A stretch of DNA of 64,000 bases from Opitutales bacterium (lineage in GTDB: Bacteria; Verrucomicrobiota; Verrucomicrobiia; Opitutales; JAFGAQ01). The position numbers and the translations under genes were made by a program. The notes below the pieces were generated by a model. It ran no database searches and was not told the origin of the DNA. It worked only from the letters and a program-made list of their open reading frames with translations. Where the stretch lies: the NCBI GenBank assembly GCA_033813415.1, contig JAPXRV010000006.1, forward strand, positions 10,384 through 74,383, given 5' to 3'. Below are positions 1 through 64,000 of this stretch, one piece after another (within the stretch, counting starts at the first letter, position 1; each line of letters begins with the position of its first letter).

Positions 1-2
1 TC

Positions 3-524
3 GCACACGCGCACATTGCCAATAGCGATGGCATCCATAACATCGACGCCTCACACCGTCCACCTTTCACTATCGCCCGGACAGGAATCAATCTGTATGG
101 CTGTTTTGACCTCGAAGGCCACCAGACCCTACCTCTCGAGCCGGTCCTTTCGCTCCGTTCGCGTCTCGTCGCGATCCGCGACCTTCCATGGGGTGCTTCC
201 ATCGGATATGGGCGCACCCACACTCTCAAGAAACCTACACGCGTCGGGACTGTCGCGATCGGTTACGCCGATGGCTTGCCACTCCAATTGAGCGACTGCG
301 GCCATCTTTCGATCCGCGGAAAAGATTGCCCCATCCTTGGACGCATTTCGATGGACTACACCACCATCTCACTGGATGCCATTCCCGAGGCACAAATCGG
401 CGATCCGGTGGTTTGCCTGGACGACGCACTGCAAGTCGGTGACTGGGCCAAAGCAAAAGGAACCATTCCCTACGAGATCATCTGTTCAATCGGAAACCGG
501 GTGAAACGGGTCTATGTCGAGTAG
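3..524 (+). CDS. alr: Alanine racemase, C-terminal portion (5' end outside window)
   Basis: Frame 3 is open from base 3 to the TAG at 522-524. The translation (...TGINLYGCFD...RVGTVAIGYADGLP...GRISMDYTTISLD...IPYEIICSIGNRVKRVYVE) looks like the alanine racemase C-terminal domain. The ORF-track entry 276..524 is only the part after an internal Met. Confidence 0.85.
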   Translation, partial: AHAHIANSDGIHNIDASHRPPFTIARTGINLYGCFDLEGHQTLPLEPVLSLRSRLVAIRDLPWGASIGYGRTHTLKKPTRVGTVAIGYADGLPLQLSDCGHLSIRGKDCPILGRISMDYTTISLDAIPEAQIGDPVVCLDDALQVGDWAKAKGTIPYEIICSIGNRVKRVYVE

Positions 525-593
525 TCTGTACCCGGGCACAAAGCCTATCCTTTTAAATCCGGAGGCCTTCACAGCGTATGCGCCAGTAAACCA

Positions 594-1742
594 CTACGAT
601 TGAGCATGCGACGACAACACCCGCTCCATGCGTTGCAAACCCTCATCCAGCATCGCCCGTGGACATCCGAAATTAAGCCTCAGGAATCCGGGCTGTCCAA
701 AGAACGCACCATCTGACAAACCTACTCCGCCCTTCTCAAAAGCTTTGGATGGATCGTCAACACCCCAGCTCCGGACATCCAGCCAAGCCAGATATGTCGC
801 ATCCATCGGCCGCAGCCTTGTCTGGGAATAGCGACCCAATACCTCGTAAACCCGTTTACGGTTACCCTCAAGATACGCCAGCAAGCGTTGCCTCCATGGC
901 TCGCCGTACCGGTACGCCGCCTCGCATCCCGCGTAACCGAATAGATTGATCTCCGTAATGATTCCGCGGGCTTCGCGCTTGTAGCGATTCCGCAGCGACT
1001 CATCCGGGATCACGAGATAGGCGCAGGCCAATCCCGCGAGATTGTAGGTTTTGCTCGGTGACATCAGAATGATGGTGCGCTTCAGGATCTCGGGGGACAA
1101 GGTTCCAGCGGAGATGTGCCGGCTCTCACCAAGTTGAAGGTCACAGTGGATCTCGTCCGAGCACAGGATCAGATCATGCTTCACGCAAAACGCGCCGATT
1201 TGTTCGAGTTCGGCCCTGGAAAATGCCTTTCCAACCGGATTCTGAGGATGGCTGAGCAAGAACAAGCGGGTGCGCGGATTCACCTCTGACTCCATCCGCT
1301 CCCAGTCAATCTCCCAACCTGAGTCATCCGGCCGGGGAACCAACGCAACCGTCAACAACTCCCGTTCCGCGTAGCCTGGAGCCGAGAGAAATGGCGGATA
1401 GGATGGAACAAAGGTCATGACGCCGTCCCCATCTTCCGCAAAGGCCCGGCAAGCCAGATTCAACGATGGAACCAATCCAGGGCTCCAAACCAGCCACTCC
1501 GGTTGAATGGTGAAGCTATGCTCACGCTCAAGATACTCGCAGACCGCACGAACCGTTGACTCAGGCGGAATAGTGTATCCAAACACTCCGTGAGATGCCC
1601 TGCGCTGGAGAGCCGCAATCACCTCCCGCGGAGACTCGAAATCCATGTCCGCCACCCAGAAGGGAAGCACATCCTTGCCTTCATAACGATCCCACTTCAG
1701 GCTTCCGGTTTCCCGCCTGTTGATCTGCTTGTCGAACTCCAT
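594..1742 (-). CDS. PLP-dependent class I/II aminotransferase, MalY/PatB-type C-S lyase (cystathionine beta-lyase-like)
   Basis: N-terminus MEFDKQINRRETGSLKWD, with FWVADMDF and the PLP-lysine motif MSPSKTYNLAGL. Start moved to the internal ATG at 1742 (the MEFDKQ... N-terminus) instead of the ORF-track start 1784. Confidence 0.8.
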   Translation of the reverse strand: MEFDKQINRRETGSLKWDRYEGKDVLPFWVADMDFESPREVIAALQRRASHGVFGYTIPPESTVRAVCEYLEREHSFTIQPEWLVWSPGLVPSLNLACRAFAEDGDGVMTFVPSYPPFLSAPGYAERELLTVALVPRPDDSGWEIDWERMESEVNPRTRLFLLSHPQNPVGKAFSRAELEQIGAFCVKHDLILCSDEIHCDLQLGESRHISAGTLSPEILKRTIILMSPSKTYNLAGLACAYLVIPDESLRNRYKREARGIITEINLFGYAGCEAAYRYGEPWRQRLLAYLEGNRKRVYEVLGRYSQTRLRPMDATYLAWLDVRSWGVDDPSKAFEKGGVGLSDGAFFGQPGFLRLNFGCPRAMLDEGLQRMERVLSSHAQS

Positions 1743-1846
1743 GGGGTTCCAATGGAGTCGATTGCCGGAATTTCTCAAGCGCAAAAAAACCGGTGATCGA
1801 TCGGTTGGGCCAATCTTTCACCGGTTTTATCCACAAAAACTGGAAA

Positions 1847-2728
1847 TCAGGCCTTCGGCTTGTAAACCGACAGAAGCGTCTCCGCGATATCCGAAGGAGT
1901 TGGCGCAACGGCGATACCAGCGGCTTTCAACGCTGCAATCTTGGAGTCAGCCCCACCACTGCTACCGGATACGATCGCCCCGGCGTGCCCCATCCGCCTT
2001 CCCGCAGGAGCGGTTGTTCCCGCAATGAATGCGGCAACCGGCTTGCGCACGTGATCCCGGACATAAGCGGCCGCCTGCTCCTCAGCCGATCCACCGATTT
2101 CCCCAATCATGACAATCGCCTCAGTTTCCGGATCCTCGTTGAACATCCTGAGCACATCCAGATGACTGGTTCCATTGATCGGGTCACCTCCGATTCCAAC
2201 ACATGTCGACTGCCCATAGCCCCGCACTGTGAGCTGATACATGGCCTCATAGGTCAAGGTTCCGGAACGGCTCACCACCCCGATCTTTCCAGGTTTGGCA
2301 ATGTATCCCGGCATGATCCCGATGTTACACTGTCCGGGAGTCATGATGCCTGGACAATTCGGTCCAATCAGGCGGGACTGGCTCGCCTTCAAGGCGCGCT
2401 TAACGATCGCCATGTCCTTGACCGGAATTCCTTCCGTGATGCAAACGATCAGCTTAATCCCTGCGTCGATGGCCTCCAGAATGCCGTCCGCCGCAAACGG
2501 TGGCGGCACAAAGATCACCGAGGTGTTAGCCCCTTCCTGCTGCACCGCCTCATGCACGGTGTTGAACACTGGAATCTTGTTGTCGAACAATTGCCCGCCC
2601 TTTCCAGGGGTGACTGCACCGACGTAACGTGTGCCGTATGCGATGTTGTTCAGCGCATGCTTGGATCCGGCCTTACCGGTGATTCCCTGTCCCACCACGC
2701 GGGTTTCGCTGTTTACCAGAATACTCAT
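1847..2728 (-). CDS. sucD: Succinyl-CoA synthetase alpha subunit
   Basis: [41 protein letters not shown] and MGHAGAI motifs. Start trimmed to the ATG at 2728, directly downstream of sucC. Confidence 0.9.
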
Positions 2729-2768
2729 AATGCTTCTTTTCCTTTTCGATTGGGTGATCTGGCTAAAC

Positions 2769-3962
2769 TCAAGCCTCCTGAGCCTTGACACGCTCCACAA
2801 TTTTCCGTGCCGCGTCACTCAAGCTGTCAGCTGAATCATGGGCGATGCCGCTCTCCTTGAGGATCTGCTTGCCTTCGTTCACCTCACTACCTTCCAAGCG
2901 GATGACAAGCGGAATCGAAATACCCACGGCCTTGGCTGCTGCAGTCACGCCCTTGGCAATCGTCGCACAACTCATAATACCGCCGAAGATATTGACGAGA
3001 ATACCCTTCACCTTCTTGTCGGAAAGGATGATGCGGAATGCCTCGGTCACCTGCTCAGTGGTTGCACCACCGCCAACATCCAGGAAATTCGATGGATTAC
3101 CCCCGAAGTGCTTGATGATGTCCATGGTCGCCATTGCAAGCCCGGCACCGTTGACAAGACACGCAATATTTCCCTCCAAAGCAATGTAGCTCAGGCCCCA
3201 CTTGGAAGCCTCAATCTCGCGGGGGTCCTCTTCGTTCAGGTCACGCAAAGCCACAATCTCAGGATGCCGGAATAATGCGTTGTCATCAAAACTCACCTTG
3301 GCGTCCAGCGCCTGAAGTTCGCCCTTTTCTGAAATGATCAGTGGATTGATTTCAACCATGGAGCAATCCTTCTCGATGAACAGCCGGTAGAGCCCATTGA
3401 GCAATTTGTCTGCCTGCTTCACAAGATCGCCTTCAAGCCCAAGCGCATACGCCACGCGCCTGCACTGATACGGTTGCAGGCCAATCCCGGCATCCACCGG
3501 AACCCGGATAATTTTCTCTGGAGTATCCGCTGCAACCTGCTCGATCTCAACGCCACCTTCAGTGGAAGCAATGATGATCGGGTTGGACGTCTCCCGATCC
3601 ATCAGGATCGCGAGGTAGTACTCTTTGCAAATCTTACAGGCCCCTGTGAAATAGACCGTCTTGACCATTCGACCCGCAGGTCCAGTTTGCTTCGTGATCA
3701 AGGTATTTCCCAGCATGCGCTTGGCCATCTCGGCGCCTTCACAGCAGGAATTCGCCAGCTTTACCCCACCCTTGTAACCATCGGCAAATGTTCCCTTCCC
3801 TCTGCCTCCAGCATGGATCTGAGCTTTTACGACAATGGTGTCCACGCAAATGCGCTCCAGAGCCGGACCTATATCCCCGGCATCCTGAACAGCGATGCCC
3901 GTTCCACAGGCAACACCATATTGGCCAAACAATTCCTTGGCCTGGTATTCATGAATGTTCAT
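2769..3962 (-). CDS. sucC: Succinyl-CoA synthetase beta subunit
   Basis: [13 protein letters not shown]-terminus, an ATP-grasp region, a GG-rich CoA-ligase C-terminal part, and adjacency to sucD. Confidence 0.92.
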
Positions 3963-4199
3963 GTTAGATGATTTGCGCCTTCAGGAAACGAAAGTCGAAT
4001 GTTTTCCCGTCCTACAGCGCCGGATTTTGCATCTTCGAATACTTCTAATGTCGAACATTAGACGGTATTGGGATATCGGCATCGATTCACAACCCTTCAC
4101 CCTGGAACCGGGAAAAGGAAATGCATAAAACCTCAATCCGTATGAGGGTATGTCGATACCCATAGCAGCCATCGTCCTGACGGCTCACAGTGACTGGAC

Positions 4200-7100
4200 T
4201 CAAACCGCTATGCCGGAGTTCCTTACGATACTGGAACGCACCCGGATGAGCTCCTCCTTGAGAATATCGATCCGGACCGGCTTCTCAACAAAACCATCCA
4301 TACCGGCATCGGAACAAACTTTCCTGTCCAACTGAGTCACACCAGCTGTCATGGCAATTACCATCGGCTGCCGCTCCGGAGGCAGGTTCTGGCGGATCAG
4401 ACGCGTCGCCTCCAATCCATCCATTTCGGGCATCTGGACATCCATCAGGACGATATCGTATGCGCCTTCGCGCACCTTATCGACAGCCACCTTCCCGTTC
4501 TCGGCAAGATCCGCCACCAGGCCGATGCGCTTGAGCAACAGCATAGCCACTTTCTGGTTCACCGGGTTATCCTCAGCCAGAAGTATCTTGAGCCCATCCA
4601 GATTGACAGCGGAATCTATTGCAGGCGCCGCCGGAGACGGGGCTGTGGATGATTTGTCGTCAACGGATCGCAACCCGATCCTTTCCAATATCTCCGCCAT
4701 CAAGTGTAGCCTCGCGGGCTTGCGCACAAAATACACCCCACCCCAATTGGTCTGAGGATTGACCTCTTTTGTGAGTATCACGATTGGAGTGTGCTCAACA
4801 AACGAAAATCCTCTTATAAAACATATCAGATCATCTAATTTTATTGGCATGTGGTGCATGTCCACCACGATCGCCATCAACCCCGCAGGTTTTTTCTCCT
4901 CCAAAACCGTGACAGTCGTCCAGTCGGGGCTGTAATCGCAACGTAGGCACAGAGTGCGCATCAGGCACTTCAATGCCCGTTCGGCTGGAATCGACGAAGC
5001 AATACACCAAACATCCCTACTCCGAAAGCCGCTGTTGAACTCTCTGGACTTGAAATCCATATCCTGAGGCAAAGAAACCTCAAAGCTGAACAGCGAGCCT
5101 TTCCCTGGTTCGCTTTCCAAATGGATGTCGCCACCCATCAGCCAGACCAGATTGCGGGAAATGGACAACCCCAATCCCGTTCCACCATATTTCCGTATAT
5201 TGGAGTCCTCGACCTGGTAGAAGGGCTCGAAGAGCATCCGGACTTTCTCCTCCGGAATCCCGATGCCTGTGTCGCGAACCTCAAAATAGACTTTGTCAGG
5301 ATGGAGCGGATCGTTTGCACGACGCACCACCACCCGCACCTCGCCCTTCTCAGTGAACTTGATGGCGTTTCCGATCAGGTTGATCAGCACCTGACGCACC
5401 CGGGTAACATCCCCGATCCGGAAATCGCCAACATCCGGGCACATCTCGAAGGAGAGATCCAAATTCTTCTGCTGGGCACCAAAAGCGAGAAGATCCATCA
5501 CATCCTCAACGCAGGTTCTCAGATCAAACGAACTGTTCTCAAGCTCAAGCTTACCTGCCTCAATCTTAGAGAAGTCGAGAATCCCATTCAGAATGCTCAG
5601 CAACGATTCACCTGAACTTTTGATAGTGTGAAGAAAAGCCGCCTGCTGCGAATCCAGCTTCGTCTGATCCAGAAGCGCACACATCCCAATCACACCATTC
5701 ATCGGAGTGCGTATTTCATGGCTCATCGTAGCAAGGAAGCGCCCTTTTGCGATTGAAGCCGCCTGCGCCTCACCCTTTAGCCTCTCGGAAATATCAAGCG
5801 ACTCCCTAAGCTCGCGGTTGCGTTCCTCAAGTTCTGAAGCCTTGTGCAATACCTCCTGAGTCCGGCGGTCGACCTCTTTCTGCAGCTCCGTGTTCGAATA
5901 CCGAAGTCGGGCCTCACGGAACACCACCCCCAGATGGATCAAGAGATAGGCCAATAGAACATACCCGACATAGGCCCAAATCGACTTGAACCAAGGCGTC
6001 CGGATCATAAAAGCGAAATGCACGGTATCCGAACCCACAAATTGGGCATCCCTGCCGTGAACATAAAACATATGTTTTCCGGGGCTCAGGTTGTTGTATT
6101 CCTTTGAATGCTGCGGACGGAAATGCAGCCATTCCTTTTCGTGTCCCTCCAGAAAAAACTGGTATGTGTTGCGCTCCGGCTGCAAATATTGATCCAGAAC
6201 AAACTCAAAGCCCAGATTCCTGACCGTCGACGGCAAAACCATTTCCGGCAGTTCGTTATCAACTGTTATGTCCGCCGCGAGAACCGCTCCGGAATCCAGA
6301 TCCACCACCCGGCGCAGAATCGTCTTCGGCTTAGGGGAAACGGGCGCACTGTCCGGTTGAGGAAACACATAAAGAACTCCATTCAACATTGCGTAGGCAT
6401 CTCCAACAGGAGTCTCAACAAACGCACCCACTCTATTGTCCATGGTTTCTCCGAAGTACTCAATCATCATACCGGGAGTACTCGCCGGCACAGGGTGCAG
6501 ATTCGCGAGTCCATCATTCCGCGAGACCCATCGGCTGCCATCTTCCAAAGCCAACTCCTGAGAATAGTAAAACGGACCTTCCCCGGGAAAATAGGCAACC
6601 TTACGATTGGGTTCAAAGCGACCCCTTGCCCGATCATACTCCAGCATCTCCGTTCCAAACACAAATACCCGGTCTCCCACGATCAAGGGATTCACCCACC
6701 CCATGGGAACCCCCTGTGCCTGAGCCAGAACCTTCAAATCCTCCAACTGCCCACTTCCCGGATTCTTCGACACCAAACCAACCCTGTTTTCACCCATCCT
6801 TATCCATAGATTCCCGAGAGTATCTTCTCCTAGCCCATGGACGATACCGTCTTCCGTAAAAACAGGCTCAAAATCTCCCCAACCGTCCGGCCCTTTAACG
6901 ATCCTGCTCAATCCGCTGTATCCCCCAACGTAAGCCACTCCAGGCTCAACCATGGAGGCAATAACCAGCGACCGATCCGAACCTGCACCACGAGCATCCA
7001 TGCCGTCGGCAGATGGAATGAACAAACCGGAGAAGGCTCCTATCAGCACATCCCCATCAACGACTGCCATCGTACGGGTGGAACTACCCATATCCAATCG

Positions 7101-8267
7101 TATCCACTCCAGATCCAAGCCTCCCTCCAACAAGGGAGCGAGCTCCGCAACAAATACACCCGAACTGGTTCCGACATAGAAGTTTCCGTCGTGAATCAAG
7201 ACCTCAGCCGCCACACCATTAATGCCTTGCTCCTCCGAGAAAAACAAACTCCGAACCGGGATCTGAACAAAACTGATACCCTTGTCGTGGGTGATCCAAA
7301 ATGCGCCATCCTTATCCTCAAAAACCGAACTGATCGTATTGGAGGGCAAGCCGCTTCTTGTGTTGATTACCGATGCCGAGCTTCCATCCGGTTCGCAAAT
7401 CCACAATCCATGGGCTGCCGTGCTGATCACGATCCGCCCGTCGGAAGCCTCAGCAATGTCGGTTGCTCGGCATCCCTCCGGAAACAGCTTTGCGAAGTCC
7501 GGATAATGAGCAAACTGCTTTCCATCAAAAACCCATAGGCCGTTGCCTGTGGTCACAAAAGCCAAACGATCATCTCCCAGCTCTCCACTTACGACGACCG
7601 AGTTCTCACCCCAGAAAAAGTCGCTTCCTTCAACTGGAACGAGTCCGTCTGGGGCAATTGTGTGAAATTTACTATCCGCACCCACTGCATACACCAAGGG
7701 CCCCATCTGATGGAGTGTCCGGATAAAATGCCCCTCCAGAACCTTGCGCACTCCCATGTCAGGATCATACGAAAACAGAGCATTGTGAGCCGCCACATAA
7801 ACCACGCGACCATCTACGATCACATTTCTGAATTCACTCTCGGCCGACCCGAACTTCTCAATCTCACGATACAAATCCGTGTAAACCCACCGGTTGTCCT
7901 TGCCTCGCTCAAACCACCCGAAACGCCGGAATCCACTGGTCCATATACGCCCCTCTCGGTCAATATCCAGGTCGAATACCTGCCCACTGTCCTTCAAAAT
8001 CGTCCAGGACTGGCCGTCATATTCCAAAACGCCCTCATAGTTTCCAATATAGACCAACCCAGTTGAAGATTGAGCAACCCGATAGTTCATGGGATGTCCC
8101 ATATAAACCCTCGAGCCAAAGTTCCTGAGCATAGGAACCCCACTTTTCAAACTATCACCGGACGTCATCCCCGTCACACCCGATATTGGGAAACACAGGC
8201 ACGCAATAGCCACCAGCCCCAATACCAAAGGCGCCGGACATCGGACTACTCTGAAATCGCTCCTCAC
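4200..8267 (-). CDS. Hybrid sensor histidine kinase/response regulator with a large N-terminal beta-propeller sensor
   Basis: 1355 aa with a signal/TM N-terminus and about 750 aa of propeller-like repeats. A Y_Y_Y-like segment ([12 protein letters not shown]...[11 protein letters not shown]) is followed by a TM helix ([21 protein letters not shown]). Then come HisKA ([12 protein letters not shown]), HATPase ([13 protein letters not shown]) and a C-terminal receiver ([13 protein letters not shown]...[12 protein letters not shown]). No AraC output domain. Confidence 0.85.
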
Positions 8268-8524
8268 TCCATTGATTGATTGAAACCCGTGCCATCAGGC
8301 GGAACCGAAGCAAGGGGTTACCCGATAATCGGATCATTCAGCCGATAATTGAGCACTCAATTCCCGGATTCTGTCGATTTTGATCATTCGGGCCAAATTG
8401 ACAGGAACCAACACAGTTCTCCTTTTGCCCAACAATTCCGATTGACGGCCCCGAAACGATCCGGTTACATAAGTTCTACATAAGCAGACAGGCTCTGGAA
8501 GCTTATTGAGCGATCCAGACGAGA

Positions 8525-8598
8525 GCGGGCGTATTACATCGGTAGTATGCGAGCTTCCCAAGCTTGAGAGGCGGGTTCGATTCCCGCCGCCCGCACCA
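8525..8598 (+). tRNA. tRNA-Gly (anticodon CCC), CCA encoded
   Basis: Hand-folded cloverleaf. Acceptor GCGGGCG/CGCCCGC. The D arm has one mismatch. Anticodon stem CGAGC/GCTTG with loop TTCCCAA (U33, CCC, A37). 4-nt variable region. T arm GCGGG-TTCGATT-CCCGC, discriminator A, then CCA at 8596-8598. Confidence 0.85.
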
Positions 8599-8868
8599 CT
8601 TTCCTAAGTTGTTGAAATTGGCACACGTAAAAAAAAGGACCTCCGGAAAACGGCCAAAAGTAATGCTAAACTAATACCGTGTCTCGGAGTGCATAGGTAA
8701 TTCCTGCACGCCTCAATAGGGGCCGTTGATACATGATCGCTCCGCCATTCGTAAAACTCGACTACGATCGCGTTACAGAAGTATTGACGAGAGGCTCGAT
8801 TCAAGGCATCCTACTATTTTCTTTCGGTATCAGACTGCTCCTCAACCCGAAAACCTCTCACGCATATT

Positions 8869-10818
8869 ATGAGTGCGATGCCTAGAATCCTCCTCCCAAC
8901 ACTATCCCTATCGCTGCTTCTTCTGCTCCAAGGCTGCGGAGACAGCAACACTCCCCGGTCAAAGGATGTGCAAGCGTATCTGGAATCCTTAATGTCCAAT
9001 TCGCCCATCAAGATCACCAGTTTTGAATCGACCAACTATCCGGCCGGGACAGACGCATTTGATGTCAAATTCACGGCGGAGATCCGGACGGCGGAGCCAT
9101 TATACACCTATGATGAGGATCCCGGGGCAGCTCGTTCAATCGATCCAAAGTCGATTGCGGAGGCCAGAAAAGCCTACGATCAATTGCCAGCCAGCCATAA
9201 GGTTGGGATCGACCCGATCAGCATCACCCTCGACTATCCGCTCATTGTCCAAAAAGTAAAGGCTGGATCCACGGCTCAATTCTCCGGGGTTGTCAGGGCC
9301 GAGCTTTTCGTCAAAACGTGGAAATTCACGCTACAGCGTTCCGAACCTGCCGATGTGACAGATGCCTTTGACGGTATATCGCTCGCGGAGATAAAAGGAG
9401 AATATAAAGGCTACTACATAACCGGCAGCGAAGAACACAAGCAGGCCCTCGCAGGTCTCGAAAATGCCAGAAACCGATACGTCAGTCAGGTCTCCGAAGC
9501 CAACGACAAATGGAAGCAACAAAGAGAAAAGGCGCTTGAGGAGGCGCGGGCACTTCTTGGGGAAATCAAATCGGATGCGGCAGACGGATACTGCTTCCAA
9601 ACTTCCGAAGACAGTCAGTATCCGGGATCTGTTTTCCTCAAATTCTCCGCTGACCCGTCGGGACTACTCAAGGCGGTTTTTCACAACGATGGATCGTCTG
9701 CTGACACCATCACTTACGAAGCAACCTCAAGGTATGAAAACAACCAACTACAGTTGGAACTGATCAAACCCGTTCGCAGTTCCGCAAAGCTGTTTGGACC
9801 CTTTCTCGAAAACGCTCCGGGTTCCATCCGGCTGACCAAGCTCAGCCGTGATGCTCTTTCGTTTTCCGCCTCACGGATGAACTTCAACATGACCAGAATT
9901 GACCGATACGCCTACGGCAGGGCGATGGACAGCACAATGGAGGGGATTCGGGAAATATCCTCGCTCCTGGCATCAGGCACATCGTTGGATGGAGTGGTCT
10001 CAAATCTCGAGAGAGGATTCACTGAGGAGATATGGCTGCACATAGGAGAGATGAACAGCAACGGATCCTTCTCGGGAAGCATTGAATCGATTCGAAACCC
10101 GTTCCTGAAATCCGGGGTCACCGGAGTACTACGGTCCAATCGGTATGACACCAGCGGAGGGATGCTGGTGATGAACTTCTCCGGAATGGGCCTGGACCGG
10201 ACCTACGAAAATGAATACATCCGGGAAGTCTTCGCCATCTCGTTTTCCAAAGATTTCGATTTCAAGGAAGGTTCTCTCTTCAGTGATGGAAATGTGTGGG
10301 ACTGGACGTTCAAACGGGCGAATGAGACACGCATGGAGGAAGTCAAGCGGGCCCGTAACAACCGACGCCAGTCGATCCTTGATTCTGTGAAAACCGGATT
10401 GATCTATGAGGGCATCATCCGGCTTCAGATCCCCGCGCTGGGCCTGCGTCCGGTCTACACTCCGCATCCAATCAGAATGACCATTCTCGATCTGGACCCG
10501 AATGAAAACCGGGTGCGTCTGGAAATCTCGCACAAAACCGACAAAAGGCTGAAGAGATCGTTCACAGGCACCATCGACTTCGATGACGTCAAGACCGGAT
10601 CCGAACCACTGTCCGTCTCAGCCTCCCAACCCGGTATCAGCAAAAGCACTATAGAAGTGCCTTTGCAGGCGCACATCTGGATGGAGGATGAGTTCTCGTT
10701 CACTCTGAAAGTTCGGGACGGCAAACTCATATGGGGAGACCTCGGGGAATTCGCGATTCCGCCTCCTGAGCCGATTCTGCCGGTGATCCCTGCAAGTGGT
10801 GCTGCAACCCAGCCCTGA
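8869..10818 (+). CDS. Large lipoprotein of unknown function
   Basis: Signal peptide with lipobox (LLLLLQGC GDS) and a long uninterrupted ORF with normal composition. No family recognised. Confidence 0.6.
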   Translation: MSAMPRILLPTLSLSLLLLLQGCGDSNTPRSKDVQAYLESLMSNSPIKITSFESTNYPAGTDAFDVKFTAEIRTAEPLYTYDEDPGAARSIDPKSIAEARKAYDQLPASHKVGIDPISITLDYPLIVQKVKAGSTAQFSGVVRAELFVKTWKFTLQRSEPADVTDAFDGISLAEIKGEYKGYYITGSEEHKQALAGLENARNRYVSQVSEANDKWKQQREKALEEARALLGEIKSDAADGYCFQTSEDSQYPGSVFLKFSADPSGLLKAVFHNDGSSADTITYEATSRYENNQLQLELIKPVRSSAKLFGPFLENAPGSIRLTKLSRDALSFSASRMNFNMTRIDRYAYGRAMDSTMEGIREISSLLASGTSLDGVVSNLERGFTEEIWLHIGEMNSNGSFSGSIESIRNPFLKSGVTGVLRSNRYDTSGGMLVMNFSGMGLDRTYENEYIREVFAISFSKDFDFKEGSLFSDGNVWDWTFKRANETRMEEVKRARNNRRQSILDSVKTGLIYEGIIRLQIPALGLRPVYTPHPIRMTILDLDPNENRVRLEISHKTDKRLKRSFTGTIDFDDVKTGSEPLSVSASQPGISKSTIEVPLQAHIWMEDEFSFTLKVRDGKLIWGDLGEFAIPPPEPILPVIPASGAATQP

Positions 10819-11008
10819 GGATTCAGACGTTATCCATCATTATCGATGAGGGATAGGGTCCCCGTCGTGCGATTATCGTGTGGGACAATATTGCTTGGGC
10901 AGACTCAAGTTCGGCCAAATCTGTTCGATAACATGGATGGTGTTATCAAATGCCGGACAACCCGAAGGGATTCGGCCTCCCCCTACAATACCCTCTGACC
11001 TTACCGCC

Positions 11009-12211
11009 ATGAGCATCACTCCTTCAAACCGGATCCGTGCCCTCCTGTCGCTTGTTTCCATTTCTCTCGGTCAATATGCCGTTTCCATGGAAACTGAAGA
11101 CTCCGACGGCATTCGATCCTACCTCGCTTCCGGTACCTTGAATGGAGAAATCGGACTTGTCAGTATCAGCCACGAGTATCGGGGCTCGGATGATGACAGA
11201 GGTAACGCATTGGGTTTCCTACAGCTCAAATACAAGTCGATCGACACCTGGGGGCTCCACTGGGGCGCGTGGTGGTATGGAGTGAAAAGCGCATGGGAGA
11301 TGCATCCCGGAGATTACGACAGACTCTGCAAAGCCGACAGCAGCCTGCGCGAGTGTTTCGTATCATGGACCATTCCGGAATCGGATACCACCGCGACAGT
11401 TGGACGCTTCAGCATGCGCCAAACCACCATCGATGGCAGATCTCATCAGGGCATCCAACTCATCAGCACGGACATTCCGGGCGTAACCCTCCGTGCGGGA
11501 GCTTTTCACCGCTGGTCACGCTATAACCGTATTCATGTCAACTTCCAGGGAATGACGGGATGGTATGAAGTGGATGCGGTTCACGACGATGCGGGGGATC
11601 TATTCTGGTTTGGCTCAATTCGCAAGCATGGTCAGGACTCCGACTATGTTGAACTCTTCGGACGTCATCAAGACAAGGTCATGAGCGTCATCGGAACAGA
11701 ATGGGACTACTCCCTCCCCATTTCGTCCGATATACGAATCGGCATGGATGGGATCTTTGCCTACTTCGAGAACGCATGGCCGGATCGCCTTCAGCCCGAT
11801 TACGAAGACGCTTACACATGGCTGATGCATGCCTCCTTGAAAACCGATTCCCTCAGCTTTGGAATCGGATGGCACGGAATCAGCGATCACACAGCCGATA
11901 TCGGAGTCGGACCCTACTTCTGGATCGATCCCCTCATCGTCGACGACACCCTACCCTACAACGACCGGAATCGAGCCCAGTTGTTTTATGCCGATGCTGA
12001 TGCTTCCTTGGGAATGTTCGACTTCAACTTTGCCTATGGATATGGCATCAACAACGCAATTGAAGTGAACTCACACGAGTTCAATGCGACCGGGAAGGTG
12101 CACCTGAGGCAGGATCTCTCTTTCGAAATCATGGTCTCCTGGAACATATATGAAGGAGACACACTGGCCGACTATGTAAGAACCGGAACACTCCTGACCT
12201 TCGAATTCTGA
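11009..12211 (+). CDS. Putative outer-membrane beta-barrel protein (unknown family)
   Basis: Start set at MSITPSNRIRALLSLVSISLGQYAVS (signal-like). Alternating aromatic/Gly-rich segments and a C-terminal ...TLLTFEF ending in Phe, which is typical of OMP beta-signals. Co-directional with the upstream lipoprotein. Confidence 0.45.
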   Translation: MSITPSNRIRALLSLVSISLGQYAVSMETEDSDGIRSYLASGTLNGEIGLVSISHEYRGSDDDRGNALGFLQLKYKSIDTWGLHWGAWWYGVKSAWEMHPGDYDRLCKADSSLRECFVSWTIPESDTTATVGRFSMRQTTIDGRSHQGIQLISTDIPGVTLRAGAFHRWSRYNRIHVNFQGMTGWYEVDAVHDDAGDLFWFGSIRKHGQDSDYVELFGRHQDKVMSVIGTEWDYSLPISSDIRIGMDGIFAYFENAWPDRLQPDYEDAYTWLMHASLKTDSLSFGIGWHGISDHTADIGVGPYFWIDPLIVDDTLPYNDRNRAQLFYADADASLGMFDFNFAYGYGINNAIEVNSHEFNATGKVHLRQDLSFEIMVSWNIYEGDTLADYVRTGTLLTFEF

Positions 12212-12356
12212 GCGGAATTCTGTTCTCCCCATTCGCTCAATAACTGAGGGCATCCGTTCCCCGAAAAGACGCATTCAAGAATGCATAGCTGCGACATCTT
12301 TGTCTCGACAATGCATCAATAGTGAACATAGTTTCATCTATCGATCTTGAACGATT

Positions 12357-13475
12357 ATGGACACCCTTGAAAAACTTCGCCTCCTTTCGGATGCTTCCAG
12401 ATATGATCTGGCCTGTGCCTGCGGGACGAAAGATGGTGATCACCGCAAGCGTGGAGAGGACGGCACATGGCTCTATCCGGTGAGTCTGGCAAACGGAGGG
12501 AAGCAGATCATGCTAAAGACACTCATGTCCAATGTGTGTAGCAGTGATTGCGCCTATTGCCCCTATCGCAGCTCCATGGATGTGCGCAGATGCTCGCTTC
12601 TGCCCGATGAAGTGGCATCCATCTTCATGGAATATGTCCGGCAGCGAAAGGTCATTGGGCTATTCCTGAGCAGCGGAGTAGTGGGAACGCCGGATCGCAC
12701 CATGGAAATGCTCACGTCAACTGCGGCGATACTGCGCAAAAAGCATGCTTACCGTGGCCACATTCATCTCAAAGTCATTCCCGGTTCATCGCATGCGGCT
12801 ATCGACGCAGCCTTGTCCCTAGCGAACGCGGTCTCGGTCAACATCGAGACTCCCGGGGAAAAGCATTGCGCAAGGCTCTCCGGCAGGAAGCGATTCCTTG
12901 AAGACATCATTGGACCCATGCAGTACATTGCCCACCAAACCGGCAAGGGAATGAAGCATTCACGTGTGCGCCAGAGCACTCAGTTTATTGTCGGAGCATC
13001 CGACGAGACCGATGCGGAAATCGTCACCTATACATCTGCTCTCTACCGCAAACTGGATCTCAACAGGGTGTATTTTTCCGCCTACCAGCGCGGATTGGGC
13101 CGGAACGACATTCCGGGTGAACAAAGGGAAGACGGCTCCAAAGAGGAAGGTTTCTTGCGCGAGCACCGACTCTACCAAGTGGACTTTTTGTTGAGAAAAT
13201 ACGGCTTTCAAAAGGATGAAATCCCCTTCGACGCGGAAGGCAGACTGTTAAAGAATCGCGACCCCAAACGTGTATGGGCGGATAGCCATCCCGATCGATT
13301 CCCGATCGACGTCAACACTGCCACGGCATTCGAGCTACTCCGCGTACCAGGCATCGGACCTGAAACCGCCAACCGCATTGTTAATCAACGCAAGACCGGA
13401 CGGATCAACTCGGTCGACCACCTTCCCTTCAAAGGCAAACGCCTGGCTGACGCCCGCCCCTTTCTCAAGGTTTAG
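12357..13475 (+). CDS. Radical SAM protein of the 'putative DNA modification/repair' type with C-terminal helix-hairpin-helix
   Basis: N-terminus MDTLEKLRLLSDASRYDLACACG, a CX3CX2C cluster (CSSDCAYC) and a C-terminal HhH (LLRVPGIGPETANRIV). Confidence 0.8.
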   Translation: MDTLEKLRLLSDASRYDLACACGTKDGDHRKRGEDGTWLYPVSLANGGKQIMLKTLMSNVCSSDCAYCPYRSSMDVRRCSLLPDEVASIFMEYVRQRKVIGLFLSSGVVGTPDRTMEMLTSTAAILRKKHAYRGHIHLKVIPGSSHAAIDAALSLANAVSVNIETPGEKHCARLSGRKRFLEDIIGPMQYIAHQTGKGMKHSRVRQSTQFIVGASDETDAEIVTYTSALYRKLDLNRVYFSAYQRGLGRNDIPGEQREDGSKEEGFLREHRLYQVDFLLRKYGFQKDEIPFDAEGRLLKNRDPKRVWADSHPDRFPIDVNTATAFELLRVPGIGPETANRIVNQRKTGRINSVDHLPFKGKRLADARPFLKV

Positions 13476-14256
13476 CCGCCCGCATCAACCATGCGGTCAA
13501 TCCCTCGGGATCCGACCACTGCGGGTTATGATCCGCTTCATAATCCCAAACCATCCATCCACGCGATCTCGCCCGCTCCGCAAATGGAAAAAAGGCATCG
13601 TCTTCAGGTTTTGTGCCAAGATCATATGTCAGAATAAAAACGGATCGAATCGCACGGGCTGCTTCCTGATTGGAAAGTTTGATACCTTGGATGACCGTCT
13701 TCGTCGGGTGTGGGACATCATGGGGAATCGGGGTTTCGGGAGTAACCCACTCGGGCACCACATAGGCTTGAGATTCGGAGACATCCCATTTCAGAAGGCT
13801 ATTGAGACTCTCGCCATTCTCTGGAAGCAGCGCATCCAAATACACAATACAACCGATCCTCTCAGGAATCCGGTCTGCGACACCCGTCACAACCATTCCA
13901 CCATAGCTGTGACCAACCAACACCACATTCTTCAAATCCTCCCACAGAATAACATTCACCACGTCCTGAATGTGCAGATTGAGATCAATATCTTCATTCG
14001 CCAAATGATGCCGCTCACCCTGTCCGGTGAGCGTGGGACGGTACACCGTGTGCCCCTCCGCCCGAAGAAGTCGATCAACTTCCCTGAAAGCCCAACCGCC
14101 ACCCCATGCTCCATGCACGATAACAAAAGTCTTCGACTCCTTCTCATCGACGGACGCTCCTCCGTCAATCGATACACCGGAGTTTTGCGCCCACAGGGAA
14201 ACGCTGCCCAAGATGAAGGTCATCATGACCAGTAGACGGATAGGGGTTTGGCTCAT
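13465..14256 (-). CDS. Secreted alpha/beta hydrolase (esterase-like)
   Basis: Signal peptide, an oxyanion region (FVIVHGAWGGGW) and a nucleophile elbow (GHSYGG). Confidence 0.75.
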   Translation of the reverse strand: MSQTPIRLLVMMTFILGSVSLWAQNSGVSIDGGASVDEKESKTFVIVHGAWGGGWAFREVDRLLRAEGHTVYRPTLTGQGERHHLANEDIDLNLHIQDVVNVILWEDLKNVVLVGHSYGGMVVTGVADRIPERIGCIVYLDALLPENGESLNSLLKWDVSESQAYVVPEWVTPETPIPHDVPHPTKTVIQGIKLSNQEAARAIRSVFILTYDLGTKPEDDAFFPFAERARSRGWMVWDYEADHNPQWSDPEGLTAWLMRAAKP

Positions 14257-14391
14257 GCATTGTCTCCTATCTTATTCTTGGGAGGATTGTCAATTCCCAC
14301 ACAATTATCGGCAATGCGACACGATAAGCCCCTTCTCCTGAGCATTCATTCCGCTTGCAACACCCGACCATACCTTCGTATGAGGAAAAAC

Positions 14392-14817
14392 ATGACAAAA
14401 ACCGATGTCTTTTCCTTCATCAACGAGAACATGTCCTGCAACCTCGCGACCTGTATCGATAACAAACCGCAGACACGATGGATGCTCATGTACAAAGCCG
14501 ATTTCGACGGGATCGTTTTTCACACCGGAACCATGAGAGACCTCTATCGATCACTCCTCGCAAACCCACAGGTTGAGTTGTGTTTTTTCAATGGAAAACC
14601 GGAGAACATGATTCAGATCCGTGTCAGTGGGACAGTGGAAGAGGACAAGGATCCCGTGCTTCGAAAGGAAATCATTCAAGCCCGTCCGTTTCTCAACAAA
14701 GTGATTGCCGAATACGGGGAGGAGTCGATCGCTCCCTTCCGCCTCCGCAACATGGTGGCGAGTGTCTGGACCATGGAGAAAAACACCGAGCCCAAAGAAA
14801 TGATTCCACTCGACTAA
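14392..14817 (+). CDS. Pyridoxamine 5'-phosphate oxidase-like FMN-binding protein
   Basis: MTKTDVFSFINENMSCNLATC...IVFHTGTMRDLYRSL...VELCFFN pattern typical of the PNPOx split-barrel family. Start trimmed to the internal ATG at 14392. Confidence 0.7.
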   Translation: MTKTDVFSFINENMSCNLATCIDNKPQTRWMLMYKADFDGIVFHTGTMRDLYRSLLANPQVELCFFNGKPENMIQIRVSGTVEEDKDPVLRKEIIQARPFLNKVIAEYGEESIAPFRLRNMVASVWTMEKNTEPKEMIPLD

Positions 14818-15619
14818 GCAACCGTTTCACGGATCTCTCCACCAACACAGATTTTGGGAGGAAAACTCCCTTTCGGGAGATTCATCGCCGCGGACCCGGC
14901 CGAAACCAATCTTCAACCCGGATCGCGGGAAATCAAATGGCAGCCTCTGTCTTTTCAATAGTCTTCTCTTCACCTCCCGACCTCAGCATATATTTCTCCA
15001 TTACCCCAATTCCGTATGCCATATGTACAATGTAACATGGCACATCTGGCAACGACTAGGTCGTATACCACGAGAAGAATAAAGATCCTGTTTAGATCCT
15101 CTCATGAATGACAAAAACTCACGGCATTGATCCCCATCCCCGCGATGCAGGGAAAGGGATTGTATCGCCGGTATCATCCGGGGAATTGACGGTCCATTGG
15201 AGCAGGAAACGAACGCATGGCTTTAGCGTATTTTATCGCCTTGCGTTTGGCGGCACTACGCCGTCCCATCTCACGACAGGCTTCCTGATAAGTCATCCTC
15301 TCTTCCGCCATCAACCGATAGACTTTGTGAAGGAAAGGCTTCATGATATAATCATCGACCCGGACTCCATCATTCAAAGCAGAATGGGAGCCATTTACAC
15401 TCTATTACCCAGTATTTACCCGCCCTTCACCAGTCTGTGACCACGGAACCAATCCCAAATAGCAACCCTCTCAAATCAACCACATTCATAAGGGCTGACA
15501 GAGCCGTCTCTTTCACCAATGGTCAGGCCCGAACTTTCAAATGCTGTCATGCTATTTCAACCCGGACCGGCGGCAGGTCTTATGCCGCCCATCTCCAGCA
15601 ACGCGAAATTTCCGGATGT

Positions 15620-16261
15620 TCAGCCACCCACTGTGGGCACATTCCTAACCCGAACCGTACCGCTCATGGATCGCCGCACGGAAGCCCGTCTTAAAGCACT
15701 CCGGATTGACGGGTCACCGGGAAACCGCAGCATACCAGATTCACACAGTCTTACAGCCTCCGCAGTTCTGCCAAGTTCAAGGTTCAAGTCGGCCGCAGTC
15801 ACCACATCCTGAGGCCGATGGTCCCGACACTCAATCAGCTTGTCGCAAGCCATGAGAGCCGTTTCCAACCAGCCAAGCGCCCTCGACGCCTCAAGCGTAA
15901 TGAGTAGCGCAAGGCGGTGATGAGGGTTCAACGCCAACACACGATCCGAAAGCAGGATTGCGCCGCCCGGATTTTTTTTGACTCCACGGTGCCCAGGCAG
16001 CATCAAGGCTAAAACTGATGTTCTTATCCTCATTCCAATGGAAGCACGGTTCGTGTCGACATCCCTGGCTGTCGATCTGGCATCCCACAGCAGCAATCGG
16101 ACGCCTGCATGCTCTGGAAAACGATTCACCCAATCTGCTGACAGCGCTGAGACATAGGAAACATTACCTTTTTCCAAAGCCAATCGTGCATCCCTTATCA
16201 TACGGGACATCCGGAGACCCGCGTCCCCGGGATTCTCAGCTCTGGCCTGCATGTTCATCAC
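15620..16261 (-). CDS. Hypothetical protein, helical (TPR-like) appearance
   Basis: 213-aa ORF with helical-repeat-like sequence (LALNPHHRLALLITLEASRALGWLETALMACDKLIE). No family recognised. Confidence 0.4.
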   Translation of the reverse strand: MMNMQARAENPGDAGLRMSRMIRDARLALEKGNVSYVSALSADWVNRFPEHAGVRLLLWDARSTARDVDTNRASIGMRIRTSVLALMLPGHRGVKKNPGGAILLSDRVLALNPHHRLALLITLEASRALGWLETALMACDKLIECRDHRPQDVVTAADLNLELGRTAEAVRLCESGMLRFPGDPSIRSALRRASVRRSMSGTVRVRNVPTVGG

Positions 16262-16426
16262 ATAACGGAATTCACAATATACTTGAAAAATCCGTCATGA
16301 AGTCAATTTCCATTCATGGATTGCTTACTCGCTACCAACAGCACTTCAATAATCAGCATTTTGAAAAAAAATAAGAGGCCAAAGAGACCAGAACACTTGC
16401 CCAACCCGATTCCCTGAAAGCAGGAG

Positions 16427-17779
16427 TCAATCGAGAACCCGAAGATCCTTTCGCGCAGCATCCGACAACTCGGCCAACGCATGCTCCACCTGCTCCGTGT
16501 CAGGACACTCGGCGAGAAGCCGGATTTTGGTCTCGGTTCCGGAGTATCGCACCAACAAACGACCCCGGCCACCCAATCTGGATGTCCAACGTTCCTGAAC
16601 TTTCTGGAGGTGATGCAGCTGGTCCATGGGAAGTTTTTCAGCCAACCTCAAGTTTATCATCCGGGATGGAAACAGCCTGAACAGCTTGCCCAACTCTGCC
16701 AAGCTGCGACCTGCGTTTCGCATCGCCTCAACAAGTTTCAGCAAAGCTACCAATCCATCTCCGGTCGGCAAGTAGCGACTGAAAACATAGTGTCCCGAGT
16801 TCTCACCACCAAACCACAGGCCCTTTTCCCTCATGGCGATGCTCACATTGCGATCCCCGACATCCGTCCGGATAACAGATGCCCCAAGCGCATCCTCCAG
16901 GTAAACATCCAAACCAAGATTACTCTGGATCGTTGTAACCAAAGGGTGATCCACTCCCGCTTTCTCACCATCGCAATAGGTGGACACGATTCCCATGAAA
17001 TGCTCTCCAGACAACACATACCCAAGGTGATCGACCGCGATCACGCGATCGCCATCTCCGTCGTGGGCAAAGCCGAGGTCGCAATTATGTTCCTTGACAA
17101 GGCGAGCCACATTTCCAGGAAACTCACTGCCAACGCCTGCATTGATATTTCGACCATCGGGAGCATCTCCGCTGGTAAAAACCGTTGCCCCCAAATACCT
17201 GAGAACCGCTGGAGTAAATCCAGCCGTCGCCCCATTTGCGGTGTCCAATGCGATTCGCATGCCATCCAATCGTTGCCCCGACCATCCCTTGGCAAAATCC
17301 ACAGGATCCGGAGCCTGCAAATCCGGCAGCACAAAACCTGAACTATGGTCGATTGCCTTTGTGATGCGTTCATCCAACAATGCCTCAATCTCTGCTTCAT
17401 CCTTTGGATCAAGCTTACATCCGTTCGCCGCGAAGAGTTTGAAACCATTGTCCGAAGCAGGGTTATGAGAGGCCGTCAGCACAACAGCCATACCACCGCC
17501 TCGCTCGATCAAGCACCGAGCCGCAAACGGAGTCGGCACAACCCCCAACCAAACCACCGGGCGCCCAAAATCCGCAAAACCGGAAGCAAGCGATCCCGCC
17601 AACTCTTCGCCAGACTCACGGGTGTCTCTCGCTATGTACACGGATCGATCCCGCAGCAAGCCACGCTTGAGCATGAAGGCATCAACCGCATGCGCGAATT
17701 CGCGGGCAAATCCGGCAACAATCGGATAGCGTCCCACAGTGCCCCGGATTCCATCCGTTCCAAAATATCGGAGTTTCAT
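16427..17779 (-). CDS. glmM: Phosphoglucosamine mutase
   Basis: MKLRYFGTDGIRG N-terminus, active-site TASHNPASDNG, and a metal site DGDGDR. Start ATG at 17779 overlaps the trpD stop (ATGA). Confidence 0.9.
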   Translation of the reverse strand: MKLRYFGTDGIRGTVGRYPIVAGFAREFAHAVDAFMLKRGLLRDRSVYIARDTRESGEELAGSLASGFADFGRPVVWLGVVPTPFAARCLIERGGGMAVVLTASHNPASDNGFKLFAANGCKLDPKDEAEIEALLDERITKAIDHSSGFVLPDLQAPDPVDFAKGWSGQRLDGMRIALDTANGATAGFTPAVLRYLGATVFTSGDAPDGRNINAGVGSEFPGNVARLVKEHNCDLGFAHDGDGDRVIAVDHLGYVLSGEHFMGIVSTYCDGEKAGVDHPLVTTIQSNLGLDVYLEDALGASVIRTDVGDRNVSIAMREKGLWFGGENSGHYVFSRYLPTGDGLVALLKLVEAMRNAGRSLAELGKLFRLFPSRMINLRLAEKLPMDQLHHLQKVQERWTSRLGGRGRLLVRYSGTETKIRLLAECPDTEQVEHALAELSDAARKDLRVLD

Positions 17780-18840
17780 GAACGAAAGAAAGACTGAGCT
17801 TGCTCTAACCAAGCCGCGACAGATCCATCCTGCAAAGCCCGCTCCACGCGGGTATAACCCTCATGTGCGTCTTTGACTTTACCCACGACCAGCAAGGCAA
17901 CCCCTGCGTTGAGACAAACCGTCTTAACCAAATCAACAGAGCCTCTACCGCTAAGCAGTTCATGCATCATCCGCATGTTATCCTGAGCATCGCCGCCCGC
18001 AAGCGCTCGAACGTCACCGGGACCCACGGCATCCAGGAGCGAGCGAAGCCCGCTTTCATGGGATTCGTCCCAATCCCCGGCCCCGGCAACAATGTTGGTT
18101 CCGACATGGGATAATTCATCCATACCGGAATGCTCACTCAAACGGCAGTGCACAACCAGCCCGCGCTTCACGGGAATCGCATCCAAAGTTTCTGCAAGCG
18201 GCCTGACCCAAGCCGGAGAGAAAACACCCAGCAATTGGTGCGCGGGCCTCCCCGGGTTGATCAAAGGCCCAATAATGTTGAAAACCGACTTCCGCCCTTC
18301 GGCAGCCAACTCCCGGCGAACCGGCATGACTGCCTTGAAAGCCGGGTGATAGGCCGGGGCAAACAAGAATACGAAATTCAGACGCTCCATCGACTCCAGA
18401 AGAACCTCTGGCTCTGCATTCAATGGGATACCCAATGCCTCAAGCACATCCGCACTTCCCGAACGCGATGTAATCGACCGGTTTCCATGTTTGAACACCG
18501 GCACACCCAAACTCGCTAACACAAAAGAAGTGGCCGTTGACACATTGAACGACCCGGATCGATCGCCCCCTGTGCCAACAACATCAATCGCATCGGAAGC
18601 ATACGCATCCAACCCTGGATTCAAGGCCAGTTCACGAAAAAAACGGGCAAAACCTGCCACTTCGGCTGGCTTTTCCCCTTTGTCATGCAGACCCGCCAAA
18701 AATGTTTTTTTGGTGGACACACTCACCTCTTCGGCAATCAACGCCTGACCCGCAGTACGGCATTGATCCTCATTCAGATCTGTCTTTCCCAGAACGAGGC
18801 CTTCGAGTTGTTCCAGTTGCGCTTGAAGGTTCTCCATCAC
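17776..18840 (-). CDS. trpD: Anthranilate phosphoribosyltransferase
   Basis: Glycosyl transferase family 3 motifs (DVVGTGGDRSGSFNVSTA, KHGNRSITSRSGSADVLEALG). Confidence 0.9.
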   Translation of the reverse strand: MMENLQAQLEQLEGLVLGKTDLNEDQCRTAGQALIAEEVSVSTKKTFLAGLHDKGEKPAEVAGFARFFRELALNPGLDAYASDAIDVVGTGGDRSGSFNVSTATSFVLASLGVPVFKHGNRSITSRSGSADVLEALGIPLNAEPEVLLESMERLNFVFLFAPAYHPAFKAVMPVRRELAAEGRKSVFNIIGPLINPGRPAHQLLGVFSPAWVRPLAETLDAIPVKRGLVVHCRLSEHSGMDELSHVGTNIVAGAGDWDESHESGLRSLLDAVGPGDVRALAGGDAQDNMRMMHELLSGRGSVDLVKTVCLNAGVALLVVGKVKDAHEGYTRVERALQDGSVAAWLEQAQSFFRS

Positions 18841-19146
18841 AGGATATTTTGGAATCAGGGATTGCTTGGCTTGTCAACTATCACGCTCTTCACAGAAATC
18901 CCGGTCAAAATCAATTGCACTTATCAAAAGGCGCATAGATTCCCCTATCGATTGACGTAACCCCAGGATTCATAGCCAAACCACGGCGTATTATATTCAA
19001 CACTTTCTTGTTCCGGATGTATTATGAATTCATCGCCTCCACTGCACCGCAATCTGAGGCAAGCAGGAAACTATCATTCCGGAAGTCCAGCATTGCATCG
19101 CACCTCTAATCTATCACACTGACATACACAATTACCTCTTACCTCT

Positions 19147-19824
19147 ATGGAAACCCTTCCCAGGATTCGTCGTCACGAGGAATTCGAGTCTGATATCGCA
19201 GGACAATCGTTCATCGACAACTCCACCCTGTTCAAATGGTATACCGAGGATCATTCGGTATCGAAGCATCTGCTCACGATGTACTCGATCGTGCGAGGGA
19301 TGAATGCGAAGCGCATTCTCGAGATAGGATTTGGAAGATCCTCGAAAGTATTCGCCCGGGCCGCCCATGAAAACGGGGGTGTTTTCACCTGTTGCGATCG
19401 ATCCGCTTTTTCCTACCTGTTCTCGAGGGAAGAACAGGAGGTGACCCACTTCGTTCACGGAAACTCGGATAAGGTCTGGGACTCCATCCGCGAAGAAAAA
19501 GACCTCTATGACTTCGCGTTTCTAGACCATTTTTCCGGCGAAGGGATATCATACCGGTTCTGCCTGCGTGAGATCATCACATGCATGCGAAAGATCCGGG
19601 CAGGAGGGATCATCTGCATTCACGATGTTGCCGACAAACGATACCCCTTGCACCATTTGGCCCACAAACTTGAACGGCATCCCAGTATCAACGCACTGAT
19701 TCTGCCATACCAGCAAGGACTCGCGATTCTGCAGAAATCCGGCCAGAGAATCCTGCACCACAGCATGGAGGACTATGGGATCATCTTGAAATCAGGAATC
19801 CAGCACCGGCTCTTGAAGCATTGA
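19147..19824 (+). CDS. Class I SAM-dependent methyltransferase
   Basis: Motif I-like ILEIGFGRSSKVFARAA, then DFAFLDH and GGIICIHDV motifs. Substrate unknown. Confidence 0.65.
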   Translation: METLPRIRRHEEFESDIAGQSFIDNSTLFKWYTEDHSVSKHLLTMYSIVRGMNAKRILEIGFGRSSKVFARAAHENGGVFTCCDRSAFSYLFSREEQEVTHFVHGNSDKVWDSIREEKDLYDFAFLDHFSGEGISYRFCLREIITCMRKIRAGGIICIHDVADKRYPLHHLAHKLERHPSINALILPYQQGLAILQKSGQRILHHSMEDYGIILKSGIQHRLLKH

Positions 19825-19892
19825 CGGGTTGCGGGAAGCCGGAGTTCCCTGCATAGATAGAATCCCACAGACCCATAACCCTCTATTTCAAG

Positions 19893-20450
19893 GTGACCCA
19901 CGCATCCATTGATTTCATTCTCGGCGCATGCCGCAGTGGCAAGAGCCGGCAAGCAGAACTCCTTGCCAAAGCATCCGGCCGATCGGTCGTTTATGTCGCC
20001 ACATGCCGGACCTCGGGCATTGACCACGAGATGGAGGAGCGGATCAAACGTCACAGGCAGGATCGGCCATCCGACTGGCATACGGTTGAAAACTCATTCG
20101 ATCTGGAAGCACTCGCGATTCAACACCGTGGAGCCACCCTCTTGATTGACTGCCTGACCATGTGGGTTTCCCACCTTTCCGAGCAGCTCGGAACCGAAGA
20201 AGTCCTCAGCAAACTGGAAACCGGACTTCGTGCGATCCGGAATCATGGAGTCCACGCAATTATCGTGAGTAACGAGGTTGGAATGGGAATTGTTCCGGTG
20301 GATGCGGATACCCGACATTGGAGGGACTTGGTCGGATGGGCCAACCAGCTTACGTCCCGCAACGCGGACAATGTCTATTGGATGGTAGCAGGAATTCCAC
20401 TCCAAGTGAAACGGGATGGGGCCAACTGCCAGCTCTGCCCGCATCCATGA
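19893..20450 (+). CDS. cobU: Adenosylcobinamide kinase / adenosylcobinamide-phosphate guanylyltransferase
   Basis: GTG start, P-loop GACRSGKS, and ...HRQDRP..W.T.E... with CLTMWVSH motifs typical of CobU/CobP. Confidence 0.85.
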   Translation: MTHASIDFILGACRSGKSRQAELLAKASGRSVVYVATCRTSGIDHEMEERIKRHRQDRPSDWHTVENSFDLEALAIQHRGATLLIDCLTMWVSHLSEQLGTEEVLSKLETGLRAIRNHGVHAIIVSNEVGMGIVPVDADTRHWRDLVGWANQLTSRNADNVYWMVAGIPLQVKRDGANCQLCPHP

Positions 20451-20463
20451 AGAAAGTTCAGGC

Positions 20464-21015
20464 TTACTCCGATTCCGGTTTGTCCAAACGTGGATGGAGG
20501 GACTTCCACCGTGAAAGCGCCTGCCGCATGGACTCGAATGCGATCCGATCAGACTCCAGTGAATAAGGGTCTTCCCACACGAGCCCATCCACCTCATCCA
20601 GATCAATCGCCACCTGTTGAGATTCCCATTTTGCTTCGAAAAACAAATCCAGCGTTCGATAGGTCAGACCTTTATAAGGATAGGTATTGGGAAATGAACC
20701 AATGTAGTTCATTGCCCCCACCTCAATACCGATCTCCTCCCGGATTTCCCGTCTCAACCCGTCTTCAGCCGTTTCACCAAGGTCGATGAAACCACCCGGC
20801 AAGCCCAGCTTCCCTTTGGCCGGGTCCTTTGCCCTGAGCGTGAACAACACCCGGCCTGCCCCATCGTAAAAAAGAACCCCTGAGGCAGCGGCTGCGTTGA
20901 TGTGGTAATGGAACCCGCATTGTTTGCACACGAAAAGATCCCTGCGAAGTGACGTGAACTCCGGAGATCCACACTTAGGACAGTATTCAAAAACCTTATC
21001 GGCCGTCTGGTCCAT
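20464..21015 (-). CDS. NUDIX hydrolase with N-terminal zinc ribbon (NudC-like)
   Basis: CPKCGSPEF...CKQCG zinc ribbon and a NUDIX box (GGFIDLGETAEDGLRREIREEIG). Start trimmed to MDQTADKV at 21015. Confidence 0.8.
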   Translation of the reverse strand: MDQTADKVFEYCPKCGSPEFTSLRRDLFVCKQCGFHYHINAAAASGVLFYDGAGRVLFTLRAKDPAKGKLGLPGGFIDLGETAEDGLRREIREEIGIEVGAMNYIGSFPNTYPYKGLTYRTLDLFFEAKWESQQVAIDLDEVDGLVWEDPYSLESDRIAFESMRQALSRWKSLHPRLDKPESE

Positions 21016-21228
21016 TACCGATACTGAGATACTCCTCGTATCCAAATGCAACCTCATTGTTGGATGGGATGATGCACCAGAGTGTAACCTTCGGAAACTT
21101 GCATCCAGCCGGGGATTGTGAATCATTCACGTGGAAGGGGCTTTCCGGCCCGATCCATGATCCCGGATGCCACCCGTGATTTCGCTCATTCCCGGGAATT
21201 CACCGAATCCCAAGCCCTTAAACAAATC

Positions 21229-22638
21229 ATGAATCCCAGCAACTCCGATTCCTTCCGCGGAAACCTTTCCTTCGATCCCACCCGGCGCTGTTTCGTGCTA
21301 TCGGACAAGGCCACTCTTTTGAAACGGGAAACTGTCACCGCCCATTATGGGGCAGTGCCTGTGTCCGGTCCATGGATTCTCCAAGCGGATTTAGGTTTTA
21401 CAACCCCGGACCCGGAAGCCGCGGCTGGGATCCACTTTCAGAGATCCCACGATCCCGAATCTGTCTTTGTGACTGCTCGGTTCTCTGGAGAAGGGTCGGC
21501 GAGCATTGCATTCAGATCAGAAGACAATGGTCCGGTTCAGCAAATTCACTGTGGTGGGAAACATTTTGAATCCATTCAGATGGAGCTGAAGGATGATCGG
21601 ATCATCCTTCAGGGTGCCCATCCCGGTGAAGAATGGCAAGTTCTGGGGTCCATCCGGATGCAGATTCCAGCGTCTGGACACGTCGGGCTCTTTGTCGAGC
21701 ATCCGGATCCGGCCAATTTCCTGTGCGCGGGATTCCGGAACGTCCGGCTTACCCTACCAGCTCCAGCCGGCTTCAGACCCTATAAGGATTACATCGGCAG
21801 CCGACTCGAGATCCTCCATCTGCAAGGCTTCACGCGTGAGACGGTGTTCGAAACTCCGGACGGAATCGAAGCGCCGAACTGGACTCCGGACGGGCGTAGC
21901 CTTATCTACAACAGCAAAGGTCTTCTGTTTCGCTTTGACCTTCAAACACGCACCCCATCGCAAATCGATACAGGATTCGCCATCGCCAACAACAACGACC
22001 ACGGGATCTCTCCGTGCGGCAAATGGCTTGCCCTGAGCCACCACAGGGCCGACCGCGACCCGGGAGCTGACTCTTCCGTTTACATTGTCCCGATTGAGGG
22101 AGGCATCCCCAAGCTTGTCACCGACCTCAGCCCATCCTACTGGCATGCCTGGTCGCCGGACGGGACCCATCTCATCTACACCGGAGGTCGGTCCGGTCAA
22201 TATGACATTTACAGTATTCCCATAGAAGGCGGCCCCGAAACCAATCTAACAAACCATCCGATGCTCGACGATGGAGCCGATTATTCCGCCGACGGCAAAT
22301 GGATCTACTTCAATTCACTGCGCACCGGAACCATGCAAATCTGGCGCATGCGACCGAACGGCTCCGAACCTGAACAAATCACCTTCGACTCATTCAATGA
22401 CTGGTTTCCCCATCCCTCCCCGGATGGCAAATGGATCGTATTTCTGTCGTATTCACCGGACATTCCCTTTGGAGATCACCCTTACTATCGTCATGTCATG
22501 ATCCGGATCATGCCAGCCTCCGGAGGTGCGCCCAGAGTCATTGCCCGGCTCTACGGCGGACAAGGAACCATCAATGTCCCCTCCTGGGCCCCGGACAGCC
22601 GCTCTCTCGCGTTTGTCAGTCACACGAATCACCTATAG
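21229..22638 (+). CDS. TolB-like beta-propeller protein with an N-terminal jelly-roll-like domain
   Basis: Repeated PDG(K/R)W/SL...Y motifs (SPDGTHLIY, SADGKWIYF, SPDGKWIVF, APDSRSLAF). Start uncertain (21118 or 21229). Confidence 0.7.
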   Translation: MNPSNSDSFRGNLSFDPTRRCFVLSDKATLLKRETVTAHYGAVPVSGPWILQADLGFTTPDPEAAAGIHFQRSHDPESVFVTARFSGEGSASIAFRSEDNGPVQQIHCGGKHFESIQMELKDDRIILQGAHPGEEWQVLGSIRMQIPASGHVGLFVEHPDPANFLCAGFRNVRLTLPAPAGFRPYKDYIGSRLEILHLQGFTRETVFETPDGIEAPNWTPDGRSLIYNSKGLLFRFDLQTRTPSQIDTGFAIANNNDHGISPCGKWLALSHHRADRDPGADSSVYIVPIEGGIPKLVTDLSPSYWHAWSPDGTHLIYTGGRSGQYDIYSIPIEGGPETNLTNHPMLDDGADYSADGKWIYFNSLRTGTMQIWRMRPNGSEPEQITFDSFNDWFPHPSPDGKWIVFLSYSPDIPFGDHPYYRHVMIRIMPASGGAPRVIARLYGGQGTINVPSWAPDSRSLAFVSHTNHL

Positions 22639-22800
22639 GGCCGAGACGTGCCCCATCGAAAACAACCGGGGCATCTTGCTTTCACTCTAGATTTCGGTTT
22701 CCATCTGTTTGCTGAGCCATTTTGATCATTCCCGGCCACATCCCGGTCGGAACGATTCGCGGGAAACCAATCGAATGGCATCCGAGCGCAATCTTCTGCC

Positions 22801-25362
22801 ATGCCGAAATACATTCCCAAACGACTTCAAAGCCCAACCGGCCATCCCGGATTGAGGCCGTTAACCAAGCCGGAAATTCTGGCTCCGGCTGGTGATTGGG
22901 ATTGCGTGCATGCGGCCGCAGAAAACGGGGCTGATGCGATCTATTTCGGATTGGACAGATTCAACGCGCGCATGCGCGCCGAAAACTTCAAAACCGGAGA
23001 TTTGCCTGAACTGATGGCGTTTCTTCACAAGAGAGGGATGCGGGGATACCTGACATTCAACACGCTCTTATTCACGCGCGAAATCCCGGAAGCCCTGCGG
23101 TTCCTGAAAGATGTCATCGTCAGTGGAGTCGATGCAATCATTGTCCAGGACGCGGGGGCGTGTCGACTGATTCGAAGTCTTTCTCCGGATGTCCCCATTC
23201 ACGCTTCCACCCAGATGAGCATATCCAGTGCGGCCGGGGTGAGATTCGCACACCGGCTGGGAGCGAGTCTAGCGGTTATTGCCAGAGAGTGCTCGCTGAG
23301 CGAGACCGCATCCGTCATCGAATCCATTGGTGGATCGGATGAAGATATGCCGATTGAAATCTTTGTGCATGGAGCCTTGTGTGTGGCCTATTCGGGTCAA
23401 TGCCTCACCAGCGAGGCACTCGGAGGACGATCCGCCAACCGGGGGGAATGCGCCCAGGCATGCCGGCTTCCCTATGAGCTGATCGCGGATGGCGAGACGG
23501 TCACCTTGGGCGACCGGCGGTATCTCCTCAGCCCTCAGGATTTGGCCGGTATCAGCCTCATTCCCGAAATCATCCGCAGCGGCGTAGCTTCACTCAAAAT
23601 TGAAGGCCGACTCAAATCTCCGGAGTATGTGGCCGCCGTGACCGACGTCTACCGAAGGCAACTCGACAAGGTTTGGAACGCGATGCTGCAAGACCATGAA
23701 AACCGGGATTTTGAACAACCATCTTCCGAAGACCGGTACACACTCGACATGACTTTCTCACGGGGACTTGGATCCGGTTGGCTCGAAGGGATCCACAACC
23801 AACGACTCGTCCACGCTAGATTCGGCAAAAAGAGAGGTGTTTGCGTGGGAACAGTCGCTTCGGTGGATTCCCATGGAGTCACCATCTCCGGCAACGCACG
23901 GCTCAAAGCAGGGGATGGGGTGGTCTTCGACGCCGGACATCCCGACAAACCGGAGGAGGGCGGCCGGATCATGACCATTGACGAGCGTGAGAACGGAGCA
24001 TTCCTGCGGTTCTTACCAGGAGCCGTCGATCCCAGACGCATTCAAGCGGGTCAACTGGTCTGGAAAACATCCGATCCCGTCCTCGAAAAACGCCTGCGCC
24101 AAAGCTGGCAACATCCCGCAGACAGCAAAACATCTCCTATTCAGGCCATCGTATCCGGATCAGTAGGCGCACCTCTTGAACTGACTTTTTCCGACGATTC
24201 CGGAAACTCGACATCACTCACCAGTGTGATCCCGCTCCAAAAAGCCGAAAAACGCGCGTTGGACCAAGACTTTCTCATCCAACAAATCGGGAGACTCGGG
24301 GGCAGTCCTTTTCATCTAGAGAATCTGGAATGCCGATTACCTCCGGATTGCATGATTCCGGTATCTGCCCTGAACCAACTCAGGCGTGATGGGGTGGCTG
24401 CCTTGATTGAGCAACGGGAGCAACCCATCCCATGGAAAATCAACCGCTCTTTTGATTGGGCGCCTGCGGCTTCTCTCACCTTCAGGCCGGTCAATCCCAG
24501 TGACGTCCACTTTGTCCCGCTGGTTCGCACGATGGAACAGTTTGAAAGAATCCTGGGACTGAAAGGATACCGGGATATCTACCTCGAACTCGACCACCCG
24601 GGGAAGATAAGGGAAGCCTGCGAAGCGTTCCGGAAATCCAGAAGCCCGGACTCCATCAACCGGAACCTTTGGCTGGCCCCACCCCGCATCTTCAAACCAG
24701 GAGAAGACAGGATTATCCAACAGTTACTCGAATCCGGCGCCGACGGTTTCCTCGTTCGCAATTATGACCACCTTGAAGGCTTAAAAGGACAAAGGCTCCG
24801 TGGTGACTTTTCGCTGAACATTTCCAACCCGATCAGCGTGGAATGGTTTCTCAAGAACCACCATCTCGAAAGGATCACGGCCTCATACGATCTCAATCAG
24901 GACCAATTGCTTGATCTTCTGCGGGCCTCCCCTCAGGGCATGATCGAGATCACCCTTCATCAACACATGCCAATGTTCCACATGGAGCATTGCCTGTTCT
25001 GCGCATTTCTGACCAACGGCAAGGATTTCAGGGACTGCGGTCGCCCCTGCGATTCCACTGAACTCTCCGTTCGGGACCGGGTCGGAATGGAACATCCCGT
25101 TAAGGCCGATGCCGGGTGCAGAAACACCGTTTTCAACGGCCGGGCTCAAACGGGCGCGGAATACCTCGATTCTTTCATTCAGGCAGGCGCGTCGGTCTTC
25201 AGAATCGAGTTCCTCAACGAGAGTCCGGATGAGATGGAAAGCACCCTCCGTAACTACCAACTCCTTCTTCAGGGAAGAATTGAGAGCTCTGTTCTCTGGC
25301 GGGATCTCAAACTGATCAATCAGCTGGGAGTGACCCGCGGAACCCTCAAATCGACCCGCTGA
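22801..25362 (+). CDS. U32 family peptidase, long form
   Basis: LAPAGDWDCVHAAAENGADAIYFG N-terminus and U32 signature EIFVHGALCVAYSGQCLTS. 853 aa. Confidence 0.85.
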   Translation: MPKYIPKRLQSPTGHPGLRPLTKPEILAPAGDWDCVHAAAENGADAIYFGLDRFNARMRAENFKTGDLPELMAFLHKRGMRGYLTFNTLLFTREIPEALRFLKDVIVSGVDAIIVQDAGACRLIRSLSPDVPIHASTQMSISSAAGVRFAHRLGASLAVIARECSLSETASVIESIGGSDEDMPIEIFVHGALCVAYSGQCLTSEALGGRSANRGECAQACRLPYELIADGETVTLGDRRYLLSPQDLAGISLIPEIIRSGVASLKIEGRLKSPEYVAAVTDVYRRQLDKVWNAMLQDHENRDFEQPSSEDRYTLDMTFSRGLGSGWLEGIHNQRLVHARFGKKRGVCVGTVASVDSHGVTISGNARLKAGDGVVFDAGHPDKPEEGGRIMTIDERENGAFLRFLPGAVDPRRIQAGQLVWKTSDPVLEKRLRQSWQHPADSKTSPIQAIVSGSVGAPLELTFSDDSGNSTSLTSVIPLQKAEKRALDQDFLIQQIGRLGGSPFHLENLECRLPPDCMIPVSALNQLRRDGVAALIEQREQPIPWKINRSFDWAPAASLTFRPVNPSDVHFVPLVRTMEQFERILGLKGYRDIYLELDHPGKIREACEAFRKSRSPDSINRNLWLAPPRIFKPGEDRIIQQLLESGADGFLVRNYDHLEGLKGQRLRGDFSLNISNPISVEWFLKNHHLERITASYDLNQDQLLDLLRASPQGMIEITLHQHMPMFHMEHCLFCAFLTNGKDFRDCGRPCDSTELSVRDRVGMEHPVKADAGCRNTVFNGRAQTGAEYLDSFIQAGASVFRIEFLNESPDEMESTLRNYQLLLQGRIESSVLWRDLKLINQLGVTRGTLKSTR

Positions 25363-25501
25363 TTTCCCACCTCCTGAAGATTCCAGGGATTTTCAGGTTG
25401 GCACCATTTGCACATTCCGCATGAATGACTTTCCTCTGCAAAAAGAAAGGAGCTTCACTCATTGGGAAACACCATGAAAGGAAAAAGGGGCACCCCCTGC
25501 C

Positions 25502-25966
25502 CTACTCCAACGAACGCACCATTACCGTCGATTGCTTCCATTCGATCACCTTTCCATCAAACACGAGGATGTCCGTTTTCAAATCATAGTGCTTCATTTC
25601 CTGAGTAAAAACCGGTTCCTGAATGGTCCTGCTTTCTCCTGTCAACGGATCGATGTAGGGAATCTCCTCCATGCGAGATGCCACCATGTCCACCCGGCTT
25701 TGAAATGGCTCTTCATAAATCCAGCGCTCAAAAACCAGATCTTCCCGTTCAATTTTGGTCTTTTCTTTGGGCTGACCATAGAGCTCTACCAATTCGGTGA
25801 CCGGCATCCCCTTCGATAGCCCGGTCATACTCCCCAAAGCTTGTGGCTCAGCTCCAGCCATCGGAGAAGGATCGGCCCCGCCGCTTTTTTGCTCCACATT
25901 CGAGCAAGCCCCAAGTCCGATAAGTAATCCAACTCCTACCAAAATCCGAATATAAAACTGTCGCAT
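25502..25966 (-). CDS. Small lipoprotein, unknown function
   Basis: MRQFYIRILVGVGLLIGLGAC lipobox. Start trimmed to 25966. Confidence 0.5.
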   Translation of the reverse strand: MRQFYIRILVGVGLLIGLGACSNVEQKSGGADPSPMAGAEPQALGSMTGLSKGMPVTELVELYGQPKEKTKIEREDLVFERWIYEEPFQSRVDMVASRMEEIPYIDPLTGESRTIQEPVFTQEMKHYDLKTDILVFDGKVIEWKQSTVMVRSLE

Positions 25967-26061
25967 GATCATAACCATTATTGTTGATGCTGGTTCTTCC
26001 ATAATCAAAACCAATGGTATCCCGAAGAGACTACCATCCCTTCAAAAAACGAGAGCCAAAT

Positions 26062-28098
26062 TCAGAGTCCTTTGCGGGTGAGCATCCAAACACTATCCGA
26101 CACGTTAGCCGGTAGTCCTTTAGCCCATCCATCCGTTTCGACAACACAATCAATTGCCCGTTCTTCACCTGTGTCCAAATCGAAGACCCGGCCTTCGTAG
26201 GACCCGGGAGCGATCCCTTCAACCTGAAGGTCAAAGGTAGAACCCAACGCTTCGGGGGCGACCACCGTTCGCATCAGCAACCGGTCATCCTCTCCTACAG
26301 CATAGGCATGGATCCCTTGCCCCAAACCGCCAAAATCAATCCCTTCGAGGCGAAACCAATCCGCTCCCACACTGGCAATTGAAAACACGTGCGGTCCGGC
26401 TGCGAAAGGAACCTCCACCGGATCGGGTGGCGGTGGCCAATCATTCGGATCGTGGCTGGGAGGCTGGGGATCAAAAACCTTGCGGGACACCTCTTGTCCG
26501 TCGAGCGACAAAACCATCTCCGCCCCTTTCGCCCCGACCCCCGTCAGCCGAACCCGAATGACCCCTTCTTTCGCGGCATCAAAGCTGAACTGGAGCGGTT
26601 CACGGGTCATTTCCGCATGCTCGCCAGTTTGGGAATTCATGTACGCCGACACCTCCATCTGGTGGGCGGCTGAAAAGCCCTCCGGCAAATCGAAGGCATA
26701 TCGGCGGGTGGCCTTCCACCCCAGACCGGGCTTGAATGATCCGGTGCCCTCGATCCCGCTTTTGAGAACCACCGTCTTCGCCTTGGATTCCTTCCATGAC
26801 GGATACCCCGAAATATCCAATATATTCGCGGCATTGCGGTACTCGGCATCCAGATCCAGCATGACCACCCGTTCCCAATACCAGTAGGACGCGGCTCCCG
26901 CATGCCCGGAAAGAATCCCGGCCCATATACCATCCCGCAACACCCGATGTTCACGGTCTTCAACAAAATTGGCCCCTCCGTATTCTCCGAAAAACCAAGG
27001 CTTTCCTTTGACCGGAGGCGTTCCGGAGATCGAAGTAAATACATCAGCCGGGTAGATGTGGGGCTGATAGAAGTCCATTTTGGCATAGAGCGCTGGATGC
27101 TCGACTTCCGAACTTATCGTGATAAGGTGCTGATGCGTGTCAATCGAACGGATCATCCCGGCCATGCTGTTGGCCCAGGTCGAAACAGCATCCCAGTCAT
27201 GATTCTTGCGCACCGGATCCACCCACTCGACTTCATTGAACAATTCCCATGCCATCACCGATGGTGAATGTCCCCAACGCGCAACGGCATGCCGAAGCCA
27301 GTTTTTGGTCCACCGGATCGCCTTCGGGTCCGTGAAGAAATCCCCCGGCTGCTCCAGAAATCCTCCGTTCGCCTTATTCCATGGGTGAATGTCCCAGTTT
27401 GAGTTCACCTCCGAGCTGAAAAGCCCGTGATGAAACAAGACCAGTTGGAAACGCATTCCGGCGGCATCCGCGGCCGACACAATCCGATCCCACTGTTTCA
27501 ATGCCGAGGGCAATAGCTCCCCATCGGGAGCCACGGAGTCATCTCTGGTATCGAAGAACGGGCTTTTTCCGTCCCAGTGGCAGGCCCAAATCCGTGCCCA
27601 GTTCATCCCGGCCTCACTCATGAGACCAAGATGGTCGGAAATTGTCAGAATCCGCTTGTCCTGCCAGCCCAGATTGTGACCCAACGGGAAAAAGGGAAGC
27701 CCTTCATCCGTCTCAAATCGCTCGCCCCTTACCCGGACAAAGCCCGATCCAAGCAACTCGTCCTCTGGCACCACCAAGCCCTGCGCATCCACCCCGCCCA
27801 CGGGCGATCCATCCATCATCAATCTCGCATCGTAGGTGCCGGGGTGTTTGGCAACGAACCATGCCTTCCACTGCCCATCGTCGAAGTAAGCCAGACGCTC
27901 CTCCCGCCCACCATTCGCGGAAACAAACTCCACCCGGTAGTCGGCCGTCTCATGATCGTATGGGTTTCCCTCGTGAGCATGATCAAAACTCACTTGCACC
28001 GGCCCATACCACTCCGAAGTGAACAAGAATATTAACGGACTGATAATTGATGTCATCACAGACCGTTGAAATGGGGAGGCGGATGGGCCTGTTGTCAA
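26062..28098 (-). CDS. Glycoside hydrolase, GH5-like (beta/alpha)8 catalytic domain with N- and C-terminal beta-sandwich domains
   Basis: WELFNEVEW (acid/base NE) and WFFGEYGG (nucleophile E) motifs spaced as in clan GH-A enzymes. Start uncertain. Confidence 0.7.
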   Translation of the reverse strand: MTTGPSASPFQRSVMTSIISPLIFLFTSEWYGPVQVSFDHAHEGNPYDHETADYRVEFVSANGGREERLAYFDDGQWKAWFVAKHPGTYDARLMMDGSPVGGVDAQGLVVPEDELLGSGFVRVRGERFETDEGLPFFPLGHNLGWQDKRILTISDHLGLMSEAGMNWARIWACHWDGKSPFFDTRDDSVAPDGELLPSALKQWDRIVSAADAAGMRFQLVLFHHGLFSSEVNSNWDIHPWNKANGGFLEQPGDFFTDPKAIRWTKNWLRHAVARWGHSPSVMAWELFNEVEWVDPVRKNHDWDAVSTWANSMAGMIRSIDTHQHLITISSEVEHPALYAKMDFYQPHIYPADVFTSISGTPPVKGKPWFFGEYGGANFVEDREHRVLRDGIWAGILSGHAGAASYWYWERVVMLDLDAEYRNAANILDISGYPSWKESKAKTVVLKSGIEGTGSFKPGLGWKATRRYAFDLPEGFSAAHQMEVSAYMNSQTGEHAEMTREPLQFSFDAAKEGVIRVRLTGVGAKGAEMVLSLDGQEVSRKVFDPQPPSHDPNDWPPPPDPVEVPFAAGPHVFSIASVGADWFRLEGIDFGGLGQGIHAYAVGEDDRLLMRTVVAPEALGSTFDLQVEGIAPGSYEGRVFDLDTGEERAIDCVVETDGWAKGLPANVSDSVWMLTRKGL

Positions 28099-28202
28099 AC
28101 CTATTGACCAATTCGTGGCATCTTCGATCCCCGAATCCGGTCACATCAATCGGAGACGAGACAGAGATCCGCTCCGGGACACAATCCTCAGGTATCAATC
28201 CG

Positions 28203-28685
28203 CTACTTGGAAAGCGGGTTCTTGATCTGAACCACCCGGGTATACTGCATCCTGAACTCCTTTTCCAGCAGGTCCCGCGTGGACTGGGGAATCTTCTTAA
28301 CCCAATCCTCTATTGAGTCCCCTTCCTTACTATCTGTCGCTCCGGAAAAATCCTCCTCCGTGATATCATCCCGCCCGCCTCCAGCATCATCAACCGGAAT
28401 CACAAATCCTTCCGGCAATTCAGTCGGGAACTCCGAATCAGCCACATCTCCGCCGTCAAATCCCATCTCCGCAGGATGCACACACGCCACTACAGAAGCG
28501 TTCGGGGATTCCGCATCCACTTCCTCGTCCTCATCGCATGCGCCCGAGGGAACAGCCGGCGACACTGGTGCTTCATCCGGAATGCTTCGAGCACTTCCCT
28601 GCCCCGGCCCATCCGCTGAAATCCGCCCCAGCACCATGGGGATCGAAACAGCCGGGCGATCAGTCCCGCCCGTCAGGACTTTTTT
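28203..28685 (-). CDS. dnaX: dnaX -1-frame extension (putative tau-specific C-terminal region), contiguous with dnaX only after a -1 shift at the A-run
   Basis: I translated the -1 frame by hand from the slippery site. It is open through GTC CTG ACG GGC GGG ACT GAT CGC CCG GCT GTT TCG ATC CCC ATG... into the 144-aa ORF 28203..28637. See the finding for details. Confidence 0.55.
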
Positions 28686-28689
28686 TTTT
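28653..28689 (-). promoter_or_regulatory. Candidate programmed -1 frameshift / slippage cassette: A10 run containing A AAA AAG, 6-nt spacer, GC hairpin
   Basis: Minus strand reads GAG GAA AAA AAA AAG TCC TGA CGGGCG ggactgat CGCCCG. The heptamer A AAA AAG is in the correct phase with the dnaX zero frame. The hairpin arms are at 28672-28667 and 28658-28653. Confidence 0.55.
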
Positions 28690-29806
28690 CCTCTTCCGCA
28701 GGCAGACTGTCCCGCATCGCGGCGATATCCCGAATCAATTGATCAATTGAAGTCGCGCCAATCTCACGCAAGGCCTTGAGAAGGGTCACTTCGAAATTCA
28801 CCCGATCCGAAAGTCCACGCTTCACCGCATCCTCACCCTTCTTCAAGGTGTCAATCACGCGGACATACGCCTGAGAGGATACACCGCCGCTTCCCTGCGC
28901 ACTTCCACCCAGACGCTCCAGCAGACGCGAACGGAAATACGATTCCAGATCGAGCAACACCCGGTAGAGATCCCGCCCTTCATTGACCAACTCATCGACG
29001 GCCACCATCAATGCCCGCTCATCCTGATCCTCGATCAGTGAAGCGATCTTCCCGAGTTGATCCATCGGCGCCAGTCCATAGACGTTGCTGACATCCTTCT
29101 CATCAATCTGGTTGCCGCAGAACGCGATCAACTGGTCAAGGATCGACTGGGAATCCCGCATCCCCCCGTTTGCCAGCTTGGCAATCGCCTTCAAAGCGCT
29201 CTCACTCACGTTGATCTTTTCCGCCGCCGCGATCTCGGAGAGCTTGGCCATGATCACCGCATCGTCGATCGGCCTGAATTCAAAGCGTTGGCAACGTGAC
29301 ACGATCGTGGGCAGGACCTTCTGAGCCTCTGTCGTCGCGAAAATGAATTTCACATGCGGCGGAGGCTCCTCGAGCGTCTTGAGCAGTGCGTTGAAAGCCG
29401 CATTGGTGAGCATGTGCACTTCGTCGATGATGTAGATCTTGAAGCGCCCCTGCGTCGCACCGTAGCTACAGTCCTCCCTCAGGTCGCGGATCTGATCCAC
29501 CGAGTTGTTCGAGGCCCCGTCGATTTCGATCACATCGAGAAACTGCCCGGCCATGATCGCCTTGCAAATCGGGGAATCCGGAGAGGGTTCAATAGTCGGT
29601 CCATTCTCGCAGTTCAACGCGCAGGCAAACAAACGGGCAGTACTCGTCTTTCCGGTGCCACGGGGTCCGACAAAAAGGTAAGCATGCGCGATCCGATCCT
29701 GCTCGATTGCATTCCGGAGAGTCTGGACAATGTGCTCCTGCCCAACCAGTTCCTTAAAACTGCGTGGGCGCCAACGGCGTGCGATGACCTGATATGACTG
29801 CTGCAT
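28673..29806 (-). CDS. dnaX: DNA polymerase III subunit gamma/tau, zero-frame product (377 aa, gamma-like)
   Basis: [25 protein letters not shown], Walker [10 protein letters not shown], zinc module CALNCENG and DEVHML. The ORF ends ...EEEKKKS* right after the A-run. Confidence 0.9.
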
Positions 29807-29963
29807 GGTATGGGAAGCAGACTAAAGCCACCGATCCACAACTCAACCCAAAACACCGCTTACTTGCATCATCCACGATCAATGGCCCATGAAGACTACT
29901 CCCCGCGGGCGTTGCCAAACATTACAGGCCGCTCAGGTTCCTCGACTTCTCTTTTCACTGAGC

Positions 29964-30495
29964 GCTTTGTGGCAAATAATCCTCTTCATACCTGCTGCCC
30001 CAGGATCGAAATCAACCGTCCTCTTCCGGAGGGCATGGCTTCAGCCATGCCACCCCACCAGCCCTTCATTCGCTGGCGGATGAGCGAGGACGCTCATCCC
30101 TACCCGCAACAGCCAATTTTCCCCGTATCCAAGGTAGGGCGAACCGTCCCGGTGAGCCGCCTCTTCTCCCCCTTTGTGGTAAAGAAAGACAAAGAGCTCT
30201 ATTCACCACGAAGAAACGAAGGTCCACGAAGAAAGATCTGCCATCATTCCCTCCAACCTTTGTGGTCTCTGTGTGCTTTGTGGCAAATAATCCTCTTCAG
30301 AGCTGCTGCTCCGGACAAGAAATCAACAGTCCTCTTCCGGAGGGGGTGGCTTCAGCCATCCTCTTTTGCCATACCCCACCAGCCCTTCATTCGCTGGCGG
30401 ATGAGCGAGGACGCTCATCCCTACCCGCAACAGCCAATTTTCCCCGTATCCAAGGCAGGGCGAGGTGTCCCCACCGAGCCGCTCTTCTCCCCCTT
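29964..30495. repeat. Two copies (about 215-220 nt each, offset about 311-321 nt) of a non-coding repeat with an 83-nt perfectly identical core
   Basis: The core accccaccagcccttcattcgctggcggatgagcgaggacgctcatccctacccgcaacagccaattttccccgtatccaagg occurs at 30052-30134 and 30373-30455. Each copy starts with gctttgtggcaaataatcctcttca (29964, 30275). It contains a 9-bp hairpin, ggatgagcg-agga-cgctcatcc. Confidence 0.85.
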
Positions 30496-31145
30496 TTCGT
30501 GCATTCCATGATTTTCGTGGTTGATCTTGCTCTCCATCTTTCTCCCCCTTCGTGCTCTTCGCGTCCTTTGTGGTAAAGAGAACTCTTTTTTGGACAGGAT
30601 CCACAGAATTGAAGAAGATTTGTCTCACGCAATGACCCCAAGACCCAAAGGGAAGAAGTTGGAATCAACCACTGATGGACTTCCCGGGAGATCTTCCCAT
30701 CATTGTCTATCAGTGTGCATCAGTGGTTGAATAAAGTTTTTCCTCTTCTTTCATGATTTTCGAGTCGTTCGTGGTTAACCCTCTTCAAACCTTGTGGCGA
30801 GGCGGTAAGGCCGAAGCCATCGTGGTGGGCGAAACTCATAGCAATGCCCATCCAGCGAGCAAAGTGAGTGATGTTGAATACAAAGAGTATCATAACATCG
30901 CCCTGCGGGCTATACGCCCCGAGCCTGCGGCTCAGTGCACAGATGTCCCTCGACTTCGCTCGGGACAACATACTATGAGTAAGAATCTGTTGTTTTGCGT
31001 CAGCAAAACGTATGTGGCCCGAAGGGCTTATAGCGAAGCGATGTTGAATACTCTTTTTTGAACAACGTTCGACTGCATGAGGACGTAGTTGCACCATGCT
31101 GACTCATTCTCTTTTCTCGAACAGGCAGCTCACTGACTTCGGCGT

Positions 31146-31889
31146 CTATGCTGAAGCATCCGGAGCCTGGATCACACCCTTGTTAATGAGATAATTCGCC
31201 CATTCCACATCCACAGGCCGGGTGATTTTGAAATTCGGTTGGGAAGACTCCAGAAGGCTGACCCGCCCTCCGCTCATCGCATAAGCGCCCACGCAATCCG
31301 TTACCACCGCGCCACTGTGCTGAACGGATCGGTAGGCATCCAGAATCGCACCATAGCGGAATACCTGAGGCGTCTCCATGGCCCAAAGCAAAGGGCGCTG
31401 AAGATCCCTGAGATTCAGGTTGCGCGTCTCTCCTTCATGGTCCGCCTGCTTGATGGTATCCGTCACCGGACGCGCCAGCGCCGCAGCTCCATCCTCCAAG
31501 ACCGCCTGTTTCAGCCGCACCAGGTCCTGAACCGTCACAAAGGGCCGGGCCACATCATGAACCGCTACCCATCCCGCATCCTCCGGCAATGCTTCCAGCC
31601 CATTGAACACGGAATCCTGACGCCGCGCTCCACCTTGAGCCCAATGCACGCGGGTGTGCCCCAGCGGAATTCCGGCAAGCTCAGCTTCAATCGCAGCGCG
31701 CTGCGCTTCATCCCGTGTCACAATGACAAGTTCCTGGAAAATCCCGGCTTGCAGAAACACATTCAGGTTCCACCGGACCACCGTTCCCCACGAACCAATC
31801 CGCAGAAGCGTCTTGTCCCGCGTGACCTCCTTCAGACGCGATCCGCTACCCCCGGCCAACAGAATCGCCGCAAATCCCTCTCTGCTCAT
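31146..31889 (-). CDS. ispD: 2-C-methyl-D-erythritol 4-phosphate cytidylyltransferase
   Basis: AAILLAGGSGSRL N-terminal motif and VAVHDVARPF. Start trimmed to MSREGF at 31889. Confidence 0.85.
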   Translation of the reverse strand: MSREGFAAILLAGGSGSRLKEVTRDKTLLRIGSWGTVVRWNLNVFLQAGIFQELVIVTRDEAQRAAIEAELAGIPLGHTRVHWAQGGARRQDSVFNGLEALPEDAGWVAVHDVARPFVTVQDLVRLKQAVLEDGAAALARPVTDTIKQADHEGETRNLNLRDLQRPLLWAMETPQVFRYGAILDAYRSVQHSGAVVTDCVGAYAMSGGRVSLLESSQPNFKITRPVDVEWANYLINKGVIQAPDASA

Positions 31890-31941
31890 ATTCGACCCGA
31901 TTTGTTTCGATGTGCAAAAGCACGCCTTCAGCACCCGAACG

Positions 31942-32358
31942 TCAGCCAGCCGGAGGCGTCTGCCCGGGGGCCATCTGCTTTACCGAAACCGGCAGCACAC
32001 CCAGCGTCTCACCATCCACCCGAAGATCGATCTGGTATTCCCCGGCATATTCAAAACGCACCCGCACCAGATTCAGGATCAGGTTGATGACCGCCGACGA
32101 CAGTCCATCCCCGAAGCGCACCTGCATGTTGCCCGACAAGGGGTCGATGATGTCTTTACCATCCTGATCCACAAAATGCACCTCGAACACGTGAGGCCCG
32201 GCCTCCATCCGCTCAAACCGCAAACGGATCGCCACCGCACAGTTCCCGTGAACGCCGGGCAGGGCCGTAAGAAGGATCCGGTCAAAAGCCCCCAATACAT
32301 TCAGTTTGCCATGGGAGTCAGTCGCAGCATCGCACAGGAGAAAGGCTTCAAGGTTCAT
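31942..32358 (-). CDS. Hypothetical protein (beta-rich, DUF6941-like by recollection)
   Basis: MNLEAFLLCDAATDSHGKLNVLGAF... pattern. 138 aa, co-directional with ispD. Confidence 0.5.
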   Translation of the reverse strand: MNLEAFLLCDAATDSHGKLNVLGAFDRILLTALPGVHGNCAVAIRLRFERMEAGPHVFEVHFVDQDGKDIIDPLSGNMQVRFGDGLSSAVINLILNLVRVRFEYAGEYQIDLRVDGETLGVLPVSVKQMAPGQTPPAG

Positions 32359-32540
32359 AATGCCCTATTTCTAACCCGACCCACCGCCCAATGCAACCCC
32401 CGCGTGTCATCCCGGAACAAATCCTCTCCGTCAGCCGCATCCATCTTTCCAATTGCCAACCCATCCAATCCTCTCCATCCTCGATCATGTGAACCAAACC
32501 CCACCCCGGTCCCCTGCTCAACTGGCAACGGATAACACTG

Positions 32541-32975
32541 ATGGGAAAACAAATGCACCTTCTCGGAATGCTCACAACGATCGGCGGTCTTCTGGGCATA
32601 ATCGCCTTTGGAGTCCTCGGAGTTACCCGCAGCATGCCCGCCGCCCTCATCACCCATGGAATACTCTTTGTGACCTTTGTAATATTCTCCATTCAGCGGA
32701 GCGGCAGCCTGACGGAATGGCGGAACATTAAGGTGGAGCCTCTCTACTATGTTCACTTTTCCATCATTATCCTGATTGGATTGGTATTCGTTATCGGAGG
32801 AGCCTGGATTGCTATTCTCGTCGAACCTGAATGTGAACCCAATTCAATGACGAAGTTGGATCAAATCTATTTCGGAACCATCTTTGCTTCGATAGGCGGA
32901 GGGCTTATCCCAATTGCCGTCGCTGATTGGATGTCGAACAGTCAAACAAGAAGCAGCACAAGACGTCCCTCCTAA
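32541..32975 (+). CDS. Small integral membrane protein (about 4 TM)
   Basis: Hydrophobic segments LLGMLTTIGGLLGIIAFGVLGV, ILFVTFVIFSI, FSIIILIGLVFVIGGAWIAILV and FGTIFASIGGGLIPIAV. Confidence 0.5.
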   Translation: MGKQMHLLGMLTTIGGLLGIIAFGVLGVTRSMPAALITHGILFVTFVIFSIQRSGSLTEWRNIKVEPLYYVHFSIIILIGLVFVIGGAWIAILVEPECEPNSMTKLDQIYFGTIFASIGGGLIPIAVADWMSNSQTRSSTRRPS

Positions 32976-33087
32976 CGCCTGACCCGCCGCCAGTTCCAGC
33001 CGTCATGACCGCTACAACATCAACCCGCAGTCGAAGCCTCGCCCCCAGTCAGGCGCAGGAGGACTTCGACGTTAAGCAAAAGAAACC

Positions 33088-34125
33088 ATGTCACATCGCC
33101 GCGCTGCCCTAGAAGGATGCCTGCTCGGCTGCGCAGTTGGTGATTCAATCTGTCTTCCGTATGAGGGTCTCGCACCTCGTCGAGTAGCCAAGGTGCTCCG
33201 GCTGCCGCTTAAGCATCGTTTCCTATTTGGACACGGTATGGTGAGCGATGATACCGATCATTCCGTGTTTGTTGCACAGTCATTGGCACGAAATCCGGTT
33301 GACCCTGATGGCTTTGTCCGCTGTCTCGCATGGAGGCTTCGGCTTTGGCTTCTTTGCCTGCCCGCTGGAATCGGAATGGCTACCCTGAAGAGCATTCTTC
33401 GGCTTTGGTGCGGAGTTTCATCATCACGAAGTGGCGTTTTCTCCGCCGGGAACGGAGCAGCCATGCGTTCGGCGATCATCGGTGTATTCCACTCGGAGGA
33501 CGACGATCTGCGGTATCGATTCACCCAAGCGTCTTCTGCCATTACGCACTCCGACCCCAAGGCCGGTTTCGGCGCACGAGCAGTAGCGGATCTTGCAGCG
33601 GCCGCGGCACGAAATTGTAATCAGATTCCTGTTTCAAGGCTTGAAGAAATACTCATTGGTGCGGGAGAGGGAGACGAGTGGAGGGAAACCGTCCAGAGAA
33701 CAGTTAATGCGTGTCGATCGAGAAAGATCGAGGAGGCCGTAACACCGTTAGGACTGAAGCGCGGGGTCTCGGGATACGTCCTACACACGCTGCCAGTAGC
33801 TGTGGCTGCATGGCATATCCATTTTGGAGACTTCAGGACGACCATTGAGACTGTCGTTAAACTCGGCGGAGACACGGATACAGTCGCGGCGATTGCGGGA
33901 GCATTGGCTGGGATCTCCTGCGCTATAGAGGGAATTCCGGACGATTGGATTGACGGCATCATGGATTACCCGCATAGTGCAGCGTATATTTCGAAGCTGG
34001 CGGAGACCTTGGACTCTGGGCAGACAGTGGATACCGGCTTCTCTTGGCTTCTATTCCCTCGCGGGATCCTATTTACACTTACAGTTCTCTGGCATGCATT
34101 GTTGAGAATACTTCCACCATACTAA
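33088..34125 (+). CDS. ADP-ribosylglycohydrolase family protein
   Basis: ALEGCLLGCAVGDSICLPYEG N-terminus and a C-terminal metal motif GGDTDTVAAIAGALAG. Hydrophobic C-terminal tail. Confidence 0.8.
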   Translation: MSHRRAALEGCLLGCAVGDSICLPYEGLAPRRVAKVLRLPLKHRFLFGHGMVSDDTDHSVFVAQSLARNPVDPDGFVRCLAWRLRLWLLCLPAGIGMATLKSILRLWCGVSSSRSGVFSAGNGAAMRSAIIGVFHSEDDDLRYRFTQASSAITHSDPKAGFGARAVADLAAAAARNCNQIPVSRLEEILIGAGEGDEWRETVQRTVNACRSRKIEEAVTPLGLKRGVSGYVLHTLPVAVAAWHIHFGDFRTTIETVVKLGGDTDTVAAIAGALAGISCAIEGIPDDWIDGIMDYPHSAAYISKLAETLDSGQTVDTGFSWLLFPRGILFTLTVLWHALLRILPPY

Positions 34126-34270
34126 CACGAAAAGCAGACAAACGCGCATGGAGAGCAACGCCTGACCCACCCCGAGTTCGAATGACTTACCGCAGTTCCA
34201 CCCCGCGTCCTGCATGGAGCGCACTCCCGGTCAGCTGTGCCTGATGTGCGACGTTGACGAAAGGAAAAAT

Positions 34271-35173
34271 ATGGCCATACCCGATTTCCAATCATTGATG
34301 AGGCCTCTACTTGAGGAACACAAAGACGGCAGAGAACACGTCAACAGGGAACTGGTAGCAGTGTTGGCCGAACGTTTTGGACTCACAGAAGATGAGAGAC
34401 GGGAGATGCTTCCAAGCGGCGGGGCAAGGCTTTTTGACAATCGCGTTGGTTGGGCCAAAACCCACATCCTCAAAGCCGGTCTATTATGTGCCCCCCGAAG
34501 AGCTATTTCCAAAATCACTGATATCGGAATTAAAGCGCTGCGAGACTACCCTGATCGGATAGACCTGAAGGTATTACAGGAATTTGAGGATTACCGTGAA
34601 TTCCGAACCGTTCGCCGATCACCTGATGAGGAGTATTCTGAAGTTGCAACGACACCCAGTAAAACGCCGGAGGAACTACTGGATTTTGCATACCTTGAGG
34701 TGAGAAAACAAGTCGAGTCCGATCTTCTGGAACAGATCAAAAACAATCCACCGCTCTTTCTGGAAAAAGTCGTCGTTGATCTCGTTGTAACAATGGGTTA
34801 CGGAGGCAGCCGGAAGGACGCGGGTGAAGCAATTGGAAAATCAGGAGATGAAGGAATCGACGGAATAATCAAAGAAGACCCTCTGGGTCTGGATATCATT
34901 TACTTGCAGGCAAAGCGATGGGAAGGCCCTGTAGGACGCCCCGAGATTCAGAAGTTTGCTGGTGCGCTGCAAGGACAGCGCGCAAAAAAGGGCATTTTCA
35001 TCACCACCTCTTCGTTTACGAACGATGCTCTGGATTACGTGTCGAAAATCGAAACAAAAATCATCCTGATAGATGGCATTCGCTTAACGAAACTCATGTT
35101 CGACTACGGAATTGGTGTTGCATCTTCATCCGTGTATGAAGTCAAGCGAATCGACTCTGACTACTTCACATAA
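34271..35173 (+). CDS. mrr: Mrr-type restriction endonuclease (Mrr_N winged helix + Mrr catalytic domain)
   Basis: MAIPDFQSLMRPLLEEH N-terminal domain, and a PD-(D/E)xK-like core (GDEGIDGII...IYLQAKRW...GIFITTSSFT). Confidence 0.85.
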   Translation: MAIPDFQSLMRPLLEEHKDGREHVNRELVAVLAERFGLTEDERREMLPSGGARLFDNRVGWAKTHILKAGLLCAPRRAISKITDIGIKALRDYPDRIDLKVLQEFEDYREFRTVRRSPDEEYSEVATTPSKTPEELLDFAYLEVRKQVESDLLEQIKNNPPLFLEKVVVDLVVTMGYGGSRKDAGEAIGKSGDEGIDGIIKEDPLGLDIIYLQAKRWEGPVGRPEIQKFAGALQGQRAKKGIFITTSSFTNDALDYVSKIETKIILIDGIRLTKLMFDYGIGVASSSVYEVKRIDSDYFT

Positions 35174-35263
35174 AACAACACAGGCCGAATCACCACCCCG
35201 GCCGGTCGCCTTCTCCATCGCCCTCAGATGGCAACCAATAACACTGATGGGCGAAATAATACT

Positions 35264-35641
35264 ATGAGCGCTTCACTTTACATCGTAGCCGAGAACCTGC
35301 CGGACGGACTGGATATTCACGTAAACGGACACTCTCTCTCGAAGTCGGAAGAGCAGCTTTCGCAGGTAGCGAAGCGGCTCGAAGTGCGAGAGCTCATGAG
35401 TTTTTTCAGTCAGGATCCAGACGAGGCTTCCGATTTCGTCGAGGATGACACTATGATTCCCGAAGAGCAGTGGTTTACGGCAGCTGAAGGCCTCGCGACG
35501 ATCCAAGCGCTCATCGGCCATTTCACATCCCCCTCATCGAGCGCCGAAATAGCTGTTGTCGACGAGCTTCGTGAGTTTGAGCGCGTTCTCCTAAGCTTGA
35601 AAGAGGTCGATTCTAGATGGCACCTTGCAGTCGATTTCTGA
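35264..35641 (+). CDS. Acidic hypothetical protein
   Basis: MSASLYIVAENLPDGLDIHVNGHSLSK...WFTAAEGLATIQALIGH...REFERVLLSLKEVDSRWHLAVDF. Looks like a conserved hypothetical of unknown function. Start is 35228 or 35264. Confidence 0.5.
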   Translation: MSASLYIVAENLPDGLDIHVNGHSLSKSEEQLSQVAKRLEVRELMSFFSQDPDEASDFVEDDTMIPEEQWFTAAEGLATIQALIGHFTSPSSSAEIAVVDELREFERVLLSLKEVDSRWHLAVDF

Positions 35642-35747
35642 TGTTCAAGAATGAGCCCATCCAATCGGTCGCGGAAGAATGAAAAGAATCTCACGCCCGC
35701 TTGATCCGACTGCGTTGGATCTTCGCTCAAGACCCAAAGAACCAAAA

Positions 35748-35927
35748 ATGCATTCATCGATTCATACTACAAAAACCGGACTCGAGCTTCATGTCCGGGA
35801 GGCAATCCCGGATGATTCCGCGAAGTTAATCGCCTTTCTTGAGGACACATCAGGAGAGTCAGATAATCTGTCTTTTGGGCCTGGAGACCTCGGCCTCTCC
35901 GAAGAGAAAGAAGGGATTCCTGATTGA
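35748..35927 (+). pseudogene. GNAT acetyltransferase N-terminal fragment
   Basis: MHSSIHTTKTGLELHVREAIPDDSAKLIAFLEDTSGESDNLSF... resembles the first third of a GNAT enzyme. It stops after 59 codons from that Met. A GNAT-like continuation (FLIEGRIVDSLRVVGRSF) appears in another frame and then runs into the repeat at 36099. Confidence 0.5.
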
Positions 35928-36098
35928 GGGAAGAATTGTGGATTCCCTCAGGGTTGTTGGTCGGTCGTTTGACACCTATCGCATGGGGCGTCGGATTGAA
36001 CCCATCGCCTGATGCATCAATCGATCCGACTTCACCACCTCTGCGCCCCAGCGTCTCAGCGCGAGAATAACAAGCTCCAATAGCCACCTCAGGTCCCC

Positions 36099-36284
36099 AT
36101 TGAGGCCTTAGCTCAAACAGCCACGGGGCCGTACAGGGCAGTTCCCGATCTGGCATGGGCTGTTGGCCCGAAGTGAAGAAGAATCCAGGTGCCACGGAGA
36201 TCGGGAACGCCCGGAGATCCCAGCCAGCGGTTGTTTCAAGCGAGTTGAACAATCGAACCGGAGCTCATTTATCCGCAGCGGTGA
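36099..36284. repeat. Structured repeat family, copy 1 (full length, 186 nt)
   Basis: Aligns along its length with 39574-39759, identical apart from scattered substitutions (no percentage computed). Contains complementary segments gggcagttcccgatc / gatcgggaacgccc and aacagcc / ggctgtt. Confidence 0.85.
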
Positions 36285-36328
36285 CGTTCGGAGATTGACT
36301 AAACTCCGAAAAAAGATAACCTAATTCC

Positions 36329-36514
36329 ATGTCCATTAAGGAATTGGTCATCGAGAAAATCCGGGAAATGCCTGAGACTTCGACTTTCGAGGAAATCGAA
36401 GAGCGCATCCGTTTCATGTCTGGAGTTCAGAAAGCAATCAACTCGATTGATTCCGGTAAGGGGATTTCGACCGACCAAGTCCGGAACAAGATAATAGAAT
36501 GGACTACGAAGTAG
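36329..36514 (+). CDS. Small antitoxin-like protein (addiction-module antidote type)
   Basis: 61 aa, MSIKELVIEKIREMPETSTFEEIEERIRFMSGVQKAINSIDSGKGISTDQVRNKIIEWTTK. The 3' end overlaps by 16 nt the ATG of a toxin-like ORF (MDYEVEFSPES...). Confidence 0.55.
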   Translation: MSIKELVIEKIREMPETSTFEEIEERIRFMSGVQKAINSIDSGKGISTDQVRNKIIEWTTK

Positions 36515-36728
36515 AGTTCTCTCCCGAATCCGTCTTGACCAAGGGGACTTGGTAGCCGTTTCAGAGCATCCAAATGGAGACAAGTATCCTGATCAGAAGA
36601 TCATGTATGTTCGGGTAGAAGACTACATCTACCTGGTTCCATATGTGCAATCAGGGGATCTGAAGTTTCTGAAGACGATCATTCCGAGTCGGAAAGCTAC
36701 GAGAATATACATAGAGGGGAAAAGATGA
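36499..36728 (+). pseudogene. Disrupted toxin gene (RelE/ParE-like start, BrnT-like C-terminus)
   Basis: The ATG frame gives MDYEVEFSPESVLTKGTW and stops at 36553-36555. A different frame, open from 36498 with no ATG before 36603, gives ...DLVAVSEHPNGDKYPDQKIMYVRVEDYIYLVPYVQSGDLKFLKTIIPSRKATRIYIEGKR, a BrnT-like tail. Its TGA overlaps the next gene's ATG (ATGA). Confidence 0.5.
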
Positions 36729-37027
36729 ACTACGACGATTTTGAACAGGAATTGCTTGAGCATGAAGATGAAATTCTGGCTAACGCCAGAATTCCCACCG
36801 ATCACGAGAAACAACTTTTCCGGGAAGCGGCCCACAACACCTTGAGTAAAGACAAGAGAATCAATATCCGGATCTCATCGCGGGACCTCGGCTCACTGCA
36901 GCGCCGGGCCAATCGATATGGAATGCCGTATCAAACCCTTATTACGAGCATCCTGCATCGTTACATTTCCGGCGATATCAAGGAGATAGAGATTCCATCG
37001 GGCCCCCGGGACGGGTTGAGGGGTTAG
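36725..37027 (+). CDS. BrnA-like ribbon-helix-helix antitoxin
   Basis: ...KRINIRISSRDLGSLQRRANRYGMPYQTLITSILHRYISGD fits the BrnA/CopG-type antitoxin pattern. The last 10 codons are supplied by repeat copy 2, so the native 3' end was probably replaced. Confidence 0.6.
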   Translation: MNYDDFEQELLEHEDEILANARIPTDHEKQLFREAAHNTLSKDKRINIRISSRDLGSLQRRANRYGMPYQTLITSILHRYISGDIKEIEIPSGPRDGLRG

Positions 37028-37066
37028 CTCAAACAGCCACGGGGCCGTGCAGGGCAGTTCCCGATC
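36997..37066. repeat. Structured repeat family, copy 2 (5' 70 nt only)
   Basis: atcgggcccccgggacgggttgaggggttagctcaaacagccacggggccgtgcagggcagttcccgatc matches 39556-39625 and then diverges. Confidence 0.85.
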
Positions 37067-37233
37067 CGATACACGCTCGTCAATCCAACGCTGGACGCAA
37101 GGCACTGGATGTAGTTTTCGTGTTCAAAATCCTCATACTGCAGCGTCTCCACAGTGTATCAGACGAGCACGTTGAGTGTCAGATCAATCACCAGACTTTC
37201 TTCTGTCGATTTCGTTTATACTTTCCACGCAGC

Positions 37234-39333
37234 CTAATACTTAAAATAGAACACTAACTCATCGGGGTGGGGCTCTGTGTAGTCGCTGTAGCGATCGAAC
37301 ATCCGGTGGTAGACAACTGGCTTGCCCGGGCGGTCTTCCAGAAGGTTCCATGCGCCCCTTACCTTATAGTTGCCATGATCGTGAAAGCGATGGTGAAACA
37401 CATGGGCCGCAATGATGACTGAGCCTTCGCGAAACTGGTGGGGAATGTTAGGCAGGTAGTAGTGGGTTGACTGTCCACGCACCTGCTCAAACTGTTCTAT
37501 GCAGCTGCGTGAGATGTCGCAGGCCTTCGACCAGTTGTTACGCTGGCTCTGCATGAATACGGAGAGTATCAGCAGGTAGCAAATCGTAAGCGCCGGTATA
37601 ATGCCCTTTTGCAGATATGTTGATCTCGCGTGCATTAATGCAGCATGCATCCCGTAAGCCAAGAGCAACACCATGATGAAGCTCGGCAGGTAATGCCAGC
37701 GGGTGCCCGCTGAGCTATTGAATGGGATGGTGAAATCCAGAATGGGTAGTAGTGAAAACACAAAGGCGAGAGCCAGCAAGATGAACGCTCGGAATCTACC
37801 CCATGCCGCCATGATAAGCGCTGAGGCCATGAGCATGATATTAAGGAATGTGAGGGCTGTGTAGAAGGCGTTGTCCTGCGCGATTGCCGGTGTCACAAAT
37901 GGATGGAGCAACTCGACGAGGTTGAGGTTGCGCAGTAGCTCAAAGTAGTTTCCATAGGCCCCGCCAAATGCCGACAGGAATCGTGAGCGCAAATACATGT
38001 AGAGCATCAGAGAGAGGCAGACTGCGCCCATATTAGCATAGAATCGAGAATTCCTGAAAATCGCCCTTACCGGGTAGCGAATGGCCAATATCAGACCGTA
38101 TACGGCCGGCAAAGTGAGCGCAGATTCCTTACCCAAATAGGCGAAGAGGGATGCTGAGAACAAGCCGATTGGCACCCATAGCAAGCGCAAACGGGAGGAT
38201 TTTCCGTCTGATTCCAAGTCAAGCCCGAAAAACAACACGATGAGTGAACCCGTGACAGCTGCAAGATCCGACTGCAGGCAAAACCACAAGGTGGACTCGC
38301 CCGCCCAGGGATTGAGAAAGTAGAGCACGCCTGCAAACACACTGACGCGCAGGTCCGCGATGAGTTTCCAAACGAGGCATGCCAAAAGGCTACAATTCAG
38401 TATATGAATGAGTAGTGAGACGATGGAGAAAAGCGTTGGAGCCTCCCAACCGAAGAGGTGGATCTGGATTTTGAAAAGAGTAAAAACGAGGGGACGATAA
38501 AAGCTGATGTGCGCTTCGTTGAACAGGTTCAGCAAGGAGTTGTGTTTCGCGATGTCGAGCACCCAAAAGTCATCCATCAGAAAGTAATAATTGAGGCTGA
38601 ATAGGAGGGCGAAGAAAAGATTCAGCACGATTACGATCGTCAGGCCAATACTGAGAACCGGAGCCACCTTGAAAAAGCCAACTTGCCGAACATTCGGGGT
38701 GCCTAAGGGGCTGGATTGAGAGCGCAGCCAGTTATAGGCGGAAATTCCTGCAGGGGTCATTAAATGGCAGCAACCGGCAATGGTAACAAAAAAGGAGACA
38801 AAGATCAGGGCAATGTGCCAAAGGGCTAAGGGATGTGGATAAGTCTGGGGAAACGATTGGGGATCCAGGCTTCCCGGCATGTTGAGGCTAAGCTGAGGGT
38901 CTCCATTCCCGGGGGCGGAGGTAAGCTCGATTGAGGAGTCGCGCAGGTTGAACGAGTCGATTCCGCTAGCGGGTTGTAGTCTGCTCAGTGGAATGACCTC
39001 ATGGTCAACTCCTCGATCATCCGTAATACGGATATCGAAGATGCGCATGGAATTCCCGGGTATCGTCGTGGGGTCGAATCGGATGCCATGGACCGATATC
39101 TTCGGTAGCAGGAATCGCGTGGGGAAGTAGCCTTGATAGGCGGCAACTGCTGACTCCTGTTCACTCCAACCCTTGCCTGTGTCATAAAACACCTGGGCCA
39201 CACTAGCCTGAGGATTTTCAAGGGTGACGGTGAGATAATAGATAGGGGACTGGGGCGTGGATCTATGATAAACGGCAATCGTAATGAGGAACGAAGCCAC
39301 CACAGAAATGAGTGTTTGAACAACGGATTTCAT
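37234..39333 (-). CDS. Large polytopic membrane protein with an N-terminal extracytoplasmic domain (glycosyltransferase-C/PMT-like topology suspected)
   Basis: 699 aa. A TM anchor is followed by a soluble domain of about 150 aa, then more than 10 hydrophobic helices and a C-terminal soluble region. The region looks AT-richer than its neighbours by eye. Confidence 0.7.
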   Translation of the reverse strand: MKSVVQTLISVVASFLITIAVYHRSTPQSPIYYLTVTLENPQASVAQVFYDTGKGWSEQESAVAAYQGYFPTRFLLPKISVHGIRFDPTTIPGNSMRIFDIRITDDRGVDHEVIPLSRLQPASGIDSFNLRDSSIELTSAPGNGDPQLSLNMPGSLDPQSFPQTYPHPLALWHIALIFVSFFVTIAGCCHLMTPAGISAYNWLRSQSSPLGTPNVRQVGFFKVAPVLSIGLTIVIVLNLFFALLFSLNYYFLMDDFWVLDIAKHNSLLNLFNEAHISFYRPLVFTLFKIQIHLFGWEAPTLFSIVSLLIHILNCSLLACLVWKLIADLRVSVFAGVLYFLNPWAGESTLWFCLQSDLAAVTGSLIVLFFGLDLESDGKSSRLRLLWVPIGLFSASLFAYLGKESALTLPAVYGLILAIRYPVRAIFRNSRFYANMGAVCLSLMLYMYLRSRFLSAFGGAYGNYFELLRNLNLVELLHPFVTPAIAQDNAFYTALTFLNIMLMASALIMAAWGRFRAFILLALAFVFSLLPILDFTIPFNSSAGTRWHYLPSFIMVLLLAYGMHAALMHARSTYLQKGIIPALTICYLLILSVFMQSQRNNWSKACDISRSCIEQFEQVRGQSTHYYLPNIPHQFREGSVIIAAHVFHHRFHDHGNYKVRGAWNLLEDRPGKPVVYHRMFDRYSDYTEPHPDELVFYFKY

Positions 39334-39555
39334 GCACCACTGAAAAGAATCAATAACCGAATTTTACATTTAAGGAAGTCTCCGCTGAAAGGGAGGGCTA
39401 AGAGCAGAGAAATCCAAAATTGAACATTATGATCGGATTTGATGGGTTGGTGTCAGTGAAATTGCGCAGCTAACCGGAAAAATCGGACGAAATTCCGGAT
39501 GCGTCAAAATAAAAGGTATACAGGGCGTGGATCTGAAAATCCGGCCTCTCCCCGA

Positions 39556-39759
39556 ATCGGGCCCCCGGGACGGGTTGAGGGGTTAGCTCAAACAGCCAGA
39601 GGGCCGTGCAGGGCAGTTCCCGATCTGGAATGGGCTGTTGGCCCAAAGTGAAGACGAATCCAGATGGCCCGAAGATCGGGAACGCCCGGAGATCCCAGCC
39701 AGCGGTTGTTTCGTGCAAGTTGAACAGTCGAACCGGAGCTCATCCGTCCGCAGCGGTGA
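39556..39759. repeat. Structured repeat family, copy 3 (longest, 204 nt)
   Basis: Shares the 5' extension with copy 2 and the body with copy 1. Same orientation as both. Confidence 0.85.
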
Positions 39760-39917
39760 TGAGAGAAGAAGATGAGGACGGCTTGCCGTGAGCTTGGTCG
39801 AATGGGTTTGCCGTGACCTTCGTCGAATGGGTTAAATCATGAGCTTCGTCGAATGGCTGAAGCCGACCCCTCCGGAAGACACCGCAACAATCGAAGGAGA
39901 CACCGTAGTCCAAGCGC

Positions 39918-41231
39918 TCAGGGCTTGGATTTGTTCCGGTTAAGGTATTCATCGCTGTCCCGCAATCTCGACACCAGGGCCTCGTAACTCATATCCTGTT
40001 GCAGCATTTGCTTGCGGTAGGCTTCAAATCCCTGCGGATCCGGCTCCCGCCCGAGCACCTCACGGTAGGCCTTCTTCACAAGCTCCGGAACCGTCCGGGT
40101 GCGATACTCCGGGCTCTCGCGCAAGTGCTTCTTCACCCGCTCGTAGTCCCAGTCGTTCTTGGCAATCTGCTTGCGCAGCCCTTCAAAGGCTGTCCCATCC
40201 GGCTCACGCAACAACACCTCGTTGTAGGCCTTTTTGATCATCTGGTGAGGGCGATCATATTGATACTCCCGGCTTTCCCGGATCATCTTGCGGAGCTTCT
40301 TCTCCTCCCACTTGTCCGAATAGGCCACCTGCACATAGTGATCGATCTCGCTTGGACTCGGCTGCCGGTCAAGTAGATCCTCGTAGGCCCGGATCACCAT
40401 CCGCTTGAGCTCCGGACCGCGCGCCTCGATGCTTTCACTCAGGTGATTGCGCAGGCGCTGCTCCGACCATCCTTCATCCAACATCCGGCGGCGATAGGCC
40501 CGCATCCCGGTGTCATCCGGTTCGCGGGAGAGTATATCCCGGTAGGCCTTACGGATGATGCGTTCCACTTCTGCTCCATCCACCCACCTGACCTTTTCAT
40601 CCACCAGATAGGTGTCATCCAAAGGTTCTTCCGTATCGTCCCAATTATCCTCGCGGTCATCCCAACGGCGCGAACCCCGATCATCCCAGCCATCCGAATC
40701 ACGGTCACTTCCACGCCCGCTCTCACGATCCTTCCATCCATACTCTCCGGAACCCTCTCTTCCGGATCGTTCACCACGACGGTTGGACCCCCGGTCAAAA
40801 CGATCAAGCTGCTCGCTGAAATCGGACCGGATACGGCGTCTGAACTCCCGCCGGGATAATCCATCACCCCATAGCAGCTTTCCATAGTTTATCCGCTCCT
40901 TCTGCGTCGGTGCCCGCCCGAGCTCATCTTCAAACGCCCAATTGATCCACTGTTCACGCTCACTGAAGGTGAGAACATAATCCGGGCGAACCCGCTCACG
41001 ATTGCGCAATTCGATGTCACGCCTCACGTCATCCAAAGTCCAGTTGTCCGCAGTCATGTAGGAACGGTAGCGTTTAAGCTCATAATAACCGGGCTCACGG
41101 CCGAGCGAATCATAAAAGGCACTCACCAACTCACGGTCAGATTCGTCCTCCCACTCGAAACGTCCTTGCAGGCACGCGGGAAGGGAGAGTAGAGCAAATG
41201 CGATCCACAAACAGATCAGAGGTTTTTTCAT
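39918..41231 (-). CDS. Lipoprotein with multiple DUF4214-like repeats
   Basis: MKKPLICLWIAFALLSLPAC lipobox. Repeated A(Y/F)(R/E)xxLxREPDxxGxxxYxxxM...S.EY units and a central RG/RD/W-rich low-complexity stretch. Start trimmed to 41231. Confidence 0.7.
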   Translation of the reverse strand: MKKPLICLWIAFALLSLPACLQGRFEWEDESDRELVSAFYDSLGREPGYYELKRYRSYMTADNWTLDDVRRDIELRNRERVRPDYVLTFSEREQWINWAFEDELGRAPTQKERINYGKLLWGDGLSRREFRRRIRSDFSEQLDRFDRGSNRRGERSGREGSGEYGWKDRESGRGSDRDSDGWDDRGSRRWDDREDNWDDTEEPLDDTYLVDEKVRWVDGAEVERIIRKAYRDILSREPDDTGMRAYRRRMLDEGWSEQRLRNHLSESIEARGPELKRMVIRAYEDLLDRQPSPSEIDHYVQVAYSDKWEEKKLRKMIRESREYQYDRPHQMIKKAYNEVLLREPDGTAFEGLRKQIAKNDWDYERVKKHLRESPEYRTRTVPELVKKAYREVLGREPDPQGFEAYRKQMLQQDMSYEALVSRLRDSDEYLNRNKSKP

Positions 41232-41387
41232 GGTCGTTGGGAAATCGGGATTCAACACTAGAGGATAAGACGGAACACGAAGAAACGTATTCACCGGAAG
41301 CCGCATTACCAGCGAAATTCTTGAATTTCTTTCGTCTCCTGAAGCTTCCCGTTTGCATGGGATCACGATTCGCATACATCAAATACC

Positions 41388-42764
41388 ATGAGCCTGTTGG
41401 ACAAACCTATCCGAAAGAAACGCATTGTCGTCCTTGGGGCCGGATTTGCCGGCCTCACCTTCTGTCGGCGATTCCGGTCAGAGTTTGCCGAGATTATTCT
41501 CATCGACCGGCAAAACCACCACCTCTTCCAGCCGCTGCTCTATCAGGTGGCCACTGCCGGCCTATCGATGCCGGAGATCTCCAGACCAATCCGCTCGATT
41601 CTCTCCCGCAGGAAGAATGTCACCGTGTTGATGGACGAAGTCACCGGTATCGATGCAGAGAACAAACAGGTGATCCTGAAAGCTCAGAAGGAACCCCTGG
41701 CCTTCGACTATCTGGTGATCGGCCTCGGTGCCCAGAACGACTACTTTGGCCATCCCGAGTGGGAGGCACACGCCCCCGGGCTGAAGTCACTCGACGATGC
41801 GATCCGCATCCGGCAAAACCTGCTGCTTGCCTTCGAGCAAGCCGAGATCACCGAAGATCCCGAAACCCAGAGGAGACTCCTCACGATCGCCGTCATCGGC
41901 GGCGGCCCAACTGGTGTGGAGCTCGCGGGAGCCTGCGCCGAGCTCGCCCGTGTCATTCTGCGCCGGGACTTCCGAAGGATTGATCCGGAAAAGACAAAGA
42001 TTATTCTCATCGAGGCTGGCGACCGCATCCTCTCCGCTTTTGACCCCGAGCTATCCGCTGAAGCCGAAAAACAACTTCGTCGCCTGGGGGTGAACATCCT
42101 CAAGAATGAGCCGGTGCAGTCCATTTCGAAGGAACAGGTCGTTCTCAAAGACCTCACGATTCAGGCAGGAACGATCCTCTGGGGCGCGGGAGTAAGGGGA
42201 AATCCACTCGCGGCCAAACTCGGAATCGAACTGGACTCCAAAGGCCGCATTCCGGTGAGAGCGGACTGCAGCCTGAACCAACACCGCAACATCTTCGCTG
42301 TCGGGGATATCGCCACCCTCAAGGACGGACTGGGACAACCCGTACCAACGGTTTCCCCGGCCGCCATGCAAATGGCAAACCATGTTGCACGCATCATCCG
42401 GGATGAGATCGAATGCCGCACCCAGATCACCCACAACCGCCCATCCTTTGTCTACAACAACAAGGGATCCATGGCCACGATAGGCCGGGCCGCCGCCATT
42501 GCCCAAATGGGGCGCCTCAAGTTGAAAGGATACCCCGCATGGCTCGCATGGTTGTTTGTCCATCTGATCTTCCTGATCGGATTCCGGAACAAAGCCTTTG
42601 TTCTGCTTCAGTGGGCATGGTCCTACTTCACCTACGGAAGCGGATCCCGGGTCATCTCGGGAATGGACAAGACCTTCAGGATCAAGCCTTTCGCGGTAAA
42701 TCCGGCATCCAGAGTCGATGAACTCGCCCAAATGGAGAACCAGAACACCGGCTCCGGGATCTGA
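41388..42764 (+). CDS. ndh: Type II NADH dehydrogenase (NDH-2)
   Basis: Two dinucleotide folds (RIVVLGAGFAG and IAVIGGGPTGVELAG), AVGDIA, and a C-terminal membrane-anchoring helix. Confidence 0.88.
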   Translation: MSLLDKPIRKKRIVVLGAGFAGLTFCRRFRSEFAEIILIDRQNHHLFQPLLYQVATAGLSMPEISRPIRSILSRRKNVTVLMDEVTGIDAENKQVILKAQKEPLAFDYLVIGLGAQNDYFGHPEWEAHAPGLKSLDDAIRIRQNLLLAFEQAEITEDPETQRRLLTIAVIGGGPTGVELAGACAELARVILRRDFRRIDPEKTKIILIEAGDRILSAFDPELSAEAEKQLRRLGVNILKNEPVQSISKEQVVLKDLTIQAGTILWGAGVRGNPLAAKLGIELDSKGRIPVRADCSLNQHRNIFAVGDIATLKDGLGQPVPTVSPAAMQMANHVARIIRDEIECRTQITHNRPSFVYNNKGSMATIGRAAAIAQMGRLKLKGYPAWLAWLFVHLIFLIGFRNKAFVLLQWAWSYFTYGSGSRVISGMDKTFRIKPFAVNPASRVDELAQMENQNTGSGI

Positions 42765-42870
42765 GTGGATTCAAGCGTTCAACCATTGAATGCCCATCGA
42801 TTGACGAAGCAACCGAGCCCCGGAGAATAGCCAATTCCCCATTTGCGCCAGCCGCACAACGGAGAGGCAT

Positions 42871-43338
42871 TCAGGCCCGGGACATGCGCAGAATGTGAGC
42901 CCGATGCTCAGGATAACGGGACAACAGCTTGTCGCGATCCGGCAACGCTGCGGGTTCAACAACATCCACTCCAGTCAGCACCACACCATAAAGCGTGAAT
43001 CCCTTTCGCGATTCCACTTCCGCCGCCACGAGCGTTCCCTCCGGGATCGACAACATGGGAAGCTCTCCCCGCGAAGGGTCCTTTCCCAGACGCTGGGCCA
43101 ACAGGTGATGCCGGACAAGGAAATACACCCACATGGGCTGTCCGGCATAATAGTGCCAGACCTGCGATTGTTTGACCTGATGAAAGCCCAAAGTCTCCCC
43201 TTCCTTCAGCATCCGGTAGCTACTGGCGGTGGAACACCCTTTTCCCACGGAACCACACCTATCCTCCAGACGACACCCATACCCACCCAAAGGGTGCTTG
43301 CTCATGCCAAGTAGATTGATCCAATTCTGTGCGTTCAT
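42871..43338 (-). CDS. Cupin domain protein (DUF985-like)
   Basis: MNAQNWINLLGMSKHPLGGY...SQVWHYYAG pattern. Start trimmed to 43338. Confidence 0.65.
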   Translation of the reverse strand: MNAQNWINLLGMSKHPLGGYGCRLEDRCGSVGKGCSTASSYRMLKEGETLGFHQVKQSQVWHYYAGQPMWVYFLVRHHLLAQRLGKDPSRGELPMLSIPEGTLVAAEVESRKGFTLYGVVLTGVDVVEPAALPDRDKLLSRYPEHRAHILRMSRA

Positions 43339-43566
43339 CCTGCTTCGTGCGTGACCATACTGTGGAGATTCCGGATTCCACCGCCAACGGGAAGGAATCC
43401 GCACCAAGTATGCTTGCCCATCTGCGGTCTTGTCAAGCGGAGCACCCGGTTTCCTGCCCGGATTACATCCCCGATAACCTGTGCTTTGAATTTGACATCC
43501 ACTCTATCTGGCCACATCGATAGACGTTAATTAGCCAGCTCTAATATTGAACAGCATATTCACGCC

Positions 43567-43812
43567 ATGCCAATCTACGAATACGAAATCATCCCATCCG
43601 ATGAGAAAACCCAACCCGCCGGACGATTCGAAATCCGTCAGTCCATGGCCGATGCCCCGCTGACCCGGCATCCCGAAACAGGCGAGCCCGTCCGGCGGGT
43701 CTACGCCGCCTTCAGTGTGGGAACAGGCGGTTCCAGCAGCAGCTCAAAATCATCGGCATCCTATCATGGAAACTCCTGCGGATGCTGCGGTGGAGGCTCC
43801 TGCCCACTGTAA
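43567..43812 (+). CDS. FmdB-family-like small protein with a Ser-rich linker and Cys-rich tail
   Basis: MPIYEYE N-terminus and a DAPLT(R)HPETGEPVRRV core. The C-terminus is SCGCCGGGSCPL. The canonical CxxC pairs of the zinc ribbon are absent. Confidence 0.6.
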   Translation: MPIYEYEIIPSDEKTQPAGRFEIRQSMADAPLTRHPETGEPVRRVYAAFSVGTGGSSSSSKSSASYHGNSCGCCGGGSCPL

Positions 43813-44030
43813 GAAAAGCCGGAAAACATCACCCCATCGAACGGGTGTTTCCTTTCTCAGTAGCGCATCCAGCATAAATGGAATGTTACCGCGGCAGGAC
43901 CTCGGGCTAACAACACCCAGCCCGATCACATAACTGACATCGAGCGATCCATGGAGGTATCGTGGGTGTTCGGGTTTGACTGCTCTTTCCCTTTGTGTCA
44001 TTGCCCAAACTTTTTAGGAGAGAGAAGCAT

Positions 44031-45650
44031 ATGTTGAACAGGGCAGACAAGGAGATCAAGCGGAGGAGGACCTTTGCCATCATTTCGCACCCGGACGCTG
44101 GCAAGACCACCCTTACCGAGAAACTCCTGCTGTATGGCGGCGCGCTTCAGATGGCGGGCTCGGTAACCGCACGGCGCAAGGAACGCGCCACCACCTCCGA
44201 CTGGATGGCCATGGAAGCGAAGCGCGGGATTTCGGTCAGCTCGACTGTGATGCAGTTCGATTACCGCGATTTCATCATCAATCTGGTTGACACCCCCGGT
44301 CACGAAGACTTCTCGGAAGATACCTTCCGCGTGCTGACCGCCGTCGATGCCGCAATCATGGTGGTCGATGCGGCAAAGGGGATCGAAGCGCAGACCCGCA
44401 AGCTCTTCGAGGTCTGTCGCATGCGGGGTGTGCCCATCTTCACCTTTGTCAACAAGTGCGACCGGCCTGGTCGGGATCCGCTCTCCCTGATGGATGAAAT
44501 CGAGTCCGTGCTGGGCATCCACGCCTATGCGGTCAACTGGCCCATCGGCATGGGATTTGATCTCATGGGTGTCTTTGACCGCTTGCGTTCCCGCGCCCAC
44601 TTTTTCAGGAAAACAGGCAAAGGCGCCCTGCGCGCAGAGGAAAAGGTCACCAGTGTCGATGATCCGACCATCCGCGAACACCTTTCCGAGGACGGGATTC
44701 ACCACCTCATCGAGGAAATGGATATTCTTGAGATGGCCGGGGCATCCTTCGACACGGAAGAGGTGCTCCAAGGGATGGTCACCCCGGTATATTTCGGCAG
44801 CGCCCTTAACAACTTCGGGGTTCAGCTCCTCCTCGACGGGTTCCTTGAGTTTGCACCAACGCCGCGGCCACGCTTATCCGGCGAGACCACGATCACACCC
44901 GAACACGAGCCGTTTTCGGCCTACGTTTTCAAGATCCAGGCCAATATGGACCCCAACCACCGCGACCGCGTCGCCTTCGTCCGGGTGTGTTCGGGAATGT
45001 TCGCCAGAGACATGGTCGTGACCCATGTGCAGAGCGGCAAACGCCTGCGCCTATCCTTCTCGCACAAGCTCTTCGGGAGAGAGCGGGAAACCCAGGATGA
45101 AGCATGGCCGGGCGACGTGATCGGGATTGGCGGGCACTCCGGTCTGGGGATCGGCGATACCCTTACTGAAGATCCATCCATCCGCTACGACGAAATCCCC
45201 CGATTCGCTCCCGAGTGTTTCGCATTTCTTCGCAACGAAGACACCAGTAACTTCAAGCGCTTCCGGGCTGGAATTGAACAGCTCCTTCAGGAGAAGGTGG
45301 TCCAGAGCTTCCGGGAAGTCGGTATTCCTCGTTCCGCTCCACTCCTGGGCGCTGTCGGGCCCCTGCAGTTTGACGTCGTCAAGTTCCGCCTCGAGACCGA
45401 ATACCGCGCCCCTGCCCGCCTTGAGCCGGCATCGTGGACCATCACCCGTTGGGTGGCCGATCCTCCCTCCCTCGAGGTGCTCAAGGGGCTGTCCATGTCC
45501 GGAATCCAACTCGTTCTCGACGACTGCGACCGGCCGGTCTTCCTTTTCGCCGGCACATGGAACCTCCAGTATTTCCAGACCAAGTTCAAGGACATCCAGT
45601 TGCTTGAGTATGCCCCGGATGCCGCCCCCAAAGCGGTCCTGGCCGAGTAA
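44031..45650 (+). CDS. prfC: Peptide chain release factor 3
   Basis: RRTFAIISHPDAGKTTLTEKLLLYGG, DTPGHEDF and NKCD GTPase motifs. Start trimmed to MLNRADKE at 44031. Confidence 0.92.
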   Translation: MLNRADKEIKRRRTFAIISHPDAGKTTLTEKLLLYGGALQMAGSVTARRKERATTSDWMAMEAKRGISVSSTVMQFDYRDFIINLVDTPGHEDFSEDTFRVLTAVDAAIMVVDAAKGIEAQTRKLFEVCRMRGVPIFTFVNKCDRPGRDPLSLMDEIESVLGIHAYAVNWPIGMGFDLMGVFDRLRSRAHFFRKTGKGALRAEEKVTSVDDPTIREHLSEDGIHHLIEEMDILEMAGASFDTEEVLQGMVTPVYFGSALNNFGVQLLLDGFLEFAPTPRPRLSGETTITPEHEPFSAYVFKIQANMDPNHRDRVAFVRVCSGMFARDMVVTHVQSGKRLRLSFSHKLFGRERETQDEAWPGDVIGIGGHSGLGIGDTLTEDPSIRYDEIPRFAPECFAFLRNEDTSNFKRFRAGIEQLLQEKVVQSFREVGIPRSAPLLGAVGPLQFDVVKFRLETEYRAPARLEPASWTITRWVADPPSLEVLKGLSMSGIQLVLDDCDRPVFLFAGTWNLQYFQTKFKDIQLLEYAPDAAPKAVLAE

Positions 45651-45874
45651 GGTTTGCCCCTCGGAAAACAGGTCACTGCATGAGCCTGGAAGGTCCTGCT
45701 GACGAAGATTGGGAGTGATCCAAGCGATTACCTCACGGAACAGAATCTTTCTATCGTTGGAACGTCTTTTTTCCGTCCGGCCGGGTTGCCTCGCGGGCAA
45801 TCCTGAATACGCGTACCAAATGGGAGTTTCATCGCCGATGGTCGGCGTTGACTCCGGATGAAAGGATTCAACGC

Positions 45875-47158
45875 ATGCAATCCATCGCGATCGTCGGAAC
45901 CGGAGTTGCCGGGCTTACCTGTGCATGGTATCTCAAGGATCTCTACCGTATCAGCCTGTATGAGAGGGAAGACTACCCGGGCGGCCACACCCACACGGTG
46001 GAGATCGAGGAAAACGGAAAAACAATCCCGGTCGACACCGGGTTCATGGTGTTCAACGATCCGACCTACCCGAACATCAACCGCATGTTCGACGAGCTTC
46101 AGGTCCCCTCGTTTAACACCGACATGTCATTCGGGGTGCATGACACCCTTAAGGGGTCGTATTACACTTCCCAAGGCTTCAACGGATTCTTTGCATGCCG
46201 GAAGAACCTGATCCGTCCGTCACATTGGAAGCTTGCGTCGGGCATCAAAAAGCTCTTCGAGACCGCCAACCGTTTTGTCGATGCCGCTTCCGACCACCGG
46301 ATGACGGTTGCTGAGTTTTTTGAACAAACCGGATTGGACCCGGCCATCGCCCGGGACTTCCTGCTTCCAATGGCATCGGCTATTTGGTCCACCCATGGTC
46401 AACGCATCACCGACTATCCGGCGTTGTCCCTCTTCCGTTTCATGAGAAACCACGGACTTCTCGGAATCGGAACCCAGTTTCAGTGGAAAACGATCCCGGG
46501 TGGGAGCAAAGTTTACCGCGATAAAATCCTGAGCGCACTCGAGACCCCGCCCATGCTCAACCGTCCGGTCTACGCCGTCACACGCGAACATCAGGGGGTA
46601 AGGGTCATGGACAAATCCGGAAACAGCGAACGCTTCGACTACTGTATCGTGGCAACCCATGCCGATGAAGCCCTTGCGCTGCTGCCCGAGCCGCTGCCCA
46701 TCGAGCACGATCTTCTATCCTGCTTCCAATACTCCACCAACCGCGCGATTCTGCACTGCGACGCCTCCGTCCTGCCCCCGGCAAAGCGGGCATGGGTGAG
46801 CTGGAATTACCGCCTGGACGGCCACTCCGATGGGCTCCCCCGTGCGTCAACGCACTACTGGATGAATAGCCTCCAGCCACTTGGGACATCCACTCCATGG
46901 ATCGTCAGCATCGACTACTCGGGATCGCTCAATCCGGAGTTGGTCCGCTGGCAACAGGACTACAAACACCCGAGCTTCGACCCCGCCTCCGTTGAGGCTC
47001 AGGACAAACTCCCGTCACTCAATGAACAGGGCCCCATCTTCTATTGCGGCAGCTACTTCCGCTACGGGTTTCATGAAGACGCCCATGTCGCCGGACTTCA
47101 GGTCGTCAAATCCCTCAAAAACCGCCTCGGTCTCGATCATGAAATCCTGCCTGTATAA
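45875..47158 (+). CDS. FAD-dependent oxidoreductase (amine-oxidase/desaturase fold), first gene of a lipid-modification operon
   Basis: MQSIAIVGTGVAGLTCAW Rossmann start. Overlaps the next gene by 20 nt. Confidence 0.8.
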   Translation: MQSIAIVGTGVAGLTCAWYLKDLYRISLYEREDYPGGHTHTVEIEENGKTIPVDTGFMVFNDPTYPNINRMFDELQVPSFNTDMSFGVHDTLKGSYYTSQGFNGFFACRKNLIRPSHWKLASGIKKLFETANRFVDAASDHRMTVAEFFEQTGLDPAIARDFLLPMASAIWSTHGQRITDYPALSLFRFMRNHGLLGIGTQFQWKTIPGGSKVYRDKILSALETPPMLNRPVYAVTREHQGVRVMDKSGNSERFDYCIVATHADEALALLPEPLPIEHDLLSCFQYSTNRAILHCDASVLPPAKRAWVSWNYRLDGHSDGLPRASTHYWMNSLQPLGTSTPWIVSIDYSGSLNPELVRWQQDYKHPSFDPASVEAQDKLPSLNEQGPIFYCGSYFRYGFHEDAHVAGLQVVKSLKNRLGLDHEILPV

Positions 47159-47942
47159 CTGCGAAATCTACCATGACCGAAGGCGACCGAAGGTGCATGC
47201 CTTCAACTATCGGGTCTTCATGTTCTGCATCGATCTGGATGAAGTTCATCTGCTCGATCGCAATCCTCTAATCGGACACTGGCCTGGAACCATCTATTCC
47301 CTGCGGGCCACCGATCACCTTCAGTCCGGCGCATCCTCCATCCGGGAAAACCTCATCCGCTACCTGCGCCGCCAAGGATACACCGGAACCATCGGCTCGA
47401 TCCGCCTGGTCACCCACTTGCGGACCCTCGGATACATCTTCAACCCGGTCTCCTTCTACTTCATCGCCGATGCGGACGGACATCCCGCCTGCATCCTCGC
47501 AGAAGTGGCCAATACCTTTAACGAACAAAAACTCTACATCCTCGGGCCGGATACCCTCTCGCACGGCCGATTCAGGGACCAGCAGGTCAAGGAATTCTAC
47601 ATCTCCCCGTTCTCCGCCGCCGGAACAAAGCTGCACTTCAGCATGCGATTTCCAGATGACCGGCTTCAGATCGCCATCGATCAATCGGACGAAGAAGGGA
47701 TATTCTTCCGCAGTGGAATGAAAGGCCAACGGATTCCGCTCACCACCAGAAACCTCCTGCTTCAGACCCTCCGATACCCCTGGATCACCCTTCAGGGGAT
47801 CGTGGCCATCCACGTGCACGCGCTCATCCTTGCGATCAAAAAGGTTCCTTTCTACCGCAAAGAGGCCCAGCCCGATCTCCAGAAAAACATCCGCACCTAC
47901 CTCAACGCGCGCCCGATGCGCGTTCCCGACCCTCTTGTCTAG
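47139..47942 (+). CDS. DUF1365 family protein
   Basis: MKSCLYNCEIYHDRRRPKVHAFNYRVFMFCIDLDE is the typical DUF1365 N-terminus. Sits between the FAD oxidoreductase and the CFA-synthase-like gene. Confidence 0.8.
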   Translation: MKSCLYNCEIYHDRRRPKVHAFNYRVFMFCIDLDEVHLLDRNPLIGHWPGTIYSLRATDHLQSGASSIRENLIRYLRRQGYTGTIGSIRLVTHLRTLGYIFNPVSFYFIADADGHPACILAEVANTFNEQKLYILGPDTLSHGRFRDQQVKEFYISPFSAAGTKLHFSMRFPDDRLQIAIDQSDEEGIFFRSGMKGQRIPLTTRNLLLQTLRYPWITLQGIVAIHVHALILAIKKVPFYRKEAQPDLQKNIRTYLNARPMRVPDPLV

Positions 47943-48149
47943 CCAAACAGAATCCGGAAAACAAAACCCGGCGACAACCTCCAGTTCATGCATTCACAAA
48001 TCGCCCTCGACTAAACATCCCGCTCAAGCCATTGACCGGAGTTCCATTCATCTTCCGCCAAAGCACTACTAGCATTCAAACGTCCACTTCACCCGTTATC
48101 TGTTCGCTGGCCAATTGCCAGGGAATCCTTCCGCAAACTGTCTCCTGTC

Positions 48150-49436
48150 ATGAGATCCATCACCTGCGAAAACCTGCTCCTCGACGCATTCACCCGAATC
48201 CGCACCGGTCAGCTTCTCCTCACCTTGCCCGACGGATCCACCCGCTTTTTCGGTTCATCCGATACCGATGGACCGAGCGTATCGATCGTAGTCAAAGATC
48301 GTGAGTGGTTCCGCAGAGTGGTGTTGGGCGATGACATCGGACTGGGCGAATCCTTCATCGAAGGACTCTGGGAAACCGATGACCTCAGTGGATTCCTCAA
48401 GCTCCTGCTCCTGAACCGGCACCACCTCGGGAATCCAGCCATAGGATTAGTGCTTCCTGTCTTTAAGAAAATCGCACAAGGAGCCGATTGGATCCGGCAC
48501 CTCCTGAACGGAAACACACGCAGCGGAAGCGTCAGGAACATCCACGCCCACTACGATCTCGGAAATCAGTTCTACCAGCAATTTCTGGATCCGGGCATGA
48601 CCTATTCCTCCGCATGGTTCTCCTCTCCGCATGATGCACTTGAGGATGCCCAAACCGAAAAATATGACCGCCTTTGCCGCCGGCTCGATCTGCGCCCCGG
48701 TTTGAACGTGCTCGAGATTGGCTCCGGCTGGGGAGGCTTTGCGATTCACGCAGCCACACGCTACGGCTGCAACGTCACTTCCCTCACGGTTTCACAGGAA
48801 CAGTATGCTTACGCCAAAGAACGGGTTGCTGCCGCCGGTCTGGCGGATCGGGTCACCATTCTCTTCAAAGACTACCGTGACATGACCGGCCGCTTCGACC
48901 GGATTGCATCGATCGAAATGCTGGAGGCCGTCGGCCATGAGCACCTCAACAGCTACTTCAGGCAATGCGCCCGGCTGCTCACTCCCGACGGAATCGTCGG
49001 CCTACAGGTCATCCTCACCCCGGATTCCCGCGATCACGGCTACCGGAGGCGATCCGACTACATCCGTAAGCATATCTTCCCAGGCGGCCATGTGCCCACT
49101 TTCAAGAGCATACACGAGGCAGTGGCCCGCCATTCCAACTGGGATCTCCAGCACATGGAATCCTTTGGCACCCACTACGCCGAGACCCTCCGCAGATGGC
49201 GGGCACGCTTCCTCGAAACCACCACCCAACGCCGGGTATTGGGCTTCCCGGAAGCTTTTGACCGCAAGTGGCTCTTCTACTTCGCCTTCTGCGAAGCCGG
49301 CTTCGAATGCCGCCACATTCAGGTTGCCCAGCTCATCTACGCCGCACCCGATAATGCGGAACATCTTTATGGCGACAATTGTCTCTCACTGGAATCCGAC
49401 ATTCCTGTTCGCAATCCCATGAAAACAACCGGCTGA
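48150..49436 (+). CDS. Cyclopropane-fatty-acyl-phospholipid synthase family SAM-dependent methyltransferase
   Basis: HYDLGNQFYQQFLDPGMTYSSAWF and VLEIGSGWGGFAIHAA motifs. Confidence 0.88.
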   Translation: MRSITCENLLLDAFTRIRTGQLLLTLPDGSTRFFGSSDTDGPSVSIVVKDREWFRRVVLGDDIGLGESFIEGLWETDDLSGFLKLLLLNRHHLGNPAIGLVLPVFKKIAQGADWIRHLLNGNTRSGSVRNIHAHYDLGNQFYQQFLDPGMTYSSAWFSSPHDALEDAQTEKYDRLCRRLDLRPGLNVLEIGSGWGGFAIHAATRYGCNVTSLTVSQEQYAYAKERVAAAGLADRVTILFKDYRDMTGRFDRIASIEMLEAVGHEHLNSYFRQCARLLTPDGIVGLQVILTPDSRDHGYRRRSDYIRKHIFPGGHVPTFKSIHEAVARHSNWDLQHMESFGTHYAETLRRWRARFLETTTQRRVLGFPEAFDRKWLFYFAFCEAGFECRHIQVAQLIYAAPDNAEHLYGDNCLSLESDIPVRNPMKTTG

Positions 49437-49470
49437 TCCGATCCGCCACCATCCCGAACCCATTCAAACC

Positions 49471-50283
49471 ATGTCAACCACCGGCCACCTTTCCTGTGCA
49501 CTGTCACTCGCGATCCTCATCATGATCCTGACCTGGGTCATCAGCATCCGCACCGACAAACCCTCATGGGTGGACGCGGTATGGGCCTACGCCATCGGTG
49601 CGCTGTCCCTCTTTCTCTTTGGGCTCAACTGGGCGGATGGACCCTCATGGCTCCCGCTCCTGATCGTCGTGGGTTGGTCCCTTCGTCTCGGCACCCACCT
49701 CTCCGTGCGCATCGCATCCAGCCACGAGGACGGCCGCTACACCACCCTTAAAAAAGACTGGGGTGGCGTGAAGTCCCCCATGATGTTCGGCTTTTTCATG
49801 ATCCAGGCTGCCGCGGCCTTCATCTTCGCGCTCCCCGCATATTTTGCGATGAAACACACCCCAGCCGAGTGGGGCATCCTCCACCTCCTCGCCATCCTCT
49901 GGGCCATCATGGCGCTCGGAGGCGAAACCCTGGCAGACGCCCAACTCAAGCGCTTCGCAAAAGTCCCCGAAAACAAGGGCCAAGTCTGCAAAAAGGGACT
50001 CTGGCGCTACTCGCGCCACCCCAACTACTTCTTTGAGTGGCTCTTCTGGTTCAGCTTCCCCATCCTCACATGGGGCACCCCGGGGTTCATCCCGACCTTG
50101 GTCATTCCCTTCATCATGCTCTTCCTGGTCACCCGCATGACCGGCATACCGCCAACGGAAGCACAAGCCCTACTCAAGCGGGGCGACCGCTACCGTGACT
50201 ACCAAAAAGAAACCAGTGCCTTCTTTCCGTGGTTTCCCCGGAAACTGCCGGATAACACCGACGCTCCAACGTCGCAGCAATAG
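49471..50283 (+). CDS. DUF1295 / steroid-5-alpha-reductase-like membrane protein
   Basis: Polytopic, with a C-terminal GLWRYSRHPNYFFEWLFW motif. Confidence 0.75.
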   Translation: MSTTGHLSCALSLAILIMILTWVISIRTDKPSWVDAVWAYAIGALSLFLFGLNWADGPSWLPLLIVVGWSLRLGTHLSVRIASSHEDGRYTTLKKDWGGVKSPMMFGFFMIQAAAAFIFALPAYFAMKHTPAEWGILHLLAILWAIMALGGETLADAQLKRFAKVPENKGQVCKKGLWRYSRHPNYFFEWLFWFSFPILTWGTPGFIPTLVIPFIMLFLVTRMTGIPPTEAQALLKRGDRYRDYQKETSAFFPWFPRKLPDNTDAPTSQQ

Positions 50284-50349
50284 GTATCCGACCTCCGGCC
50301 AGACGATTCCATACATAACAACAAACCCTTTATCCATAACACATAACCC

Positions 50350-50859
50350 ATGAAAACAACCCTTCTTGTCACCATTGCCATGCTCACATCACTCTTCTCC
50401 CACGCCAATCCGCTCGAAGTCGGACAGGATGCCCCGGCCGTCTCCGGAATCAATCAAGACAGCCAGACCGTCGACCTCGGGGCGGTCTTCTCCTCCGGGC
50501 TCACCCTTGTGTTCTTCTACCCCATGGCCGATACACCCGGATGCACCGCCCAGGCATGCAGTCTTCGCGACTCATTCCAGGAACTGGTGGACAAAGAGAT
50601 CCGCGTCTTCGGCGTAAGCACCGACAAACCCGAAAAACAAAAAGCATTCAAGGAAGGCAACCTCCTGCCATTTGACCTCATTGCGGACACCGACAAGGTC
50701 GTCAGCAAGGCCTTCGGCCGTGGAAGATGGGACCGCCAAGCCTACCTCATCCAGGACGGCAAAGTGATCTGGCGTGACCTCAAAGCCTCCACCAAGACCC
50801 AAGCCGCTGATTTCAAAACCGCATTGGAAGAACTCGGCATCGCCAAGTTCGCCCCCTGA
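50350..50859 (+). CDS. bcp: Peroxiredoxin, Bcp-type, with signal peptide
   Basis: FFYPMADTPGCTAQAC active-site motif and an N-terminal signal sequence. Confidence 0.85.
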   Translation: MKTTLLVTIAMLTSLFSHANPLEVGQDAPAVSGINQDSQTVDLGAVFSSGLTLVFFYPMADTPGCTAQACSLRDSFQELVDKEIRVFGVSTDKPEKQKAFKEGNLLPFDLIADTDKVVSKAFGRGRWDRQAYLIQDGKVIWRDLKASTKTQAADFKTALEELGIAKFAP

Positions 50860-51196
50860 CTCAAGAGCTCGCGGGACACTAGGGCCCGCAGGGCTGGAAG
50901 AGGGAATGCATAACCACGAAATTCGCGAAAAGCACGAAACAGTGAGTGGATGTAGTTTCTTTGGCGGATGAGTTTTTCCAGTTAGGCACAGAGCTGGACA
51001 AGTAATCCCGCACAGAGGACACGAAGTCATGGGAGACATTACTACACTTCAGGCGCGAGCAAGATGCTCCCGCTACTTTGGGATGCGCTTCGCGGAAGAA
51101 GACCTGGTTCTCACACGTAGGCGCGGAGGAGGATTGACTGAAATCATTTCCCCGTAGCGGAACGCGTGAGCGTTCCGAAGCTGGATTGGAATAGAG

Positions 51197-51277
51197 TTAA
51201 GAGTTCTCAACCACCGAGAGCGCAGAGGATCCAATATCAGATTCGACCTCTGGAAGAAAGGTCAGCAACCTAGGCAT
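51197..51277 (-). pseudogene. Truncated RelE/ParE-type toxin remnant (26 codons)
   Basis: The ATG at 51277 overlaps the antitoxin 3' end by 8 nt (CATGCCTAG). MPRLLTFLPEVESDIGSSALSVVENS* has a ParE-like start (L.F.PEAE.DI) and then runs into repeat-rich non-coding DNA. Confidence 0.45.
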
Positions 51278-51488
51278 GACTGGCCCGAATCTGCTTTTTC
51301 AATTGGCTCCAGGCTATCCCAGACCCGGGATTCTCGTCAAATCTCGCTCTGCGTCGACGGATTTCCTGAACGATTTGAGAATGATCCGGTAGAGATTCCT
51401 GATCCAACGCAATCGAATCCCAAAGGTCCTCCACCAATTGGAGCCTCTCTGGAATCGGAAGCGCTTTCAATCCGGATATTGTGTTCAT
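51270..51488 (-). CDS. Addiction-module antitoxin (putative addiction module component type)
   Basis: MNTISGLKALPIPERLQLVEDLWDSIALDQESLPDHSQIVQEIRRRRARFDENPGSGIAWSQLKKQI is the classic pattern of this antitoxin family. Confidence 0.7.
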   Translation of the reverse strand: MNTISGLKALPIPERLQLVEDLWDSIALDQESLPDHSQIVQEIRRRRARFDENPGSGIAWSQLKKQIRASHA

Positions 51489-51927
51489 GGTTATAGTCTG
51501 GTCGGGGCCTGAGGATTTTCAAGACAGAAACCTTGATATTGCCCCGGACGTCGTTGTAGGAGCAGCCCATCCAACGAACGCAGTGAGCGATGTCACAAAC
51601 AAGAGTCTCTTTAACAACGTTTGCCAGCTAGGCTCACTAGGATCCGCAGCGCGGACATCGATTACAAGAGCGGAGTCCAAAGACTGCGGGTTTGAAGAAG
51701 TAGATCATTCTCTCGCCCGCTTCGACGCTGCATGCAGCGTCGAAGCTCAAGTCGCAAAGTCGCCAAGGAAAGAAAAACCGTATTTCTGAAACACGTGGAG
51801 CGAACGCAGTAAGTGATGTTAGGAAGAGAGATTTCCGTAACAACGCCCACCGGGAGGGCTACGCTCAGGTTCAGCGCATGCCGGGTTTCTCTCCCTTTGT
51901 CAGCAACATGAGACCTTCTTTCAGACG

Positions 51928-52078
51928 CTACTCCCAGGTATCGGGTCGCTTCGCGGTTACGATCCACCAAACTTGCTGCTTGCGGTAGACCAGCCAGATC
52001 CCCATTCGGTTCATTGTCGTGATTCGCAGCTAACCAACTCCGCCATTCGCTTCGGGTTGTGACTTCCACTCTCTTCAT
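51928..52078 (-). pseudogene. YdeI/OmdA-like gene remnant, frameshifted
   Basis: MKRVEVTTRSEWRSWLAANHDNEPNG, then in another frame GIWLVYRKQQ. Together these resemble the F..WL..NH....GIWL...KK start of the YdeI family. No intact ORF. Confidence 0.3.
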
Positions 52079-52185
52079 AACATAGATTTCAAACAGAACA
52101 ACCGTCAGACCAAATGACACCAACCCGAATGCGGATGATCGACGCGCATCCAACCATGTACGCGTTGTTCATATTAGGTTACGCC

Positions 52186-52605
52186 TCACTCACCATCGTT
52201 AACTCCAATAATCGCTCGCAGCTCAATCAACTCAGGCGACTCTGTTGAGATGTCAAACAGGTCTTCGGTGATATCCGTTACAGTATCCACGATACCGATA
52301 ATGAAATCACGTCCGGACTCACCATGCAGCCCTCCGAGAAAGACAGCTATGGCCTCAACATCGGCGAACCAGCCAGAGGGTTCTGTGTTCGGGTCTGGCA
52401 ACTCAAGATTCAGGCCCAAGTCCCAATACGGCAAATCACCTGGCTGCGCGCATGTCTCGTTCCAATGGCGTTGATTAACGACCCACACTCGGCCAGACAC
52501 CCAGTCTCGACTGTCGACAAACTCGGCAAAGCGGGCGTCCAGCAAATCCGCTACATCTTCAAGATCCGCTCCGTCAGTATATGCGTAAAGAACATGTCGG
52601 GCCAT
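52186..52605 (-). CDS. Acidic hypothetical protein (immunity-protein-like appearance)
   Basis: 139-aa ORF with clean coding look. No family recognised. Confidence 0.45.
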   Translation of the reverse strand: MARHVLYAYTDGADLEDVADLLDARFAEFVDSRDWVSGRVWVVNQRHWNETCAQPGDLPYWDLGLNLELPDPNTEPSGWFADVEAIAVFLGGLHGESGRDFIIGIVDTVTDITEDLFDISTESPELIELRAIIGVNDGE

Positions 52606-52785
52606 AACGCGCTATCAATTGAGCATCCAGTATTCAAAGCTTCTGCGATCGTCTCCCCTATGTCCATTTGAATCTATCGGATAAGACCAAGAACTCCTTT
52701 TTGGGCAGCTTATGCCCCATCCCATAACGATGGTTGTAATGACGTGAAGGAACACATGATAAGCGATCGAGTTTTGGAAGGAGGG

Positions 52786-53244
52786 TTAGGCGGTCTTGGC
52801 AAAATACCGCAGGGTGAGACGCAACATGTCGAAGAGTTGGATCCCATCCTCAAAGATCGGCGCAGGGTAGTGGTTGACAAAGAAGTCGTGGTCAATGCGG
52901 GTGACTCGAAACCCCTGCCGCTGGTAGAAGGCGAGTTGATATCCAAAGGTGCCGGTACCCACCTCTATTTCGCTTGCGCCGGCTTTGCGGTATTCATCAA
53001 TGACCCACTTCAAGAGCGCTGTGCCAACGCCTGACTGTTGGTGTTCCGGTTGAACCGCGATACTCATCAGCTCATGGCGACCGGAGCCAAGTGCCTGGAC
53101 GACACACGCACCGATAACCGCTTCACCCTTACAGGCAACGAAGCATTTTGACATCGGAAGATAGGAACGAATCTTTTCTTCCGATGGATCGGCAATCAGC
53201 AGCAGCTCAATCGGAGCTTCCGCTATCGGAACTTCCTGAATCAT
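52786..53244 (-). CDS. GNAT family N-acetyltransferase
   Basis: ELMSIAVQPEHQQSGVGTALLKWVIDEYRKAGASEIEVGTG...YQRQGF is the acetyl-CoA binding core. Start could be 53244, 53253 or 53262. Confidence 0.8.
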   Translation of the reverse strand: MIQEVPIAEAPIELLLIADPSEEKIRSYLPMSKCFVACKGEAVIGACVVQALGSGRHELMSIAVQPEHQQSGVGTALLKWVIDEYRKAGASEIEVGTGTFGYQLAFYQRQGFRVTRIDHDFFVNHYPAPIFEDGIQLFDMLRLTLRYFAKTA

Positions 53245-53326
53245 GACTGACATTCGTTTCATTTTTCCCGGTATAATGAGGATTTGTGAGCGCACATGAC
53301 AATCCCGGCCCGACAGACCCGTTCGC

Positions 53327-53572
53327 TCATTCCTCCTCGAACATTAACCGGAAGAGTTCCTGCGAGCGTTTGAGTCCCTCCTCAGTGAAAACCACGGATT
53401 TGGCTTTTCCCTTCGGGTCGTCAATCCATCCCTTCTTGTGCAGTCGGTCCATCACGTCCCAATCCTGGCCCTTCCATGCCCGGGTCACAAACCCATCATG
53501 GTGCGCCGTGAGGCTCAGCAAAGCGAGCACCGTATCATCAATCTTATCTTCATTTATTTTCATGGCATTCAA
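53327..53572 (-). CDS. Small conserved hypothetical protein (DUF6429-like by recollection)
   Basis: ...DDTVLALLSLTAHHDGFVTRAWKGQDWDVMDRLHKKGWIDDPKGKAKSVVFTEEGLKRSQELF. Confidence 0.55.
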   Translation of the reverse strand: MNAMKINEDKIDDTVLALLSLTAHHDGFVTRAWKGQDWDVMDRLHKKGWIDDPKGKAKSVVFTEEGLKRSQELFRLMFEEE

Positions 53573-53701
53573 CGTCGAGGTATATCACGGAGAGGAGCGC
53601 AACGACTCGGAGTTGAGATCGCTGCCTTGTTGACCTTTCCTTTTGGACTCACGCGAAGCGGGCGGGAGATTGTATTCATTTTTGGCCAACGTAAAGCTGT
53701 A

Positions 53702-54190
53702 TCACGGAGTGGAGCGCAGCGGAACGGAGTCAATACCACCGGCTGGCTCGACTTCCTGTGTTTGTTCGTTCGCAACCAACATCAAAATAACAAGCACAAT
53801 TGCCGCATGGGCGATCACGAAGACGAACCCTTTTCTATTCATCCATAACGGATTCTCATGGTTCTTTACTAGGAATGCCCAAATTCCAGAATTCAGCGTT
53901 AACGCTACGACTGCCAAGAATAGACATGGAATCGCAAAACGATATGCTCTGCGATTTGCCAATTGATCCTCAGTGATCCAATCATTCAGGGCAATGGCCG
54001 TAATTCGGAGCGCTTCAATACTTTTCGAATCACCAATTTTTCCGGCTAACGAAGTATGCCTTTCAATCGGGTAATTGTGGGCTCTCGCGTTGATTTCGCC
54101 AAACTGGTACAAAACAAGAAAACAGGCTACCATCGAAAACACGTTCAAGAGGTAGATAACCAATGCTGAAAATGGGGATCGTTTTTCCAT
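53702..54190 (-). CDS. Membrane protein, unknown function
   Basis: Four hydrophobic helices (e.g. FSALVIYLLNVFSMVACFLVLY, CLFLAVVALTLNSGIWAFLV, VFVIAHAAIVLVILMLV). Confidence 0.45.
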   Translation of the reverse strand: MEKRSPFSALVIYLLNVFSMVACFLVLYQFGEINARAHNYPIERHTSLAGKIGDSKSIEALRITAIALNDWITEDQLANRRAYRFAIPCLFLAVVALTLNSGIWAFLVKNHENPLWMNRKGFVFVIAHAAIVLVILMLVANEQTQEVEPAGGIDSVPLRSTP

Positions 54191-54596
54191 GTTGTCGATC
54201 AGTGTTCAATTCATTGCCATGAACCGGCAACAAATACGGGAAACCAAGGTAGCGGTTGGCTCACGTGATCAATGTTGCTGATGGGTTGGCCGATTGGCAA
54301 TCGGAAAGTATATGGACTCTGTTCCTCCTGTCTGATTGTTGTTTTTGGACATGATTTATGGGATTGAACGGGTTCATCTTCCTGCAAACTCATGATCCGT
54401 TCCTATGATCCATATTTTCGGGGCATCCAACACCATTGACCACAATAAGCGCGCATGGTTTTTCATAAACCTCTTATGCGGATAAAAGACGCGTCCACCT
54501 CTGAAGGAGGGGGTGCGTCGATCACGGGGTGAGAATTGTGGCCTGGGCAAATCATCGAAACTGAAACGCAGGTAGGGGTCTTCCCGACGCGTCTGG

Positions 54597-54977
54597 TTAG
54601 GTTTCTTCGATTTGCGTGGCGACTTCACATGGCAGAAATGAATCATCGCCGCAAGCATCAGGATCAATCGCTTCAAAGAGTCGTCTGAAATGTTCGCGGG
54701 GCTGCGTATGTATGAGCAGAAGTGCCTCGGCCAATTGTGGCACACTGGACGCAACCAACCTACGAGACCGGAATGCATCGTCATGATCGACCATGAAAAT
54801 CCTTCCTGACTCTTCGATGTCAATGCACATGGGGTTACCAGCCCCATCCGATCCCAATGTGTGGTATCGCTTCAGGAAATCGGTATCCACGCCGGAGACG
54901 CCATACGGAAAGCAACCGAGCATTCCAATGAATCCGGCCAAAGGCATGTCGCCTTTGGTTTGCGGTTTCAAGGGCAT
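54597..54977 (-). CDS. SUKH (SMI1/KNR4)-like immunity-type protein, possibly N-terminally truncated
   Basis: ...LGSDGAGNPMCIDIEESGRIFMVDHDDAF...VASSVPQLAEALLL resembles the SUKH-family C-terminal half. Start uncertain. Confidence 0.4.
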   Translation of the reverse strand: MPLKPQTKGDMPLAGFIGMLGCFPYGVSGVDTDFLKRYHTLGSDGAGNPMCIDIEESGRIFMVDHDDAFRSRRLVASSVPQLAEALLLIHTQPREHFRRLFEAIDPDACGDDSFLPCEVATQIEET

Positions 54978-55047
54978 TGAAACGGGTTTTCAAGGAACGA
55001 TCCGGGCCGACAATACGGACATGATGGCGCGAGGATTATTGGGTTCA

Positions 55048-55164
55048 TATTCCCGAACGGGAACAAGCTCAGAGTATTCAGCTGCAATCGCGGTTTCATT
55101 ACCGAACGGGAATAATAGGCTTGATTACCTCAGGCATCTCTGATTGTAATACCGAACGGGAATA
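55048..55164. promoter_or_regulatory. Three imperfect 18-bp palindromes (TATTmCCG-AA-CGGGAAyA) spaced 49-50 bp apart upstream of the HTH gene: candidate operators
   Basis: tattcccgAAcgggaaca at 55048-55065, cattaccgAAcgggaata at 55097-55114 and taataccgAAcgggaata at 55147-55164. The last ends 14 nt before the ATG at 55179. Confidence 0.55.
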
Positions 55165-55178
55165 AACTCGAAATAAGA

Positions 55179-55388
55179 ATGACGACTCAGCAAATCGGCG
55201 AAGAGATTAAGGTGCAGCGAAAGCGCCTTAAAATGAATCAATCGGAGTTGGCGATGGTATCCGGCACGGGGGTGCGCTTCATCAGTGACTTGGAGAACGG
55301 CAAACCAAGCTGCGAGCTGGGCAAGACGCTTTCGGTCCTGACAAATCTGGGCCTCGATATCCAAATCACTCCACACAAAGGCGCGTAA
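55179..55388 (+). CDS. XRE-family HTH protein, HipB-like antitoxin
   Basis: QIGEEIKVQRKRLKMNQSELAMVSGTGVRFISDLENGKPSCELGKTLSVLTNLGLDI is the typical y4mF/HipB-type antitoxin sequence. Confidence 0.8.
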   Translation: MTTQQIGEEIKVQRKRLKMNQSELAMVSGTGVRFISDLENGKPSCELGKTLSVLTNLGLDIQITPHKGA

Positions 55389-55415
55389 AATGGCCAGAAC
55401 CCTGAATGCTTTTGC

Positions 55416-55712
55416 ATGCGACTCGCGGCGCGTTCCGGACTTGATGTGGCACCCGTTGCCATTGGCACAGCAGGACCATACCGGTTCCTGCAAGTGGGGC
55501 GCTATGATCGCAAGCCACTCGGAAAGAACTGGCTGAGGTTTTTCCACGATGCAGGACTTGGTCCCGCAGTCGCTGCCAAGCGGCTGAGAGCGTTTGCGGC
55601 AAATGTGAGCAAAAATGTCCGTGCGATGGATGAATCCGCAGCCGGGTGGGAGCTGATATCGCCGATCGTTTTGGCCAACTGCGCCCGCGTGATCTCACTT
55701 GATATCAGATGA
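55416..55712 (+). pseudogene. HipA kinase toxin remnant (internally deleted)
   Basis: MRLAARSGLDVAPVAI...YRFLQVGRYDR resembles the HipA core (..RFDR). It then jumps to a C-terminal-like segment. At 98 aa it is far short of the roughly 440 aa expected. Confidence 0.55.
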
Positions 55713-56086
55713 CAGCCACCCGGTTTTGTGACTGGCTTGCCATGAGCCCTTCGGCCTTGCTCAGGATCAACAAGTGATCGAAGGAACTGAGGAACGCGTC
55801 TTACCAAGCCACGATTCATGGGGGCGACATCTTCAATCGCGGAGAGAGGGGGATTGCAGGCTTCTCGCCGCAGCTGCGGCTCGTGAACAACGCTCGGAAA
55901 AGTCATATCATCCACCCGATTTCAAACACTGGATGCTCCCCTCCTTTCCATGAAATGTCGTGGACTTCCACGTCTTTTCGTGAACCGGAGTGCATTTGCC
56001 TCCGATCATGGAGAGTTTGGAATTGAATCCCATACATCTGCGCCATTTAATCAGGGACTGTCGGAACAATCACCCCATCCCTTCCC

Positions 56087-57847
56087 ATGGCCAGCCGGAA
56101 ATCCAACACCGATAAGACTTCAAAAACATCCACCGCCAATATCGGCTTCGAGGCAAAGCTCTGGCTCGCCGCCGACAAGCTGCGCAACAACATGGACGCG
56201 GCGGAATACAAGCACGTCGTCCTGGGGCTGATCTTCCTCAAATACATCTCCGACACCTTTGAGGAACACCGCTCCAAGCTGCTGACAGGGGAAGGGGACT
56301 ACGAAGGAGCAAACCCCGAAGATCCAGACGAATACAAGGCTGAGAACGTCTTCTGGGTGCCTTCCGAAGCCCGTTGGTCGTATCTGCAGGCCAACGCCAA
56401 ACAACCCACCATCGGAAAGCTGGTGGACGATGCCATGGTTGCCATCGAGCGCGACAACCCACGCCTCAAGGGTGTGCTGCCCAAGGACTATGCGCGGCCA
56501 GCGTTGGATAAACATCGGCTGGGAGAGTTGATCGACTTGATTGGTAGCATCGAGCTTGGAGACCGCGCACCCTCACCCCAGCCCTCTCCCAGCGGGAGAG
56601 GGAGCGAAGACGGCCTCCCCTCTACCACTGGGAGAGGGGTCGGGGGTGAGGGTGGACCGACCCACAGATCGGTAGATCTGTTGGGGCGTGTCTATGAGTA
56701 TTTCCTCACCCGCTTTGCATCTGCCGAAGGGAAAAACGGTGGTCAGTTCTACACACCCTCCTGTATCGTGCGCCTGCTGGTGGAAATGCTGGCTCCCTAC
56801 AAAGGACGCATCTACGACCCATGCTGTGGTTCCGGTGGCATGTTTGTGCAGTCCGAAAAGTTTGTAGAGGCTCACGGGGGACGTCTGGGCGACATCAGCA
56901 TCTACGGGCAGGAGAGCAATGCCACCACCCGCCGCCTCGCCATCATGAACCTCGCGATCCGCGGCATCGAGGCCGACTTCGGCTCCGAACACGCCGACAC
57001 CTTCCGCCGCGACCTGCATCCCGACCTCCGTGCCGACTACGTGCTCGCCAATCCACCCTTCAACGACAGCGACTGGTTCCGCAAGGACGACGATGTGCGC
57101 TGGGCTTACGGCGTCCCACCCAAGGGCAACGCCAACTTCGCCTGGGTACAGCACTTTATCCACCACCTCGCCCCCAACGGCTTGGCAGGCTTCGTCCTTG
57201 CCAACGGCAGCATGAGCTCCAATCAGTCCGGCGAAGGCGACATCCGCAAAGCCCTCATCGAGGCTGACCTTGTGGACTGTATGGTCGCTTTGCCCGGACA
57301 GTTGTTCTACTCCACGCAAATCCCTGTGTGTCTGTGGTTTCTAAGTCGCGATAAGTCCGGGCGACCACCCTCATCCCCGACCCTTCTCCCAAAGGGAGAA
57401 GGGAGGAAAGCGGGAACCGATAGGCGCAAACAAACGCTGTTTATAGATGCAAGAAAGCTGGGCACGCTGATCGACCGCGTCCACCGCGAACTGACTGAAG
57501 CTGACTTGGAGAAAATCACCTCCACCTATCACCTCTGGCGTGGTGACCCTCACCCGACCTCTGGCCACCCTCTCCCAGCGGGAGAGGGACGGGGTGAGGG
57601 CGAATCCATGCACTATCAAGATGTTGCCGGCTTCTGTAAGTCGGCGACTACTCAGGAAATTGCTGGGCATGGATTCGTGCTCACACCAGGTCGCTATGTG
57701 GGAGCCGAGGAAGTCGAAGACGACGGCGAACCCTTTGACGAGAAGATGCCCCGCCTCATTGCCGAACTGGAGGCGCAGTTTGCCGAGTCTGCCAAGCTGG
57801 AACAGGCCATCCGCTCCAACCTCAAAGGACTCGGTTTCGGAGGATGA
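56087..57847 (+). CDS. hsdM: Type I restriction-modification system, DNA methyltransferase subunit
   Basis: HsdM_N ([38 protein letters not shown]), [13 protein letters not shown] and catalytic NPPF. Carries three in-frame low-complexity inserts that coincide with palindromic DNA elements. Confidence 0.93.
56568..56655. repeat. Nested palindromic mini-element ('ccctcacccc...gggagaggg' family) inside hsdM, in-frame
   Basis: Outer arms caccctcacccc (56568-56579) / ggggtgagggtg (56643-56654). Inner hairpins ccctctccc-agc-gggagaggg (56582-56602) and cccctct...agagggg (56617-56639). Translated as [30 protein letters not shown]. Confidence 0.85.
57365..57406. repeat. Palindromic mini-element, second in-frame copy in hsdM
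   Basis: ccaccctcatccccga + cccttctccc-aaa-gggagaaggg (57381-57403). Translated as [15 protein letters not shown]. Confidence 0.8.
57547..57600. repeat. Palindromic mini-element, third in-frame copy in hsdM
   Basis: ccctcacccg (57547-57556) ... ccctctccc-agc-gggagaggg (57568-57588) ... cggggtgaggg (57590-57600). Translated as [18 protein letters not shown]. Confidence 0.85.
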
Positions 57848-57850
57848 ATC

Positions 57851-58792
57851 ATGGCAGACCCCCTTTCCATCATCCCCTTGAGCAACATCAAACCGCTGAT
57901 TTACACCATTCGCGGGCAACAGGTCATGCTCGACAGCGACTTGGCGGAAATCTACGAAGTGGAAACCAAGTTTTTCAACCGTGCGGTGAAACGCAACATT
58001 GAGCGTTTCCCTGACACATTTCGATTTCAGCTGACCCAAGAGGAATATGATAGCTTGCGGTCACAATGGGTTACCCCAAGCCCAGACGATTCTTTAAGGT
58101 GCCAAATTGGAACCTTAGAAAAAGAAGGACGCGGACAGCACAGGAAGTATTTGCCCTACGCCTTCACCGAGCAGGGTGTGTCCATGCTCTCAGCTGTTCT
58201 ACGGAGCGACACGGCGATCAAGGTCAGCATCCAGATCATCAACGCCTTTGTCGAGATGCGCCGCTTCATCCAGGGCAGCGCGAGTCTCTTCGCCCGTCTG
58301 GATTCAGTCGAGAAGCGCCAGCTCGCCTTGGAAACCAAAACCGCCGAAAACTTCGAAAAAGTCTTTCAGGCACTCGAAGCTTCCGCACCGCCCAAACAAG
58401 GCATTTTCTACGATGGGCAGGTTCACGATGCCCACGTTTTCGCTTCCGACCTCATCCGCAGTGCGAAAAAGACCCTCATCCTTATCGACAACTACGTCGA
58501 CGATACCGTGCTCACGCTCCTGACCAAGCGGAAGCAAGGGGTCACCGCCAGCATCTTTACCAAGAGCATTTCGAAGCAACTCGCCCTCGACCTCGAAAAG
58601 CACAACGCACAATACCCGCCCATCGAGATCAAGACCTTCAAGGACGCCCACGACCGCTTCCTCATCCTCGATGAGCGCGACATCTACCACATCGGTGCCT
58701 CTCTCAAGGACCTCGGCAAAAAGTGGTTCGCCTTCTCCAAATTCGAAACCGGAGCCCTCGACATGCTCAAAAAACTGGGGGAAGGAAAATGA
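57851..58792 (+). CDS. ORF6N (KilA-N-related) domain protein
   Basis: IRGQQVMLDSDLAEIYEVETKFFNRAVKRNIERFPDTFRFQLTQEE is the ORF6N signature. The C-terminal domain ends ...AHDRFLILDERDIYHIGASLKDLGKKWF. Starts 4 nt after the hsdM stop. Confidence 0.8.
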   Translation: MADPLSIIPLSNIKPLIYTIRGQQVMLDSDLAEIYEVETKFFNRAVKRNIERFPDTFRFQLTQEEYDSLRSQWVTPSPDDSLRCQIGTLEKEGRGQHRKYLPYAFTEQGVSMLSAVLRSDTAIKVSIQIINAFVEMRRFIQGSASLFARLDSVEKRQLALETKTAENFEKVFQALEASAPPKQGIFYDGQVHDAHVFASDLIRSAKKTLILIDNYVDDTVLTLLTKRKQGVTASIFTKSISKQLALDLEKHNAQYPPIEIKTFKDAHDRFLILDERDIYHIGASLKDLGKKWFAFSKFETGALDMLKKLGEGK

Positions 58793-59016
58793 ACGCCAGC
58801 TTCAAAGCATTTCACCCTTCCGATTTCAACCTCCACCATTCAACCATGACCGCTGAATCCGGACAAAAAGAAACCTTGGTGCCTTTCGACTGCAAGCAGC
58901 CGAGGAAGGGATACCAAGGTCAACGGGGGAATTCTGCTGCTTTCCCATGGGTGCGTCAAACTACATTTTCACAGAGCAGTGGGAGTTGTTCGCCCTGTGA
59001 TGGGAAGCGGGAAATG

Positions 59017-59105
59017 GTGAAGAGTGAAGTTAGAAAAGTGAAAACGGCATTGGCCATCTGCTTTGGAGTCTTTCACCATTCTGATTTCACTCTTCACTCT
59101 TCAAC
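59017..59105. repeat. Second palindromic element family ('gtgaagagtgaa...ttcactcttcac'), intergenic copy upstream of hsdS
   Basis: Left arm gtgaagagtgaagttagaaaagtgaaaac, right arm gtctttcaccattctgatttcactcttcactcttcaac. A half copy lies at 58807-58845. Confidence 0.8.
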
Positions 59106-59119
59106 AGGAGGGCTGGGTT

Positions 59120-60481
59120 ATGGCGGGTGAATGGAAAATATCGCGATTGGGCAATTGTGTCACCCATCAAAAGGGGTTCGCCTTTAAGTCTTCGGACTAT
59201 CGGCCAAGTGGGCACCCTATCATTCGGGTTTCGAACTTCACCGACCGGTCAATCGACATGGCCGAGTGCAGCTATTTGGACCACGACACGGTTCAGCAAT
59301 ACGAAGACTACAAACTCAGGCACCGTGATGCCGTCATTGCGACCGTTGGATCTTGGCCGACAAATCCAGCTTCTGTCGTGGGGAAAACCATCTGCGTTCC
59401 GGAGAAGGCGGAAGGCGCTCTCCTGAACCAAAACGCTGTTCGCTTGCGAACAAAGGCAGACCTCGACCAACGCTTCCTGTTCTACTTGCTGAAGCAGCCA
59501 GACTTTCAGACCTACATCGTTGGGACTGCGCAAGGCAGCGCAAGTCAGGCGAGCATTACCCTTAGCGACATCTTCGGATTCGAGTTCCAATGCCCACCCC
59601 TCCCCGAGCAAAATGCGATTGCGGGAATACTTGGGGCGCTGGATGACAAGATCGAGTTGAACCGGCGGATGAACGCCACGCTGGAGGCGATGGCACGGGC
59701 ACTGTTTCAATCGTGGTTTATTGATTTCGATCCAGTCCGGCGAAACATGGATCGAAACGGGCAACCCACGCAACAAAGTAAAACAGGAAGCGTGAAGCGT
59801 GAAATGGAACCGCCTTCCGCCATTTCTGATTTCACTTCTCAATCTTCCCACTTCGACTCCCTCTTCCCCGCGAGCTTCCAAGACTCCCCCCTCGGCCCGA
59901 TTCCGAAGGGGTGGCGAGTTGCCTCGATCTACGAAATCGCAGATGTAATATATGGTGCTCCGTTTGCCTCATCTCTTTTCAACTCGGAGAGAGTTGGAAA
60001 GCCACTGGTTAGAATCAGAGACTTACCCAGTGAAAGCCCAGGAGTTTTCACGACTGAAGAGCATCCTAAAGGATACTTGCTTAAGCCTGGCGACATTGCC
60101 GTCGGGATGGACGGTGAATTCCGAGCCTACATTTGGGCAGGCGTGGAATCGTGGCTAAATCAGCGAGTCTGTGTCTTCGCACCGAAGCCCGGATTTTCCG
60201 CCGCATTTGTTCGCAATAGTATCATCGCCCCCCTCGCTCAAGTTGAAGCTACTGAGACCGCGACAACCGTGATTCACCTTGGCAAAAACGATATCGACCG
60301 CTTCACCGCGATCCTCCCTTGTGCGTCTGTTGCTGAAGCGTTTACTCGTCTATGCCAGCCGTGGTATGAGAAGATTGTCACCAACAAACAGCAATCCCGC
60401 ACCCTCGCAACCCTGCGCGACACGCTGCTTCCGAAGCTGCTGAGCGGAGAAATCTCCACCTTATCGATCACAATCAACTGA
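59120..60481 (+). CDS. hsdS: Type I restriction-modification system, specificity subunit
   Basis: Two target-recognition domains separated by the conserved helix PPLPEQNAIAGILGALDDKIELNRRMNATLEAMARALFQSWFIDFDP, with a C-terminal LRDTLLPKLLSGEI. Start trimmed to MAGEWKISRLG at 59120. Confidence 0.88.
   Translation: MAGEWKISRLGNCVTHQKGFAFKSSDYRPSGHPIIRVSNFTDRSIDMAECSYLDHDTVQQYEDYKLRHRDAVIATVGSWPTNPASVVGKTICVPEKAEGALLNQNAVRLRTKADLDQRFLFYLLKQPDFQTYIVGTAQGSASQASITLSDIFGFEFQCPPLPEQNAIAGILGALDDKIELNRRMNATLEAMARALFQSWFIDFDPVRRNMDRNGQPTQQSKTGSVKREMEPPSAISDFTSQSSHFDSLFPASFQDSPLGPIPKGWRVASIYEIADVIYGAPFASSLFNSERVGKPLVRIRDLPSESPGVFTTEEHPKGYLLKPGDIAVGMDGEFRAYIWAGVESWLNQRVCVFAPKPGFSAAFVRNSIIAPLAQVEATETATTVIHLGKNDIDRFTAILPCASVAEAFTRLCQPWYEKIVTNKQQSRTLATLRDTLLPKLLSGEISTLSITIN
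59787..59854. repeat. 'gtgaag' family palindromic element inserted in-frame in hsdS after the central conserved helix
   Basis: gaagcgtgaagcgtgaaatgg ... ccatttctgatttcacttctcaatcttcccacttc. Translated as GSVKREMEPPSAISDFTSQSSHF. Confidence 0.75.
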
Positions 60482-60489
60482 ATGAACCA

Positions 60490-60717
60490 ATGCCGATACT
60501 ACCTAAGGAACAACCGCTCCAATCAATTCCAAAACCGCTGACTAAGGAGGATATCGATAATATCTTCTCTGTCCTTCATTTGGAGTCAGAAAATCAACGA
60601 GAGCGATTCCGAGTCATGTCCGAGGACAACAAACGTTCGGAAGTAAAATCGACTACACTTTGGCTACCTGGAACACCTGATTTTCAACAAGAAAACCAAG
60701 GAGTATCCCATGCCTAA
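60490..60717 (+). CDS. Small hypothetical protein (75 aa), upstream partner of the Clp-fold protease
   Basis: Starts 8 nt after the hsdS stop and ends 8 nt inside the next ORF. An AAGGAG RBS for the next gene lies within its 3' end. No family recognised. Confidence 0.45.
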   Translation: MPILPKEQPLQSIPKPLTKEDIDNIFSVLHLESENQRERFRVMSEDNKRSEVKSTTLWLPGTPDFQQENQGVSHA

Positions 60718-61597
60718 TTGGAATGAGTTGCTCAACGAGGTGAAAGCACTTGGGAGTGCGCATGATGTGCTTAGGCGGAAGTATTTGAGGCAGCTACATG
60801 AGCTTACGACGCGCAATGTCATCGTCTACTGCAGCGGCTGGCTGCAAAAACAGGGCGTCTCTGGAGGCGGAATAAATGACGAAGATAAGAACGGATTCAT
60901 GAACGCAGTCAACGGACTGGATAGATCCCTAGGCTTAGATTTGGTGCTGCACACCCCTGGTGGTGAAACCGCAGCAACCGAATCTTTGGTCGATTACCTG
61001 AGGCAGATGTTTAATGGCAACATCCGAGCAATTGTTCCCCAACTTGCGATGTCGGGTGGAACGATGATATCGTGTGCTTGTAAGAGCATCTTGATGGGCA
61101 AGCAATCTAGCCTCGGTCCGGTTGATCCGCAGTTTAACGGAATTCCAGCTCATGGCGTTCTTGAGGAGTTCAATAGGGCTCGCGATGAGATACGAGTAGA
61201 CCCGTCAAAGATTCCTGTTTGGCAGCCAATCATCGCAAAATATTCCCCGGCCTTTATAGGCGAGTGCCAAAAGGCTGTCTCGTGGTCTGAAACACTTGTT
61301 CGAGAATGGTTAGCTACCGGAATGCTAGCCGAAGACGCAAAACGGGCCGAGAAGATTGAAAGGATTGTTGAAGAGCTGACTAACCATGCTCTGTCACTTT
61401 CCCATGCACGCCATTTGTCCCCTGCAACATGCGTAGAAATGGGATTGAAAGTCGATATGCTCGAAGACGACCAAAGACTGCAGGACGCGGTTCTGAGCCT
61501 GCACCACGCCTACATGCTGACCATGTCGCAAACGGCAGCATTCAAGATCATTGAGAACCACAAAGGGGCTGCGTTTATTAAGTCCGCTCAGGTTTAG
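60710..61597 (+). CDS. ClpP/crotonase-fold serine protease of the SDH ('serine dehydrogenase proteinase')/S49-like type
   Basis: NVIVYCSGW..., LDLVLHTPGGETAATESLVDYLRQMF and AIVPQLAMSGGTMISCACKSILMGKQSSLGPVDPQ. This matches my recollection of SDH-family Clp-fold proteinases. No signal peptide. Confidence 0.7.
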   Translation: MPNWNELLNEVKALGSAHDVLRRKYLRQLHELTTRNVIVYCSGWLQKQGVSGGGINDEDKNGFMNAVNGLDRSLGLDLVLHTPGGETAATESLVDYLRQMFNGNIRAIVPQLAMSGGTMISCACKSILMGKQSSLGPVDPQFNGIPAHGVLEEFNRARDEIRVDPSKIPVWQPIIAKYSPAFIGECQKAVSWSETLVREWLATGMLAEDAKRAEKIERIVEELTNHALSLSHARHLSPATCVEMGLKVDMLEDDQRLQDAVLSLHHAYMLTMSQTAAFKIIENHKGAAFIKSAQV

Positions 61598-61646
61598 GTC
61601 GTGCAGACGACAGGATAACACTATGACCCTCACCGAATCTATCATG

Positions 61647-61727
61647 AAAAGAGTGAAGCGTGAAACCGGAAGATTGAAAAATTCGGAGTCATTTCCTGTT
61701 TAACTCTTCACCCTTCACCCTTCCAAC
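61647..61727. repeat. 'gtgaag' family palindromic element, intergenic copy
   Basis: aaagagtgaagcgtgaaaccggaagattgaaaaattcgg / gagtcatttcctgtttaactcttcacccttcacccttccaacc. Confidence 0.75.
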
Positions 61728-61741
61728 CGTAGCTTGTCCCC

Positions 61742-63694
61742 ATGATCGACATCCAATCCATTGCTGATCTGGAACTTCTGCGAGAGTCCGTTGACCTTGA
61801 GTGTAAGCTTGCGGCTGGACGCGATGGCAGGGGAGCGTTGCCCGAGGATTTCTGGCCAACCTACAGTGCGTTTGCCAACACGGAAGGGGGAATCGTTCTG
61901 CTGGGCGTCAGGGAGAAACAGGGGCAGTTCATCGTCGAGGGTGTAGGGAACGTAGCCAAGGTGCGGAAGGAACTGTTCGATGCCCTGAACAACCGACAGA
62001 AGGTGAGCAGCAACCTGCTCACCGATTTGCAGGTGCGGGAAATCCAGCTCGAAGGTCGGTTGGTCATCGTGGTTGAAATCCCGCGGGCGACACGCAAACA
62101 ACGCCCCGTATATCTGACAACCAATCCGTTTGCTCAACACACCTTTCGTCGCCTGAACGATGGGGACCGTCCACTGCCTGACGACGAGGTCAAGCGGATG
62201 TTAGCGGAGCAAGTGGAAGACAGTCGGGATGATCGAATCCTGCGCGGCTATGACCTGGAGGACCTCGACCTGGCAACCTTTCGAGCCTATCGGCAGGTCT
62301 TCGCCAATCGTGACCCAAACCACCCTTGGAACGTGTTGCCTGACGGTGAGTTTTTGCGCCAAATCGGTGGCTGGCGCAAGGATCGCGAGACCGCTGAGAG
62401 CGGCATCACCCTTGCGGGATTACTCATGTTTGGTCAGATGGTTGCGATCCAGGAGGAGCTGCCAAACTACATGCTCGACTATCAGGAGCGAGCTGAGGTG
62501 AATACGGAGCGGCGCTGGGTGGATCGGCTGACTCTGGACGGGAAGTGGTCCGGTAATCTGTATGACTTTTACCGTAAGGTTTATCTGAAGCTGACGGGAG
62601 AGCTGAAGGTGCCGTTCTCGCTTGAGAGGGGGGAGCGAAAGGATGAAACACCGGTCCATGAAGCCCTTCGTGAAGCGTTGGCAAACACATTGGTGCATGC
62701 AGACTACTCGGATCGTGCTTCGGTGCTTGTTGTGAAACGCCCGGATATGTTCGGCTTCCGCAATCCAGGATTGATGCGCATTCCCGCTGACATAGCCATT
62801 CAAGGAGGCGAGCACGACTGTCGTAACCGGACCCTACACAAGATGTTTCGGTTTGTAGGTGTGGGTGAACAAGCAGGCTCCGGAATTCCCAAAATCTATC
62901 AAGGTTGGGCGAGTCAGCACTGGCGGGCTCCAGCCCTTTACGAGCGGATCGAACCCTACAATCAGACGCGCCTTGAGTTGCGGATGGTGGATTTGCTGCC
63001 AGCGGTAGTCGTGGCTGCTCTCCGGAAGGCGTTCGGAGCAAAATTTGATGCCCTCGGGCAGAATGAGCGACTTACTCTCGCTGCAGCAACTTCTGAACGG
63101 GTGGTGACTCATGCCCGCGTGCGGGAAATGACAGCACTGCATCCTTTTGACCTGACTCGGATGCTGCAAAACCTCGTTCGGGACGGTTTTCTGAAAACGC
63201 ATAATGCGGGGCGAGGGGCGGTCTATTGTTTACCTGGGGCCGCTCTACCCAAACCGGAAGAAGTGTTCGGAGTGGGCTCCGAACATTCCATGTCTACCTC
63301 CGCACATTTGACTGAAAGCTCCGCATATTTGGCGGAAGTATCGATGAACGACGAGCATCGAGATGCCAACGGTTGCCTGCTGGCTAATCAACTCGATGCG
63401 CCTGTGATCGATTCCTTGGAGAGACTGATTCCAGCCTATCGTGAGCAACTTGAAAAACTTGCGACCCAGCCAAGAACCAAAGGAAAGCTGCCTGTTGAGA
63501 CCATGAAGGCAGTGATTCTTGCCGTCTGCTCAGGCCACTACGTGACGCTGAGTTGCCTTGCCCAACTCGTGAACCGGGATCCGGATGCGCTCAGGCAGCA
63601 ATACCTTAAACCATTGGCGAAGGAAGGTGTGTTGCGATTGCCCTTTCCCACGGCTCCAACTCACGGCAAACAAGCTTATCGCACCGTTGATTGA
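61742..63694 (+). CDS. Schlafen/AlbA_2-type DNA-binding domain + HATPase_c_4-like domain + C-terminal wHTH protein
   Basis: ESVDLECKLAAGRDGRGALPEDFWPTYSAFANTEGGIVLLGVREK (AlbA_2 'divergent AAA' signature). Mid-region ALREALANTLVHADYS...GSGIPKIY. 650 aa. Confidence 0.8.
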   Translation: MIDIQSIADLELLRESVDLECKLAAGRDGRGALPEDFWPTYSAFANTEGGIVLLGVREKQGQFIVEGVGNVAKVRKELFDALNNRQKVSSNLLTDLQVREIQLEGRLVIVVEIPRATRKQRPVYLTTNPFAQHTFRRLNDGDRPLPDDEVKRMLAEQVEDSRDDRILRGYDLEDLDLATFRAYRQVFANRDPNHPWNVLPDGEFLRQIGGWRKDRETAESGITLAGLLMFGQMVAIQEELPNYMLDYQERAEVNTERRWVDRLTLDGKWSGNLYDFYRKVYLKLTGELKVPFSLERGERKDETPVHEALREALANTLVHADYSDRASVLVVKRPDMFGFRNPGLMRIPADIAIQGGEHDCRNRTLHKMFRFVGVGEQAGSGIPKIYQGWASQHWRAPALYERIEPYNQTRLELRMVDLLPAVVVAALRKAFGAKFDALGQNERLTLAAATSERVVTHARVREMTALHPFDLTRMLQNLVRDGFLKTHNAGRGAVYCLPGAALPKPEEVFGVGSEHSMSTSAHLTESSAYLAEVSMNDEHRDANGCLLANQLDAPVIDSLERLIPAYREQLEKLATQPRTKGKLPVETMKAVILAVCSGHYVTLSCLAQLVNRDPDALRQQYLKPLAKEGVLRLPFPTAPTHGKQAYRTVD

Positions 63695-63700
63695 TCAGCC

Positions 63701-64000
63701 ATGACCCTCACCGAATCCAACATCGAAGACGCTGCCCTGGAGTGGTTCAAGGAACTCGGCTACTCCATCGGGCATGGACCCCAGCTTGCACCGGGTGAGC
63801 ATGCCGGAGGCACCCTCACCCCGGGGGAGAGGGAGTCTTATGCGGATGTGGTGCTGGTGGGACGCTTGCGCAGTGCGATCCGGCGGCTGAATCCGGCCAT
63901 TCCCGAGGAGGCGCGGGAAGAGGCATTGAGAAAAGTGCTGCGGGTGGGGACGCCGGCGCTGGTGCAGACGAACCGCGCCTTTCATCGGATGCTGCGCGAC
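63701..64000 (+). CDS. hsdR: Type I restriction enzyme R subunit, N-terminal part (continues beyond window)
   Basis: MTLTESNIEDAALEWFKELGYSIGHGPQLAPGE...VVLVGRLRSAIRRLNPAIPEEAREEALRKV is a typical HsdR N-terminus. The frame is open to the end of the window, which is why the ORF track has no entry. Confidence 0.88.
   Translation, partial: MTLTESNIEDAALEWFKELGYSIGHGPQLAPGEHAGGTLTPGERESYADVVLVGRLRSAIRRLNPAIPEEAREEALRKVLRVGTPALVQTNRAFHRMLRD

Follow-up and report, generated by a model that had tools for sequence, protein, structure and literature searches.

How a bacterium obtains the long, tau-like form of DnaX from a gene whose genomic reading frame ends directly behind a run of adenines is the question raised by a dnaX locus on the minus strand of the window, by which we mean the whole 64-kb stretch of Opitutales DNA that was analysed. 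The tau product of dnaX is normally essential. The original prediction for this locus combined two proposals, namely that a gamma-like protein is made by default, with tau depending on recoding, and that the recoding is a −1 ribosomal frameshift of the E. coli type, assisted by a Shine-Dalgarno (SD)-like element and a hairpin. As will be seen, the first proposal has held up considerably better than the second. Direct reading of positions 28203-29806 gives the minus-strand junction as GCG GAA GAG GAA AAA AAA AAG TCC TGA, and re-reading the sequence bore out the predicted layout, with a zero frame of 377 aa ending in EEEKKKS, its stop two codons beyond the run, and an A AAA AAG heptamer embedded in the run in the correct phase (Table 1). 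Beyond the run, the −1 frame (GTC CTG ACG...) is free of stops as far as its terminal TAG and contains the 144-aa ORF 28203..28637 to which the prediction had joined it; the translated fusion is 534 aa long, matching the expected size of about 534 aa. This fusion is the identical product whether it results from a −1 ribosomal shift or from one extra A in the mRNA.

Table 1. Coordinates of the dnaX recoding locus within the 64-kb window
Feature	Position	Strand	Description
dnaX zero-frame ORF	28673..29806	minus	377 aa, gamma-like, domains I-III; C-terminus ...EEEKKKS, then stop
A10 slippery run	28689-28680	minus	codons GAA AAA AAA AAG; proposed RNA polymerase slippage site
Heptamer A AAA AAG	28685-28679	minus	inside the A10 run, X_XXY_YYZ phase
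Zero-frame TGA	28675-28673	minus	two codons past A10; gamma end on unslipped mRNA
+1-frame TGA	28662-28660	minus	reading AGT CCT GAC GGG CGG GAC TGA
−1-frame tail	28206..28679	minus	158 codons, VLTGGTDRP...NPLSK; TAG at 28205-28203
Conserved C-terminal motif of the tail	28206..28313	minus	presumed polymerase-binding end of tau
Hairpin CGGGCG, 8-nt loop, CGCCCG	28672-28653	minus	arms 28672-28667 and 28658-28653; probably incidental

The assignment of the gene to dnaX is secure. The 377-aa product matches DNA_pol3_delta2 (1e-45) and DNAX_ATPase_lid in Pfam, and the NCBIfam models dnaX_nterm (TIGR02397, 1.2e-123) and PRK05563 (7e-132, above the cut-off of that model). Among PDB sequences, residues 4-306 align with E. 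coli gamma/tau (1JR3/3GLH) at an E value of about 6e-74. All three resources thus agree with the predicted identity, and the 377-aa protein is a complete DnaX clamp-loader core, comprising the ATPase and the collar.

The 158-aa tail, by comparison, returned no match in sequence searches of Pfam, NCBIfam, or the PDB. Most of it is an acidic, variable linker, and conservation is limited to the last ~35 aa, where 72 distinct tails have in common the pattern LPP.EDLV.RIP...RE..EELFRA.FVTVKR.P. The same motif also terminates an in-frame DnaX of 451 aa from a member of the Puniceicoccaceae (L006). Profile-profile comparison of the tail C-termini with the canonical DnaX C-terminal motif (..DPLI.KALE.F.G.IVEV..) produced a weak alignment (P 0.0056, probability 6.5%), which is suggestive of homology between the tail motif and the canonical tau C-terminus. 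In E. coli, the C-terminus of tau tethers the polymerase. From the position of the motif and this established role of tau, we infer that the tail may end in a polymerase tether of the same kind.

Since homopolymers are prone to error and a single additional base would restore one continuous dnaX frame, the locus could in principle be an artifact of sequencing or assembly, with a true run of A11. Relatives of the gene bear directly on this reading. A database-wide search with the tail retrieved only four proteins, of 140-144 aa and 69-92% identity, none of them fused to DnaX. The contigs carrying tail homologues derive from five assemblies of five samples (L001-L005), drawn from ENA, Logan, and NCBI and named 'Opitutales bacterium', and they represent two related lineages distinct from that of the window. 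In every one, the tail ORF comes immediately after a 377-aa dnaX, and the junction consists of exactly A10 and a subsequent GTCCTGA. Among species-representative genomes, MAGs of the Opitutaceae and Puniceicoccaceae come closest, with 55-60% identity. Four Opitutaceae (L007-L010, 55-58% identity) carry A10, A9, A10, and A10, respectively, at the homologous site, and in each of them the −1 frame encodes the tail; the zero-frame stop falls 1-3 codons past the run in L007-L009. The tails of these four genomes extend for 108-132 codons beyond the run, or 112-129 aa past the zero-frame stop, and all end in a common motif (..LV.RIP..VRE.L..LFRA.F..V.R).

A broader survey of metagenome contigs relied on peptide patterns from the C-terminal end of gamma, upstream of the run, so that the run itself was not selected for. 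Eighty loci were recovered, and although these loci are mutually related and their counts do not represent independent events, 79 of the 80 possess a run of A9 (48 loci) or A10 (31 loci), the remaining one ending before the site. The A9 class typically reads NNA AAA AAA AAC GAC TGA and the A10 class GAA AAA AAA AAG GNC TGA. Of the 69 loci that could be scored with a profile HMM of the C-terminal motif, 68 have this motif in the −1 frame. More distant Verrucomicrobiota have a single dnaX ORF of 470-600 aa that lacks the A-run.

Because the same A10 and the same stop recur in five independently assembled close relatives and in the Opitutaceae, assembly error can be excluded as the source of the split, and we assign it a negligible probability. 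An erroneous run would have to have acquired the same out-of-frame length in more than 80 loci assembled independently by many projects, while the in-frame length appears in none of them, counted per class; the stops that are conserved in both non-tau frames likewise count against an error. Conservation across the Opitutales therefore indicates that the dnaX split is programmed. The alignment of relatives that had been proposed as a check on the original prediction gave the same answer, with both the split and the A-run conserved and no relative having the in-frame length for its run class. From the conservation of the run in the Opitutaceae and in the survey, together with the tail motif in the −1 frame, it follows that the gamma-by-default, tau-by-recoding layout is, as judged by comparison, real and under selection. 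The inverted logic first proposed for the window is thereby upheld, given that both the site and the direction of the shift are retained (79 of 80 and 68 of 69 loci, respectively).

Long homopolymers are also mutable in DNA, and heritable switching between A10 and A11 by slipped-strand mispairing would make the locus a case of phase variation. Against this, tau is normally essential, so cells in the 'off' state would be inviable unless rescued at the RNA level. Moreover, the in-frame allele occurs in no assembly within either run class, and we consider DNA-level switching extremely improbable.

The gene could alternatively be truly split, with the 144-aa ORF translated separately from its ATG at 28637 to provide a subunit of its own. 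Gene callers do report the tail as an independent ORF, and its ATG is retained in the closest relatives. Against this reading, the window sequence holds no SD ahead of the ATG at 28637, an absence that counts against separate translation, and more distant relatives lack an equivalent start even though the −1-frame peptide is conserved right from the run. For that peptide, conservation begins with the first codon past the run (GLIDRLE or RLT), and its Leu and Gly codons vary synonymously, which argues for coding sequence that extends right up to the run and against a separate initiation site. In L006 and L115/L116, furthermore, DnaX and the tail form one continuous frame. Its existence as an independent gene unlinked to dnaX in relatives would have spoken against the original prediction; instead, the tail was found adjacent to dnaX in all cases. 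Separate translation of the tail is thus very improbable.

With the recoding layout in place, the choice of mechanism lies between the ribosome and RNA polymerase. The E. coli dnaX cassette consists of an A AAA AAG heptamer, an SD-like element 10 nt upstream, and a stem-loop 6 nt downstream. The locus in the window resembles it in being the same gene, with the heptamer in phase and placed where domain III ends, and differs from it in the outcome, as the shifted product in E. coli is gamma whereas the shift in the window yields the long product. A −1 programmed ribosomal frameshift on A AAA AAG, aided by a GAGG and a hairpin, has several points in its favor. The heptamer is in phase in the window, each relative likewise contains an in-phase A_AAA_AAG or A_AAA_AAC, and a GC hairpin lies downstream at the E. 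coli spacing. Reversed dnaX cases have also been regarded as possible instances of ribosomal frameshifting (PMC5009743).

The accessory elements do not withstand closer inspection. The predicted 6-bp GC hairpin is present and begins 6 nt after the heptamer, as described, but the 55-nt segment downstream of the run folds no better than dinucleotide shuffles of it (z −0.60; 45 of 200 shuffles at least equal). Nor is the hairpin kept in close relatives: in L002 the closing pair is gone, and in L004 the 5′ arm has changed at two positions without compensation. The flanks of 79 non-redundant relatives show no excess of structure over shuffles either, the mean folding z being −0.18 on the downstream side and −0.10 on the upstream side, where a stem-loop might have stimulated slippage. 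The GAGGA that had been noted as an SD-like element does lie upstream, but it abuts the A10 run, its GAGG ending 3 nt before the heptamer in place of about 10. It is not conserved either: L004 has lost the GAGG, most relatives lack it, and an SD-like 4-mer is found 6-18 nt upstream in 21 of 76. An Rfam scan of positions 28000-30800, accepting E values up to 10, gave matches at chance level and no DnaX frameshifting element. A tRNA scan of the window for tRNA-Lys(CUU) returned a single tRNA-Gly and adds nothing to the choice of mechanism. The window therefore departs from the E. coli cassette in having no conserved or significant stem-loop, in its misplaced SD-like element, and in a run that is longer than the heptamer.

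Two further features of the relatives fit poorly with the ribosomal model, which leaves both the run length of at least nine and the closure of the +1 frame unexplained. In addition, 48 loci carry A_AAA_AAC, reportedly far less shifty in E. coli than A_AAA_AAG (PMC5009743). With its hairpin insignificant, its GAGG unconserved, and the Rfam element absent, the E. coli-type mechanism of the original prediction is not sustained, and we consider it unlikely. The phase of the heptamer is itself uninformative, because any run of at least nine A contains an in-phase A_AAA_AAN and so cannot separate the two mechanisms.

Several lines of comparative evidence instead favor slippage by RNA polymerase. 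The first concerns the run as a whole. It is the longest homopolymer of the 64-kb window, in which three others reach 8 nt and none is longer. Over its whole length, dnaX uses AAG over AAA (17 versus 3 codons), and two of the AAA codons and one of the AAG codons are situated in the A10 run. Kept in more than 80 related loci and against the codon usage of the gene, the run is beyond chance. No surveyed locus has a shorter one, all 79 having at least nine A, and in the A9 runs the first A always comes from the third position of a codon that is otherwise variable (TCA, CTA, TTA, GTA). Run length, first-A codons, and dnaX codon usage together indicate that selection is acting on the full run, beyond the heptamer.

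The second line concerns the two frames that do not encode tau. In 70 of 73 loci, each of them meets a stop within 10 codons of the run (medians of 1 and 5 codons), whereas such double closure is seen at 3.9% of control positions in the tails. Of the two stops, the nearer one, normally that of the zero frame, occurs 0-7 codons after the run in the relatives, with a median of 1; by the counting used in this survey, the two stops in the window lie 1 and 5 codons past the run. Double closure favors slippage, because a pure −1 ribosomal shift would have no need of it, and it mirrors the arrangement in Thermus dnaX. A third line comes from loci in which the genomic frame is the other one. In L006 (Puniceicoccaceae, A10 at 4124-4133) and in L115/L116, where A10 occurs just after the end of the scan match at 1686, at the homologous site, tau is in the zero frame. 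That A10 is retained whichever frame is the genomic one fits a site that always yields mixed transcripts. Taken together, the comparative data point to RNA polymerase slippage at A10 as most likely, ahead of an E. coli-style ribosomal frameshift.

We therefore favor, as a probable reading of the comparative data, a two-ORF dnaX in which the genomic frame encodes the gamma-like core and the 534-aa tau-like form derives from transcriptional slippage on A10. RNA polymerase would slip on the run (T10 in the template) and add one A, thereby placing the mRNA in the tau-like frame; the loss of two A's or the gain of four would lead to the same frame. On unslipped mRNA, translation would stop at the zero-frame TGA, two codons beyond the run, and give the 377-aa gamma. 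Transcripts that are short of one A or that carry two additional ones would run into the second TGA, six codons on, and specify a second gamma-like variant. A single gene could in this manner provide both products at a gamma:tau ratio set by the frequency of slippage, which we infer to be high enough to supply tau. A −1 shift of ribosomes at the A AAA AAG within the run may contribute as well.

The Opitutaceae genome L010 presents one detail that this scheme does not accommodate. In this MAG (DASRSJ010000033.1, ~3120-3142), an in-frame TAG is located two codons before A10 (CCC TAG GGC GAA AAA AAA AAG GAC TGA). This TAG would end gamma ahead of the slip site and is unexplained by the slippage model.

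The inverted dnaX arrangement is already published, having been described in 2013. Antonov et al. (NAR 41:6514, PMC3711429) reported two-ORF dnaX genes, 17 in number and from 12 genera, nine of them with A10, and interpreted them as cases of transcriptional realignment by analogy with Thermus. Figure S3 of that study (PMC3711429) includes Coraliomargarita akajimensis, itself a member of the Opitutales, with the junction GACGAAAAAAAAAAGTCCAGTGA; its junction GAAAAAAAAAAGTCC is almost identical to that of the window. As in the other genes of this type, the gamma ORF in the window ends just past a poly-A run (7-10 A in that set), and the −1 frame continues without a gap into the tau part. Nothing essential distinguishes the window from the published set, the difference being that it represents an uncultured Opitutales lineage outside of it. 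The reversal was also noted by Atkins et al. in 2016 (PMC5009743), who pointed out that the two products can exchange roles through the change of one nucleotide.

In the dnaX of Thermus thermophilus, RNA polymerase slips on an A9 run (Larsen et al. 2000, according to PMC5009743 and PMC3711429), and a stop lies close by in either frame that a slipped transcript can enter (PMC5009743). The window shares with Thermus a run of at least nine A at the gamma/tau boundary, close stops in both alternative frames, and a layout for obtaining two products from one gene. The wiring is reversed, however, as the genomic frame of Thermus encodes tau and the slipped frames gamma. Exactly the Thermus wiring is found in L006 and L115/L116, and the occurrence of both wirings in real genomes shows the single-base role reversal predicted by Atkins et al. 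2016. No experimental test of two-ORF dnaX genes was found in the searchable literature.

What the present analysis contributes beyond these reports is the spread of the arrangement through the Opitutales, where it falls into an A9+C and an A10+G class, together with the findings that the two non-tau frames are both closed and that a single order contains both wirings. The comparative data, drawn from sequence, make a case for slippage by the polymerase over slippage on the ribosome. If an essential replisome subunit can be made only through a decoding 'error', its gene is a clear example of programmed recoding, one that annotation pipelines still overlook. In a public relative, the tail is annotated as a separate hypothetical protein, and DnaX hence looks truncated. 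The main practical consequence is accordingly a correction of annotation for the tail, which now stands as a 'hypothetical protein'.

A more far-reaching reading, which we put forward tentatively and regard as possible but doubtful, would have the Opitutales obtain tau solely from slipped transcripts, so that polymerase infidelity at A9/A10 sets the tau:gamma ratio and could tune it to growth conditions. The tau so produced would be a minimal one, composed of an acidic disordered linker and the ~35-aa motif and devoid of the globular domains IV and V found in canonical tau. On the same reading, the run would have switched between tau-in-frame and gamma-in-frame states within the order.

The surroundings of the gene show several peculiarities of their own. 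Downstream of dnaX, in place of the usual ybaB/recR, lies a conserved ORF of 664-678 aa (26062-28098, minus strand in the window), whose relatives have no Pfam match on record. On the other side, a 1.3-kb gap separates dnaX from an ispD-like ORF (31146-31934, minus strand). In a related lineage, the ispD-dnaX gap is occupied by a reverse-transcriptase (RVT_1) ORF of 331-355 aa (1485-2480 in L001, 1413-2480 in L002), which is absent from the ORF list for this gap in the window. The gap in the window contains two direct repeats of ~230 nt (29955-30185 and 30266-30506) that are 85-96% identical; only these two copies are present within the window, and the repeat has no Rfam match. Each of them contains the palindrome GGATGAGCGAGGACGCTCATCC.

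Follow-up and report, generated by a model that had tools for sequence, protein, structure and literature searches.

Near its 3' end, the window (the whole 64,000-nt stretch of DNA analyzed, from a probable Verrucomicrobial genome) carries a type I restriction-modification (R-M) operon in which genes for the three R-M subunits are interspersed with four others. Do these four genes belong to the R-M machinery, or has the operon merely taken them on board? A preliminary description had read the locus as a composite defense island and supposed that the R-M phenotype might depend on, or be modulated by, its passengers.

Layout of the operon and state of its R-M genes

Seven ORFs lie head to tail on the + strand: hsdM, an ORF6N gene, hsdS, a 75-aa ORF, a Clp-fold (SDH-type) protease gene, an AlbA_2/HATPase_c_4 gene (hereafter Schlafen-GHKL), and the start of hsdR. 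See Table 1 for the coordinates of all features. ORF and domain matches agree with the order and single strand given in the preliminary description, and the spacings it quoted are all correct: 3 nt from hsdM to the ORF6N gene, 8 nt from hsdS to the 75-aa ORF, and an overlap, of 8 nt, between the 75-aa ORF and the protease gene. The AlbA_2 gene ends 6 nt before hsdR. However, its wording of short gaps or overlaps throughout left out gaps of 327 nt between ORF6N and hsdS (58793-59119, given an hsdS start at ATG 59120) and of 144 nt between the protease and AlbA_2 (61598-61741). Both contain strong hairpin repeats, and junction tightness is not uniform across the operon. The count of four cargo genes in seven also stands, but they make up three modules: a conserved pair consisting of the 75-aa ORF and the protease gene, ORF6N-PLD, and Schlafen-GHKL.

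Judging from orientation, tight junctions, and a weak consensus promoter, all modules are probably co-transcribed with the R-M genes from upstream of hsdM. The promoter match listed is the sole sigma-70-like match on the + strand near the operon. Since the 9-kb region holds four such matches against 3.8 expected from shuffles, we treat it as a consensus match only. Homology with same-locus contigs starts at ~55630-55666. The stable hairpins in the two long gaps could attenuate transcription, or the gaps could hide promoters outside the type scanned for. The hairpin between ORF6N and hsdS is not a classical terminator, as no T-run follows it.

Table 1. Features of the operon and the evidence for each
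Feature	Position	Strand	Evidence
Sigma-70-like promoter match	55884..55911	+	Consensus match, weak evidence; ~175 nt upstream of hsdM
hsdM, type I methyltransferase subunit, 586 aa, intact	56087..57847	+	HsdM_N + N6_Mtase, E 4.7e-102; PADLOC MTase_I, E 8.7e-208
Family A palindromic element, double copy, in frame in hsdM linker	56568..56655	+	Hairpin -69.8 kcal/mol, z = -5.7
Family A palindromic element, in frame in hsdM	57365..57406	+	Repeat match, alignment
Family A insertion, 51 nt (17 codons), in frame in hsdM	57539..57589	+	Comparison with same-locus contigs
ORF6N DNA-binding domain, coiled coil, C-terminal PLD-fold domain, 313 aa	57851..58792	+	PF10543, E 3.3e-33; PADLOC PDC-S05 (PDLC04869), E 2.6e-129, full length
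Family B hairpin element, ORF6N-hsdS gap	59016..59098	+	Fold -42.9 kcal/mol, z = -4.1
Remnant of hsdM 3' end ('..GGLGYGG*') overlapping hsdS start codon; ORF6N insertion scar	59106..59130	+	Matches L006 hsdM-end/hsdS-start overlap (GGCTCGGTTATGGCGGGTGA)
hsdS, specificity subunit, 453 aa, two target-recognition domains	59120..60481	+	Methylase_S in two stretches; PADLOC Specificity_I full length, E 5.6e-96
Family B element within hsdS	59788-59847	+	Read in frame
75-aa acidic protein, pI 5.3, protease partner	60490..60717	+	ORF position next to protease
SDH-type Clp-fold serine protease, 295 aa	60710..61597	+	PF01972, 71 bits vs cut-off 31; phrog_11747, E 5.5e-97
Remnant of hsdR 5' end (ATGACCCTCACCGAATC..); AlbA_2 insertion scar	61623..61645	+	91% identical to true hsdR start 63701-63723
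Family B hairpin element, protease-AlbA_2 gap	61649..61723	+	Repeat match and fold
Schlafen (AlbA_2) + GHKL ATPase (HATPase_c_4), C-terminal extension, 650 aa	61742..63694	+	Both domains above Pfam cut-offs
hsdR, first 100 codons (window end cuts gene)	63701..64000	+	HSDR_N; PADLOC REase_I; ATG 63701
Family A palindrome at hsdR 5' end	63806-63837	+	In frame

An alignment with relatives shows the HsdM catalytic motifs, including NPPF, to be invariant. The true start of hsdS is most likely ATG 59120 rather than TTG 59063 of the mechanical ORF, since HMM matches begin only at residues 20–23 of the latter and since the relative L006 has the same hsdM-end/hsdS-start overlap. The central region of hsdS (59594-59757) is 92.7% identical to that of same-locus contigs; neither TRD1 (59131-59593) nor TRD2 (59758-60388) could be aligned with them. 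By this comparison, both recognition domains have been exchanged between strains that are otherwise ~97% identical, which is classic specificity shuffling. hsdR is full-length and uninterrupted (1273 aa) in two same-locus contigs from other samples (L002 and L004, ~97% nucleotide identity). The L002 protein has five lineage-specific in-frame inserts: a short N-terminal one equivalent to the palindrome in the window, three more repeat-type peptides, and a DUF559 domain.

The double palindrome in the hsdM linker is missing from the HsdM proteins of L006, L009, and L034. The 51-nt insertion is present in the window and not in the otherwise 99%-identical HsdM of same-locus contigs (586 vs 569 aa), and the hairpin around it (57546-57601) folds at -38 kcal/mol. 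Repeat insertions within coding sequence in the window, of which hsdM has three and hsdS and the hsdR 5' end have one each, all preserve the frame. Such a load could point to a decaying, non-functional R-M remnant with the debris of repeated horizontal transfer as passengers: four cargo ORFs are present, the three R-M genes together contain at least five palindromic elements, and leftover pieces of gene ends occur, as do the DUF559 domain and other inserts of the same-locus hsdR genes. We regard decay as very improbable. The R-M ORFs are all uninterrupted, the insertions are all stop-free multiples of three, catalytic motifs are kept, and recognition domains are actively exchanged. The passengers, at 55–71% mean column identity across phyla, are also under strong purifying selection. 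With intact motifs, swapped recognition domains, and in-frame insertions, the R-M genes look functional.

Three passenger modules

The C-terminal domain of ORF6N-PLD was predicted by AF2 with a pLDDT of 85–93. A Foldseek search matches it to PLD, NucT, Zucchini, PLD3, and TrmBL2 with a probability of 1.0. It has an invariant motif, H267-x-R269-x4-D274...G282-x-S284, which is HKD-like with the catalytic Lys replaced by Arg in all 45 aligned homologues. The top full-length structural match is TrmBL2, a non-catalytic chromatin protein. Together with the Lys-to-Arg replacement, this suggests that ORF6N-PLD may be a regulator. The gene lies directly 3' of hsdM (overlapping or within 40 nt) in five of seven contexts including this one, or four of the six sampled elsewhere, and some homologues lie outside the type I operon. 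A representative of PDC-S05 protected E. coli ~1000-fold against T7 and T5, but the protein tested carried a RhuM domain and not the ORF6N-PLD architecture (10.1101/2024.09.26.614923).

The second module pairs the 75-aa protein, which had no match in the profile libraries searched, with the protease. In nearly all of 80 genome loci, a small ORF runs up to or into the start of the protease gene, and an iterative HMM seeded with the 75-aa ORF recruits 62 of 77 such small ORFs and zero reversed decoys. The AF2 model of the protease has a pLDDT of 89.6, and its top Foldseek matches are SppA, ClpP, and PH1510-N. In an alignment of 81 sequences, conservation of residues S115, D139, and H148 is 97% or higher. 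The protease has more than 7600 homologues; the 80 species-level loci (59–92% identity) span many bacterial phyla as well as archaea, and the cassette also occupies accessory-gene positions of temperate phages. It had no match in PADLOC and no fixed third partner: 145 immediate neighbors matched 175 Pfam families, none by more than two neighbors. Many neighbors are housekeeping genes, and several loci adjoin GmrSD, DISARM-like helicase, SIR2, or HNH genes. Within 10 kb, integrases (six loci) and type I subunits (five to six loci) recur most, with the cassette inside a type I operon in only ~5 of 80 loci. It is thus a self-contained two-gene cassette that rides in the R-M operon and is not specific to it. 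The module appears to be undescribed so far, and its predicted defense role is one of guilt by location only.

In Schlafen-GHKL, the Schlafen catalytic motif E15-x4-E20-x-K22 is invariant among 40 homologues. hsdR is found downstream in 41 of 48 related loci (within 400 nt in 34 of these), and 32 of the 36 loci with enough flank have hsdS or hsdM upstream and hsdR downstream. This linkage is seen with two HsdR families, between which there is a single clade-level switch, and the spacing to hsdR is 4–15 nt in many loci. Standalone homologues also exist (L096-098, L125, L130, L132, and one on a Pantoea plasmid); the plasmid homologue, 48% identical, adjoins no R-M genes. The subfamily matched nothing in PADLOC 2.0 except, weakly, pAgo profiles, which align to residues 37–345. 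Prokaryotic Schlafen nucleases are antiviral tRNases (PMC13056530, PMC13462974), and in homologous Schlafen-GHKL modules, tRNA cleavage is controlled by ATP (10.64898/2026.05.29.728809, PMC13462974, PMC13056530). R-M-linked clusters of ATPase-bearing Schlafens have also been noted, and the authors speculate that these sense DNA cleavage products (PMC13462974). Thus, the earlier view of ORF6N and AlbA_2 proteins as frequent passengers of type I loci holds for both families, while its statement that they have no demonstrated function is outdated.

Could the passengers not be defense effectors at all? ORF6N-PLD and an HTH-bearing Schlafen-GHKL might regulate the operon at the transcriptional or chromatin level (cf. 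C proteins and RptR), with the protease pair as a selfish addiction (toxin-antitoxin) cassette that stabilizes any DNA in which it settles. The ORF6N domain does match phage anti-repressor and Rha-like regulator families, the structural likeness to TrmBL2 and the altered PLD motif fit such a role, and JGI labels Schlafen-GHKL homologues "predicted HTH transcriptional regulator." Furthermore, type I operon regulators such as RptR are known, and the cassette often sits beside housekeeping genes and integrases. Nevertheless, we find this improbable. An invariant Schlafen catalytic motif is not expected of a pure regulator, the PDC-S05 representative protected E. coli on its own, the cassette occupies prophage accessory slots and in several loci adjoins the defense-type genes named above, and toxin-antitoxin-like modules and abortive-infection defense can coincide.

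Order of assembly and possible roles

Two short gene-end copies remain within the operon, one from the 3' end of hsdM and one from the 5' end of hsdR. The former lies far from the real hsdM end at 57847; the latter is a 23-mer of the hsdR start, duplicated 3' of the protease gene. In L006, the equivalent hsdR 5' duplicate is ~240 nt long, and the gene after it encodes RhuM, not AlbA_2. These leftovers show that ORF6N and AlbA_2 were inserted secondarily. Four relatives (L006, L008, L009, and L034) have hsdS, the small ORF, the protease gene, and hsdR in common, with different cargo: RhuM, GmrSD, a deaminase-HATPase_c_4 protein, Mrr, DUF3037, DUF3800, and DUF1828/1829. As reconstructed from these comparisons, the ancestral order in this Verrucomicrobial lineage is shown to be hsdM-hsdS-[small protein + Clp-fold protease]-hsdR. 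Later, ORF6N-PLD entered at the hsdM|hsdS junction and Schlafen-GHKL at the hsdR 5' end. In both cases, a short duplicate of the disrupted junction stayed behind, and the start of the downstream gene was restored intact.

A dependence of the R-M phenotype on the passengers is not supported. In L006, L008, and L009, the backbone hsdM-hsdS-small-protease-hsdR is kept, but ORF6N and AlbA_2 are missing or replaced by different cargo, so R-M does not appear to need these genes, and the junction remnants mark them as later additions. The reverse dependence, in which the two position-locked passengers rely on the R-M enzyme, is plausible. In a stronger form, ORF6N-PLD and Schlafen-GHKL would be functional accessories of the type I enzyme and not autonomous systems, binding HsdM/HsdS or HsdR either as guards released by phage anti-restriction proteins, following the logic of PrrC, or as restriction modulators. 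The near-obligate, closely spaced linkage of Schlafen-GHKL to two HsdR families and the recurrent place of ORF6N-PLD behind hsdM argue for this, as do the speculation on sensing of cleavage products and the precedent of PrrC, which is hardly ever found outside type I R-M loci (10.1101/2024.01.29.577857). Still, we consider it unlikely: the close relatives L006 and L009 have the same R-M backbone without both genes, some homologues stand alone or outside the operon, and the conserved positions could also stem from recombination via conserved hsdM 3' and hsdR 5' flanks, as the junction duplicates hint.

We therefore lean, with some reserve, toward a working type I R-M operon that has been a landing site for three independently mobile, defense-type modules. 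The R-M enzyme would methylate self DNA and cut unmodified foreign DNA without requiring the passengers, which would supply further layers of defense. Schlafen-GHKL, a predicted ATP-switched tRNA/RNA nuclease, may trigger abortive infection once the R-M layer is engaged or defeated; its position locked in front of hsdR suggests this PrrC-like role. ORF6N-PLD is predicted to act against phages by itself, as a DNA-binding nuclease of the single-HKD type or as a DNA-binding factor. The small acidic protein and the protease may form an autonomous toxin-antitoxin-like or abortive-infection cassette in which the former restrains the protease or serves as its substrate. The composite of type I R-M and defense-type passengers proposed earlier is in this respect borne out. 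It is a reasonable interpretation but not a new one, as the general concept has been published as "guilt-by-embedding" (10.1101/2024.01.29.577857).

Comparison with known systems

Defense genes embedded in type I operons include PrrC, TgvAB (PMC11411939), DarTG2 (PMC12255303), and those of the "guilt-by-embedding" survey (10.1101/2024.01.29.577857), and the hsdS-hsdR gap is a noted hotspot for them (same three sources). TgvAB of Vibrio cholerae VPI-2, DarTG2 of EPEC, and the survey systems are autonomous modules nested among co-oriented hsd genes, as here. However, this operon holds three different modules, one of them at the hsdM|hsdS junction, and we identified no RptR-type regulator upstream of it. 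PrrC of E. coli (prr, EcoprrI) is an NTPase-linked RNA nuclease encoded between hsdS and hsdR; Schlafen-GHKL shares its positional pattern and has relatives that cleave tRNA. The two are unrelated in sequence and fold, PrrC combining an ABC-ATPase with the PrrC nuclease. PrrC is kept latent by binding the R-M enzyme and is activated by an anti-restriction peptide, a mechanism that would be hypothetical for Schlafen-GHKL.

Like the SLFN-pAgo system RzAgo, Cash, and pSlfn, Schlafen-GHKL joins an AlbA_2 Schlafen domain, whose acidic catalytic motif is conserved, to a PF13749 GHKL ATPase, a combination called the "Schlatpase" supradomain. Unlike these systems, it comes without an Argonaute, Csx15, or Ig sensor, and it has a ~230-aa C-terminal extension and a fixed position before hsdR.

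Over its full length, ORF6N-PLD belongs to PDC-S05, a candidate that comes from the survey (10.1101/2024.01.29.577857). Its C-terminal domain has the PLD fold and H-x-[KR]-x4-D...G-x-S motif of single-HKD PLD nucleases (NucT, Zucchini, and Nuc), except for Arg in place of their catalytic Lys. Much like TrmBL2, the protein combines a DNA-binding domain with long helices and a PLD-like domain, but its N-terminal domain is ORF6N (KilA-N/Rha-like) instead of the wHTH of TrmBL2-type architecture.

The protease has the ClpP-crotonase fold (Foldseek probability 1.0) in common with ClpP, SppA, the stomatin-specific protease PH1510-N, and PF01972 SDH_protease, and it keeps the nucleophile Ser of the ClpP/SppA family in "AMSGGT." Its TM-score is only 0.40, since ~130 C-terminal residues form an extra helical domain, and it falls below the NCBIfam equivalog cut-off (88 vs 250 bits). 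Unlike ClpP, SppA, and PH1510-N, it has no membrane or stomatin partner and no ClpX/ClpA, and it is instead accompanied by an obligate small acidic partner gene.

Operon layout and the restriction-modification backbone

ORF listing and profile searches of the window gave seven co-oriented genes on the + strand (see the table), bearing out the gene order and orientation of the preliminary description. Its spacings of 3 nt (hsdM to the ORF6N gene) and 8 nt (hsdS to the 75-aa ORF) were exact, the overlap it noted of the 75-aa ORF with the protease gene measures 8 nt, and the spacing from the AlbA_2 gene to hsdR is 6 nt. What had been overlooked were the start of hsdS and two sizeable gaps. The hsdS start is most likely ATG 59120 rather than the TTG of the listed ORF, which leaves a 327-nt gap 3' of the ORF6N gene. 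A second gap, of 144 nt, lies on the 3' side of the protease gene, and both gaps are full of strong hairpin repeats. The count of four cargo ORFs stands, but we group them as three modules, since the 75-aa ORF and the protease gene form one cassette; the others are the ORF6N-PLD protein and the AlbA_2/HATPase_c_4 protein, referred to below as Schlafen-GHKL.

Features of the type I operon and its upstream region (positions in the window)
Feature	Position	Strand	Remarks
Low-G+C stretch	51600-55600		
14-nt palindrome array	55049-55165		three copies
hsdM	56087-57847	+	HsdM_N + N6_Mtase
Family A repeats in hsdM	56568-56655, 57365-57406, 57539-57601		in frame
ORF6N protein	57851-58792	+	PF10543
Family B repeats	58808-58841, 59016-59098, 59788-59847, 61649-61723		
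hsdM 3'-end remnant	59106-59130		before hsdS
hsdS	end 60481	+	Methylase_S
hsdS TRDs	59131-59593, 59758-60388		
hsdS conserved centre	59594-59757		
75-aa ORF	60490-60717	+	no library match
SDH-type Clp-fold protease	60710-61597	+	PF01972
hsdR-start copy	61623-61645		23 nt
AlbA_2/HATPase_c_4 protein	61742-63694	+	two Pfam domains
hsdR, first 100 codons	63701-64000	+	HSDR_N
Family A repeat in hsdR 5' end	63806-63837		in frame

The operon would be co-transcribed from upstream of hsdM. We found a weak consensus match only for a promoter there, and a terminator scan found no classical terminator inside the operon; counts in the promoter and terminator scans did not exceed those in shuffles, and the models may not cover this type of organism. 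Searches of the gaps for known RNA families gave none, just sub-threshold miRNA-hairpin artefacts over the palindrome in hsdM. In contigs from other metagenomes the same locus is ~97% identical to the window. The closest relatives of three window proteins come from Verrucomicrobiota MAGs, which makes Verrucomicrobiota the likely phylum of the host.

The HsdM protein carries PF12161 and PF02384 by profile search, and its AdoMet motif and ANPPFN are invariant in an alignment with four relatives. HsdS has the canonical layout, with two Methylase_S stretches and full-length Specificity_I profiles, and a conserved centre between two strain-variable blocks. These blocks, the target recognition domains (TRDs), could not be aligned between the window and the same-locus contigs L002-L005, whereas the hsdS flanks and central region are 93-97% identical. 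Overall HsdS identity is 36% in a locus that is otherwise ~97% identical. Because the TRDs differ completely between strains, distinct type I specificities should be expected. Judged by sequence, such TRD exchange is a hallmark of specificity shuffling, and shuffling would matter only for a working enzyme. The window holds HSDR_N alone (100 aa) of HsdR; in L002 and L004 the protein is uninterrupted over 1273 aa, with HSDR_N, ResIII/SWI2_SNF2, T1R_D3-like and T1RH-like_C domains. We considered whether the locus is dead and rejected this, given the integrity of the ORFs and the recognition-domain exchange; the R-M backbone is apparently intact and under selection. The preliminary description had also proposed that R-M activity may rely on the passengers. 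This is not supported, as R-M relatives without the ORF6N and AlbA_2 genes exist. It is possible that the dependence runs the other way, with two of the three modules relying on the type I enzyme.

The HsdR of L002 (L002:6674-10495) is ~200 aa longer than in relatives and has five lineage-specific inserts. A complete DUF559 domain (Vsr-like endonuclease fold; residues 537-637) makes up one of them and lies within the helicase region, with palindrome-derived peptides on both sides. The others are three repeat-type peptides and one short N-terminal insert.

Junction remnants, repeat elements and cargo insertion

Short copies of the ends of hsd genes were found at both cargo junctions. Right after the protease stop codon, 23 nt of the hsdR start are repeated (91% identical to 63701-63723); a hairpin repeat and then the AlbA_2 gene come next. 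At the equivalent place in L006, a relative sharing the R-M backbone, ~240 nt of duplicated hsdR 5' end are followed by a RhuM gene instead. Before hsdS, a remnant of an hsdM 3' end ('GGLGYGG*') contains the hsdS start, with the same overlap as the adjacent hsdM and hsdS of L006. It follows from these remnants that the ancestral operon had the order hsdM-hsdS-small-protease-hsdR and that the ORF6N and AlbA_2 genes arrived later at the junctions, with the junction duplication preserving the downstream start. Insertion may have proceeded by homology-facilitated illegitimate recombination or by Campbell-type integration of circular DNA that bore the end of an hsd gene. The same slots in relatives hold other cargo, including GmrSD, deaminase-HATPase_c_4, Mrr, DUF3037, DUF3800 and DUF1828/1829. 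Comparison of the loci at the sequence level shows three separately mobile modules, two of them inserted secondarily, and R-M relatives that lack those two. The junction duplicates show how a type I operon can take up cargo and stay whole.

Embedding is far more extreme in the Verrucomicrobial contig L086 (L086:1-15313) than in the window, as its hsdS and hsdR are separated by at least 12 ORFs. These include SMODS and S_4TM (CBASS-like), RhuM, two Schlafen-GHKL proteins, GmrSD and several unknowns. The same-locus contig L003 has a 175-nt copy (L003:1817-1991; 91% identical) of the hsdM promoter/5' region (window 55959-56133), located ~3 kb upstream of hsdM and ahead of a RhuM/DUF6088 block, which suggests that duplication-type cargo insertion occurs at the upstream edge of the operon as well.

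The hsdM, hsdS and hsdR genes contain many short palindromic repeat elements, all read in frame. Family A is GC-rich, with the core CCCTCTCCCnnnGGGAGAGGG and flanks CCCTCACCCC/GGGGTGAGGG, and its insertions add 'PSPxGRG/GEGRGEG' peptides. All five copies of its core in the 64-kb window lie within hsdM and hsdR, against 0.05 expected by chance window-wide, and none lies in the passenger genes. One 51-nt family A element is strain-polymorphic, being present in the window and absent from an otherwise 99%-identical HsdM. Family B is an AT-richer hairpin repeat (TTTCACTCTTCACTCTTC / AAGAGTGAAG..), with seven matches versus 0.06 expected, and within the window it is confined to the operon. It occupies both large intergenic gaps and also occurs in frame within the central part of hsdS. 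As family B lies exactly at the points of cargo insertion, the element may mark or mediate insertions.

Directly upstream of the operon, the G+C content falls to 0.46-0.52 versus 0.56-0.59, in a stretch that contains short ORFs with no Pfam matches, one GNAT acetyltransferase and nothing else. It is preceded by the housekeeping genes CMAS, DUF1295 and AhpC at 48-50.9 kb, and is probably the remainder of a genomic island. About 0.9 kb upstream of hsdM, in sequence absent from the same-locus contigs, a 14-nt palindrome (TTCCCGAACGGGAA and variants) occurs three times at a spacing of 49-50 nt; the array looks like operator sites for a putative regulator.

The ORF6N-PLD protein and the protease cassette

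Over its full length, the ORF6N protein matches the PADLOC phage-defence family PDC-S05 (PDLC04869, E 2.6e-129, residues 8-309 on profile positions 12-300 of 306), a candidate defined by embedding in BREX, DISARM or type I R-M clusters (10.1101/2024.01.29.577857). The window copy lies directly after hsdM in its type I operon, as do four of six homologues sampled in contexts elsewhere, each of the four with hsdS next. One of the remaining two adjoins a type I system but lies outside it, and the other is in a different defence-like setting. A confident model of the C-terminal domain has the PLD fold and matches NucT, Zucchini, PLD3/4 and F13, while the layout of the whole protein is akin to TrmBL2. 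Its motif H-x-R-x4-D...G-x-S is invariant and corresponds to HKD with Lys replaced by Arg. The protein would be a DNA-binding nuclease or a DNA-binding factor. A PDC-S05 representative with a RhuM domain protects E. coli against phage (10.1101/2024.09.26.614923), a result that would carry over directly if the ORF6N protein were akin to RhuM; BLASTP against the RhuM of L006 found no similarity. Literature searches for ORF6N with type I restriction returned nothing relevant.

The protease belongs to Pfam family PF01972 (71.1 bits, cut-off 31.3) and falls outside the NCBIfam equivalog NF047768, SDH family Clp-fold serine proteinase (88.4 bits, cut-off 250). Its model (pLDDT 89.6) has the ClpP/SppA/PH1510-N fold with an extra helical domain, and Foldseek matched SppA, ClpP and PH1510-N with probability 1.0. 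Residues S115, D139 and H148 are conserved, S115 invariantly. There are more than 7600 homologues. We analyzed 80 species-level genome loci with a protease homologue of 59-92% identity, drawn from many bacterial phyla and several archaea, and nearly all of them have a small ORF that adjoins the start of the protease gene or overlaps it. An iterative profile built from the window 75-aa protein picked up 62 of 77 of these ORFs without a single reversed decoy. The small proteins are mostly acidic (window pI 5.3, family median 5.3), with the consensus '..IEEVFRDLGLETEEERERF..'. The layout is like that of a type II toxin-antitoxin module, with a small upstream gene translationally coupled to a larger downstream gene for the putative effector and the two mobile as a pair.

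No third conserved partner was found among 145 immediate neighbours or among 1200 ORFs within 10 kb. The immediate neighbours matched 175 Pfam families, each by at most two neighbours, and the only recurrent specific families within 10 kb were tyrosine integrases (6 loci) and type I subunits (5-6 loci). Only the window locus, three Verrucomicrobial relatives and one gammaproteobacterium have the cassette within a type I operon; elsewhere it neighbours GmrSD, a DISARM-like helicase, SIR2 and HNH, and housekeeping genes too. By analogy with ClpXP and EcoKI, the protease could be dedicated to restriction alleviation, acting on HsdR. We rejected this as a general role because only ~5 of the 80 loci are in a type I operon and the neighbours are otherwise unrelated. 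In temperate phages the cassette takes accessory-gene positions, with a full-length match to phrog_11747, a PHROG of unknown function. A prophage head-maturation protease was also considered and rejected, as the match to the head-protease family is weak and local and no structural phage genes are nearby. At ~60-90% identity across bacterial phyla, archaea and temperate phages, the cassette is among the more widely transferred ones seen here. PADLOC 2.0 has no model for it, and literature searches for PF01972/SDH/S49/DUF114 proteases in defence returned nothing relevant. The pair may act as an autonomous toxin-antitoxin-like or abortive-infection cassette.

The Schlafen-GHKL protein and comparison with known embedded systems

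The third module matches AlbA_2 (PF04326; 45.1 bits, cut-off 25.3) followed by a GHKL-type ATPase (PF13749; 28.5 bits, cut-off 26), a pairing dubbed 'Schlatpase' in a 2026 preprint. Its Schlafen catalytic motif, E15-x4-E20-x-K22, does not vary among 40 homologues and has the acidic pair of Schlafen nucleases, E-x4-[ED], as in CbCash E17/D22 (PMC13462974). To quantify the linkage of the module, we analyzed 77 related, non-redundant loci from metagenomes. Of the 48 loci that extend 2 kb or more downstream, 41 have hsdR there on the same strand, within 400 nt in 34 of the 41; of the 47 that extend as far upstream, 42 have hsdS or hsdM on that side. Type I genes occur on both sides in 32 of the 36 loci with enough flank. 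The linkage covers two HsdR families, and the Schlafen-GHKL proteins beside EcoEI-type HsdR form one clade nested among the rest, which implies long co-inheritance and at least one move between R-M families with the position retained. Distant homologues (48% identity) are able to stand alone. In three metagenome contigs (L088-L090), a type I operon with Schlafen-GHKL adjoins Tn7-like tnsA/tnsB/tniB, and in two of them an IS (DDE_Tnp_1) interrupts hsdS or stands in its place; carriage on a transposon may be one way in which the composite moves.

Since homologous modules cleave tRNA and the position is locked, Schlafen-GHKL is predicted to act in the manner of PrrC, as an ATP-switched tRNA/RNA nuclease that causes abortive infection and depends functionally on its link with the type I enzyme. 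The likeness to the PrrC anticodon nuclease is purely positional and functional, as PrrC has an ABC-ATPase and a PrrC nuclease domain; no passenger matched PrrC, ABC or AAA_13 domains in Pfam, NCBIfam or PADLOC. A sequence search of solved structures gave nothing close for any passenger. The boldest reading is a tentative one, which we would sooner doubt than assume: that the 75-aa protein and protease form an undescribed, self-contained two-gene immunity or addiction cassette, the small protein restraining the protease until infection, and that, separately, Schlafen-GHKL before hsdR is a PrrC-like tRNase firing when type I restriction is engaged or inhibited. In the most likely working model, each passenger would supply an added defence layer. 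If the passengers are active, the locus would be a compact example from nature of layered immunity run by one operon, in which a PLD-type factor that binds DNA, the protease cassette and a Schlafen tRNase join the restriction of unmodified DNA. If they do nothing, or only regulate, it is an unremarkable case of a published pattern.

That type I operons can hold embedded genes has been clear since PrrC. Such embedding has been demonstrated experimentally for TgvAB (PMC11411939) and DarTG2 (PMC12255303), a systematic 'guilt-by-embedding' survey yielded PDC-S05 (10.1101/2024.01.29.577857), and R-M-linked, ATPase-bearing Schlafens have been noted bioinformatically (PMC13462974). The locus is a real instance of this published pattern. 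Beyond the searched literature are the protease cassette as an unlisted candidate, nominated by its embedding and its prophage accessory-gene position, the quantified position lock between Schlafen-GHKL and hsdR, and the junction scars. With Schlafen-GHKL wedged between hsdS and hsdR almost always, the activation of R-M-linked Schlafens becomes directly testable, and a PrrC-like Schlafen-GHKL, if true, would be a general 'second shot' for type I enzymes.

What the first reader, a model, noticed from the sequence alone, without database searches (positions are those of the whole stretch)
56568..57600. Three palindromic 'ccctcacccc / gggagaggg' mini-elements inserted in-frame inside hsdM without breaking the ORF
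Seen: at 56568-56655, 57365-57406 and 57547-57600 the hsdM sequence contains nested inverted repeats, for example ccctctccc-agc-gggagaggg occurring twice identically, with outer arms ccctcacccc/ggggtgaggg. They translate to Pro/Ser/Gly/Glu/Arg-rich stretches ([15 protein letters not shown]..., [22 protein letters not shown]) sitting between recognisable conserved HsdM blocks. A related half-element (caccctcaccccgggggagagggag) lies at 63811-63835 in hsdR. I found no copy elsewhere in the window. Inference: a REP/MITE-like hairpin element has colonised the coding sequence. The surviving insertions are those that keep the frame and fall in surface loops. They could affect mRNA structure or stability, or the protein.
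Basis: partly seen in the sequence, partly recalled or inferred. Interest (0 to 1): 0.55.

Follow-up and report, generated by a model that had tools for sequence, protein, structure and literature searches.

The report
BoxC hairpin repeats inside hsdM
Three short palindromic DNA repeats of a family known from E. coli only between genes sit in frame inside a restriction-modification methylase gene. The same repeats form the two ends of a small endonuclease (DUF559) cassette found inserted in many type I restriction genes, which suggests where this long-puzzling repeat family comes from.

Summary
hsdM (56087-57847) carries three in-frame GC-rich palindromic inserts, and the start of hsdR carries a remnant. 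The inner hairpin occurs 5 times in the window against 0.05 expected.

The element is not new. It is the BoxC / PIT / TMECO "triplex motif" repeat (Holder 2015; Kaplan 2016), reported as always intergenic in E. coli K-12. Exact copies with unrelated flanks occur in at least 120 genomes of many phyla.

What appears unreported:
- **In-frame copies.** They lie at three recurrent, polymorphic sites in a horizontally spread HsdM family, and also in LysRS, Tex and YgiQ.
- **A cassette.** The repeats are the terminal inverted repeats of a roughly 440-nt cassette encoding a DUF559 (Vsr-like) endonuclease. This cassette is embedded in frame in HsdM, HsdR and HsdS at 12 or more sites.
- **Insert 1.** It is the ORF-less form of that cassette.
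- **Association.** In 80 loci chosen only by DUF559 protein motifs, a repeat lies within 150 nt upstream in 60/75 and downstream in 67/78. The background is 0.02 per 150 nt.

Whether DUF559 mobilises the repeats is inferred, not shown.

The parts
56087..57847 (+). hsdM, the type I RM methylase subunit and host gene of the three inserts (586 aa, intact)
   Evidence: ORF. Pfam HsdM_N (3e-28) and N6_Mtase (5e-102). Motifs NPPF and GSGGMF are present. Against allele L123 there are 13 synonymous and 3 non-synonymous codon differences.
56568..56605 (+). Insert 1, left repeat unit. C-arm CCCTCACCCC (56570-56579) plus hairpin CCCTCTCCC-AGC-GGGAGAGGG (56582-56602). Read as [12 protein letters not shown].
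   Evidence: Exact TMECO match on the minus strand. It is 38/38 identical to the left end of the DUF559 cassette in L122.
56606..56613 (+). Insert 1, 8-nt spacer GAAGACGG. It sits where full cassettes carry the DUF559 ORF of about 345 nt.
   Evidence: It resembles the 5' spacers gaagaagcg, gaagag and aagag that precede HYRGG in L125, L134 and L132.
56614..56655 (+). Insert 1, right repeat unit in inverted orientation. Hairpin 56618-56638 (1 mismatch) plus G-arm GGGGTGAGGG (56643-56652). Read as [14 protein letters not shown].
   Evidence: It corresponds to the right end of the L122 cassette, CTCCCCTCTCCCGGTGGGAGAGGGGCCGGGGGTGAGGGTGG.
57365..57406 (+). Insert 2, a single degenerate unit. C-arm CCCTCATCCC plus hairpin CCCTTCTCCC-AAA-GGGAGAAGGG. 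Read in another frame as [14 protein letters not shown].
   Evidence: It faces a 14-residue gap in 3KHK. In homologues the same site holds a G-type unit (L206), a closed composite unit (L205) or a full DUF559 cassette (P0186, L178, L203, L158, L160).
57546..57600 (+). Insert 3, a closed composite unit. C-arm 57547-57555, 12-nt spacer, hairpin 57568-57588, G-arm 57591-57600. Read as [19 protein letters not shown].
   Evidence: Exact TMECO match at 57568-57600. It faces a 19-residue gap in 3KHK. A 51-nt in-frame deletion of C-arm plus hairpin is seen in the 99%-identical allele L123. A full cassette occupies this site in P0142, L144, L192 and L200.
63701..64000 (+). Start of hsdR, which runs off the window. 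The 97-99% identical operon in L124 continues with further repeat units and a full DUF559 cassette inside the SWI2/SNF2 domain.
   Evidence: translation. for L124: HsdR of 1273 aa with Pfam order HSDR_N, SWI2_SNF2, DUF559, SWI2_SNF2.
63811..63835 (+). Repeat remnant in hsdR. CCCTCACCCC-GGG-GGAGAGGG is a unit that has lost 12 nt of the hairpin. Read as TLTPGERE.
   Evidence: A complete unit lies at the homologous codon position in L078..[19 protein letters not shown]... The identical remnant is present in L124.

Best explanation
**Shown.**
- The three hsdM segments and the hsdR remnant are copies of the BoxC / PIT / TMECO 'triplex motif' repeat. This is a ~34-nt unit made of a 9-bp GC hairpin (CCCTCTCCC-N3-GGGAGAGGG) plus a third arm (GGGGTGAGGG, or CCCTCACCCC on the other strand).
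- The unit has no stop codon in five of its six frames, so it can be read through.
- In the window the units sit at three variable sites of a horizontally spread HsdM family: the inter-domain linker, the stretch between CLWFL and TLFIDAR, and the stretch after TYHLW. Different homologues there have nothing, a single unit in either orientation or frame, a closed unit, an inverted pair, or an inverted pair enclosing a DUF559 (Vsr-like PD-(D/E)XK) endonuclease ORF.
- The full cassette has crisp ends and is about 440 nt (my sum of the parts). Its layout is ACCCTCACCCC-hairpin-spacer-[HYRGG...DUF559]-hairpin-GGGGTGAGGGT.
- The cassette is translated through as part of HsdM, HsdR or HsdS at 12 or more different sites.
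- Insert 1 of the window is that cassette without the ORF. Inserts 2 and 3 are single or closed units.

**Inferred.**
- The units entered by a DNA-level process tied to the cassette. An ORF-less pair is either a relic after deletion of the ORF or the uninvaded target.
- Selection kept only in-frame copies at permissive, probably loop, positions.
- The hairpins then promote small in-frame deletions, as in the L123 allele and the hsdR remnant.
- The HsdM protein probably tolerates the Pro/Ser/Gly/Glu/Arg-rich peptides as flexible loops. No function for the host is needed.
For: - **Identity with the published repeat.** The sequences match Table 1 and the pattern of Holder et al. 2015. There are exact pattern matches in the window and in 192 of the 206 fetched loci.
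- **Dispersed with unrelated flanks.** At least 120 genomes across Pseudomonadota, Verrucomicrobiota, Planctomycetota, Chloroflexota, Acidobacteriota, Myxococcota and others.
- **Insertions at recurrent polymorphic sites.** Alignments A1 and A2. In a census of about 117 homologues a conservative peptide pattern finds repeat-type peptides in 54 of 117 (site 1), 51 of 115 (site 2) and 53 of 117 (site 3). DUF559 is present at site 1 in 5. Site 1 is short enough to be empty in 39.
- **Site occupancy.** DNA of empty and differently occupied sites.
- **Recent indel.** A 51-nt in-frame indel separates alleles that are 99.06% identical.
- **Insert 1 equals the cassette ends.** The left unit is 38/38 identical and the right unit near-identical to those of L122, with the ORF replaced by 8 nt.
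- **Cassette ends.** Crisp ends with unrelated host sequence outside them at 12 or more sites, and no target-site duplication.
- **Hosts.** Pfam confirms HsdR, HsdM, HsdS or an M-S fusion in 18 of 20 tested.
- **Association.** A hairpin lies within 150 nt upstream in 60/75 and downstream in 67/78 loci chosen only by DUF559 peptide patterns. The background is 0.022 per 150 nt.
- **E. coli.** ycjD (DUF559) ends inside a degenerate hairpin and has a BoxC unit about 150 nt further on.
- **Gene under selection.** 13 synonymous against 3 non-synonymous differences between alleles.
- **Other genes.** In-frame units also occur in LysRS, YgiQ and Tex.
Against: - No movement was observed.
- There is no target-site duplication and no conserved target sequence.
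- Only 2 of 120 repeat-selected genome loci have a DUF559 of this subfamily nearby, so most units are solo.
- Loop location is not confirmed in 3D, because the AlphaFold model had mean pLDDT 41.7.
- The same three sites also carry peptides typical of other hairpin repeats. Site choice may therefore reflect tolerance rather than targeting.
- Holder et al. found the motif always intergenic in E. coli K-12 and saw no link to mobile elements.
Confidence: 0.85

Rival explanations
1. Functional domain acquisition. The DUF559 domain and its Pro/Gly-rich linkers are a useful accessory module of type I RM enzymes, for example an extra nuclease or mismatch-recognising domain. Recombination shuffles it into different subunits. 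The repeat units are simply its linker-coding ends, and the hsdM inserts are leftover linkers.
For: - Every embedded cassette with a recognisable host is in a type I RM gene.
- The embedded domain is under strong purifying selection, with dN/dS 0.05-0.13.
- Putative catalytic D55, E66 and D68 are invariant in alignment A3, and H72 is nearly so.
- The ORF is always kept in frame with the host, whichever frame the upstream unit is read in.
Against: - There are 12 or more different insertion points in three different subunits.
- Presence/absence varies among close homologues, and ORF-less pairs exist.
- Free-standing DUF559 genes carry the same flanking units.
- The units also occur by the thousand in intergenic DNA.
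- Synonymous divergence of the cassette exceeds that of the adjacent host sequence in 10 of 12 usable pairs.
Confidence: 0.15
2. Independent colonisers. The repeat units spread by their own unknown mechanism, such as template switching or repair at hairpins, or an unidentified transposase. The DUF559 ORF is a separate homing gene that uses inverted unit pairs as its landing site. On this view the hsdM inserts never contained an endonuclease.
For: - Solo units vastly outnumber DUF559 genes (3610 units in 262 genomes).
- An ORF-less pair with its short spacer fits an uninvaded target as well as a relic.
- The same sites accept other repeat families.
Against: - The distance between units and the domain is constant at 7-13 nt, and orientation is constant, across unrelated hosts. 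This argues for one integrated element.
- This rival differs from the best explanation only in the order of events, and the data here cannot separate them.
Confidence: 0.3
3. Native low-complexity linkers. The segments are ordinary Pro/Ser/Gly-rich loops evolving at the protein level, and the DNA palindromy is a by-product of codon choice.
For: The segments lie at variable sites and are compositionally biased.
Against: - The same 28 specified bases occur in at least 120 unrelated, mostly non-coding contexts.
- The same DNA unit is read in different frames, giving different peptides at the same site ([32 protein letters not shown]).
- The inner hairpin gives 5 hits against 0.05 expected.
Confidence: 0.01

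Closest known systems
BoxC / PIT (potential intrastrand triplex) / TMECO triplex motif / HPGQ G-quadruplex-hairpin motif of E. coli and other Proteobacteria (Holder et al. 2015, PMC4666352; Kaplan et al. 2016, PMC5100583)
   Same: The sequence is the same, CCCTCNCCC-N3-6-GGGNGAGGG-N3-GGGNGAGGG. The window units correspond to E. coli 'type B' copies. Both are multi-copy with unrelated flanks, frequently form inverted pairs, and are associated with small local deletions.
   Different: The motif was reported as always intergenic in E. coli K-12, counted only in proteobacterial genomes, and found to have no link to mobile elements or to any gene. Here the units are in frame inside genes, occur in many non-proteobacterial phyla, and flank a DUF559 endonuclease ORF.
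Rickettsia palindromic elements (RPE) and intragenic ERIC elements: MITE-like repeats inserted in frame in ORFs (Ogata et al. 2000; reviewed in PMC10969869)
   Same: These are small palindromic repeats that persist inside protein-coding genes as in-frame, read-through insertions at permissive positions.
   Different: The sequence is unrelated. RPEs are about 150 bp and restricted to Rickettsia. The unit here is about 34 nt, spans phyla, and has a protein-coding parent cassette.
REP / REPIN elements with their RAYT transposase
   Same: It works alike in outline. A single-copy enzyme gene is flanked by two hairpin repeats in inverted orientation, while many solo or paired copies of the same repeat are scattered in the genome.
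   Different: The enzyme is a Vsr-like PD-(D/E)XK endonuclease (PF04480), not a Y1 HUH transposase. There is no GTAG/CGTC tag. The cassette is embedded in frame in host genes.
Homing endonuclease genes of the Vsr-like (EDxHD) family, e.g. I-Bth0305I (PMC3239194), and the in-frame 'ShiLan' endonuclease insertion in a phage DNA methylase (PMC11855218)
   Same: An endonuclease-coding insertion is sporadically present at fixed positions of conserved, horizontally moving genes. It has no target-site duplication, and ORF-less forms exist as in a homing cycle. The DUF559 profile hits the I-Bth0305I catalytic domain 3R3P (E 0.0085). Like ShiLan, it is read through in frame in a methylase and is neither an intron nor an intein.
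   Different: It has no intron or intein scaffold. It has terminal inverted repeats with subterminal hairpins. It occupies many sites rather than one. The endonuclease is in the host frame, whereas ShiLan's HNH is out of frame.

Membership tests
BoxC / PIT / TMECO triplex-motif repeat | Sequence pattern CCCTCNCCC-N3-6-GGGNGAGGG-N3-GGGNGAGGG (Holder et al. 2015) | tested here: met
   With the second loop relaxed to N2-5, there are exact matches at 56570-56602(-) and 57568-57600(+) and none expected. The other units are degenerate, with 1-2 mismatches or a missing arm. The published copies are listed.
BoxC / PIT / TMECO triplex-motif repeat | Multi-copy and dispersed, with flanks unrelated between copies | tested here: met
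BoxC / PIT / TMECO triplex-motif repeat | Intergenic location (reported as 'always intergenic' in E. coli K-12) | tested here: not met
   All five window copies are inside ORFs. This is a reported property of the E. coli copies rather than a definition of the sequence family.
BoxC / PIT / TMECO triplex-motif repeat | Forms an intrastrand triplex or a G-quadruplex in vitro | not testable with these tools
   Only hairpin folding could be computed. The G-strand has the four G-tracts of the published motif.
MITE (miniature inverted-repeat transposable element) | Short, non-coding, with terminal inverted repeats | tested here: met
   Inserts 1 and 3 begin with (A)CCCTCACCC(C) and end with GGGGTGAGGG(T).
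MITE (miniature inverted-repeat transposable element) | Target-site duplication | tested here: not met
   No consistent duplication is seen at window sites or at the cassette ends in 32 loci.
MITE (miniature inverted-repeat transposable element) | A longer parent element with the same ends that encodes the mobilising enzyme | tested here: inconclusive
   A parent-like cassette with identical ends exists and encodes DUF559. DUF559 is not a known transposase, and mobilisation is untested.
REP / REPIN-RAYT | The flanked gene is a RAYT (Y1 HUH transposase) | tested here: not met
   Pfam gives PF04480 DUF559 and PF18741 and lists no transposase family.
REP / REPIN-RAYT | GTAG or CGTC tag at one end of the palindrome | tested here: not met
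   The aligned units start with CCCTCACCCC and end with GGGAGAGGG-AG or -GG. No conserved GTAG or CGTC is visible in the printed flanks.
Intein | Hint splicing domain flanking the endonuclease | tested here: not met
   Pfam reports no Hint or intein family in 20 host ORFs. The flanks are the 11-14-aa repeat-coded peptides.
Homing endonuclease gene (Vsr-like / EDxHD family) | Endonuclease homologous to a characterised homing endonuclease | tested here: inconclusive
   Profile A3 hits 3HRL (DUF559, E 1e-26) strongly but I-Bth0305I 3R3P only weakly (E 0.0085).
Homing endonuclease gene (Vsr-like / EDxHD family) | Sporadic presence/absence at a fixed site of a conserved gene, with a history incongruent with the host | tested here: met
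   DUF559 is at HsdM site 1 in 5 of 117 homologues, and ORF-less pairs or empty sites are seen in the others. Cassette pS exceeds host pS in 10 of 12 usable pairs, on short regions and near saturation.
Homing endonuclease gene (Vsr-like / EDxHD family) | Cleaves the empty allele and is copied in by repair | not testable with these tools
   This needs biochemistry or genetics.

The most novel reading that the evidence does not exclude
BoxC/PIT/TMECO repeats, unexplained since the 1990s, are the cis-acting ends or targets of a family of selfish DUF559 (Vsr-like) endonuclease elements. The relationship would be like that of REP and RAYT, or like homing. The autonomous form is a ~440-nt cassette with terminal inverted repeats and subterminal hairpins. 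It is translated through as part of its host protein and is specialised on type I restriction-modification genes. Solo and paired units, including the three in this hsdM, would be its non-autonomous derivatives or landing pads.
Probability: 0.45. Interest if true: 0.85.

Novelty: new variant of a known kind. Interest (0 to 1): 0.72.

Why it matters
**Origin of the repeat family.** BoxC/PIT/TMECO repeats are abundant: Holder et al. counted 3610 in 262 proteobacterial genomes. Here they also appear in many other phyla. They form stable non-B DNA in vitro and mark unstable loci, yet the papers read here establish neither an origin nor a partner protein. A near-obligatory pairing with a conserved endonuclease gene gives a concrete candidate, and gives DUF559 (including E. 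coli YcjD) a testable role.

**A second, broader case of in-frame repeats.** After Rickettsia RPEs, this is another case of palindromic repeats living in frame inside proteins, including essential ones such as LysRS.

**Annotation.** Type I RM subunits commonly carry read-through selfish inserts. That matters for annotating these genes, because length variation or odd domain content need not mean a pseudogene or a novel fusion.

**Spurious proteins.** The PSPxPSPxGRG, PLPxGEGRGEG and [11 protein letters not shown] peptides are translations of this repeat, so hypothetical proteins dominated by them may be spurious ORF calls.

Tried and rejected
- **Rfam.** No family reaches threshold on the inserts. 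Only sub-threshold generic miRNA-hairpin hits appear, so this is not a described RNA family.
- **AlphaFold2 of HsdM with alignment A1.** Mean pLDDT was 41.7. The model is unusable for mapping loops, so no fold search was run.
- **Exact-protein look-up of the window HsdM.** It is not on record, so the source genome could not be retrieved and no genome-wide census for this organism was possible.
- **Stop-to-stop ORF length as a coding test.** It is uninformative in GC-rich loci, where 87% of random positions lie in ORFs of 200 aa or more. It was replaced by domain hits on both sides of the unit.
- **DUF559 next to every repeat unit.** Rejected. Only 2 of 120 repeat-selected loci have it.
- **Target-site duplication or a conserved target.** None was found.
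- **Literature.** Searches for DUF559, ycjD, MTES_1575 and BoxC found no paper linking DUF559 to these repeats. Milman et al. 2023 list 'DUF559 domain-containing protein' among predicted, not validated, inversion targets. This is kept as a lead only.
- **Native-linker and chance explanations.** Rejected.
Full report
**1. Observation**

The region 56087-57847 is an intact 586-aa ORF with HsdM_N and N6_Mtase domains. It heads a type I RM operon:
- hsdM
- an ORF6N gene
- hsdS
- an SDH/ClpP-like protease
- a Schlafen AlbA_2 protein
- hsdR, starting at 63701 and running off the window

The three segments are as described. The inner hairpin CCCTCTCCC-N3-GGGAGAGGG, with up to 3 mismatches, occurs five times in 64 kb against 0.05 expected. 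All five hits are in hsdM or hsdR.

Dissection shows one recurring unit of about 34 nt: CCCTCACCCC-NN-CCCTCTCCC-NNN-GGGAGAGGG.
- Insert 1 (56568-56655) is two units head to head, separated by 8 nt.
- Insert 2 (57365-57406) is one degenerate unit.
- Insert 3 (57546-57600) is a closed form: C-arm, 12-nt spacer, hairpin, G-arm.

As RNA the inserts fold at -69.3 (z -6.45), -21.3 and -35.2 kcal/mol.

**2. They are insertions, and they are polymorphic**

The closest solved HsdM is 3KHK (E 8e-131). It aligns on both sides of the inserts. Insert 1 falls in the unaligned inter-domain linker. Inserts 2 and 3 face gaps of 14 and 19 residues. Plasmid-borne relatives match over about 1.5 kb of DNA, so the family's baseline length is about 500-520 aa.

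The nearest 120 homologues are 74-99% identical. They come from Verrucomicrobiota, Gammaproteobacteria, Cyanobacteria, Desulfovibrionales and Kiritimatiellia, so this family is horizontally spread. They vary in length exactly at these three sites.

In a census of about 117 homologues, a conservative peptide pattern finds repeat-type peptides in 54 of 117 (site 1), 51 of 115 (site 2) and 53 of 117 (site 3). Site 1 is short enough to be empty in 39.

At the DNA level the same site holds different unit types, orientations and reading frames in different homologues.

An allele from another metagenome (L123) is 99.06% identical. It differs by one clean 51-nt in-frame indel that removes the C-arm and hairpin of insert 3 but keeps CGGGGTGAGGG. 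The remaining differences are 13 synonymous and 3 non-synonymous codon changes, and the catalytic motifs are intact, so the gene is under purifying selection.

The hsdR 'half-element' is a unit that lost 12 nt. A Methylomirabilis hsdR (L078) has the complete unit at the same codon position.

**3. Identity of the element**

The hosts include:
- Pseudomonas, Enterobacter, Klebsiella, Citrobacter, Acinetobacter, Variovorax, Geomonas, Akkermansia
- Planctomycetota, Chloroflexota, Acidobacteriota, Myxococcota, Omnitrophota and others

The flanks are unrelated on both sides. By my own calculation, chance expectation for 28 fixed bases in about 1.2e12 positions is about 1e-5.

No Rfam family matches.

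A full-text search for the sequence strings found that this is the BoxC / PIT / TMECO 'triplex motif' of Holder et al. 2015, pattern CCCTCNCCC-N3-6-GGGNGAGGG-N3-GGGNGAGGG. Their findings:
- 23 copies in E. coli K-12, 'always located intergenically'
- 3610 copies in 262 proteobacterial genomes
- a stable triplex in vitro
- loci enriched in small deletions
- no link to mobile elements

It is also the G-quadruplex-hairpin motif of Kaplan et al. 2016. With the second loop relaxed to N2-5, the published pattern matches exactly at 56570-56602(-) and 57568-57600(+), and in 192 of the 206 loci I fetched. So the element itself is known.

**4. In-frame copies are not confined to hsdM**

Among the 120 genome loci, several units lie inside real genes, with Pfam domains on both sides:
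- lysyl-tRNA synthetase, between the OB and catalytic domains (L109)
- a YgiQ radical-SAM protein (L028)
- Tex (L085)
- an HsdR with two units (L118)

By inspection, the unit has no stop codon in any frame of the C-rich strand, and only one TGA frame on the G-rich strand. It therefore yields PSPxPSPxGRG, PHPxPLPxGEG or LTPxLSQRER peptides, depending on frame.

In-frame MITE-like insertions are a known kind of event, for example Rickettsia RPEs and intragenic ERIC elements. I found no report of this for BoxC/TMECO.

**5. The repeats are the ends of a DUF559 endonuclease cassette**

Five HsdM homologues of 708-730 aa carry a ~118-aa DUF559 / MTES_1575 domain (Vsr-like PD-(D/E)XK fold). It sits exactly between the two halves of insert 1..[14 protein letters not shown]-[HYRGGYDF...]-LPSPxGRGAGGEG...

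At the DNA level the L122 gene reads cgcgCACCCTCACCCCAGCCCTCTCCCAGCGGGAGAGGGAGC-[ORF]-CTCCCCTCTCCCGGTGGGAGAGGGGCCGGGGGTGAGGGTGG. The window has the identical left unit (38/38) and the right unit, with only GAAGACGG between them. Insert 1 is therefore the ORF-less form of this cassette.

A protein search with the domain alone returned 92 hits. Many were short gene fragments. Where host sequence was present it was a type I RM gene, with the same cassette and flanking repeat-coded peptides at:
- HsdM sites 1, 2 and 3
- a fourth HsdM site
- several HsdR sites

I then scanned metagenome contigs with a domain-only alignment. The search patterns were [FAL]KFRRQHQ and FG[DNR]Y[IV]xDF[YF], so nothing from the repeats was used. 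In the 80 loci returned:
- A repeat hairpin lies within 150 nt upstream of the domain in 60/75.
- One lies within 150 nt downstream in 67/78.
- Both sides are occupied in 50/73.
- The background is 41 hairpins in 283,549 nt of far flank, or 0.022 per 150 nt.

In 47 of the 80 loci the frame stays open at least 80 codons beyond the domain on at least one side. Of 20 such ORFs tested with Pfam, 18 are HsdR, HsdM, HsdS or an M-S fusion.

The element's ends are crisp. The 5' end is (A)CCCTCACCCC-NN-hairpin-AG, then 6-9 nt, then CAYTAYCGNGGNGG. The 3' end is CTCCCCTCTNCCNNTGGGAGAGGGGCCGGGGGTGAGGGT. Outside these ends lies unrelated host sequence at 12 or more distinct sites, with no target-site duplication.

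The upstream unit is read in all three frames in different hosts, yet the spacer keeps DUF559 in frame. Free-standing copies with their own start codon carry the same flanking units, in two arrangements.

The 97-99% identical sister operon L124 has an HsdR with a remnant, a single unit, an ORF-less pair and a full cassette. The window's hsdR, which breaks off at ..TNRAFHRMLR, very probably continues likewise.

In E. coli K-12 the only DUF559 gene checked, ycjD, ends inside a degenerate hairpin (..RSPSP*). A BoxC unit (TMECO no. 9) lies about 150 nt further on.

**6. Properties of the endonuclease**

- Profile A3 hits the DUF559 structure 3HRL (E 1e-26). It also hits, weakly, the catalytic domain of the homing endonuclease I-Bth0305I, 3R3P (E 0.0085).
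- D55, E66 and D68 are invariant and H72 is nearly invariant.
- Embedded copies are under strong purifying selection, with dN/dS 0.05-0.13.
- Their synonymous divergence exceeds that of adjacent host sequence in 10 of 12 usable pairs, for example HsdM 0.61-0.89 against 0.24-0.48. This suggests different histories for cassette and host. The regions are short and near saturation, so the result is weak.

**7. Mechanism: shown versus inferred**

Shown:
- The identity of the repeat.
- In-frame residence at recurrent polymorphic sites.
- A recent in-frame deletion.
- Identity of insert 1 with the cassette ends.
- The statistical and architectural link between DUF559 and the repeats.
- Type I RM genes as hosts of embedded cassettes.

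Inferred:
- The cassette is a selfish element, homing-like or REP/RAYT-like, whose ORF-less derivatives or targets are the solo and paired units.
- In-frame copies at permissive positions are what selection leaves.
- The hairpins promote deletions.

Not resolved:
- How solo units spread.
- Whether an ORF-less pair is a relic or an uninvaded target.
- Why embedded cassettes are confined to type I RM genes.
- Whether the domain has been co-opted by the enzymes. The purifying selection keeps that rival alive.

The same three HsdM sites also carry peptides typical of other hairpin repeats. Tolerance of these sites, rather than targeting, may therefore explain the location.

**8. Verdict**

The intragenic in-frame habit and the DUF559 cassette were not found in the literature I could search. 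That library is incomplete, so prior description cannot be excluded.

I rate this a new variant of known kinds: in-frame MITE-like repeats, and endonuclease-driven selfish cassettes. It offers a testable lead on the origin of a long-unexplained repeat family.

Noticed in passing
HsdM homologues P0001-P0120, at the sites equivalent to window 56568-56655, 57365-57406 and 57546-57600: The same three variable sites carry peptides typical of other hairpin repeat families in some homologues (..CHSGESRNP....SESLRASASPRE....LNSQPSTLN....TKNKEPGTKNP..). These sites appear to be general sinks for small repeats.
   Followed up: no
window 57851-63694: Accessory genes are embedded in the type I RM operon: ORF6N (57851-58792), an SDH/ClpP-like serine protease (60710-61597) and a Schlafen AlbA_2 + HATPase_c_4 protein (61742-63694). 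The same gene order, 97-99% identical, is in L123 and L124 from other metagenomes. Homology stops about 460 nt upstream of hsdM, so the operon sits in different contexts.
   Followed up: partly
window 59063-60481 (hsdS): The central conserved region of HsdS has a ~30-aa non-repeat insertion (GQPTQQSKTGSVKREMEPPSAISDFTSQSS). L165, L171 and L172 carry the DUF559 cassette at that place. The sister allele L124 has two repeat units just downstream of it, at the start of the segment that does not align with the window.
   Followed up: partly
L204, L138, L194; protein P0143: Repeat-arm-coded peptides are expanded into tandem repeats inside ORFs: GEGVCKDIG x3-4, GSHGRGQGEG x3, GHSEGEG x5. The unit ends seem to seed intragenic tandem repeats.
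   Followed up: no
L001 (Pseudomonas crudilactis) 421-756, 2918-3108 and 6444-6631: Three repeat units lie in a tandem array with a 151-152-nt period. The same 8-kb stretch holds two C4 antisense RNA (RF01695) and c4-a1b1 hits, which are P1/P7-type phage immunity RNAs.
   Followed up: no
L121 = E. coli K-12 NC_000913.3 1349500-1352500: ycjD (DUF559) terminates inside a degenerate repeat hairpin (CCCTCTCCCTGAAAGAGCGAGGG, stop in the loop). A BoxC/TMECO unit lies about 150 nt downstream in the fabI-ycjD spacer.
   Followed up: partly
L109 4313-4346 and flanks (LysRS gene): An essential lysyl-tRNA synthetase carries an in-frame repeat unit next to a second, AT-richer repeat (cgaatttcggattgcgaatttcgaattgc). 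Both lie between its anticodon-binding and catalytic domains.
   Followed up: partly
L183, L188 (free-standing DUF559 genes): In some free-standing genes the flanking units are in the opposite arrangement, with arms proximal to the ORF and hairpins distal, 50-70 nt away. The arm there is GGGGAGAGGG rather than GGGGTGAGGG.
   Followed up: no
Literature: PMC9881135, Table 1: 'DUF559 domain-containing protein' and 'Endonuclease domain-containing protein' are enriched among computationally predicted programmed-inversion targets (odds ratios 14.3 and 9.6). This could reflect the inverted repeat units flanking these genes. They were not among the cases those authors validated.
   Followed up: no
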